Assembly (NCBI GenBank): GCA_049516755.1
Contig: JBEKSU010000015.1
Location: 490 to 24,489, forward strand
DNA from: Verrucomicrobiota bacterium
Lineage (GTDB): Bacteria; Verrucomicrobiota; Verrucomicrobiia; Limisphaerales; UBA11358
Length of the DNA: 24,000 bases
Direction of reading: 5' to 3'
In this document: positions 1 to 24,000 of the stretch, in pieces
Position numbering within the stretch: position 1 is the stretch's first letter
How the letters are laid out: each line of letters opens with the position of its first letter
Made by a program: the position numbers and the translations under genes
The notes under the pieces: generated by a model
The model's input: the letters and a program-made list of their open reading frames with translations, nothing else
What the model was told of the DNA's origin: nothing
Database searches by the model: none

Positions 1-1871
1 TCGGGAATTTCATGCACCCGCTCGACATACACCCGGCCGGTGTTCGTGAAGAACATGAGATAATCGTGCGTGCTGGCGGTGAAAAGGTGCTCGATGAAAT
101 CATTGTCCTCATCCGTAGCGCCTTCCTTCGTCGTCATGCCGATGACGCCCTTGCCGCCGCGGCGCTGGGCGCGATAGGAGCTGACGTTTGTGCGCTTGAG
201 GAGGCCGTTGTGCGTGAGCGTGATGATGACGCCTTCGTTGGCGATGAGGTCTTCGATGTTGATCTCGCCTTCGTCGGGCATGAGGTCGGTCAGGCGCGGG
301 GTGGCGTATTTTGCTTTGATCGCCTGCAATTCGGCCTTGATGATGGTGAACACGCGGGCTTCCTTTGCCAGAATGTCCATCAAATCCTCAATGCGCTTGA
401 GCAATTCCTTGTATTCGCCCTCGACCTTGTCAATTTCCAGGCCGGTCAACTGGTACAGGCGCAATTCCAAAATGGCGTCCACCTGCCGTTCGGTCAGCGC
501 ATACCGGCCCTTGGTCAGGCGTGACTCGTTGCGAATCAAAATGGACCAGCGTTCCACCTGCTTTTGGGTCCACTCGAACGCCAGCAGCTTGACCCGGGCT
601 TCCTCGCGCGTCTTGCTGCCGCGGATGATCTTGATGAAATCGTCAAGGTTCGCCAGCGCGATGAGATAACCCTCGAGAATTTCCGCGCGTTCCTCGGCCT
701 TCTTCAACTGGAACCGCGTGCGGCGCAACACGACCTCGCGGCGGTGCTCGATGTAGCAATTGATGAGTTCCTTCAGCCCGAGCGTCTTGGGCCGGCCGTG
801 GTCAATCGCCAGCATGTTGACGGCAAAACTCGATTCCAGCGCGGTCTGCTTGTAAAGATTGTTGATGACGACCTTGGCGATGGCGTCGCGCTTGAGTTCA
901 ACCACCACGCGCGTGTTTTCATCCGATTCGTCGCGGATGGCCGTGATTTCGGTGAAGCCCGGCGTTTTTTCGTTCACCAGTTCGGCCACGCGCTCGACGA
1001 GCACCGCGCGGTTGACGTTGTAGGGAATTTCCGTGATGACGATCTGTTCCTTGCCGCCCTTGAGCTGTTCAATGCCGACCTTGCCGCGGACCTTGATGCT
1101 GCCGCGGCCCGTCGTGAAGTATTCCTTGATGACTTCCAGCCCGCACACCATGCAGCCGGTCGGGAAGTCCGGGCCTTTGATGAATTTCATCAGTCCCTTG
1201 ACCGTGATGTTCGGGTCGTCAATCTGCGCGCAGACGCCGTCAATGATTTCACCCAGATTGTGCGGCGCCATGTTCGTGGCCATGCCGACGGCGATTCCCG
1301 TGCCGCCATTGACGAGCAGATTGGGAAACGCGGCGGGGAAAACGGTCGGCTCGGTGCGGGTTTCGTCGTAGTTGGGAACGAAATCCACCGTGTCCTGATC
1401 CATGTCCTCCATCAATACCGCGCCGAGATGCGCGAGCCGCGCCTCGGTGTACCGCATGGACGCCGGCGGGTCGCCTTCGACGGAACCGAAATTGCCCTGC
1501 CCGTCCACCAGCCGTTCGCGCATGGCCCACGGCTGCGCCATGTGGACGAGCGTCGGGTAAATCGCCTGGTCGCCGTGGGGATGGTAATTGCCCATCGTTT
1601 CGCCGACGATTTTGGCGCACTTGAGATGCTTGCGGTTCGGCATCACGCCGAGATCGTTCATCGCGTAAAGAATACGCCGCTGCGAAGGCTTGAGACCATC
1701 GCGCGCATCCGGCAGCGCGCGCGAAATGATCACCGACATCGAGTAATCAAGAAACGAGTTCTTGATTTCATCGGCGACATTGATCTTGGCGATTTTTTCC
1801 CCGGAGGCGAACAACGGCGTGTTGATCACCGGCAGGTCATTTGAAGGTTTGGGTTTTGGTTCGTCGGGCAT
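1..1871 (-). CDS. gyrA: DNA gyrase subunit A, N-terminal ~623 codons (3' end runs off the window)
   Basis: Absent from the supplied ORF track because it has no stop inside the window. My reverse-strand translation from ATG 1871..1869 reads MPDEPKPKPSNDLPVINTPLFASGEKIAKINVADEIKNSFLDYSMSVIISRALPDARDGLKPSQRRILYAMNDLG...GNYHPHGDQAIYPTLVHMAQPW...DGQGNFGSVEGDPPASMRYTEARL, the canonical GyrA N-terminal and active-site region. The frame stays open to position 1. Plus-strand ORFs 12..524 and 564..1844 are its antisense shadows. Confidence 0.95.
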   Translation of the reverse strand, partial: MPDEPKPKPSNDLPVINTPLFASGEKIAKINVADEIKNSFLDYSMSVIISRALPDARDGLKPSQRRILYAMNDLGVMPNRKHLKCAKIVGETMGNYHPHGDQAIYPTLVHMAQPWAMRERLVDGQGNFGSVEGDPPASMRYTEARLAHLGAVLMEDMDQDTVDFVPNYDETRTEPTVFPAAFPNLLVNGGTGIAVGMATNMAPHNLGEIIDGVCAQIDDPNITVKGLMKFIKGPDFPTGCMVCGLEVIKEYFTTGRGSIKVRGKVGIEQLKGGKEQIVITEIPYNVNRAVLVERVAELVNEKTPGFTEITAIRDESDENTRVVVELKRDAIAKVVINNLYKQTALESSFAVNMLAIDHGRPKTLGLKELINCYIEHRREVVLRRTRFQLKKAEERAEILEGYLIALANLDDFIKIIRGSKTREEARVKLLAFEWTQKQVERWSILIRNESRLTKGRYALTERQVDAILELRLYQLTGLEIDKVEGEYKELLKRIEDLMDILAKEARVFTIIKAELQAIKAKYATPRLTDLMPDEGEINIEDLIANEGVIITLTHNGLLKRTNVSSYRAQRRGGKGVIGMTTKEGATDEDNDFIEHLFTASTHDYLMFFTNTGRVYVERVHEIP

Positions 1872-1876
1872 AAAAA

Positions 1877-2326
1877 TTATTTGGCTGCGGCGATGTCCTC
1901 GATTTCACCCGGAATCAAAGCGATGCCGAGCTGTTTACAAGCGGCGCGAATCCGTTTATCGGTTGCGGACATTGTACCGCTGCGCTGCAAATCACAAGTT
2001 GCGACGTGCAAAGCGTCCAATGTCCGTAGTGGGACACGCGGATGACACGCCACTTGAATCGCGCGGGCGCGTTCGAGCACTCTGCGGTTCAGCGGGAACA
2101 ACACAATGAGTTCGCTTTCAACCATGGGAAAAAAATTCGCCATGGCACTTTCGCGCTCGGGTGGCGTAATGTCCCCCGCGCGCTCTTTGAACAGCAGCGC
2201 GGCACAAACTTCTGTCAAAGCCAGTTCCGACGATACAAAGCTGTGCCCTGACAGTTGGCGGCCAAACCATTCGCTGTCGGCTTCACGCACGAGCAACTTC
2301 ACGATGATGGCTGTGTCGAGATACAT
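1877..2326 (-). CDS. vapC: PIN-domain ribonuclease toxin, VapC family (type II TA toxin)
   Basis: The track ORF 1877..2332 begins at TTG. ATG 2326..2324 overlaps the upstream stop as TGATG, a typical TA translational coupling. MYLDTAIIVKLL..., ...SSELALTEV..., ...LDALHVATC... and ...SATDKRI... match the spaced acidic residues of a PIN fold. Size is about 149 aa. Confidence 0.85.
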   Translation of the reverse strand: MYLDTAIIVKLLVREADSEWFGRQLSGHSFVSSELALTEVCAALLFKERAGDITPPERESAMANFFPMVESELIVLFPLNRRVLERARAIQVACHPRVPLRTLDALHVATCDLQRSGTMSATDKRIRAACKQLGIALIPGEIEDIAAAK

Positions 2327-2652
2327 CACCAACCTCGCGCATCGCGGTCCAGATTGACGGCTTCCTCGGCCGACATGCCGCGATGAATCGGCTGCTTCAT
2401 CAGGTAATCGCCCATGCCTTCAAAAACTTTTCGAGGCTTGGCTTCCGCAACACTGACCAATTTGGCCTTCGGTTTGCCGTCGCTGGTGATGGTGATTTCC
2501 TGTCCGGCGGCCACCAATTCCAGCAGTGCCGACAAATGTGCCTTGGCCGCGCGGACGCTGATGACTTCACCAATGCCCGGTGCAACAGTGACTTCTTTGA
2601 GCACCGCCGATCGCGGCTTGTGCGCCGGGTATTTGAGCGTTTTTACTTTCAT
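2326..2652 (-). CDS. vapB: Phd/YefM-family antitoxin (VapB-like partner of the PIN toxin)
   Basis: 108-aa ORF. The core VISVRAAKAHLSALLELVAAGQEITITSDGKPKAKLVSV is the Phd/YefM prevent-host-death signature. It lies directly upstream of the PIN gene and overlaps it. The N-terminal ~16-28 aa are atypical, so GTG 2604 is an alternative start. Confidence 0.8.
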   Translation of the reverse strand: MKVKTLKYPAHKPRSAVLKEVTVAPGIGEVISVRAAKAHLSALLELVAAGQEITITSDGKPKAKLVSVAEAKPRKVFEGMGDYLMKQPIHRGMSAEEAVNLDRDARGW

Positions 2653-2658
2653 TCATCC

Positions 2659-2688
2659 AATGTAGTCACGCGTGACTACATTTGTCAA
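2659..2688 (-). promoter_or_regulatory. Candidate vapBC promoter with overlapping palindromic operator
   Basis: The minus strand reads TTGACA (2688..2683), an 18-nt spacer, then TACATT (2664..2659). The spacer plus -10 box form a 24-nt perfect palindrome, AATGTAGTCACGCGTGACTACATT (2682..2659). The -10 box ends 7 nt before ATG 2652, so the transcript may be leaderless. Confidence 0.55.
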
Positions 2689-2692
2689 CAAT

Positions 2693-5314
<2,622 letters not shown>

Positions 5315-5491
5315 TCAAAAAAACACCCCAAAACACAATGAATTGTGGCTCCGCCGGCCCGCTTATGCCGTATATTGGGGCAACCCTAAATTGCGACAAT
5401 CGTTGATTTTGTGGAAATATGACGCCGGATTTTGCCATCGTTTTGCCCTGAATCCGCTTGCATTGCTGCGCAGCAACTTTAGCTTCCGCGC

Positions 5492-8452
<2,961 letters not shown>

Positions 8453-8468
8453 TGTAAACTTCCGTGAG

Positions 8469-8912
8469 ATGAAAATAACCGATGCGCTTTTGGCGGAACA
8501 CGTTGTGTTCCATAATATTTTTGACCACATCGAAAACGTTGTGCCGAAACTGGAAACGCTGGCCGAGGTGAGAGGATGGGCGGGATTGATGGAAGTGCTG
8601 CTGCTCGCTCACGGCAAGACCGAGGAGGACCTGGTGTTCGCTCCGCTGAATCATTATCTGGAACAAATTGGCCAGAGCGACAGTTTCGAACACGAGCATC
8701 GGGAAATTGACAACAGCCTGCTGCGGGTGAAGACCGCCAAGCGGGTGCCTGAAGCGCGAAAGCTGCTGCTGCAGGCCGTGACCGCGTCCCGCAAACACTT
8801 CGACCGCGAGGAACGGATTGTTTTCCCGCTGGCCGAGCAGGTGATGAAAGGCGAAACGCTGGCCGAACTGGGCAGGGTTTGGATGAAGCAACGGGACGCG
8901 GAGTCGGCTTGA
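8469..8912 (+). CDS. Hemerythrin-like (HHE cation-binding) domain protein
   Basis: The track ORF 8262..8912 overlaps the gcvP 3' end. Internal ATG 8469 gives MKITDALLAEHVVFHNIFDHIE...FEHEHREID...RKHFDREERIVFP, with His/Glu spacing typical of hemerythrin-like domains. It starts 16 nt after the gcvP stop. Confidence 0.75.
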   Translation: MKITDALLAEHVVFHNIFDHIENVVPKLETLAEVRGWAGLMEVLLLAHGKTEEDLVFAPLNHYLEQIGQSDSFEHEHREIDNSLLRVKTAKRVPEARKLLLQAVTASRKHFDREERIVFPLAEQVMKGETLAELGRVWMKQRDAESA

Positions 8913-8944
8913 GGTTGATGATCGGCATATATTTCAAACGATAG

Positions 8945-8994
8945 GGCCGCGCTGCTGCGCGGCCATCATACCCCGGCGGCGCAGCCGCGCCGCC
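8945..8994. repeat. Twin GC-rich hairpins between convergent genes (REP-like element or atypical bidirectional terminator)
   Basis: GGCCGCGC-tgct-GCGCGGCC (8945..8964) and GGCGGCGC-agcc-GCGCCGCC (8975..8994). Both have perfect 8-bp stems and tetraloops, and neither has a U-tract on either strand. Confidence 0.5.
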
Positions 8995-8999
8995 CTGCC

Positions 9000-9737
9000 T
9001 TACGTTGCCAAGGCGGCATTCACGCCGGCGACAAGTGCGTTGATGCGGGTGGTCAACGGAAAATCCGACGGCGCTTCGAGGGTGTAGGATAATCGGGTTT
9101 TGTTGACGATCAAATAAAACGCCTCGGCCCATAACGGTCGCGTCTGTGGATCAAGGTTCGGACGAATAATGCCGCCCTGGGCCGGGCGGTCTTCGATGAT
9201 TTCCGACGGGTCAATCGGGCAGACTTCCGCGATGTGCGCAACCATGGTTTCGGCCAGCGATGGACGGTTTTCTGGATTCAATTCGTAAACGTAAAAGCCG
9301 TGCGATTCCCAGTCCTCGTGCAGGCAGAGGCAGAGGTCGAACTGCGGCTGGCGTTCCAGCCAGGCGATGTGTGCGCGCGTTTCCGCCGTTTCCCGGTGCC
9401 GATATTGCCGGTTGAGGTCAACTCCCCGGTCGTTCTCACGGCGGTTCAAAACGAAGCCCATCGGATTCAGGCACGGGCAAAACCACAGTTCCGCGTCTTT
9501 GGGCCATTGGTTCTCCCGGAGCAGGCGCAACGCCGCGAGCGGCCCGGCGGGTTCGTCGCCGTGAATGCCGGTGCTCAAATAAATGCGGATTGTGGATTGC
9601 GGATTACGGATTGAAAGCGGGGGACGGTGCAGGGCGAGCAGGTTGAATTCGCCTTGTTGCCCAAACGTCTCGGAGGTCCAGCCGGGTTGTTGGGCGGCGG
9701 TTGCGATGTCACGCAGCACGGCGCGGATGTCAATCAT
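9000..9737 (-). CDS. M14-family zinc carboxypeptidase-like protein (succinylglutamate desuccinylase/aspartoacylase superfamily)
   Basis: YLSTGIHGDEPAGPLAALRLL contains the HxxE zinc motif, and ...CLCLHEDWES... follows later. The ORF extends to 9884, but that part covers an intergenic repeat. ATG 9737 (MIDIRAVLRDIA) is the likelier start. Confidence 0.7.
   Translation of the reverse strand: MIDIRAVLRDIATAAQQPGWTSETFGQQGEFNLLALHRPPLSIRNPQSTIRIYLSTGIHGDEPAGPLAALRLLRENQWPKDAELWFCPCLNPMGFVLNRRENDRGVDLNRQYRHRETAETRAHIAWLERQPQFDLCLCLHEDWESHGFYVYELNPENRPSLAETMVAHIAEVCPIDPSEIIEDRPAQGGIIRPNLDPQTRPLWAEAFYLIVNKTRLSYTLEAPSDFPLTTRINALVAGVNAALAT
9585..9612 (-). repeat. Heptanucleotide repeat, 4 units (AATCCGT/AATCCGC/AATCCAC/AATCCGC on the coding strand), inside the M14 gene
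   Basis: The plus strand reads GCGGATT GTGGATT GCGGATT ACGGATT. It is translated as SIRNPQSTIRI directly upstream of the HGDE zinc motif. Confidence 0.85.
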
Positions 9738-9791
9738 CTCGCCGTGGTAGCCGCCGTGATTTTTGCCGAGCTTTTCCACGCGGAGAATTTC

Positions 9792-9815
9792 ACGCAAAGA
9801 CGCAAAAACGCAAAG
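9792..9815. repeat. Tandem octamer (ACGCAAAR)x3 in the ada-M14 intergenic spacer
   Basis: ACGCAAAG ACGCAAAA ACGCAAAG on the plus strand. The minus strand reads CTTTGCGT TTTTGCGT CTTTGCGT, 55-78 nt upstream of ATG 9737. Confidence 0.8.
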
Positions 9816-9828
9816 AAGTTTTATCCGT

Positions 9829-10704
9829 TTATCGATTTGCCGCCTCCGGAACGCCACCAAGTCGCGACGAGCTTTCCCACGCAATCATCGCGCGTTTACG
9901 GATTTGTCCCCAGTGATAATCTCCAATTACACCGGTTTCGCGAATGACGCGATGGCACGGGATAAGGTAAGCCAGCTGGTTTTGGCCGACGGCCGTTCCC
10001 ACGGCGCGTGACGCGGCCGGTTTGCCAATCGCGATTGCCAGTCGTCCGTAACTGGTAAGCGTGCCGGGCCGGACTTGCAGCAACGCCCGCCAGACGCGCA
10101 CCTGAAACGGCGTGCCGCGAACGAACGCGCGCAACGGAGCGCCAGGCTCCGACCCGGCGTGTTGGTTTATGGCGTGGCGTGCAAAAATATTTGCAGCGAG
10201 TTGCCTGACAACAGAATGGTCGCACCTGAATTTTGCCTGCGGCCAATCTTCTTGCAGCGCCGCCAGAGCGGCTTTTTCATTTTCAGTTTCGGTGAATGAG
10301 AGATGGCAGATGCCGCGAGGACTTTCGGCAATCAAACATTTTCCAAACGGGCTGTCCGCGAAACCGAATGAAATGGTCCGGCCGGCGCCGCCGGATTTCA
10401 ATTCGCCGGGCGACGCGGCTTCGAGATTCACGCAAAGGTCATGCAACCGGCCCGGCCCGGAAAGGCCGGACTCCAGCGCGACATCCAGAATGCTGTTGCC
10501 GTCGCGGAGCAATTCCTTCGCGTGCGCGAGCGTGAGGCATTGGAGAAAATCCTTCGGTGTGACACCCGCCCACGTCGAGAACAGGCGATGAAAATGGAAC
10601 TGGCTCAAGCCCGCGCGTCCGGCCAGGGTTGTCAAATCCGGTTGGTCGGTGTGGCGCTCATCCAGAAAACGGATGATTTGAGCGATGCGTTCGTAATCAT
10701 TCAC
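9829..10704 (-). CDS. Bifunctional AraC-type HTH regulator / methylated-DNA-protein-cysteine methyltransferase (Ada/Ogt-like)
   Basis: The N-terminal half has an AraC HTH (LSQFHFHRLFSTWAGVTPKDFL...). The C-terminal half has the Ogt active site LIPCHRVI. The track ORF starts at 10935 but runs through a hairpin repeat and the DUF559 3' end. In-frame GTG 10704 (VNDYERIAQIIRFL) or GTG 10740 are the plausible starts. Confidence 0.8.
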   Translation of the reverse strand: MNDYERIAQIIRFLDERHTDQPDLTTLAGRAGLSQFHFHRLFSTWAGVTPKDFLQCLTLAHAKELLRDGNSILDVALESGLSGPGRLHDLCVNLEAASPGELKSGGAGRTISFGFADSPFGKCLIAESPRGICHLSFTETENEKAALAALQEDWPQAKFRCDHSVVRQLAANIFARHAINQHAGSEPGAPLRAFVRGTPFQVRVWRALLQVRPGTLTSYGRLAIAIGKPAASRAVGTAVGQNQLAYLIPCHRVIRETGVIGDYHWGQIRKRAMIAWESSSRLGGVPEAANR

Positions 10705-10767
10705 GTCCCCAATCTGCCACGGGATGAAGGCCGCTCCCACCCGATTCTTGCGGCAAAATTTTGTTTT

Positions 10768-10792
10768 CCTCTCCCCGCCAAACGGGGAGAGG
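10768..10792. repeat. Hairpin repeat H1: CCTCTCCCC-GCCAAAC-GGGGAGAGG
   Basis: Perfect 9-bp stem and 7-nt loop, abutting the DUF559 stop codon (10794..10796). Confidence 0.9.
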
Positions 10793-10793
10793 G

Positions 10794-11237
10794 TCAGGGC
10801 GAGGGGTTCGTTTTCTTTTCTACGAATTTGATTTTTTTCACTTCCGGAGGGACAAACCGCTGCTCCTCCGCATTTTTCATCACTTGCACGCAGCCCGTCC
10901 GGCGTTGCAACGCATCCCAGATGGCCAGCAAACATCCTTCACGATTCTTCTGCCACTCATGATTCCAAAATCGCAATTCCTCAATATCCTGTTTTTTCAG
11001 AAAAGCGCTACGCGCCGCATCGAGTTGCATCTGCTCCGGCAAGCCGTGTTGAAAACCGTCCAGTTCCACATCCAACCGCGCCGCCGCGCAATAGAAATCC
11101 AAAATATAAATTCCCGCTGGATGCTGTCGGCGAAATTTGAATCCGGCGAAACGGTGGCTTCGCAACGCGCGCCACAATTCCTTTTCGTCGTCGGTCTGGT
11201 CGCGACGAAGCTGGCGGGCGGTTTGGATTGAGTTCAC
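10794..11237 (-). CDS. DUF559 endonuclease-domain protein (Vsr/restriction-endonuclease-like fold)
   Basis: ARQLRRDQTDDEKELWRALRSHRFAGFKFRRQHPAGIYILDFYCAAARLDVELDGFQH...LRFWNHEW matches the DUF559 pattern. GTG start at 11237. The C-terminal ~35 aa form a non-conserved tail. Confidence 0.85.
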   Translation of the reverse strand: MNSIQTARQLRRDQTDDEKELWRALRSHRFAGFKFRRQHPAGIYILDFYCAAARLDVELDGFQHGLPEQMQLDAARSAFLKKQDIEELRFWNHEWQKNREGCLLAIWDALQRRTGCVQVMKNAEEQRFVPPEVKKIKFVEKKTNPSP

Positions 11238-11290
11238 TTCGAAAGGATGCGAGTTGTTGGAAAAATTTCAAGTCCCCGCACGCTGACAAC

Positions 11291-11319
11291 TCCCTCTCCT
11301 CGCCAAACGAGGAGAGGGA
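11291..11319. repeat. Hairpin repeat H2: TCCCTCTCCTC-GCCAAAC-GAGGAGAGGGA
   Basis: Perfect 11-bp stem with a loop identical to H1 and the same orientation. It lies 54 nt upstream of the DUF559 start and 25 nt downstream of the bioB stop. Confidence 0.9.
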
Positions 11320-11343
11320 GAAGATGCTCGCGTTCTGGACGGT

Positions 11344-12459
11344 TTATTTCGCGGTCGCCAGTTCCACTTCCGTTCCGCAATTCCCTTTTCCGCAATCGCA
11401 ACCGCCTTCTTCCTGATCGCTGAAACCATGGCTGTCCCAGCTTGGGTCAAGGCCGAGGTCCTTGAGCATTTGCAGGTCTTTCTCGACGGATTGATTGAGC
11501 GTGGTGAGATAATTGCCGACCATCAGCGCGCTCGCGCCAGCCATGAAAATCAGGCTTTGCGCGTCGCGCAAATTCACCGTGCGGCCGCCGGCGACCATGA
11601 TTTCCTGCCGCGACAAAATGAACCGGAAGCACGCGATGGTCTTTAAAATTTCCAGGACGGGCAGGGGATCGTTTTTTTCGAAGGGCGTGCCGGGAATCGG
11701 GTTGAGAATGTTGACGGGCACGACTTTCGCGCCGATTTGCTTCAGCGAAAACGCGAGGTCGCAGCGATCTTCGCGCGTCTCGCCCATGCCGATGATGCCG
11801 CCGGAACAAATTTTGATGCCGGCCTTTTTCAGATAACCGATGGTTTCGAGGCGGTCATCGTAGGTGTGCGTGGTGCAGGTCTTGGGGAAAAAGCGGCGCG
11901 AGCTTTCGAGGTTGTGACCGTAGCACTCGACGCCGGCTTCCTTGAGCCGGTCGGCCACGCGCTGGCTTTTGATGATGCCGAGCGAGACGTCCGGTCGCGT
12001 TTTGCCGCCGGCTTTCAACTCGCGCACGCGGGCGCAAACCTCATCGAGCATCGGGCCTTCATTGAGGCCTTTCCAGGCGGCGACCAGTCCCACGGCCGTC
12101 ACGCGGTTTCGGTTGGCCTCCTCGGCGGCTTCGGCCACGGGTTCGGGATCAACGAACCCGTATTTGGGCGAGCCGGTCTGGTAAAACGATGATTGCGCGC
12201 AGAAACTGCAATTTTCCGGGCACGCGCCGGCCTTGGCGTTGACGATGGAACAGAGGTGGATTTTGTTGCCCTTGAATTGTTCCCGGATGCGGTTCGCCCA
12301 CGAGAGCAGATCGAAAATGTCGGAGCGGTTTTCGAGATTGAAGAGCCACAACGCCTCGTCACGGGAAATCCGGCCGCCATTTAAAATCCGTTCGCCGAGC
12401 CGGGCGATTTGCGTTCGGGGGTTTGCGTCAACCAGTTTAACAGTCATGGTTGACAGCAT
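11344..12459 (-). CDS. bioB: Biotin synthase (radical SAM)
   Basis: CPENCSFCAQS is the radical-SAM CxxxCxxC motif, and the protein has a BioB-like layout throughout. An unusual Cys-rich C-terminal tail reads EEGGCDCGKGNCGTEVELATAK. ATG 12447 is an alternative, possibly leaderless, start. Confidence 0.93.
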   Translation of the reverse strand: MLSTMTVKLVDANPRTQIARLGERILNGGRISRDEALWLFNLENRSDIFDLLSWANRIREQFKGNKIHLCSIVNAKAGACPENCSFCAQSSFYQTGSPKYGFVDPEPVAEAAEEANRNRVTAVGLVAAWKGLNEGPMLDEVCARVRELKAGGKTRPDVSLGIIKSQRVADRLKEAGVECYGHNLESSRRFFPKTCTTHTYDDRLETIGYLKKAGIKICSGGIIGMGETREDRCDLAFSLKQIGAKVVPVNILNPIPGTPFEKNDPLPVLEILKTIACFRFILSRQEIMVAGGRTVNLRDAQSLIFMAGASALMVGNYLTTLNQSVEKDLQMLKDLGLDPSWDSHGFSDQEEGGCDCGKGNCGTEVELATAK

Positions 12460-12482
12460 ACCGGGCGCATCAAATTGCGCAA
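12426..12482 (-). promoter_or_regulatory. Candidate bioB promoter plus BirA-type operator
   Basis: The minus strand reads TTGCGC (12482..12477), a 16-nt spacer, then TATGCT (12460..12455). It is followed by the inverted repeat TGTCAACC-N14-GGTTGACg (12455..12426). This resembles the bioO-type BirA site TGT(A/T)AACC-N14-16-GGTT(A/T)ACA as I recall it. Confidence 0.5.
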
Positions 12483-12545
12483 GCGGTGTTTGGCGGCCGG
12501 GTGGATCCGGTGGACCCGGTCTGAAAAAGGCGGTGAGGCGGGGAC

Positions 12546-13118
12546 TTATTCGATCATCTTGCCAATGATGTTTTGTCGCGGAACCGCCCCGAAAGTGCGG
12601 CTGTCGGTGCTGTCCTTGCGATTATCGCCCATGACGAAGAATCTGTCATTGCCGATGCAAATGAACTCGTTCGCGTTTTTCTCATAGGCATAGGTTGGCG
12701 TATTCGCCGGAAGATAGGGTTCGTCCAACAGCTTGCCATTGACATAAACCCTGCCACCTTTGAGAAAAACCGATTGTCCCGGCATGGCGATGATGCGTTT
12801 GACCTCGAGCATATTATCGCGCGGGTCTTTCAGAGCGACGATGTCATTTTGTCGCGGCTCGCCTATGATATAGGAGAACCGGTTTAACCAATAATGTCCC
12901 GAGTCGGTCAGGGTGGGATACATGCTGTAGCCTTCCACCTGAACGGCTTGAATGATGTAATGGGTGATCAACAGATAGCTCAATGTTCCCAAGCTGGCCA
13001 AAACCGTCAGAGCCCAGCATTGTCTGAAAAACCAAGACCACGATACTTGCAGGATATGACCTTTCACAAAGAAAAGTCTGGGAATGTTGTTCGAACTTAA
13101 TTGCGCTGAGACAGCCAT
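12546..13118 (-). CDS. lepB: Signal peptidase I (S26 family)
   Basis: An N-terminal TM segment, the catalytic-Ser box EGYSMYPTL, ...VKRIIAMPG..., and GDNRKDSTDSR. Confidence 0.93.
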   Translation of the reverse strand: MAVSAQLSSNNIPRLFFVKGHILQVSWSWFFRQCWALTVLASLGTLSYLLITHYIIQAVQVEGYSMYPTLTDSGHYWLNRFSYIIGEPRQNDIVALKDPRDNMLEVKRIIAMPGQSVFLKGGRVYVNGKLLDEPYLPANTPTYAYEKNANEFICIGNDRFFVMGDNRKDSTDSRTFGAVPRQNIIGKMIE

Positions 13119-13162
13119 AAACCTCTGTTTCTCTTTTTACGTCATGGAAACTGAATTTTGGC

Positions 13163-13206
13163 AACAATACTGTCCAAAATATAGACAATAATGTCCAAGT
13201 TGACAA
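13163..13206 (-). promoter_or_regulatory. Candidate sigma70-type lepB promoter with flanking 15-nt direct repeats
   Basis: The minus strand reads TTGTCA (13206..13201), a 17-nt spacer, then TATATT (13183..13178). TTGGACATTATTGTC (13198..13184) and TTGGACAGTATTGTT (13177..13163) flank the -10 box with 21-nt periodicity. GAGG lies 3 nt before ATG 13118. Confidence 0.55.
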
Positions 13207-13243
13207 CAAAAAAATAACATTACCCGTAAAAATTCGGGTTTAG

Positions 13244-14089
13244 TTATTTATTTGCAGGAGGTTGTGAACGAATTGTCGCGTTCAGATAACCGGCGAGGGA
13301 GGAGATTTGCATTTCCGATAGCGGGCCACCATCGACGGTGGAAAACGCGGGCATCAGCGTGCCGGCCTTGCCATGCGCTATCCAGGTTTGCCAGAAATCC
13401 ACATTGGTTGGCGTTTTGATGTTGTGCAAATCCGGCACCATGCTGGCGCGGGTTTTGGATTCGTGGCAGTTGGCACAGATGGCGAAATAAAGCGGTTTGC
13501 CATATTTACCTTCGCCGGGTTTGACGTGGCAGGTTGCGCAATCACCGCGAAAGACCGCCTGCCGGTCGGCCTTGGCCATCTCCACAGCGCGCGCACGATC
13601 GGCCTCGGACTGGCTCGGAATCACCGGCGGCAGAATATTGATTTTGAGGATGAGTTGTTTGAAGCCCTTGTCGGTCTTGACATTGACCGTCTTGATCTGC
13701 AATCCGCTTTTCCCGGCCAGGTTGACTGTGAGACCAAACTGTCCGTTGGTGCCGGTGGGAATGATCCACGGCAACGGGGGCAATTGAGCCGTGGTGCAGC
13801 CGCAGGACGGATGAACATCCAGTATGGCCACGTTGCCGGGAGAAATGTTGGTAAAGCTGAAAGTGAAACGGGCATTGCCGGCATCCGCCGCTACCGTGGC
13901 CTCCTGTGTCAGGCTGTTCCAAGCCAGCACGCCATCGGGCAACGGGTCGTTTTGATGCGAGGTGTCCGGCACATAAACCGCCGCGGTGGCCGCCATCGCA
14001 TTGGTGGGGTTGCTGTCCGCCGCAAAAAGTCTCGCGCCGGCAAGGATGATGCCGGCGACCCCACAGATCAAAACGCGCTTCAATTTCAT
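13244..14089 (-). CDS. Secreted DUF1573-domain / dihaem c-type cytochrome fusion protein
   Basis: Signal peptide MKLKRVLICGVAGIILAGARLFAA. The DUF1573 hallmark HPSCGCTTA. Two CxxCH haem sites (CATCH and CANCH) in the C-terminal third. In-frame alternative starts at 14095 and 14119. Confidence 0.75.
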   Translation of the reverse strand: MKLKRVLICGVAGIILAGARLFAADSNPTNAMAATAAVYVPDTSHQNDPLPDGVLAWNSLTQEATVAADAGNARFTFSFTNISPGNVAILDVHPSCGCTTAQLPPLPWIIPTGTNGQFGLTVNLAGKSGLQIKTVNVKTDKGFKQLILKINILPPVIPSQSEADRARAVEMAKADRQAVFRGDCATCHVKPGEGKYGKPLYFAICANCHESKTRASMVPDLHNIKTPTNVDFWQTWIAHGKAGTLMPAFSTVDGGPLSEMQISSLAGYLNATIRSQPPANK

Positions 14090-14153
14090 GGACATGAAGA
14101 CTAGACAGTCAACCCTCATTTGACGAGCCGAAAATATTTTGGTTCAAAATAAT

Positions 14154-15809
14154 TCATGACCGGTTCAGCGCGCTCAACACGGCGCGCACGGACGCCAGCT
14201 CGATGTTCGTGTCCACGCCCGCGCCCCAGCGCGTGCGCCCATCGGCGTGCTTGATTTGAATGTAGGCAATCGCCGCCGCCGCCTCGCCGGAACCCAGGGC
14301 GTGCTCGCTATAATTGACGATTTCGAAACGCGGCACCCCGGCCTTGCCGAAACCGTGGACCAGCGCGGCAAGCGGGCCATTGCCTTCACCGGAAAGCTCG
14401 ACCGGCTTGCCGTCGCGCAAAAATATTGCGCGGCATTTGACGACGCCGTTTTTGCTCTCGGTTTCAAAGCGCTTGAGCTGCCACGGCTGGGAGCGTTCGA
14501 TGTATTCGCGCCAGAACATCTTTTTCAATTCGGCACCGCTGACTTCGCGGCCGAGCTTGTCCACCTCGTCGTTGGCAATCGGCCCGAACTCGCGCTGCAT
14601 GTCCTTGGGCAATTCGATGCCGAATTCGCTTTCGAGCAGGTACGCCACGCCGCCTTTGCCGGACTGGCTGTTGACGCGGATGACCTCGCGGTATTCGCGC
14701 CCGATGTCCGCCGGGTCAATCGTGAGATAGGGCACGTCCCAATGCGTGCGGCCATTTTCCTTCCATTCATTCAAACCTTTCTTGATGGCGTCCTGGTGCG
14801 AGCCGCTGAACGCCGTGAAGACCAGTTCGCCCGCGTAAGGCTGGCGCGGCGGCACCGTCATGCCCGTGCAACGTTCGTAAACGTCGATAATGGAATTGAG
14901 GTCCGAGAAATCCAGCTTCGGATCGATGCCGTGCTGGTAAAGGTTCAACGCCACGGTGACGAGGTCGAGGTTGCCCGTGCGCTCGCCGTTGCCGAAGAGC
15001 GTGCCTTCCACGCGATCCGCGCCCGCGAGCAGGCCCAGTTCCGTCGCCGCCACGCCGGTGCAGCGGTCATTGTGCGTGTGCAAACTGACAATGAGCGACT
15101 CGCGGTTTTTGATGTTCCGGCAAATCCATTCAATCTGGTCGGCATAGACATTCGGCATCGCCACCTCGACGGTGTCCGGCAGGTTCAAAATCATTTTTCT
15201 CTTCGGCGTCGGTCGCCACACGTCCATGACCGCCTCGGAAATTTCCTTCGCAAATTCAACCTCCGTCGCGCTGAAACTTTCCGGCGAATACTGGAGCATG
15301 ACTTCCGTGCCCTTGAGACGCGGCAACCGGTCCTGGATCCATTGCGCGCCGCGCACGGCGACCTCGACAATTTCCTCCTTGGATTTGCCGAACACGACGC
15401 GGCGTTGGGCGGGGGAGGTCGAGTTGTAAAGATGAATAATGGCCTTCTTCGCGCCGACCAGCGATTCGACCGTGCGTTCGATCAACTCTTCCCGCGCCTG
15501 CACGAGCACCTGGAGCCAAACGTCGGCCGGTACGCGTTTTTCCTCGATGAGCCGGCGGTTGAACGCGAACTCGGTGTTTGATGCGGACGGGAAACCGACT
15601 TCGATTTCCTTGAAGCCGCATTTCACGAGCGTCTGGAACAGCTCAAGTTTCTGGCCGACATTCATGGGCACGGCGAGCGCCTGATTGCCGTCGCGCAAAT
15701 CCACGCTGCACCAGACGGGCGCATGGGTGAGGACGCGGTTGGGCCACTGCCGGTCGGGCAAACTGACCGGCGGGAACGGACGATATTTTTTCGACGGTTG
15801 TTTATGCAT
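14154..15809 (-). CDS. leuA: 2-isopropylmalate synthase, long form (LeuA type 2)
   Basis: KKYRPFPPVSLPDRQWP...VWCSVDLRDGNQAL...HTHNDRCTGVA plus a C-terminal regulatory domain. The track ORF starts at 15920, but homologues as I recall them begin shortly before the YRPF motif, so ATG 15809 (MHKQPSKKYRPF) is preferred. Confidence 0.92.
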   Translation of the reverse strand: MHKQPSKKYRPFPPVSLPDRQWPNRVLTHAPVWCSVDLRDGNQALAVPMNVGQKLELFQTLVKCGFKEIEVGFPSASNTEFAFNRRLIEEKRVPADVWLQVLVQAREELIERTVESLVGAKKAIIHLYNSTSPAQRRVVFGKSKEEIVEVAVRGAQWIQDRLPRLKGTEVMLQYSPESFSATEVEFAKEISEAVMDVWRPTPKRKMILNLPDTVEVAMPNVYADQIEWICRNIKNRESLIVSLHTHNDRCTGVAATELGLLAGADRVEGTLFGNGERTGNLDLVTVALNLYQHGIDPKLDFSDLNSIIDVYERCTGMTVPPRQPYAGELVFTAFSGSHQDAIKKGLNEWKENGRTHWDVPYLTIDPADIGREYREVIRVNSQSGKGGVAYLLESEFGIELPKDMQREFGPIANDEVDKLGREVSGAELKKMFWREYIERSQPWQLKRFETESKNGVVKCRAIFLRDGKPVELSGEGNGPLAALVHGFGKAGVPRFEIVNYSEHALGSGEAAAAIAYIQIKHADGRTRWGAGVDTNIELASVRAVLSALNRS

Positions 15810-15956
15810 AAATTCAGGCGTTGAAGGAATTAAACCACAGGTTCCGCAGACGGGACAAATGGATTGTTGGGTGAGCCGCTTCGTTCTGCCGCCCAATAAT
15901 CCAGCAATCCAATGATCCATCCATCCGGTTTTGCTGCTCTGTGTTCATTCGTGGTT

Positions 15957-15990
15957 AAAACAAAAACCCCACCGCCGTTTGGCAGTGGGG
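15957..15990 (-). terminator. Strong intrinsic terminator hairpin upstream of leuA (candidate attenuator)
   Basis: The minus strand reads CCCCACTGCC-aaac-GGCGGTGGGG followed by TTTTTGTTTT. The stem is 10 bp with one G.U pair, which would be a C.A mismatch on the plus strand. No minus-strand gene ends upstream of it. Confidence 0.75.
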
Positions 15991-16012
15991 TTCGATAAAT
16001 CTCGTGAACGAA

Positions 16013-16084
16013 TCAGAACCCGACCGCCGCGCGGCACAACCGCAGCGCGTTTAGCAGCAGGTTCAGATTCAAATGGCAACTCAC
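16013..16084 (-). CDS. Candidate Leu-rich leader peptide (23 aa) of a leuA attenuator
   Basis: GTG 16084, then SCHLNLNLLLNALRLCRAAVGF, then TGA 16015..16013. 7 of 23 residues are Leu, including an LLL run. The last five codons overlap a segment that can pair with the terminator 5' arm. The start codon is weak (GTG, no SD), so this is tentative. Confidence 0.35.
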   Translation of the reverse strand: MSCHLNLNLLLNALRLCRAAVGF

Positions 16085-16171
16085 AACGACAACGTAGCAA
16101 TCACGTACGGTTCCGTCAAATGGTTTTTGGTCCGCGTCTTTCGGAAATCTGCCGGAGTGTGCGCCGAGGAT

Positions 16172-16299
16172 TTTGGACTGCGGTGGCAGCTTGCCGAGAC
16201 GAAGCGCAGCGAAGGCTGGAGCGTAGCGGCGACACCGCTTTTCGACTGTGGACCAGTTTCCAAAGCGGCGTGGCGCTTTGCTTCCCGCCGCAGTCCAAA
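16172..16299. repeat. Structured ~128-nt element bounded by 15-nt inverted repeats (dispersed-repeat-like, possible ncRNA)
   Basis: TTTGGACTGCGGTGG (16172..16186) pairs with CCGCCGCAGTCCAAA (16285..16299) at 14/15, the exception being a G.U-compatible pair on the plus strand. Internal hairpins are AGCGG-cgaca-CCGCT (16225..16239) and AAAGCG-gcgtgg-CGCTTT (16262..16279). It is open in several frames without credible genes. Confidence 0.7.
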
Positions 16300-16381
16300 T
16301 GGATTTAGTTGGAGCTACACTGAGTCGTGACCCATCCGAGTCAAGCTCGACGGAACCGTCCGCCTTTGTTAGTTTCCCGAC

Positions 16382-17038
16382 ATGATGATATTGACATCCA
16401 AAATCTCCGGATACTGGTTATGCGGACTTGCCTTGACCCTGCTTTCCGTTCCGGTTGTGATGGCCGGCGTGCAGATCGAAAAGGTTCGTAATGACAAGGT
16501 GCTGGTGATGGAGCAGACCTTGGCGCCAGGCGAGGACCTCTCCTTGCCGGGTGACCGCGCTGGCGTCGTGGTTTATCTCGACGCCGGATCGGTTGAAATA
16601 GCCCCGCCCCAGGAAAAGCCCCGGACCGAAACCGTCACGCGCGGAGAGGCTGTGTTTCAGCCGCCAAAATCCGGAACCGTCAAGAACGCCGGATCAGCCG
16701 CCTTGCGGGTTGTTTGGACCGAATATCTCGGAAAGGGCGGCTCGGAGACGTGGGGTACCAACGGACTGGCGCCGAATTACAAGGTCATCTTCGAGAACCA
16801 ATACGGCCGGGTTTATGACATCAAAATGGCGGCGGGAAAAAGCGAGCCGCTGCACAGCCATCATGATCGCGTCGTAATCTGCCTCTCAGGAGCCGAGTTG
16901 ATGCATGAAATGCCGGATGGCCGGAAGGAAACCGCCACCTTGAAAACGGGCGAGATCGCCTGGCGCCTCGCCACGACCCACATCGGCCACAACCTGGGCA
17001 AGACGGACCTGTGGGCAATTGCCATCGAGCCGAAATAG
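16382..17038 (+). CDS. Secreted cupin-like protein (two beta-barrel halves), function unknown
   Basis: Signal/TM segment ISGYWLCGLALTLLSVPVVMAG. The C-terminal half has a cupin-like motif, SEPLHSHHDRVVICLSGAEL...TGEIAW. Confidence 0.6.
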   Translation: MMILTSKISGYWLCGLALTLLSVPVVMAGVQIEKVRNDKVLVMEQTLAPGEDLSLPGDRAGVVVYLDAGSVEIAPPQEKPRTETVTRGEAVFQPPKSGTVKNAGSAALRVVWTEYLGKGGSETWGTNGLAPNYKVIFENQYGRVYDIKMAAGKSEPLHSHHDRVVICLSGAELMHEMPDGRKETATLKTGEIAWRLATTHIGHNLGKTDLWAIAIEPK

Positions 17039-17044
17039 ATTGCA

Positions 17045-18193
17045 TCACGGCACCGGCAGGAACCGCGTGCAGAATGGAAATGGAACTGCGACGGGCTGGC
17101 CGACTTGTGTCAGTTTGCCGGTGGCCCCATCCACGCGAAATACCACGGCGTTGTCGCTGTTGTGATTACTGCAAAGAATCCATTTACCCGTCGGGTCGAA
17201 CGTGAAGTTGCGCGGCCATTTGCCCTGTGAGGCGACCCGTTCCACCAGCGTGAGCTTGCCATTCTTTTGATTGATGGCGAACACGGCGATGCTGTCGTTT
17301 CCACGATTCGAGCCGTAGAGGAACCGGCCGTTGGGATGAATCAACAGCTCGGCGCAGGTGTTCGTGCCCTTGAATCCCTCGGGCAGCGTGGAAATGGTCT
17401 GGAATTCCTTGAGGGAACCCTTTTCGGCGTTCCATTTGAAGCCGGTGACGGTGCAGCCCATCTCGTTAATCACGTAAACCCATTTGCCGTTGGAATCAAA
17501 CTTGACGTGACGCGGTCCGGAACCGGGCTTGACGGTGGCGAACGGCGGGTCATTCGGGGTGAGCGAGCCGTCCTGCTCGTTGAACCGGTACACAAACACC
17601 TTGTCGAGGCCGAGATCGGCGACCAGCGCGAACCGGTTGCTTGGATCCACGACGATCGAGTGGGCGAACGGGCGCGTCTGCCGTTCCGGATCCACGCTGC
17701 GTCCGGTGTGTTGTTCAAAGGCGGTCTTTGCGCCCAGCGTATAATCGGGGTTGATGGTCAGCACGGAAATGTTGCCGCCCTGGTAATTGGCCACGAGCGC
17801 GTAATGGCCGGTCTTGTCGAGGGTGATGTAACTCGGGTCCGCGCCGCCGGACGGTTTCTGGTTGAGCAGGGTCAGCCGGCCGGTCTTCGGGTCAATGACA
17901 TACGCGCTGATCGCGCCGGTCGTCTTGCTCGAGTTGCAGGTGTAAAGATGTCTGCCGTCAGGATGGATTACAAAATACGCCGGTTCCACGGCCTCCGTGA
18001 TGAATTGCGGCTTCGTCAATGCACCGGTGTCGGTGTCGAAATGCGCCAGCGAAAATCCGATGCCGGGTCCGGACCGGTGCGTCCCGAAATAGACGAACGT
18101 ATCGGCGGCGCTGGCTGACAACGCGACCAGGGCGAGCAGGAGAATCAGCGAAGTTGGGCGGGCGGCGGGGTTTGGGTTTGCATTCATAGGCAT
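17045..18193 (-). CDS. Lactonase-family 7-bladed beta-propeller protein (6-phosphogluconolactonase-like) with signal peptide
   Basis: SLILLLALVALSASAADTFVYFGT..., then repeated blade motifs (HPDGRHLY, DKTGHYALVANYQGGNISV, DPSNRFALVADLGLDKVFVY, HPNGRFLYGSNRG, DPTGKWILCSNH) typical of the Lactonase family. Confidence 0.8.
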   Translation of the reverse strand: MPMNANPNPAARPTSLILLLALVALSASAADTFVYFGTHRSGPGIGFSLAHFDTDTGALTKPQFITEAVEPAYFVIHPDGRHLYTCNSSKTTGAISAYVIDPKTGRLTLLNQKPSGGADPSYITLDKTGHYALVANYQGGNISVLTINPDYTLGAKTAFEQHTGRSVDPERQTRPFAHSIVVDPSNRFALVADLGLDKVFVYRFNEQDGSLTPNDPPFATVKPGSGPRHVKFDSNGKWVYVINEMGCTVTGFKWNAEKGSLKEFQTISTLPEGFKGTNTCAELLIHPNGRFLYGSNRGNDSIAVFAINQKNGKLTLVERVASQGKWPRNFTFDPTGKWILCSNHNSDNAVVFRVDGATGKLTQVGQPVAVPFPFCTRFLPVP

Positions 18194-18388
18194 TCAATCG
18201 TCGGCCGGTGTGGCGCCGGTTTGGGTTGGAGACGAACGTTACAAAATTATCAGCCCGAATGCAAGGCCGCGGTTGGTCGGGTTAAAATTCATTCACTTCC
18301 GGAGATAGTGCTTGAGTCGTTTCCGGGTTGAGTATGTAATCGAACAAAAATATCACGTAAATATTCACGTCTCCAACCAACACATCCG

Positions 18389-19312
18389 ATGAATATTCCA
18401 CTCCACCATGTCATCCGGCCGGGCATCGTTCATTTCATGGCCTTTCCGGCCACCATGAAGGGCGAAGGCCCGATTGTTGAAACCGTCCGCCAGATTCTCA
18501 CCGACAATTTCTTTGAAGTGATTGAAATATCCTGGATCAACGACCCGGCGGCGCGCGCCAAAGTGAAGGCGATGCTGGCCCACGCCGCGGTCGAAGCCAA
18601 GCACGGCGGCCAGCCCCGGCTGCTCTCGCAAAAACTCGACCTGAACAGCGCCGATGAAGCGATGCGCCAGCGGGCCATCGACGAAATCAAACGCGCCGTC
18701 GAGGAAGCCGGCGAACTCGGCATCCGTGACGTCGGGCTTCTCAGCGGTTCCGACGTCGCCCCCGCCGAACGCCCGGCGGCGATGGCCCGGCTGGAGGATT
18801 CGCTGGTGCAGCTATGCCGTCACGCTGCGAAGTCCGGTTGCAACATCGTGCTGGAAGTTTTCGACCGCGACATCGACAAGAAATGCCTGATCGGTCCGGC
18901 GAATGTGGCACGCGAAATTTCGGAGCGCGTCAGGCGCAGCTGCCCGAACTTCGGCCTCATGATTGACCTGAGCCACATCCCGCTGCTGAACGAATCGCCG
19001 GCGCAGGCCCTGCAACCGGTGCGCGATCACATCGCCCACATTCACATCGGCAACGCTTATATGAAGGACCGGCAGGACCCGGCGTGGGGCGACCAGCATC
19101 CGCGCTTCGGTTATCCGGGCAGCGCCAACGATGTGCCGGAAATCGTCGCCTTCCTGCGTGAGCTGTTCGCGGTGGGTTACCTCAAGGCCGACGGCTCGCG
19201 TCGCGGCGCCGTGTCGTTCGAGATCAAACCTGTGGGCGACGAGGATTCCACCGTCATGCTCGCCGCCGCCAAACGCAAGCTGCTTGAAGCGTGGGCAAAA
19301 CTCACGATCTAA
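18389..19312 (+). CDS. Sugar phosphate isomerase/epimerase-family TIM-barrel protein (xylose-isomerase-like fold)
   Basis: 307 aa. The pattern ...NIVLEVFDR...GLMIDLSHIPL...HIHIGNAY... matches the metal-binding strand ends of this family. Substrate is unknown. Confidence 0.7.
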   Translation: MNIPLHHVIRPGIVHFMAFPATMKGEGPIVETVRQILTDNFFEVIEISWINDPAARAKVKAMLAHAAVEAKHGGQPRLLSQKLDLNSADEAMRQRAIDEIKRAVEEAGELGIRDVGLLSGSDVAPAERPAAMARLEDSLVQLCRHAAKSGCNIVLEVFDRDIDKKCLIGPANVAREISERVRRSCPNFGLMIDLSHIPLLNESPAQALQPVRDHIAHIHIGNAYMKDRQDPAWGDQHPRFGYPGSANDVPEIVAFLRELFAVGYLKADGSRRGAVSFEIKPVGDEDSTVMLAAAKRKLLEAWAKLTI

Positions 19313-19347
19313 CCCATTAACTTCGTACCACTGTTCCCATTTCTCGT

Positions 19348-20298
19348 ATGAAAATCGTTGTCCTCGATGGCTACACCATGAATCCCGGCGATAATCCGTG
19401 GGATGAAGTCGCCAAACTCGGCGAATTCGTCTGCCACGATCGCACGCCGGTTGACCTTATCCTCGAACGCGCGAAAGACGCCGACATCATCCTCACCAAC
19501 AAAACCCTTCTCTCCGCTGACACGCTCGCGAAACTGCCCAAACTGAAATTCATCAGCGTGCTGGCGACCGGCTACAATGTCGTGGATGTGAAGGCGGCAC
19601 GGGCGCGCGGCATTGCGGTCTCGAACGTTCCGATTTACGGAACCGACGCGGTGGCCGAATACGTGTTCGCCCTGCTGCTGAATTTCTATCGCCAGCCGCA
19701 GTTGCACAGCGACCTGGTCAAGCAAGGCGAATGGGCGAGGCGCGAATGGTGTTTCTGGAACACACCGCTGACCGAGTTTGCCGGCCGCACGATTGGCATC
19801 GTTGGTTTCGGGCGCATCGGGCGTCGCGTCGGCGAAATTGCCGCAGCTTTCAAAATGAAGGTCCTGGCCAACGACATTAATCGCACCAATCCGCCTTCGT
19901 ATTCCTTCGCGTGGCGCGAAGTGCCGGAGTTGTTTGCCGAATCCGACGTGGTGACGCTCCACTGCAACCTCACGCCGGAAAACACCGGCATGGTGAACCA
20001 GTCTCTGCTCGAGCGCATGAAACCCACAGCCTATCTCATCAACACCTCACGCGGCCCGCTGGTAAAAGACGCCGACCTCGCCGGGGCGTTGCGGCAGGGC
20101 AAGCTTGCGGGCGCGGCCTTGGATGTCGTCACGACCGAACCGATTCCTTTGGACAATCCGCTGCTGAAAGCGCCCAACATCACCATCACGCCGCACGTCG
20201 CCTGGGCGGCGCTCGCCGCCCGCCGCCGGTTGATGAAGATCACCGCCGAAAATGTCGCGGCTTTCATCGCCGGTAAACCCGTCAACGTCGTCAATTAA
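19348..20298 (+). CDS. D-isomer-specific 2-hydroxyacid dehydrogenase (glycerate dehydrogenase/hydroxypyruvate reductase-like)
   Basis: MKIVVLDGYTMNPGD..., the NAD-binding motif GIVGFGRIGRRVGEIA, and a catalytic region ...NTSRGPLV...LDV...TPHVAW. Confidence 0.88.
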   Translation: MKIVVLDGYTMNPGDNPWDEVAKLGEFVCHDRTPVDLILERAKDADIILTNKTLLSADTLAKLPKLKFISVLATGYNVVDVKAARARGIAVSNVPIYGTDAVAEYVFALLLNFYRQPQLHSDLVKQGEWARREWCFWNTPLTEFAGRTIGIVGFGRIGRRVGEIAAAFKMKVLANDINRTNPPSYSFAWREVPELFAESDVVTLHCNLTPENTGMVNQSLLERMKPTAYLINTSRGPLVKDADLAGALRQGKLAGAALDVVTTEPIPLDNPLLKAPNITITPHVAWAALAARRRLMKITAENVAAFIAGKPVNVVN

Positions 20299-20307
20299 AC
20301 CTGTTTC

Positions 20308-21210
20308 ATGGCGCCGAACGCTGCCAGCCCACAAAGTAATCTCCAAGCGGTGCTTCAAGAGAAGGACCGCAAACGAAAGGCGGCGATGCTTCAGCGGCTG
20401 GCGCAGGAATTCCGCCTCACGGTGCTGGATATCCTGCACGAAAAGGGCACCGGCCACTGGGGCGGGGCCGCGTCGGCCGCCGAGCTTTTGGCCGCGCTCT
20501 ATTTCGACGTGCTGAACATCCGGCCCGGCGAACCGAAATGGCCGGATCGCGACCGGCTGGTGGTCAGCAAAGGCCACGCGTCCTGCATGCTCTATACGGT
20601 GCTGGCCCACCGCGGCTACTTTCCGACGTCCGAACTGAAAACGTTCCGGCAGATCGACAGCCGGCTGCAGGGACATCCCTGCATGCTGAAGACTCCGGGA
20701 GTCGAGATGTCCACCGGTTCATTGGGACACGGCACTTCCGTCGCGCTGGGCATGGCGCTCGCCGCGCGGCTGCTCGGAAAGAATTACTGGACTTACGTGC
20801 TGCTCGGCGACGGCGACCTGAACGAAGGCCAGACCTGGGAAGCAATCATGGCCGCGGCGAAATTTAAACCGGAACGGCTCGTGGCGCTCATTGATTACAA
20901 CAAAGTCCAGCTCGATGGTCCCAGCGACCAGATCATGCCGATGGATCCGCTGCCTGAAAAGCTCCGGCCCTTCAACTGGAACGTCGCGCCGGTCGTTTAC
21001 GATGGCCACAGCGCCGCCGCTGTCTTGGAATCATTCGATTGGATAAAAAAACAGCGCCAATGGCCGGTGGCCGTGATTTACAAAACTCACAAAGGCAAAG
21101 GCGTGTCGTTCATGGAAGACAACGCCCATTGGCATGGCGCGCCGATTGACGACGCCACCCATGCCAAAGCGCGCCAGGAATTGCTCCAAACGCTGGAGGC
21201 ACTGCCATGA
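20308..21210 (+). CDS. Transketolase, N-terminal (TPP-binding) subunit of a split enzyme
   Basis: GTGHWGGAASAAELLAALYF, GSLGHGTSVALGMA and GDGDLNEGQTWEA (TPP/Mg motif). ATG 20386 is an alternative start. Confidence 0.9.
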   Translation: MAPNAASPQSNLQAVLQEKDRKRKAAMLQRLAQEFRLTVLDILHEKGTGHWGGAASAAELLAALYFDVLNIRPGEPKWPDRDRLVVSKGHASCMLYTVLAHRGYFPTSELKTFRQIDSRLQGHPCMLKTPGVEMSTGSLGHGTSVALGMALAARLLGKNYWTYVLLGDGDLNEGQTWEAIMAAAKFKPERLVALIDYNKVQLDGPSDQIMPMDPLPEKLRPFNWNVAPVVYDGHSAAAVLESFDWIKKQRQWPVAVIYKTHKGKGVSFMEDNAHWHGAPIDDATHAKARQELLQTLEALP

Positions 21211-22151
21211 CGGCTGCGCCGGTGGCCATGCGTGATGCGTTCGGCGAGGCGCTGCTCGCGCTGGCGACGGAGGTTCCCGAACTGATTGTCCTCGATGCCG
21301 ACGTGTCCACAAGCACGCGCACGGCGGCGTTCGGGAAAAAGTATCCGGACCGGTTCTTCAACGTCGGTGTCGCGGAAGCCAACATGGTGGACATCGCGGC
21401 GGGCATGGCGACGTGCGGCTTGCGACCGGTCGTCAACACCTTTGCCCTGTTCCTGACACTGAAGGCCGCCGATCAGGTGCGAAACATCGTTTGCTACAAC
21501 AAATTGCCGGTCATCCTCGCGGGCAACTACGCGGGCCTGTCAGATTCCTACGACGGCGCCAGCCACCAATCGATCCTTGACCTCGCCATCATGCGGGCGA
21601 TGCCAAACCTGACGGTCATTGTTCCGGGTGATGGCGTCGAATTGCGCCAGGCGCTTGCGACGGCCTTGCGCCGCAACGGCCCCGTTTACATCCGCATCTG
21701 CCGGAACCCCACGCCGGTGCTTTTCGCCGATGCGCCGCCGCTCGAAATTGGAAAAATCCGGAAGCTCAAGGAAGGCAACCAACTCACCATCGCTGTTTGT
21801 GGTGTTCCGACGAGCATGGCCATCGAAGCCGCCGACCATCTTGCGCAACGCGGCGTTGCGGTGGACTTGCTGGAAGTTTCGACGATCAAGCCGATCGACA
21901 TCGAGGCCTTGGCGGTGTCCGCCCGCAAGACCGGCAAGGTCTTGACCGTCGAGGAACACACCATCCACGGCGGCTTGGGAAGCGCGGTTGCGGAAGTATT
22001 GTCCCAGCGCGCCCCGGCGAGGATGGGCATGATTGGAATTGAAGACAAGTTTACCGAATCGGGCGATTACGGCGCGCTCCTGCGCAAGTACGGAATTTCC
22101 GTCGAACGCATTGAATCCGAAGCGATGCGCTTGTTGACGCCAGAGCAATAA
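21207..22151 (+). CDS. Transketolase, C-terminal (pyrimidine-binding) subunit
   Basis: MRDAFGEALLALA...RFFNVGVAEANMV...DGASHQSILDLAIMRAMPN. The start overlaps the upstream stop as ATGA (21207..21210). Confidence 0.9.
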   Translation: MTAAPVAMRDAFGEALLALATEVPELIVLDADVSTSTRTAAFGKKYPDRFFNVGVAEANMVDIAAGMATCGLRPVVNTFALFLTLKAADQVRNIVCYNKLPVILAGNYAGLSDSYDGASHQSILDLAIMRAMPNLTVIVPGDGVELRQALATALRRNGPVYIRICRNPTPVLFADAPPLEIGKIRKLKEGNQLTIAVCGVPTSMAIEAADHLAQRGVAVDLLEVSTIKPIDIEALAVSARKTGKVLTVEEHTIHGGLGSAVAEVLSQRAPARMGMIGIEDKFTESGDYGALLRKYGISVERIESEAMRLLTPEQ

Positions 22152-22158
22152 AATTCCC

Positions 22159-23784
22159 ATGTGGCAACAGGATTACATGCCGGTCGCGCACAGCATCGGC
22201 TGGTCGGCCCTGTGCGCCGCCATACCGCTGTTCGTGCTTTTGTTTTTGCTGGCCATCATGCGGAAGCCGGCGTGGATATCGGCCATCACCAGCCTCGTCA
22301 CGGCCATTCTGGTGGCTTGGGTGGTTTATCGGATGCCGACGGAAAAAGTCTTTTCCGCCGCGCTCTTTGGCATCGCGTACGGTCTGCTGCCAACCGGCTG
22401 GATCACGTTCAATGCCCTTCTGCTCTACCGGCTGACACTGGCGACCGGACAATTCGAGGTGATTAAAAATTCCCTGGTCATGCTGACCAGCGACATTCGA
22501 TTGCAAGCCCTGCTGATTGCCTTTGCGTTCGGCGCGTTCATCGAAGGGGCGGCCGGTTCGGGCGTGCCCGTTGCCGTCTGCGCCGCCATGCTCGCCGGGA
22601 TGGGTTTCAACCGGCTTAAAGCCGCGGGAATCTGCCTGCTGGCGAACACCGCTCCCGTGGCCTTCGGCGCCATCGGCCTGCCCATCATCATGCTCCAAAA
22701 ATCCACGGGACTGGATTTGATGCACCTCAGCGCCGCCACCGGCCGGATCACCGCACCGCTGTCGCTGTGCGTGCCCGCTTACATGGTTGTGCTGGTCGCA
22801 GGCTGGAAAGGATTGCGCGGGGTGCTGCCCGCCGCCGTGGTCTGCGGCGTGACCTTTGCCGCCGTGCACGTGGCCGTTTCCAATCTCATCGGGCCGCAAT
22901 TGGCCGATATCCTGGCCGCCATCGTGGCCATCGTCTCTCTGGTTATCTTGTTCCGGCTCTGGCAACCGAAGGAAAATATTCCCGCCGTTGAAACGGTCAT
23001 TTCGGCCGCGCCGACTGCCCGTTACAACGTGCCGACCATCGTCCGGGCCTGGCTGCCTTATGGTCTGCTGGCCGTCTGCGTGCTGGCTTGGGGCACGCCA
23101 GCCATCAACAAAATCCTCCTCAAAACCAGCATCATCGTCGAATGGCCGTCGCTTCATCGGCTCGTCATGCGGATGCCGCCGGTCGTGCCCGAGGCGACGC
23201 CCTACGATGCCCGGTGGAGTTTTGATTGGCTCGCAAGTCCCGGCACAGCGTGCCTGATTGCCTGCGTGCTGACCGCGGTGTTCGCCCGCCTGTCGCCGCG
23301 CCGGTTTGTGCAGGTGTTCGGAAGCACGCTCAAACAAATGTTTCTGCCGCTTTTGACCATTGCCGCCATTGTGGGATTGGGCGGGTTGATGAATTATGCC
23401 GGCGCGACTTCCACGCTCGGGCTCGCTTTCGCGGCCACGGGCGCGTTTTTCTCCTTCTTCAGCCCGCTGCTGGGATGGGTGGGCGTGTTCCTGACTGGCT
23501 CGGATGCGTCCTGTAATTTCATCTTCGGCAATCTGCAAACAACCGCCGCCCGGCAGGTCGGCCTGAATCCGGTCCTCACGGCCGCCGCCAATTCCGCCGG
23601 GGGTGTGATGGGCAAAATGATCAGCGTTCAAAGCATCGCCGTCGCTGCCGCCGCCACCGGCATGAAACCGTCCGAAGAATCCCAGCTTTTCCGGTTTACC
23701 TTCTGGCACAGCGTCCTGCTCGTCTGCCTGATCGGCATCGTGACGACGATCTACGCCTACGTCATTCCCTGGATCGTCCCTTGA
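22159..23784 (+). CDS. lctP: L-lactate/glycolate permease family transporter (LctP)
   Basis: 541 aa and polytopic. The N-terminus (W.Q.Y.P......SALCAAIPLFVLLFLL) and ...FGAFIEGAAGSGVPVAV... are characteristic of the LctP family. The 606-aa ORF on the opposite strand is a shadow. Confidence 0.88.
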   Translation: MWQQDYMPVAHSIGWSALCAAIPLFVLLFLLAIMRKPAWISAITSLVTAILVAWVVYRMPTEKVFSAALFGIAYGLLPTGWITFNALLLYRLTLATGQFEVIKNSLVMLTSDIRLQALLIAFAFGAFIEGAAGSGVPVAVCAAMLAGMGFNRLKAAGICLLANTAPVAFGAIGLPIIMLQKSTGLDLMHLSAATGRITAPLSLCVPAYMVVLVAGWKGLRGVLPAAVVCGVTFAAVHVAVSNLIGPQLADILAAIVAIVSLVILFRLWQPKENIPAVETVISAAPTARYNVPTIVRAWLPYGLLAVCVLAWGTPAINKILLKTSIIVEWPSLHRLVMRMPPVVPEATPYDARWSFDWLASPGTACLIACVLTAVFARLSPRRFVQVFGSTLKQMFLPLLTIAAIVGLGGLMNYAGATSTLGLAFAATGAFFSFFSPLLGWVGVFLTGSDASCNFIFGNLQTTAARQVGLNPVLTAAANSAGGVMGKMISVQSIAVAAAATGMKPSEESQLFRFTFWHSVLLVCLIGIVTTIYAYVIPWIVP

Positions 23785-23901
23785 AACATCAACACCAATC
23801 CGGCGGTTGACTGCCAGTTGGCAGCCGGTAGCATTGACGCGAGTTCCGCGCAAAGATGAAGCCGTGGCCATGGTTGGCTTTGGCGGAACGTAAGGAAAAA
23901 C

Positions 23902-24000
23902 ATGAACCGTTTTGATCTGTCATCGAAGATTGCATTTGTCTCCGGCTCGACCCGCGGGTTGGGATTGGGGATTGCGGAAGGCTTGGGCCAGCACGGCGCG
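23902..24000 (+). CDS. Short-chain dehydrogenase/reductase (SDR), 5' fragment (gluconate-5-dehydrogenase/KduD-like N-terminus)
   Basis: My translation gives MNRFDLSSKIAFVSGSTRGLGLGIAEGLGQHGA, which has the SDR cofactor motif (T/S)GxxxGxG. AAGGA lies 6 nt upstream of the ATG. The gene runs off the window. Confidence 0.75.
   Translation, partial: MNRFDLSSKIAFVSGSTRGLGLGIAEGLGQHGA

Follow-up and report, generated by a model that had tools for sequence, protein, structure and literature searches.

The toxin–antitoxin cassette between gyrB and gyrA

A type II toxin–antitoxin (TA) pair lies between gyrB and gyrA on the minus strand of the window, i.e., the whole stretch of 24,000 nucleotides that was analyzed. 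The gyrB gene (2693..5224) encodes a long-form protein of 843 aa that matches NF011501 with 1058 bits, and profile searches recover its DNA_gyraseB, Toprim, HATPase_c and GyrB_C domains; it ends with a TAA stop codon at 2695-2693. After a gap of 40 nt (2692-2653) follows the antitoxin gene, labeled vapB (2326..2652), which runs from an ATG at 2652 to a TGA at 2328-2326 and encodes a Phd/YefM-type protein of 108 aa. The toxin gene, labeled vapC (1877..2326), encodes a PIN-domain protein of 149 aa and extends from an ATG at 2326-2324 to a TAA at 1879-1877. Its start codon shares the A with the vapB stop codon, giving a TGATG overlap, and alternative in-frame starts are present at 2329 (GTG) and 2332 (TTG). 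The entire spacer between vapC and gyrA consists of TTTTT (1872..1876), after which gyrA begins with an ATG at 1871-1869. U-rich runs precede the gyrA ATG in relatives lacking the cassette as well. The 5′ part of gyrA (3..1871) matches NF004043 with 861 bits over the 623 aa present in the window; the frame exits at the start of the window and reaches the end of the contig, on which 797 aa are open. The positions and spacings given for these four genes in a preliminary description of this DNA are all exact to the base. Second copies of gyrA, gyrB, VapB or VapC were not detected in the 3.48-Mb, 89.8%-complete metagenome-assembled genome (MAG). An assembly artefact is excluded, because the identical VapC protein recurs on seven contigs of independent metagenome assemblies, from peat/soil, each time in the order gyrB-vapB-vapC-gyrA.

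The toxin matches the Pfam family PF01850 PIN (2.9e-10), and its acidic quartet D4, E39, D104 and D123 is invariant in sets of 11 and of 45 sequences. An AF2 model of the protein (pLDDT 95.7) has PIN/VapC toxins as its best Foldseek matches in the PDB (TM 0.63-0.81), with PAE0151 (2fe1, E 3e-5), M. tuberculosis VapC20 and P. horikoshii VapC4 at the top. A search of PDB sequences with the VapC profile gave no match to any solved structure. Identity as a gyrase poison of the CcdB/ParE kind is ruled out, as the toxin has a PIN domain and fold only. CcdAB and ParDE target gyrase, whereas the link between the present cassette and gyrase is one of position only and nothing suggests that the toxin acts on gyrase.

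In profile searches the antitoxin matches PF02604 PhdYeFM_antitox (1.2e-10) and TIGR01552 (5e-11) and no other family; the AbrB/SpoVT or RHH fold of classical VapB was not found in it. The name vapBC, used in the preliminary description, is thus appropriate for the VapC-like toxin but not for the antitoxin, and by its family matches the pair is a Phd-PIN hybrid. An alignment of relatives shows a conserved antitoxin core and a C-terminal tail (...RKVF.G...DRD.RGW), while the N-terminus carries a basic extension of about 30 aa. A small antitoxin gene is located immediately 5′ of the toxin gene in all related loci. Over 18 pairs, dN/dS ranges from 0.03 to 0.29 for the antitoxin and from 0.06 to 0.26 for the toxin, showing that purifying selection acts strongly on both genes. 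Together with the PIN fold and the invariant acidic residues, these values bear out the claim that the pair is a genuine and undecayed TA system. It looks functional, and toxicity and its neutralization by the antitoxin are predicted.

Promoter, operator and transcription into gyrA

The gap between gyrB and vapB contains a promoter that is, by its sequence, a near-consensus sigma-70 promoter. Its -35 hexamer TTGACA (2683..2688, minus strand) begins 4 nt past the gyrB stop codon and is separated by 18 nt from the -10 hexamer TACATT (2659..2664, minus strand), the vapB ATG following 6 nt downstream. With 10 of 12 matching positions, this is the sole promoter-like site in a 4.1-kb scan (1500-5600). 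Parsing succeeded for 28 related loci, among which its elements recur: TTGAC[AG] in 19 and TACATT in 22 of them, with a spacer of 17-18 nt, and the 6-nt distance from the -10 to the ATG in 20 by script and in two more by eye. Such a short distance implies that the vapB transcript may be leaderless. The vapBC transcript of M. smegmatis is reportedly leaderless, and is said to be autoregulated via inverted repeats. In a review, a passage on “leaderless” refers to MazF, not to TA transcripts.

A perfect palindrome of 20 bp (2661..2680), with two 9-nt arms around a central GC, lies within the promoter spacer and extends into the -10 hexamer; a second copy was not found in the genome. Among relatives its half-sites are conserved as sequence and the arms change without compensation, a pattern more in keeping with a site bound by protein than with an RNA hairpin. 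The palindrome is therefore the predicted operator, to which the Phd-type antitoxin or the TA complex would bind, and the cassette would be autoregulated through binding at this site. The palindrome was also considered as an intrinsic terminator of gyrB; this was rejected, as no more than two U residues come after it, it is not called in the terminator scan and its arms vary without compensation.

The claim that neither a gyrA promoter nor a vapC terminator can be accommodated outside coding sequence is correct, since only TTTTT stands between the vapC TAA and the gyrA ATG. In all loci compared the distance between these two codons is 5-41 nt. The scan of 1500-5600 found neither a promoter-like site within vapC nor a terminator on the minus strand. 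Within the cassette, moreover, conservation in the alignment is lowest at the 3′ end of vapC, making a conserved gyrA promoter inside vapC unlikely. The gyrA gene is thus likely co-transcribed through the cassette, its transcripts most probably arising by read-through from gyrB and, upon derepression, from the TA promoter as well. The ends of the metagenome contigs carrying the exact VapC were not informative as marks of a transcription start site.

Distribution and history of the cassette

The junction between gyrB and gyrA was compared across relatives, as the preliminary description had proposed, and both states were encountered. The cassette is present in 11 of 27 informative near relatives, which like all genomes compared are MAGs, and absent from the other 16. 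In the latter, gyrB and gyrA are separated by a spacer of 19-79 nt holding no visible cassette remnant, which indicates that a gyrBA operon received an inserted cassette. Cargo of any other type was not seen at this junction in the 27 relatives sampled. A search with VapC yielded 26 further loci. A DNA pattern of the junction was sought in 401 genomes drawn from the order and matches at least 71 of them, spread over at least 25 family codes, with 0 control matches; this count is a rough lower bound, as the gyrB and gyrA flanks of the matches were not confirmed one by one and variant operators are missed. Outside the order, about 400 (398) genomes of the same class and phylum contain a single match, which is without the promoter.

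The cassette hence belongs to one VapBC lineage, which is bound to this junction within a single order of the Verrucomicrobiota, probably the Limisphaerales/Pedosphaerales. The gyrase-located VapC proteins form one clade together with one escapee (SH-aLRT 87). VapC relatives outside this clade are found in unrelated contexts, with ankyrin, NamZ/beta-lactamase, FG-GAP and HtrA-like genes as neighbors; judged from these neighbors, they are not situated between essential genes. A literature search found no publication on a TA pair between gyrB and gyrA, and the preliminary description likewise knew of no account of this architecture.

The cassette does not share the history of its flanks. On the host tree, which was made from the gyrase flanks instead of genome-wide markers and, like the other trees, from short alignments in a “quick” search, the filled or empty state of the junction requires 13 changes; at least seven of these are forced by well-supported branches, and filled and empty sites cluster no better than shuffled labels do. 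Between close hosts, DNA identity drops from 85-95% in the flanks to 50-65% at sharp cassette edges, and dS of the cassette exceeds that of the flanks in certain pairs but falls below it in others. AU tests on six sister groups of the flank tree, picked after inspection of the trees, reject monophyly of their cassettes (p 6e-5 to 1e-59). At least five deep cassette types exist, four of them with SH-aLRT of at least 98, and they are shuffled among hosts. Near relatives have either clean empty sites or another cassette type in near-identical flanks. The histories of cassette and flanks are accordingly discordant. The disagreement points to recombination in the conserved gyrase genes as the means by which cassettes are exchanged or lost, although a long-lived balanced polymorphism could produce similar discordance without lateral transfer.

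Maintenance and exchange at the gyrase junction

Taken together, the locus is probably best explained as an intact, selectively maintained TA cassette with its own promoter, which fills the gyrBA spacer and is exchanged via gyrase homology arms. A Phd/YefM-type antitoxin and a PIN/VapC-type RNase toxin would be expressed from their own sigma-70 promoter, with an operator in the promoter spacer, and the cassette would take up the entire spacer of an otherwise tight operon. This one lineage appears to be resident at the junction throughout the order. The conserved coding sequences of the gyrB 3′ and gyrA 5′ ends would serve as homology arms, and recombination through them may fill an empty site, replace one cassette type by another or restore an empty site, which would account both for the patchy distribution and for the existence of several deep cassette types whose relationships depart from those of the hosts.

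The preliminary description had proposed addiction by position, in which deletion of the cassette would be polar on the essential gyrA, and the cassette would be locked in and inherited vertically. The tight packing in all loci, the lack of an independent gyrA promoter or terminator and the long residence of the lineage at one site are as expected under such a scheme. However, the clean empty sites in close relatives, the 13 unclustered changes of state and the different cassette types within near-identical flanks indicate frequent loss and replacement; a cassette that is hard to lose does not agree with these observations, and this explanation is quite improbable. Possibly the cassette is instead defense cargo in a recombination hot spot, i.e., an abortive-infection or competition module for which the gyrase junction is a convenient integration site and whose deep types are held by frequency-dependent selection. 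Such a role would suit the shuffling of at least five deep types among hosts and the strong purifying selection on both genes, and it is compatible with selective maintenance and exchange through homology arms rather than exclusive of it. On the other hand, neither protein matches any PADLOC model, the 27 relatives have a single cargo type at the junction, unlike typical defense islands, and phage-related evidence is absent. A defense role is thus somewhat unlikely.

The TA promoter and operator could also have been domesticated as a control on how much GyrA is made or on the GyrA:GyrB ratio. In that case, the complex bound at the operator would control how far transcription from gyrB continues into gyrA, and gyrA expression would rise under stress when the promoter is derepressed. 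Consistent with this, a near-consensus promoter is located directly 5′ of an essential gene that has no promoter of its own, and within the order the cassette keeps to its site in at least 25 family codes. There is a precedent in Staphylococcus aureus, where the chromosomal TA system mazEF is linked to the sigB operon and the TA promoter contributes to expression of this downstream operon (PMC3920265). Nevertheless, the cassette is missing in 16 of 27 near relatives and in most genomes of the order, and the toxin has kept catalytic residues that a pure regulator does not need. Operators of the same family moreover occur upstream of the non-gyrase relatives, so that the operator is characteristic of the TA family itself and does not represent an adaptation to gyrase. 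Domestication is for these reasons unlikely. It is very doubtful that the cassette has become part of gyrase homeostasis, with VapB-VapC, bound at the operator within the gyrBA transcription unit, gating gyrA read-through and the consensus promoter, predicted to be leaderless, adding gyrA transcripts upon antitoxin degradation. If so, stress would act by way of a TA switch on the GyrA:GyrB ratio and thereby on supercoiling, and the benefit would explain why one TA lineage keeps its exact site across the order.

TA modules are usually regarded as scattered, mobile and context-free. Here, one lineage is kept order-wide in a single slot of 19-79 nt between essential genes, yet it is repeatedly swapped or lost. 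The empty site and the at least five cassette types form a natural, isogenic-like allele series for studying how TA systems spread via homology arms in core genes, and are equally suited to asking whether cassette types exclude each other. The locus also lends itself to testing whether the stoichiometry of an essential enzyme is altered when an autoregulated TA promoter stands inside an essential operon. For annotation and for gyrB/gyrA phylogenetics in the Verrucomicrobiota caution is warranted, because the gene ends beside the slot may carry recombination tracts. Should the cassette prove to be nothing more than a selfish passenger, the TA locus would be unusual but otherwise ordinary.

Several features of the cassette are found in known systems. 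With VapBC modules such as M. tuberculosis VapBC20, VapBC of Shigella and the F plasmid, and FitAB of Neisseria, it has in common the PIN fold and acidic quartet, the antitoxin-first order, the overlapping genes and a palindrome at the promoter. It differs from them in its Phd/YefM-type antitoxin with the basic N-terminal extension and in the binding of the lineage to one chromosomal site within an essential operon. In mazEF-sigB of S. aureus, and also of Listeria and Bacillus, a chromosomal TA system likewise adjoins downstream genes, the link with these genes being a prediction in the case of the cassette. However, mazEF is located ahead of its operon with a weak terminator in between, while the cassette sits between two genes of an essential operon. 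Moreover, the toxin there is MazF and there is no autoregulation, whereas the cassette has a PIN toxin, a predicted operator and a variable presence. Variable cargo slots between conserved core genes, chromosomal hot spots whose content is exchanged when the flanks undergo homologous recombination, resemble the gyrase junction in presence and absence, in sharp-edged allele replacement and in a history discordant with the flanks. Such slots hold diverse cargo, whereas the one at the gyrase junction is a short intra-operon spacer that receives a single cargo lineage.

Organization and integrity of the cassette between gyrB and gyrA

The products of the four genes at the junction were assigned with Pfam and NCBIfam, and their coordinates were taken from the ORF list together with the minus-strand sequence. 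All four lie on the minus strand. gyrB (5224..2693; NF011501, 1058 bits) ends in TAA at 2695-2693 and is separated by 40 nt, in the minus-strand reading of 1800-2800, from the antitoxin gene vapB (2652..2326), which encodes a Phd/YefM protein of 108 aa (PF02604, 1.2e-10; TIGR01552, 5e-11). The TGA of vapB and the ATG of the toxin gene vapC (2326-2324) have one base in common (TGATG). vapC encodes a PIN protein (PF01850, 2.9e-10), and its TAA (1879-1877) is followed by TTTTT and the gyrA ATG (1871-1869; NF004043, 861 bits for the in-window part). The layout and coordinates of the preliminary description proved exact and were all confirmed. The module itself is an ordinary Phd-PIN type II toxin-antitoxin (TA) system; what is unusual is its fixed address in an essential operon, its persistence across the order and the swapping of its alleles. 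A literature search found no publication on a TA between gyrB and gyrA.

The source MAG comprises 3.48 Mb in 328 contigs, with the window on contig 15, and is 89.8% complete; within it, no second copy of gyrA, gyrB, VapB, VapC or the operator was found. Seven contigs of independent metagenome assemblies carry an identical VapC protein and the same four-gene order, which excludes a mis-assembly. No mobile-element genes were found near the cassette in the window, and the surroundings consist of ordinary housekeeping genes. Upstream of gyrB lies gcvP (5492-8452, plus strand), encoding a single-chain glycine dehydrogenase. The divergent gyrB/gcvP intergenic region (5225-5491) has no promoter-like site at the scan threshold. 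A 549-aa minus-strand ORF (5363-7012) that overlaps gcvP and lacks any Pfam match is probably spurious. Further genes are an Ada-like fusion of an AraC-type HTH and a 6-O-methylguanine DNA methyltransferase domain (9829-10935, minus strand), a biotin-synthase-like radical SAM gene (11344-12459), leuA (14154-15920) and a 7-bladed lactonase (17045-18193).

The acidic PIN residues D4, E39, D104 and D123 are invariant in sets of 11 and of 45 homologues. An AlphaFold2 model of the toxin, built on a 45-sequence alignment, has a mean pLDDT of 95.7, and the structures it matches best in the PDB are PIN/VapC proteins, i.e., PAE0151 (2fe1, E 3e-5), P. horikoshii VapC4, M. tuberculosis VapC20 and FitB; a sequence profile found no solved relative in the PDB. 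Over 18 pairs, pairwise dN/dS ranges from 0.03 to 0.29 in the antitoxin and from 0.06 to 0.26 in the toxin. Since these values are low in both genes and resemble those of the adjacent gyrase segments, the TA pair is intact, is kept by purifying selection and has not decayed.

Occupancy of the junction and exchange of cassettes

The preliminary description had proposed the junction for comparison. Forty relatives were retrieved by a GyrA search with 1.5 kb of flank each, and tblastn with the four proteins yielded 27 informative loci, in which the slot is free of unrelated genes and either filled or empty. A Phd-PIN pair is present in 11 of them, seven with the genus code of the window and four from other families of the order; the distance from the vapC stop to the gyrA ATG at filled sites is 5-41 nt. 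In the remaining 16, the gyrB stop and the gyrA ATG are only 19-79 nt apart, with no visible cassette remnant. In this group, therefore, gyrBA forms a tight operon, into whose spacer the cassette has been inserted. In one relative, an extra ORF of approximately 100-120 aa (L038:3454-3809) separates vapC from gyrA, showing that a third gene can be accommodated in the slot.

Scanning one genome per GTDB species with the VapC alignment added 26 gyrB-TA-gyrA loci. Their record titles, from which the order name was inferred, point to Verrucomicrobiota (Verrucomicrobiae, Limisphaerales, Pedosphaera). Five loci (L037, L038, L044, L047 and L053) are labeled Bifidobacterium, Binatia, Bifidobacteriaceae, Akkermansia or Proteobacteria; their gyrB-TA-gyrA regions are Verrucomicrobia-like, and they are probably mis-binned or mislabeled MAGs. 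A junction pattern, i.e., a gyrB end (D-V/I-stop), 3-45 nt and the operator (the palindrome in the cassette promoter), matched 71 of 401 genomes sampled evenly from the order, a rough lower bound, as the tally is of DNA-pattern matches alone and misses variant operators. The matches cover 46/250 high-quality genomes, 31/165 genera and at least 25 family codes of the order; a reversed control pattern gave 0 matches in the 401 genomes. Of about 398 genomes from elsewhere in the class and phylum, a looser pattern matched only one, and this match has no promoter. One MAG (G354) has two matches of differing sequence, on contigs C331 and C404, suggesting that the bin mixes two strains or is contaminated, or that its gyrase region is duplicated.

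Trees were built by quick searches on short alignments, with 88 rows for VapC and 50 for the gyrase flanks. The toxins of all 36 gyrase-located loci group in one VapC clade (SH-aLRT 87), together with that of L058, a locus in another context. The VapBC pair of L058 (2665-3417) is sister to that of L028; neither gyrB nor gyrA lies within 3 kb of it, and it appears to have escaped from the gyrase slot. The groups sister to this clade, 41-47% identical, also have cognate antitoxins, but their neighbors are miscellaneous (ankyrin, NamZ/beta-lactamase, FG-GAP, HtrA-like). The gyrase-junction clade itself divides into at least five deep types, four with SH-aLRT of at least 98 and a fifth at 84 with a 93-supported core.

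On the host tree, which rests on gyrase flanks instead of genome-wide markers, the filled or empty state requires 13 changes, no fewer than with shuffled labels, and at least seven changes are forced by starred branches. Moreover, differing cassette types occur in near-identical flanks (L018 vs. L021/L036, L016 vs. L017, L039 vs. L044, L041 vs. L053), DNA identity in such pairs being 85-95% in gyrB and gyrA and dropping to 50-65% exactly over the cassette. Between L001 and L034, cassette dS (0.9-1.4) far exceeds that of the flanks (0.37); between L001 and L003 it is lower (0.17-0.39 vs. 0.43-0.51). AU tests on concatenated VapB and VapC rejected cassette monophyly (p 6e-5 to 1e-59) for six groups whose flanks are sisters on the flank tree and which were chosen after the trees were seen. 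The simplest reading of these sequence comparisons is that homologous recombination through the conserved gyrase coding flanks has replaced alleles repeatedly, filling empty sites, emptying filled ones and substituting one type for another; old balanced polymorphism may contribute to the discordance. The main point is that the cassette belongs to a TA lineage that is specific to this site, spans the order and undergoes cassette exchange. The earlier proposal that its position makes the TA hard to lose is contradicted by the filled and empty sites and the type switching among relatives.

Promoter, operator and supply of gyrA

A promoter scan of both strands of 1500-5600 returned a sole sigma-70-like site, located in the 40-nt gap on the minus strand, with a -35 TTGACA (2688-2683), a spacer of 18 nt and a -10 TACATT (2664-2659), together matching at 10/12 positions. 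A perfect 20-bp palindrome (2661-2680), unique in the genome, takes up the spacer and extends into the -10. Because the vapB ATG is only 6 nt downstream of the -10, mRNA from this promoter should be leaderless, with its 5′ end at or beside the A of the ATG. Automatic parsing succeeded for 28 of the 36 gyrase-located loci. The -35 is TTGAC[AG] in 19 of these and TTGACN in 23, the spacer is 17-18 nt in 27, and the -10 is TACATT in 22. The scripted distance from the -10 to the start codon is 6 nt in 20/28 and 5-7 nt in 26/28. For two loci, L001 and L034, the script gave 2 nt; read by eye, the ATG in L001 sits out of frame in GGATGA and the true distance is 6 nt, and L034 shares the GGATGAATG stretch with L001. 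In three loci (L038, L050 and L051) the -35 (TTGAC) includes the gyrB stop TGA, leaving zero intergenic bases.

Following the usual scheme of type II TA systems, the palindrome would be bound by the antitoxin, with or without the toxin, and the promoter would thereby be repressed. The same scan found no terminator-like site between gyrB and gyrA on the minus strand. As there is also no room for a further promoter, transcripts from two sources, the start at the vapB ATG and read-through from gyrB, would continue into gyrA, whose translation would begin 5 nt past the vapC stop on a U-rich stretch, as at empty sites. The preliminary claim that gyrA is transcribed through the TA module is reasonable and withstood the refuting conditions named with it, the toxin not being decayed, the slot in relatives being free of unrelated genes and no internal promoter being visible. 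Among documented cases, the nearest precedent for downstream genes being fed by a chromosomal TA promoter is mazEF-sigB of S. aureus (PMC3920265). The lack of the cassette in about 60% of near relatives and in most genomes sampled from the order speaks against a dependence of gyrase regulation on it.

The half-sites of the palindrome are kept as sequence, and single-arm changes occur without compensation, which fits a predicted protein operator and not an RNA hairpin. Related palindromes of the GTGGCCAC type are found immediately 5′ of vapB in relatives that lie away from the gyrase genes, so the operator is a trait of the TA family and not a gyrase adaptation. The full promoter geometry recurs in one Lentisphaerae locus. 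In three Opitutales-type, non-gyrase loci (L070, L071 and L074), a GTGGCCAC-NN-GTGGCCAC palindrome directly abuts the antitoxin ATG, and their operator-promoter geometry is therefore unlike that of the gyrase-junction clade.

Follow-up and report, generated by a model that had tools for sequence, protein, structure and literature searches.

A predicted DUF559/YcjD nuclease gene bracketed by BoxC/PIT/TM repeats: a candidate co-evolving cassette in a verrucomicrobial genome

BoxC/PIT/TM repeats have been known as an orphan family since the 1990s; they occur in hundreds of bacterial genomes. Earlier work on them is said to include that of Bachellier in the 1990s and of Hoyne and Maher in 2000. 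In the account of Holder et al. (PMC4666352), the consensus of the TM_ECO repeats is CCCTCNCCC-N3-6-GGGNGAGGG-N3-GGGNGAGGG, and the origin and mode of spread of the repeats are described as unknown; nothing related to mobility, such as a transposase or an integrase, had ever been seen near them. TM repeats show local instability and block polymerase in vitro, TM loci in E. coli are rearranged more than control loci, and PIT/BoxC elements have neither promoter nor terminator activity in E. coli (the last cited in PMC4666352). The DUF559/YcjD family, which comprises about 19,800 clusters when grouped at 50% identity, is the other subject of this report.

We analysed a 24,000-nt stretch of DNA from a member of the Verrucomicrobiota (contig JBEKSU010000015.1; the whole stretch is called the window below). 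Between bioB and an Ada-like gene, the window carries a DUF559 gene with one hairpin downstream (H1) and another upstream (H2). The features of the locus are as follows.

GTG at 10704 (start placed by homology with the relative L138): AraC+MGMT Ada-like gene, the neighbour on the H1 side
10768..10806, + strand: downstream repeat; BoxC/PIT/TM element of 39 nt with all three arms present, CCTCTCCCCG-CCAAA-CGGGGAGAGGG-TCA-GGGCGAGGGG
10794..11237, - strand: YcjD-type DUF559 gene, 147 aa, GTG start; predicted Vsr-fold, PD-(D/E)XK protein, Pfam PF04480
11244..11271, - strand: promoter-like block, TTGAAA (11271-11266), 16-nt spacer and CATCCT (11249-11244) on the gene strand
about 11273..11283, - strand: putative decayed third (mirror) arm of H2, gene-proximal, GCGTGCGGGGA on the gene strand
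11290..11320, - strand: H2, upstream repeat; pyrimidine/purine hairpin with a perfect stem of 13 bp, gene strand CTCCCTCTCCTCG-TTTGG-CGAGGAGAGGGAG
11321..11343, - strand: 23-nt spacer between the bioB stop and H2, weakly alignable to the segment 5' of the equivalent hairpin in the relative L288 and probably still part of the cassette
11344..12459, - strand: bioB, the neighbour on the H2 side

H1 (10768-10793) and H2 (11293-11318) are identical at 24 of 26 positions on the + strand, and the two positions that differ pair with each other, as one compensatory change (C:G to T:A). They were the sole matches in the window to the pattern CCTCTCCYCGCCAAACGRGGAGAGG with up to three mismatches allowed; none of 100 shuffled sequences matched. 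Among the 14 hairpins of the window with a stem of at least 8 bp, a pyrimidine arm pairs with a purine arm in these two only. Folded on the gene strand, H1 reached -22.7 kcal/mol (z -3.5) and H2 -30.0 kcal/mol (z -5.0). One hairpin family therefore stands on both sides of the gene, as an earlier note on this DNA had stated. H1 directly abuts the DUF559 stop codon, and H2 ends 52 nt 5' of the GTG start. The hairpin part of H1 (10768-10792) is followed by the linker TCA (10794-10796), which is the stop codon (TGA) of the DUF559 gene, and the third arm, GGGCGAGGGG (10797-10806), falls within the final codons of the ORF.

Stable GC-rich stem-loops just past stop codons, H2 being 23 nt after bioB and H1 at the DUF559 stop, would suit terminators, insulators or mRNA-stabilising structures of the two genes. 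We consider such a punctuating role improbable. Neither hairpin is followed by a U-tract (the gene strand continues with AAAACAAAA after H1), a terminator scan of 10600-11500 was empty, the bioB orthologues of relatives have no such hairpin, and PIT/BoxC elements lack the corresponding activity in E. coli, as mentioned above. This role would also leave unexplained the co-varying third mirror arm, the dispersed identical copies and the cross-phylum conservation described below. Scanned against Rfam with an E threshold of 1, positions 10400-11700 gave just PAGEV at 17 bits (cut-off 61), which we took as chance.

Judged by their sequence, the window hairpins are members of the BoxC/PIT/TM_ECO "intrastrand triplex" repeats (Holder 2015, PMC4666352), an already-known family and not a new one. 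Set against the TM_ECO consensus, the H1 element (10768-10806) reads tCCTCTCCC-(cgccaaacg)-GGGAGAGGG-TCA-GGGCGAGGG, with one block 1 mismatch and a 9-nt loop; the loop departs from the consensus because the stem is lengthened by C:G pairs. H2 agrees with the consensus in part, with one mismatch each in blocks 1 and 2 and a decayed block 3. At the position of this third arm, close relatives (L147/L151/L288) have GGGGTGAGG(G/A)G. The repeat scan across genomes recovered at least 120 loci from many phyla. A mirror third arm adjoined 73% of 454 hairpins, compared to 6% with shuffled flanks, and it mirrors the purine arm and follows its variants (0/1000 permutations). These data point to selection on the three-arm design, the triplex itself being a potential structure; a stable triplex has not been seen in vivo (PMC4666352), which counts against the cassette explanation given below.

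The third arms also bear on orientation. The two hairpins had been described as lying in the same orientation, which holds for their loops, a peculiarity of this sub-lineage; the complete elements are inverted by their third arms, and this is the general architecture. The usual geometry around DUF559 genes is that of inverted repeats with third arms toward the gene. The 24-kb window has only the two copies; in contigs of relatives, further repeats of the matching variant stand alone, over 500 nt away from the gene. An example of a non-cognate repeat variant is CCTTCTCCC/GGATGAGGG. A search of the hairpins for a Vsr-type substrate revealed no dominant mismatch type; the central N alone was variable, as already known.

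The ORF between the hairpins is a complete DUF559 gene, in agreement with the earlier note, and matches Pfam PF04480 with E=6.3e-34 (116.6 bits, cut-off 20.6; profile positions 3-108/109). Its score against NCBIfam PRK09767 was 108.7 bits (equivalog cut-off 218), which makes the protein a family member and not an equivalog of E. coli YcjD (b1289), to which it is 50% identical; PDB 3HRL (N. gonorrhoeae NGO0050) was matched at 1e-19. An exact-sequence look-up of the protein gave no record, and PADLOC defence-system models gave nothing but a weak partial DpdF match (16.6 bits). Residues D47, E58, D60, Q63, H64 and R89-F90-W91-N92 are invariant in 7 distant members; in 31 close members D47, E58, D60, H64 and the RFWN block are invariant and Q63 is kept in at least 90%. 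An AF2 model of the window protein aligned with 3HRL at TM 0.84, and Foldseek matched it with I-Bth0305I (3R3P; E=1e-3, probability 1.00, TM (target) 0.60), the homing endonuclease that is the nearest characterised relative by fold. The Vsr-like PD-(D/E)XK core has its conserved acidic/His motif intact, and the protein is predicted to be a nuclease. RAP-like mitoribosomal proteins have the same fold and bind nucleic acid without cutting, which counts against reading the locus as a nuclease cassette. The protein also has a 35-residue C-terminal extension that is typical of the Verrucomicrobiia subfamily and is modelled with low confidence.

Among cassettes, dN/dS is 0.09-0.14 with dS >1, while the hairpins remain near-identical. 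The promoter-like block is also constrained: CTTGAA(T/A)TTTT..AAC.CGCAT.CT is kept among cassettes with saturated synonymous sites. The GTG start lies 6 nt beyond CATCCT, which suggests that the transcript may be leaderless. The function of the block is putative because it is conservation that points to it, a sigma-70 consensus scan upstream of the DUF559 ORF having given no match, this block included.

To describe the gene-repeat link more generally, 80 DUF559 loci were chosen solely by protein motif, and a repeat was counted if it lay within 250 nt of the gene. Repeats were present upstream in 64/83 DUF559 genes, downstream in 54/75 and on at least one side in 67/72 (93%), against a background density of 0.145 per kb (binomial p<1e-56). 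Start and stop codons of DUF559 genes abut the repeat or fall inside it, and the predicted proteins often have translated-repeat extensions at both ends, such as LTPTLSPKGEREK or SPLPLGEGG; LSP..GER/GEG-like peptides near DUF559 genes, mentioned in the earlier note, do occur.

In viral contigs, flanking hairpins were found at 28/34 YcjD-type genes and at 0/20 distant DUF559-like genes (Fisher p=7e-10). Viewed from the repeat, DUF559 occurred in 12/243 repeat windows versus 0/233 control windows (Fisher p=2.7e-4) and was the sole small family to recur beside repeats, the other recurrent families being large and common. That two similar hairpins surround an unrelated ORF by chance has the small size of the element in its favour and nothing else; the shuffled sequences, the binomial test over the flanks of 80 independent loci and the viral-contig contrast refute it and leave its probability negligible. 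Clearly, the association between YcjD-type DUF559 genes and the repeat is strong and general across many phyla. We found no report of a DUF559/ycjD-BoxC/triplex-repeat association in the open literature, subscription-only papers lying outside this coverage. DUF559/YcjD may be the missing protein partner of the BoxC/PIT/TM repeat.

The link is one-sided in number. About 5% of repeats adjoin a DUF559 gene, a ratio like that of REP/RAYT systems, and about 95% have no gene or remnant nearby, which counts against the cassette reading. A relaxed HMM search around solo repeats turned up a single hidden DUF559 remnant (Dyella, L054), so that recent decay of cassettes does not account for the solo repeats.

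Copies of the cassette occur in unrelated gene contexts, where homology begins at one hairpin and stops at the other. In the window, H2 is the outer end on the bioB side, collinear with the upstream hairpins of L001/L008/L010/L288, and the H1 element is the outer end on the ada side, homology with L138/L289 restarting about 5 nt beyond 10768. In one relative (L288/L289; Ada 87% and DUF559 86% identical), the same cassette is located between ada and a DUF2817-family gene, not between bioB and ada, and at that site the window represents the empty allele. Cargo in the slot downstream of bioB varies among relatives. Thirteen syntenic relatives without the DUF559 gene had no such hairpin at the site or anywhere in 76.6 kb, so that the empty site with a single hairpin between bioB and ada, which the earlier note had suggested looking for, was absent from all of them, and its alternative of insertion into a pre-existing hairpin is not supported. 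The repeats are missing from relatives that carry other cargo in this slot; it follows that the repeats arrived with DUF559 and did not precede it. Together, the nuclease gene and the hairpins on its two sides act as a single unit.

One filled/empty pair, the ada-DUF2817 site (L288 versus the window, L138, L287 and L290), showed a 48-nt flanking duplication plus a deletion, with no recurrent target sequence identified; such a pattern could stem from an unstable repeat having rearranged and not from transposition. No consistent short target-site duplication of fixed length was found in the 12-nt outer flanks, where the mean longest shared word was 3.25 versus 2.94 in permuted flanks (25/2000). 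The duplication and deletion at L288, the varied cargo in the slot downstream of bioB and the excess rearrangement of E. coli TM loci over control loci (PMC4666352) would fit repeats that are recombination or instability hotspots, next to which small horizontally transferred genes of any kind would tend to settle, with DUF559 as a frequent passenger and no functional tie between them. However, we consider this quite unlikely, since relatives with other cargo have no repeats in the slot, DUF559 is the only small family recurrent at repeats and none of the 20 distant DUF559-like genes has them.

A mere passenger would also not be expected to show variant-specific co-variation of the left end, the right end, the solo copies and the protein. 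The upstream and downstream arms of the same gene were 0.789 alike versus 0.688 between genes (0/5000 permutations), and solo repeats matched the type of the DUF559 gene on the same contig (0/2000 permutations). Comparison of DUF559 copies with their flanking hairpins, also proposed in the earlier note, showed that more similar proteins tend to have more similar hairpins (protein identity against hairpin similarity, Mantel r=0.20, 6/1000). The co-variation could partly stem from shared ancestry and base composition. Plasmids were rejected as a vehicle (the gene is in 40/72,556 records, many of them chromids or mislabelled chromosomes), and so were phages (55 matches in 2.9 million viral contigs).

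The gene-repeat pair is also seen in model organisms. E. coli K-12 has 23 TMECO sites; ycjD terminates within a degenerate BoxC, and TMECO #9 lies 168 nt downstream, a location beside ycjD on which Holder et al. did not remark (PMC4666352). The repeats are on the downstream side of ycjD only. In 4/5 inverted TM pairs of K-12 the third arms point inward, as around DUF559. The flanking repeats of the gonococcal 3HRL-type gene contain a TM variant, and those of Neisseria are in direct orientation. Wherever it could be judged, the gene was present in one copy per genome. ycjD was found in 3378/5426 E. coli genomes, single-copy and always at fabI-sapF, with no second ycjD-like locus in any of the 5,426. 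In Azospirillum species, the gene was present in all relatives at one conserved locus, and a search of the replicons for an empty site found none. There is no sign of current hopping of ycjD or of the Azospirillum copy, each at one locus, which counts against the cassette reading. So does a rough count by megablast, which detected about equal numbers of repeat copies in E. coli genomes with and without ycjD; the repeats therefore persist without the gene. The ycjD-less E. coli genomes were rejected as clean empty alleles; the fabI-sapF slot there holds the eefRABCD island.

The single-copy syntenic gene in E. coli and across Azospirillum, together with strong purifying selection, is what a domesticated caretaker would show: DUF559/YcjD would be a vertically inherited, structure-specific host nuclease that processes BoxC/TM hairpins or triplexes, for example at stalled forks, its flanking position being a relic or a means of autoregulation and nothing being mobile now. 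The divergence of the L288 cassette, about that of the host genes (86-87%), and the local instability and in vitro polymerase block caused by the repeats agree with this. Such a role nevertheless leaves unexplained the bracketing of 93% of the genes, whose start and stop codons touch the repeat or fall within it, as well as the same cassette in differing slots of related genomes and in unrelated contexts elsewhere; moreover, the repeats are kept in E. coli lineages without ycjD. We regard it as unlikely.

On balance, we slightly favour the explanation that nuclease and repeat are a co-evolving selfish cassette in the manner of REPIN-RAYT systems, which arrived whole in the slot downstream of bioB. 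The same modest preference covers, jointly, the views that positions ~10764-11343 of the window are a discrete 0.58-kb cassette, with a YcjD-type DUF559 gene and a promoter-like block between BoxC/PIT/TM repeats, and that this cassette belongs to a very large cross-phylum population. In this view, a few repeat copies flank the one nuclease gene, and numerous further copies of that variant, solo or paired and without a gene, are spread over the genome. The association and the unit behaviour are established by the data above, and from them we infer the most likely mechanism. The nuclease would recognise its cognate repeat, as duplex or as extruded hairpin or triplex, and nick or cut at it. Repair or restart copying from another repeat-flanked locus would then move the gene between repeat sites, and the same copying would multiply or homogenise the repeats. 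In many lineages, the pair would now be vertical and single copy. To our knowledge, no PD-(D/E)XK nuclease mobilises DNA alone, homing endonucleases excepted, which counts against this explanation.

A wider proposal is that BoxC/PIT/TM repeats supply the cis-acting ends, and also represent the non-autonomous progeny, of a so far unrecognised class of selfish elements, the sole enzyme of which would be the YcjD/DUF559 Vsr-fold nuclease; we put it forward tentatively, as possible rather than probable. If true, it would provide a second, mechanistically unrelated counterpart of REPIN-RAYT, with a PD-(D/E)XK nuclease and three-arm triplex-capable DNA instead of a HUH transposase and a simple hairpin. 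It would join two long-standing puzzles, the DUF559/YcjD family, which has a solved structure (3HRL) and a K-12 member but no established role, and the BoxC/PIT/TM repeats. If the nuclease acts on the repeat, this would explain a 35-40-nt non-coding element conserved from E. coli to Verrucomicrobia, add a new enzyme class to the few repeat-propagating systems, provide a nuclease with specificity for both sequence and DNA structure, and draw attention to a common artefact of annotation, in the form of 'PSP..GEG' extensions of DUF559 proteins and of spurious ORFs across repeats.

Compared to known systems, REP/REPIN-RAYT (Nunvar 2010; Bertels and Rainey 2011, PMC3116915; PMC5581495) is similar in having a single-copy, mostly vertical nuclease-type gene, inverted short palindromic repeats, dispersed gene-less singlets and inverted doublets, and repeat-gene co-variation. 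RAYTs, however, belong to the IS200/IS605 superfamily as HUH/Y1 tyrosine transposases and have single-stranded hairpins as substrates, whereas the window protein is a predicted nuclease of the PD-(D/E)XK Vsr fold, in which a profile search found no Y1_Tnp match. The DUF559 repeat is three-armed and mirror-symmetric, not a simple palindrome with a GTAG head. By analogy, with inverted flanks, gene-less copies and co-variation, the cassette would work like a REPIN-RAYT system without being a member of it. The likeness to REP/RAYT or IS200/IS605 first suggested for this locus thus stands for unit behaviour, co-variation and mostly gene-less repeats, and not for the protein. With IS200/IS605, terminal hairpins are the only feature shared, and a TnpA (Y1) or TnpB ORF is absent from the cassette. 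MITEs and TIR transposons, like IS200/IS605, have structured inverted-repeat ends, gene-less short derivatives and compact cassettes; compared to all of them, the cassette is without a DDE, HUH, serine or tyrosine recombinase and without a short fixed target-site duplication.

Vsr-like (EDxHD) homing endonucleases share the catalytic fold and are encoded by small free-standing selfish genes, with hairpins noted 5' of the ORF (I-Bth0305I; Dassa et al. 2009, PMC2677866). Their genes, however, are located in phage introns, inteins and fractured genes and have one conserved coding target (PMC2677866). Their hairpins are AT-rich 5'-UTR RNA that sequesters the ribosome-binding site, whereas the DUF559 gene has hairpins on either side that are copies of dispersed genomic repeats, with no single conserved target evident. 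The Vsr repair endonuclease belongs to the same fold superfamily and to a different Pfam family (PF03852 versus PF04480), and no cytosine methyltransferase adjoins the DUF559 gene in the window or in the examined loci. The JGI label of these genes, 'very-short-patch-repair endonuclease', is a transfer by fold, not evidence for T:G repair. With BoxC/PIT/TM repeats, the window copies share the pyrimidine arm, loop, purine arm, short linker and G-rich mirror arm, and the intergenic occurrence in many phyla, often as inverted pairs; they differ from the E. coli consensus in longer stems and loops and in one decayed third arm. In the literature these are orphan repeats, whereas here they bracket a nuclease gene, in a link that is general.

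The DUF559 gene of the window and its two flanking repeats lie between bioB and an ada-like gene, and every gene in the stretch around this cassette is on the minus strand. By the taxa of the closest BioB and Ada homologues, the organism belongs to the Verrucomicrobiia/Limisphaerales. The features are:

10704, minus strand: GTG start of the Ada-like gene (AraC+MGMT), downstream of the DUF559 ORF, placed by homology with a relative
10768-10793, compared on the plus strand: hairpin H1
10768-10806 (39 nt), plus strand: complete three-arm element containing H1, CCTCTCCCCG-CCAAA-CGGGGAGAGGG-TCA-GGGCGAGGGG
10794..11237, minus strand: full-length ORF of the DUF559 domain protein (PF04480, E=6e-34)
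~11273-11283: decayed third arm of H2, on its gene-proximal side, where close relatives carry GGGGTGAGGGG
11293-11318, compared on the plus strand: hairpin H2, with a perfect stem of 13 bp (11290-11320)
11344..12459, minus strand: bioB, upstream of the DUF559 ORF

On the plus strand, H1 and H2 are identical at 24 of 26 positions, and pairing is preserved in both because the two differences compensate within one base pair (C:G in H1, T:A in H2). A degenerate pattern spanning both, with up to 3 mismatches, matched just H1 and H2 in the 24 kb and none of 100 shuffled sequences. Folding energies on the gene strand were -22.7 kcal/mol (z -3.5) for H1 and -30.0 kcal/mol (z -5.0) for H2. Stems of 8 bp or more occur in 14 window hairpins; of these, H1 and H2 alone are built from a pyrimidine arm and a purine arm. 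The TCA linker of the H1 element is the complement of the DUF559 stop codon TGA, and the third arm lies within the last codons of the ORF. A 368-aa 'Ada' ORF (9829..10935) extends through H1 into the DUF559 gene, upstream of the real GTG start; it is an example of a spurious N-terminal extension created by these repeats.

The earlier note had placed H1 and H2 in one hairpin family. This family is not private to them: a full-text literature search with an arm of the hairpin pointed to Holder et al. 2015 (PMC4666352), and the two are BoxC repeats, as in E. coli, renamed PIT (potential intrastrand triplex) elements and later TM_ECO. The consensus, CCCTCNCCC-N3-6-GGGNGAGGG-N3-GGGNGAGGG, has three arms, a hairpin plus a G-rich third arm mirroring the purine arm; there are 23 copies in E. 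coli K-12, and the repeat is present in more than 260 genomes (PMC4666352). As a single strand it forms a triplex in vitro, but none was detectable in vivo, and this main paper on the repeats states that they never have a mobility function near them (PMC4666352). The hairpins might be gene punctuation, H1 abutting the stop codon as it does; TM_ECO has neither promoter nor terminator activity (PMC4666352), and we consider this reading very improbable. Scanning one genome per species with the pattern CCCTCTCCYC-N3-11-GRGGAGAGGG, we found at least 120 loci; the taxa among the matches listed were Alpha-, Beta- and Gammaproteobacteria, Verrucomicrobiota, Planctomycetota, Acidobacteriota, Rokubacteria, Myxococcota, Chloroflexota and others.

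ORF lists make both minus-strand genes at 9000-9884 and 9829-10704 too long. Between convergent genes, the adjacent GC-rich 8-bp hairpins GGCCGCGC-TGCT-GCGCGGCC (8945-8964) and GGCGGCGC-AGCC-GCGCCGCC (8975-8994) may be a bidirectional terminator. A second, unrelated intergenic repeat, CTTTGCGT(C/T)TTTGCG...CTTTGCGTGAAATTCTCC, precedes several genes in these Verrucomicrobiia contigs; it could act as a promoter or operator common to them, or be one more dispersed repeat. It occurs at window ~9785-9830 (minus strand) and, in loci fetched from other genomes and metagenomes (L-numbers), at L138 5590-5620, L139 4650-4680, L140 5905-5945 and downstream of the cassette in L001.

To measure the association, 80 metagenome loci were chosen by a DUF559-family protein motif alone, and hence without selection on hairpins, and were searched for pyrimidine/purine hairpins with a minimum stem length of 7 bp, raised to 9 bp where there was one mismatch. 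A hairpin was present within 250 nt upstream of 64 of 83 DUF559 genes and downstream of 54 of 75; 67 of 72 genes had one at one side or more, and 40 of 72 at both. The background beyond 500 nt from the gene was 0.145 hairpins per kb, i.e. ~0.04 expected per flank (binomial p<1e-56). Co-localisation of hairpins and DUF559 genes, which the earlier note proposed to test, is general. On viral and proviral contigs, hairpins flanked 28 of 34 genes whose product shares 37% identity or more with the window protein, versus 0 of 20 more distant DUF559-like genes (Fisher p=7e-10).

The flanking repeats are typically inverted, with the third arms towards the gene. The G arm was gene-proximal in 45 of 66 nearest upstream hairpins and the C arm in 30 of 61 nearest downstream ones; converse arrangements were rare, and the loops at a gene's two ends were reverse complements in most cases. 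The same orientation reported before holds for the window and L288, whose loops are direct (TTTGG on both, gene strand), but not for DUF559 loci in general. The upstream loop is reversed relative to the window in L147 and L151, which are somewhat more distant than L288; the direct loops are a lineage-specific flip and no defining trait. About a quarter of all hairpins in L001-L225 carried one mismatch, with a hotspot in the middle of the 9-mer arm (CTC[N]CCC) and no dominant type (C/A 25, T/G 22, G/A 16).

In the reverse direction, a DUF559 gene lay within 300 nt of just 6 of 131 pattern-selected repeats; with a broader finder, it was present in 12 of 243 repeat windows versus 0 of 233 control windows (Fisher p=2.7e-4). 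A relaxed search for hidden DUF559 remnants beside repeats yielded one only and, DUF559 aside, no small protein family recurred as a neighbour. Repeats that have the gene are thus few and those lacking it many, the pattern of REP/RAYT or MITE/transposase pairs, in agreement with the REP/RAYT-like layout first suggested.

Metagenomes are rich in homologues 65-88% identical to the window protein. Their contexts are unrelated (a type I R-M system, ABC transporters, Yip1/MnmE, an ArsR-like gene), and a repeat of the same kind flanks the gene in every one of these loci. When the window cassette was aligned with four homologues, homology extended from the upstream hairpin, across a conserved promoter-like block and then the ORF, as far as the downstream repeat; sequences further out were unrelated. 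The cassette forms one discrete unit, with its repeats as the boundaries.

Thirteen syntenic relatives (BioB 87-93% or Ada 83-87% identical to the window) lack the DUF559 gene; the slot 3' of bioB is empty in L139 and L227 and holds other cargo in L138, L140-143, L228-231, L287 and L290. These loci contain no pyrimidine/purine hairpin at any place in their 76.6 kb, so the hairpins came together with the gene. The earlier note had envisaged an empty bioB-[single hairpin]-ada site; the gene-less sites found carry no hairpin, and its alternative, insertion duplicating a pre-existing hairpin, is not supported. TM_ECO marks unstable loci (PMC4666352), and DUF559 genes could have been captured passively at such repeats; beside these hairpin-free sites, we regard this as quite unlikely.

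L288 and L289 carry the same cassette as the window (Ada 87%, DUF559 86% identical), collinear from the H2-equivalent hairpin through the H1 element, in an ada/DUF2817-family gene slot versus bioB/ada in the window. Empty alleles of their site are present in the window, L138, L287 and L290, and no hairpin lies upstream of ada, the window's slot, in L289 and L138. The comparison gives empty alleles both ways, and the location of the cassette differs among related genomes as well as among unrelated ones. In L288 a 48-nt stretch of 5' coding sequence from the DUF2817-family gene is present as a direct duplication on both sides of the cassette (42 of 48 positions identical; L288 922-969 and 1663-1710), which keeps the Ada C-terminus and the start of the downstream gene intact; there is also a ~100-nt deletion between two similar 11-mers, GCGTGGGAAAG and GCGTGGAAAAG. 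No short target duplications were found at cassette flanks, which speaks against transposition of the DDE type; a replication- or repair-based insertion is hinted at by the long duplication in L288.

The slot right after bioB is a cargo hotspot of this lineage (window 11321-11343; L138 4689-5690; L140 4695-5927; L287 2075-3000; L290 2053-3000), filled in relatives by 150-aa, 316-aa or 303-aa ORFs (none with a Pfam match), an SDR gene or nothing. Only some relatives have the Ada-like gene. Elsewhere, L186 433-1190 holds a tandem pair of DUF559 genes with the same repeat before each, and the copies in L151 and L156 are frameshifted; occasional local duplication and decay thus both occur.

Repeats and DUF559 gene co-vary. 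End-to-end similarity was 0.789 for the same gene versus 0.688 for different genes (0/5000 permutations), and solo repeats more than 500 nt off on the same contig resembled the gene's flank variant (0.789 versus 0.673, 0/2000), for example CCCTCTCCCGC, CCCCCTCTT, ATCCCCCCTT and CCCTTCCCC. Hairpin similarity was correlated with protein identity (Mantel r=0.20, 6/1000). A third arm adjoined 73% of 454 hairpins (6% with shuffled flanks) and followed the hairpin variant, GGGAGAAGG with GGATGAGGG and GGGGGAGGG with GGGTGGGGG (0/1000). These co-variation statistics owe part to shared ancestry and base composition. Between the window cassette and three others, dN/dS was 0.09-0.14 with dS >1, so that the gene is under purifying selection. 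Since the hairpin arms are almost unchanged despite dS >1, they are constrained or homogenised rather than drifting.

In E. coli K-12, the ycjD protein (L144; NC_000913.3 1351000-1351830; O157:H7 counterpart, L225) is 50% identical to the window protein and ends in ...RRSPSP*, its stop falling within a degenerate BoxC hairpin. A second copy of the ycjD 3' end, ~60 nt long, lies between the gene and a perfect TM_ECO 168 nt downstream, #9 in Table 1 of Holder (PMC4666352). Four of 5 inverted TM pairs in K-12 have third arms inward (spacer 16-27 nt); sharing the DUF559-flank geometry, they resemble the cassette minus its gene. In N. gonorrhoeae, the DUF559 gene (L286), a homologue of 3HRL (E=1e-19), the one structure solved, is bracketed by ~110-nt repeats, direct contrary to most loci, each with a TM variant (L286 255-300 and 880-925), CCTCTCTCCC-TGT-GGGAGAGAG-CTA-GAGAGAGGG. 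Azospirillum species have the gene conserved at one locus, with a CCCTCCCC-type TM upstream. ycjD is single-copy at one locus, the fabI-sapF slot, in 3378 of 5426 complete E. coli genomes; in those lacking it, the slot is filled by eefRABCD, a 6-kb efflux operon (PMC12817139). DUF559/YcjD might be a host caretaker nuclease, kept at one place in this way; we judge this unlikely.

No variation was seen at D47, E58, D60, Q63, H64 or the RFWN block among distant family members; in 31 close members the same holds except for Q63, kept in at least 90%. The AlphaFold model of the window protein (pLDDT 75) is confident in the core and not in the 35-residue C-terminal extension, and matches 3HRL with TM 0.84. 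Ranked after 3HRL and I-Bth0305I in the PDB were several RAP-like mitoribosomal proteins of Toxoplasma and Tetrahymena; these matches show that nucleic-acid binding without nuclease activity is another use of the fold. A defence-system model search matched the window protein to no known defence protein. The family comprises 19,769 clusters at 50% identity (E<=1e-3). The 'PSP..GEG/GRG' extensions at the N and C termini of many database entries are translated repeats, and account for the LSP..GER/GEG-like peptides of the earlier note.

We propose, as the most probable mechanism, that the predicted nuclease recognises its own cognate repeat and nicks or cuts it, and that repair copying from a repeat-flanked donor would move the gene and multiply or homogenise the repeats. 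The DUF559/YcjD protein and the BoxC/TM repeat are each already known; their partnership is best read as a repeat-nuclease selfish pair. We found no paper linking the two in a search outside subscription-only literature, where an earlier mention is possible. If the nuclease does mobilise the repeats, the system would be categorically new. Many lineages would now retain one vertically inherited copy of the gene, as is the case for RAYTs.

Follow-up and report, generated by a model that had tools for sequence, protein, structure and literature searches.

A probable leucine attenuator with a predicted leaderless leader peptide upstream of leuA in the Verrucomicrobiota order Limisphaerales

A terminator without an upstream gene

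In the window (the whole stretch of 24,000 nt of Verrucomicrobiota DNA that was analysed) a strong intrinsic terminator is located on the minus strand upstream of leuA. There is no upstream gene that it could terminate, as had been pointed out in a preliminary description made from the sequence alone, and the nearest gene on that side is indeed divergent. This raises the question of what the terminator is for. The preliminary description had proposed a leader-peptide attenuator, in which translation of a short Leu-rich ORF would decide between terminator and antiterminator.

All parts named in that proposal were recovered (Table 1). The terminator has a 10-bp stem (15990-15981/15976-15967, including one G.U pair), the tetraloop AAAC and a T-tract, the mini-ORF of 23 codons contains seven Leu including a run of three (the others being codons 5, 7, 14 and 16), and the antiterminator strands 16028-16017 and 15992-15981 pair over 12 positions with one C.C mismatch and one G.U pair. 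Two further parts, a leader promoter and a 1:2 protector helix, were absent from the preliminary description. Taken alone, seven Leu in 22 codons are a modest enrichment (P=0.004 at 10% Leu), and it is conservation, not the Leu count of the window's own ORF, that rules out chance.

The downstream protein scored over the cut-off of TIGR00970 (leuA_yeast) in a profile search. A longer LeuA starting at 15920 and an ATT-started frame of 95 codons that extends into the leader were both rejected in favour of the ATG at 15809, because relatives align from 15809 and the sequence upstream of it is not conserved.

Several other features were observed around the leader. Between its promoter and the divergent gene lies a long REP-like palindromic repeat (about 16297-16170, -61 kcal/mol); related copies are present on five or more further contigs. 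The N-terminus of the divergent gene's product resembles a signal peptide, and the protein matched no NCBIfam family. From terminator to leuA, the spacer (15956-15820) forms an imperfect palindrome; its 5' motif is found 13 times in the genome, and the spacers of relatives, 48-184 nt long, carry differing palindromic inserts.

Table 1. Features of the leuA leader in the window and of related leaders elsewhere (G000, C and L numbers denote our genome, contig and locus labels)
Feature	Position	Strand	Remarks
-35 hexamer TTGACG, predicted leader promoter	16114..16119	-	from sequence and relatives
Extended -10 (TG-n-TACGTT)	16091..16099	-	17 nt after -35, 6 nt before GTG
Leader ORF, leuL-like	16013..16084	-	GTG 16084, TGA ending 16013; 23 sense codons, 7 Leu
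Leu control run CTG CTG CTA	16052..16060	-	codons 9-11
1:2 protector (anti-antiterminator) helix	16010..16070	-	Leu-codon strand x antiterminator 5' strand
Inner hairpin of 1:2 helix	16049-16028	-	candidate pause hairpin (inferred)
Antiterminator 5' strand	16017..16028	-	last five leader codons
Shared strand	15981..15992	-	terminator 5' arm and antiterminator 3' strand
Intrinsic terminator	15957..15990	-	10-bp stem; U-tract 15966-15957
leuA, 2-isopropylmalate synthase	14154..15809	-	551 aa; TIGR00970; regulated gene in the proposal
Divergent gene	16382-17038	+	218 aa; nearest upstream gene
ilvB leader, Val-rich, with terminator	G000:C145 ~2543-2672 (L278, L284)	+	24 codons; ATG 8-9 nt after -10
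DAHP synthase leader, Trp/Tyr/Phe-rich, with terminator	G000:C129 start 9743 (L191:1944-1800)	-	28 codons; GTG, predicted leaderless
His-rich promoter-proximal leader with terminator, before hisI-hisG	G000:C318 ~1070-1200 (L283)	+	
Terminator-bearing Leu leaders before leuA, other classes	L150, L152, L153, L159, L160, L165, L168, L171, L175		
CGA-Leu short ORFs with C-rich spacer, promoter-proximal, upstream of leuA, other orders of the class	L122, L126-L128, L130, L131, L133, L136, L138		

Alternative structures

The alternative structures that the proposal implies were borne out by folding, with none of 200 shuffles as stable as the terminator (-24.8 kcal/mol, z -5.4), the antiterminator (16028-15977; -22.5 kcal/mol, z -4.3) or the 1:2 helix (16070-16010; -34.5 kcal/mol, z -3.2). 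The naked 130-nt RNA folds as 1:2 helix plus terminator (-62.6). With the first 42 nt masked, the antiterminator was the best fold for RNA reaching up to the terminator loop. For the full RNA at equilibrium the terminator won despite the masking, so that read-through must be a kinetic, co-transcriptional outcome.

An alignment of 29 sequences showed the antiterminator pairs to be kept in 97.7% of cells, compared with 29-63% for slid controls, which supports the proposed attenuator, and two pairs were changed on both sides. The terminator was paired in 98.9% of cells, the 1:2 helices in 94-98%, and terminator and 1:2 helices together in 97.0%. The genomes are related to one another and the majority of pairs show no variation, so the covariation lends support but is not strong. 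In 25 of the 29 elements the element's own antiterminator duplex outperformed 95% or more of 200 shuffled sequences; five of nine elements from other classes passed the same test, in which the arm definition clipped some arms.

Conservation and link to leuA

Whether a Leu-rich mini-ORF and terminator are conserved in relatives had been set beforehand as a check on the proposal. A search for LeuA in 41 related genomes provided an unbiased set of 30 leuA loci, and at 29 of them promoter, Leu ORF, antiterminator and terminator were all found upstream of leuA. At the exception (L020) there is no element, and leuA lies directly behind another gene. A pattern scan of GTDB genomes, using a motif that fixes the element's 3' half, yielded 91 loci with leuA downstream in 88 and a contig edge in the other three. 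Among the 80 of these 91 loci that were listed, 68 are labelled Verrucomicrobiota (including Limisphaerales, Pedosphaera and subdivision 3), four only 'bacterium' and eight as other groups; we take the last as mislabels because their leuA genes are 85-94% identical to that of the window.

A covariance model of the element found a match in 110 of 121 genomes of the order (E<=0.001), seven of which were training genomes; outside training the count was 103 of 114. The best 30 matches all precede leuA (27 yeast-type, 3 bact-type), as do the seven weakest best-matches, which were inspected by eye. Two of the 11 genomes without a match were inspected, and one (L243) carries a diverged Leu leader with terminator and the other (L020) none. 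A weak model match in the window's genome (L285; G000:C83 minus, 4951-4833) consists of a 20-codon ORF and a terminator before a small ORF, with neither cognate-residue enrichment nor a clear promoter.

In several families the element also precedes leuA genes of the non-orthologous leuA_bact type, for which all ten proteins scanned were over the TIGR00973 cut-off; these proteins are about 30% identical to the window's LeuA. Judged from these sequence comparisons, the element follows function and not the gene, and its survival of leuA replacement argues for selection on the regulatory module itself. We attach hardly any probability to the idea that transcription from the leader promoter always ends at the terminator, giving a small RNA or peptide with a function of its own, and that leuA has a separate promoter. 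The terminator is strong and the spacer of 48-184 nt could house a promoter for leuA, but a conserved antiterminator would then be purposeless, the spacer varies and is frequently taken up by palindromic repeats, and the element is always tied to leuA.

Promoter and start of the leader

The mini-ORF starts with GTG and has no Shine-Dalgarno (SD) sequence, as the preliminary description had reported. What was regarded there as a weakness is accounted for by the promoter, which places the predicted +1 on the GTG. This promoter is sigma70-type (TTGACG-17-TACGTT) and ends 6 nt before the GTG, so that transcription is predicted to start at the G of the start codon and the leader ORF is probably leaderless. 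A generic sigma70 scan detected no promoter, the leader site reaching 8/12 at a threshold of 9/12, and the site was recognised only by comparison among relatives. In the set defined by leuA orthology a -35-like box was found 34-39 nt before the start codon in all 29 elements (26 TTGAC, 2 ATGAC, 1 TTGCGC) and TAnnnT 6-7 nt before it in 24.

Such an arrangement is not restricted to leuA. Genome-wide, ATG or GTG occurred exactly 6 nt after the -10 at 23 of 160 TTGAC...TAnnnT sites, whereas offsets 10-30 gave 5.2 on average (Poisson P about 1e-8), and 15 of these 23 starts open frames of at least 80 codons (12 ATG, 3 GTG). This suggests a sizeable class of leaderless transcripts in the window's genome. 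In one copy of the element, L242, the predicted +1 falls on an ATA and the GTG follows four codons further on, which counts against a leaderless attenuator. In 11 metatranscriptome runs at most 8% of the sequence words were present; RNA contigs of relatives (four runs, 85% likeness) span leader and leuA, such contigs being unable to show RNA ends. For mycobacteria a 5' ATG or GTG has been described as sufficient for translation, and for E. coli leaderless GTG initiation has been described as poor (both in PMC4633059).

Reading frame of the leader

The distance from promoter-defined start to stop was a multiple of three in all 90 of the 91 pattern-scan loci in which the frame could be followed (one lacked upstream sequence), over leader lengths of 63, 66, 69, 72, 75 and 105 nt. 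The spacer from stop to terminator takes all three phases (43/24/18). In the unbiased set 26 of 28 anchors shared one phase. We further compiled 138 distinct copies, 109 of which were gathered with a -35 filter and are thus not independent evidence for the promoter. They start with GTG (117) or ATG (21) and stop with TGA (115), TAG (16) or TAA (7); Leu makes up 31% of their codons compared with about 10% in long ORFs, and an SD-like word is present in two. These findings are consistent with selection on the leader frame, as for an ORF that is translated.

An untranslated switch that binds a protein or ligand, with the ORF as an accident of a GC-rich helix, is very unlikely in our estimation. 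The near absence of SD-like words would fit it, and so would the naked RNA, in which the helix of -34.5 kcal/mol buries the ORF and pairing of the 5'-terminal bases with the sequence behind the stop codon is frequent. This 5'-end helix is an exact complement in 46 of 117 GTG copies and one of 21 ATG copies, and no compensatory change in it was found among the 138 copies. Against such a switch stand the start-to-stop frame kept over six lengths, the use of all three stop codons at the same place, the restriction of the start to GTG or ATG, and an Rfam search of 15700-16500 (E up to 10), in which three matches were obtained, none near its cut-off and none to a riboswitch or T-box.

Leucine codons and sister leaders in other pathways

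CUG accounts for 608 of the 930 leader Leu codons and is also the commonest Leu codon of the genome (41%); TTG, CTT, CTA and TTA are used in the leaders as well. Base pairing may be part of the reason why CUG is retained. The assembly contains tRNA-Leu genes with GAG, TAA and CAA only. The heavy use of CUG counts against the proposed attenuator, given that in Salmonella CUG lowered the sensitivity of the leu attenuator (as cited in PMC1183508).

Comparable leaders were found in other pathways (Table 1). A Val-rich leader precedes ilvB at 27 of 30 loci, with starts mostly 7-9 nt after the -10, and a leader rich in Phe, Trp and Tyr precedes DAHP synthase at 12 of 13 full-length orthologous loci. 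The contig with the His-rich leader may be contamination, given its 63% GC and a second hisG in the genome. Before trpE, ilvC, cimA and a leuC-like gene of the window's genome no leader was detected.

The tracking of the pathway by the cognate residue, Val before ilvB and aromatic before DAHP synthase, speaks against a translated leader that switches the terminator but reports the general translation rate or initiation efficiency, with CUG kept mainly for 1:2 pairing. So do the Leu positions filled by TTG, CTT, CTA and TTA and the association of the element with both LeuA families. What makes us regard this reading as improbable, and not more remote than that, is that the dominating CUG does pair with the antiterminator strand, that the leaders prefer GTG (117 of 138) where long leaderless ORFs prefer ATG (12 against 3 GTG), and that Streptomyces coelicolor leaders are described as codon-insensitive or non-classical (PMC1262725). 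There, look-alike ilvB and leuA leaders turned out on mutation not to be classical attenuators (as cited in PMC1262725), which also counts against the attenuator proposed here.

Proposed mechanism

We consider it highly probable that the element is a classical ribosome-mediated transcription attenuator on a leaderless transcript, which senses charged tRNA-Leu and controls leuA. A short ORF enriched in Leu, a terminator, an antiterminator exclusive with it, a 1:2 helix and a cognate gene, as in classical attenuators, are all present. What the analysis shows is the arrangement of the parts, their folding and conservation, the selected reading frame and the association with leuA; the start of transcription, translation, pausing, stalling and the response to leucine, as set out below, are inferred.

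RNA polymerase would start at the G of GTG 16084, and a ribosome would initiate on the 5' GUG without an SD. With enough leucine the ribosome would reach the stop codon and cover 16028-16017, so that the terminator forms and an RNA of about 127 nt is released near 15957. When leucine is short, the ribosome would stall at codons 5-14 and block the 1:2 helix. Segment 16028-16017 would then be available for pairing with 15992-15981 while the 3' arm of the terminator has yet to be transcribed, and polymerase would read through into leuA. If no ribosome is loaded, the 1:2 helix would form, and owing to this helix of the Leu codons termination would be the default. leuA is thereby very probably switched on only when leucine is scarce.

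Comparison with known systems

The enterobacterial leuL leader resembles the window's element in its Leu run, its 1:2, 2:3 and 3:4 helices, its intrinsic terminator and the leuA gene downstream, and in the alignment of the Rfam family Leu_leader (RF00512) to the window the Leu-Leu-Leu-Asn-Ala codons and the following hairpin match. The enterobacterial leuL start is SD-led. The window's element differs from leuL in its predicted leaderless GTG start, in its control codons, which are CUG and not CUA, and in its proposed control of a lone leuA of either IPMS family. With 17.8 bits (E 0.62) against a gathering threshold of 50 it does not belong to RF00512, which exceeded its cut-off in none of 31 genomes, the best leu locus reaching 34.9 bits.

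Similar in build, by description, are leaders of Streptomyces lividans (leuL1-leuA, leuL2-leuS, ilvL and trpL1), where the ORF lies at the transcription start behind nTGACn/TAnnnT, as predicted for the window; leuL2, ilvL and trpL1 also have a hairpin with U-stretch, whereas the leuA leader is described without an intrinsic terminator (PMC8079986), unlike the strong one of the window. The actinobacterial LEU element similarly has an upstream ORF with a Leu run before leuA, but for that element a pseudoknot between the Leu codons and the leuA SD is reported, and no terminator is described (PMC1262725). The window's element is not a LEU element, as its Leu codons pair with the antiterminator strand, a terminator is present, and leuA starts about 150 nt past that terminator. 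In Corynebacterium, which belongs to a different phylum, leader peptides are described for the same three pathways (aroF, ilvBNC, leuA), and the ilvB leader of C. diphtheriae is leaderless (PMC4046766, PMC5784534).

Given the precedents in S. lividans (PMC8079986) and corynebacteria (PMC5784534, PMC4046766), neither the mechanism nor the leaderless build is new; the mechanism is a textbook one, and the value of the element therefore lies in its host and build. The preliminary description had held leader-peptide attenuation to be undocumented in PVC-type bacteria. For Verrucomicrobiota this stood, in that no paper on attenuation or leaders was found in the literature searched. The main texts of PMC2965389 and PMC4833913 leave the phylum unmentioned, and a supplementary table may hold a prior prediction. 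Among PVC bacteria, Chlamydia trachomatis carries the annotation of a TrpL that is putative and unvalidated (PMC7755916).

Leucine leaders beyond the order

LeuA of the window's type occurred in 78 of 151 genomes in a draw across the phylum. In other classes, nine of 40 loci had a promoter-proximal Leu ORF with an intrinsic terminator but of different sequence (Table 1), and the covariance model scored these leaders weakly (16-26 bits). Among 28 loci from further orders of the window's class, 16 had a promoter-proximal ORF containing Leu under permissive criteria, none carried a U-tract terminator, and nine had a CGA-Leu codon pair, which was counted post hoc after being noticed in the same loci. 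This pair is also present in 20 of the 138 terminator-bearing copies and absent from the window's leader. The CGA-Leu leaders are possibly under Rho-dependent or translational control.

A wider reading, which we offer tentatively and think rather doubtful, is that leuA, ilvB and DAHP synthase of Verrucomicrobiota are run by promoter-fused leaders, with a Leu sensor older than both its output and its gene. With promoter and leader fused, starting a transcript and loading a ribosome would be a single event. The sensor for Leu would have stayed while leuA was swapped between two non-orthologous families, its output being a terminator in the window's order and at least one other class and terminator-less in other orders. 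If true, the phylum would be a natural experiment in which terminator, Rho-dependent or translational outputs are swapped under one leaderless sensor.

Significance

There is, in our view, a strong likelihood that the element is a real leucine attenuator found across the order. It would extend leader-peptide attenuation to a widespread, mostly uncultured order of Verrucomicrobiota, and would represent a missing Rfam family as well as an unannotated small ORF in more than 100 genomes. Leaderless GUG-start translation is documented mainly in Actinobacteria. The element suggests that leaderless GUG-start mRNAs might be translated well enough for regulation in these bacteria as well.
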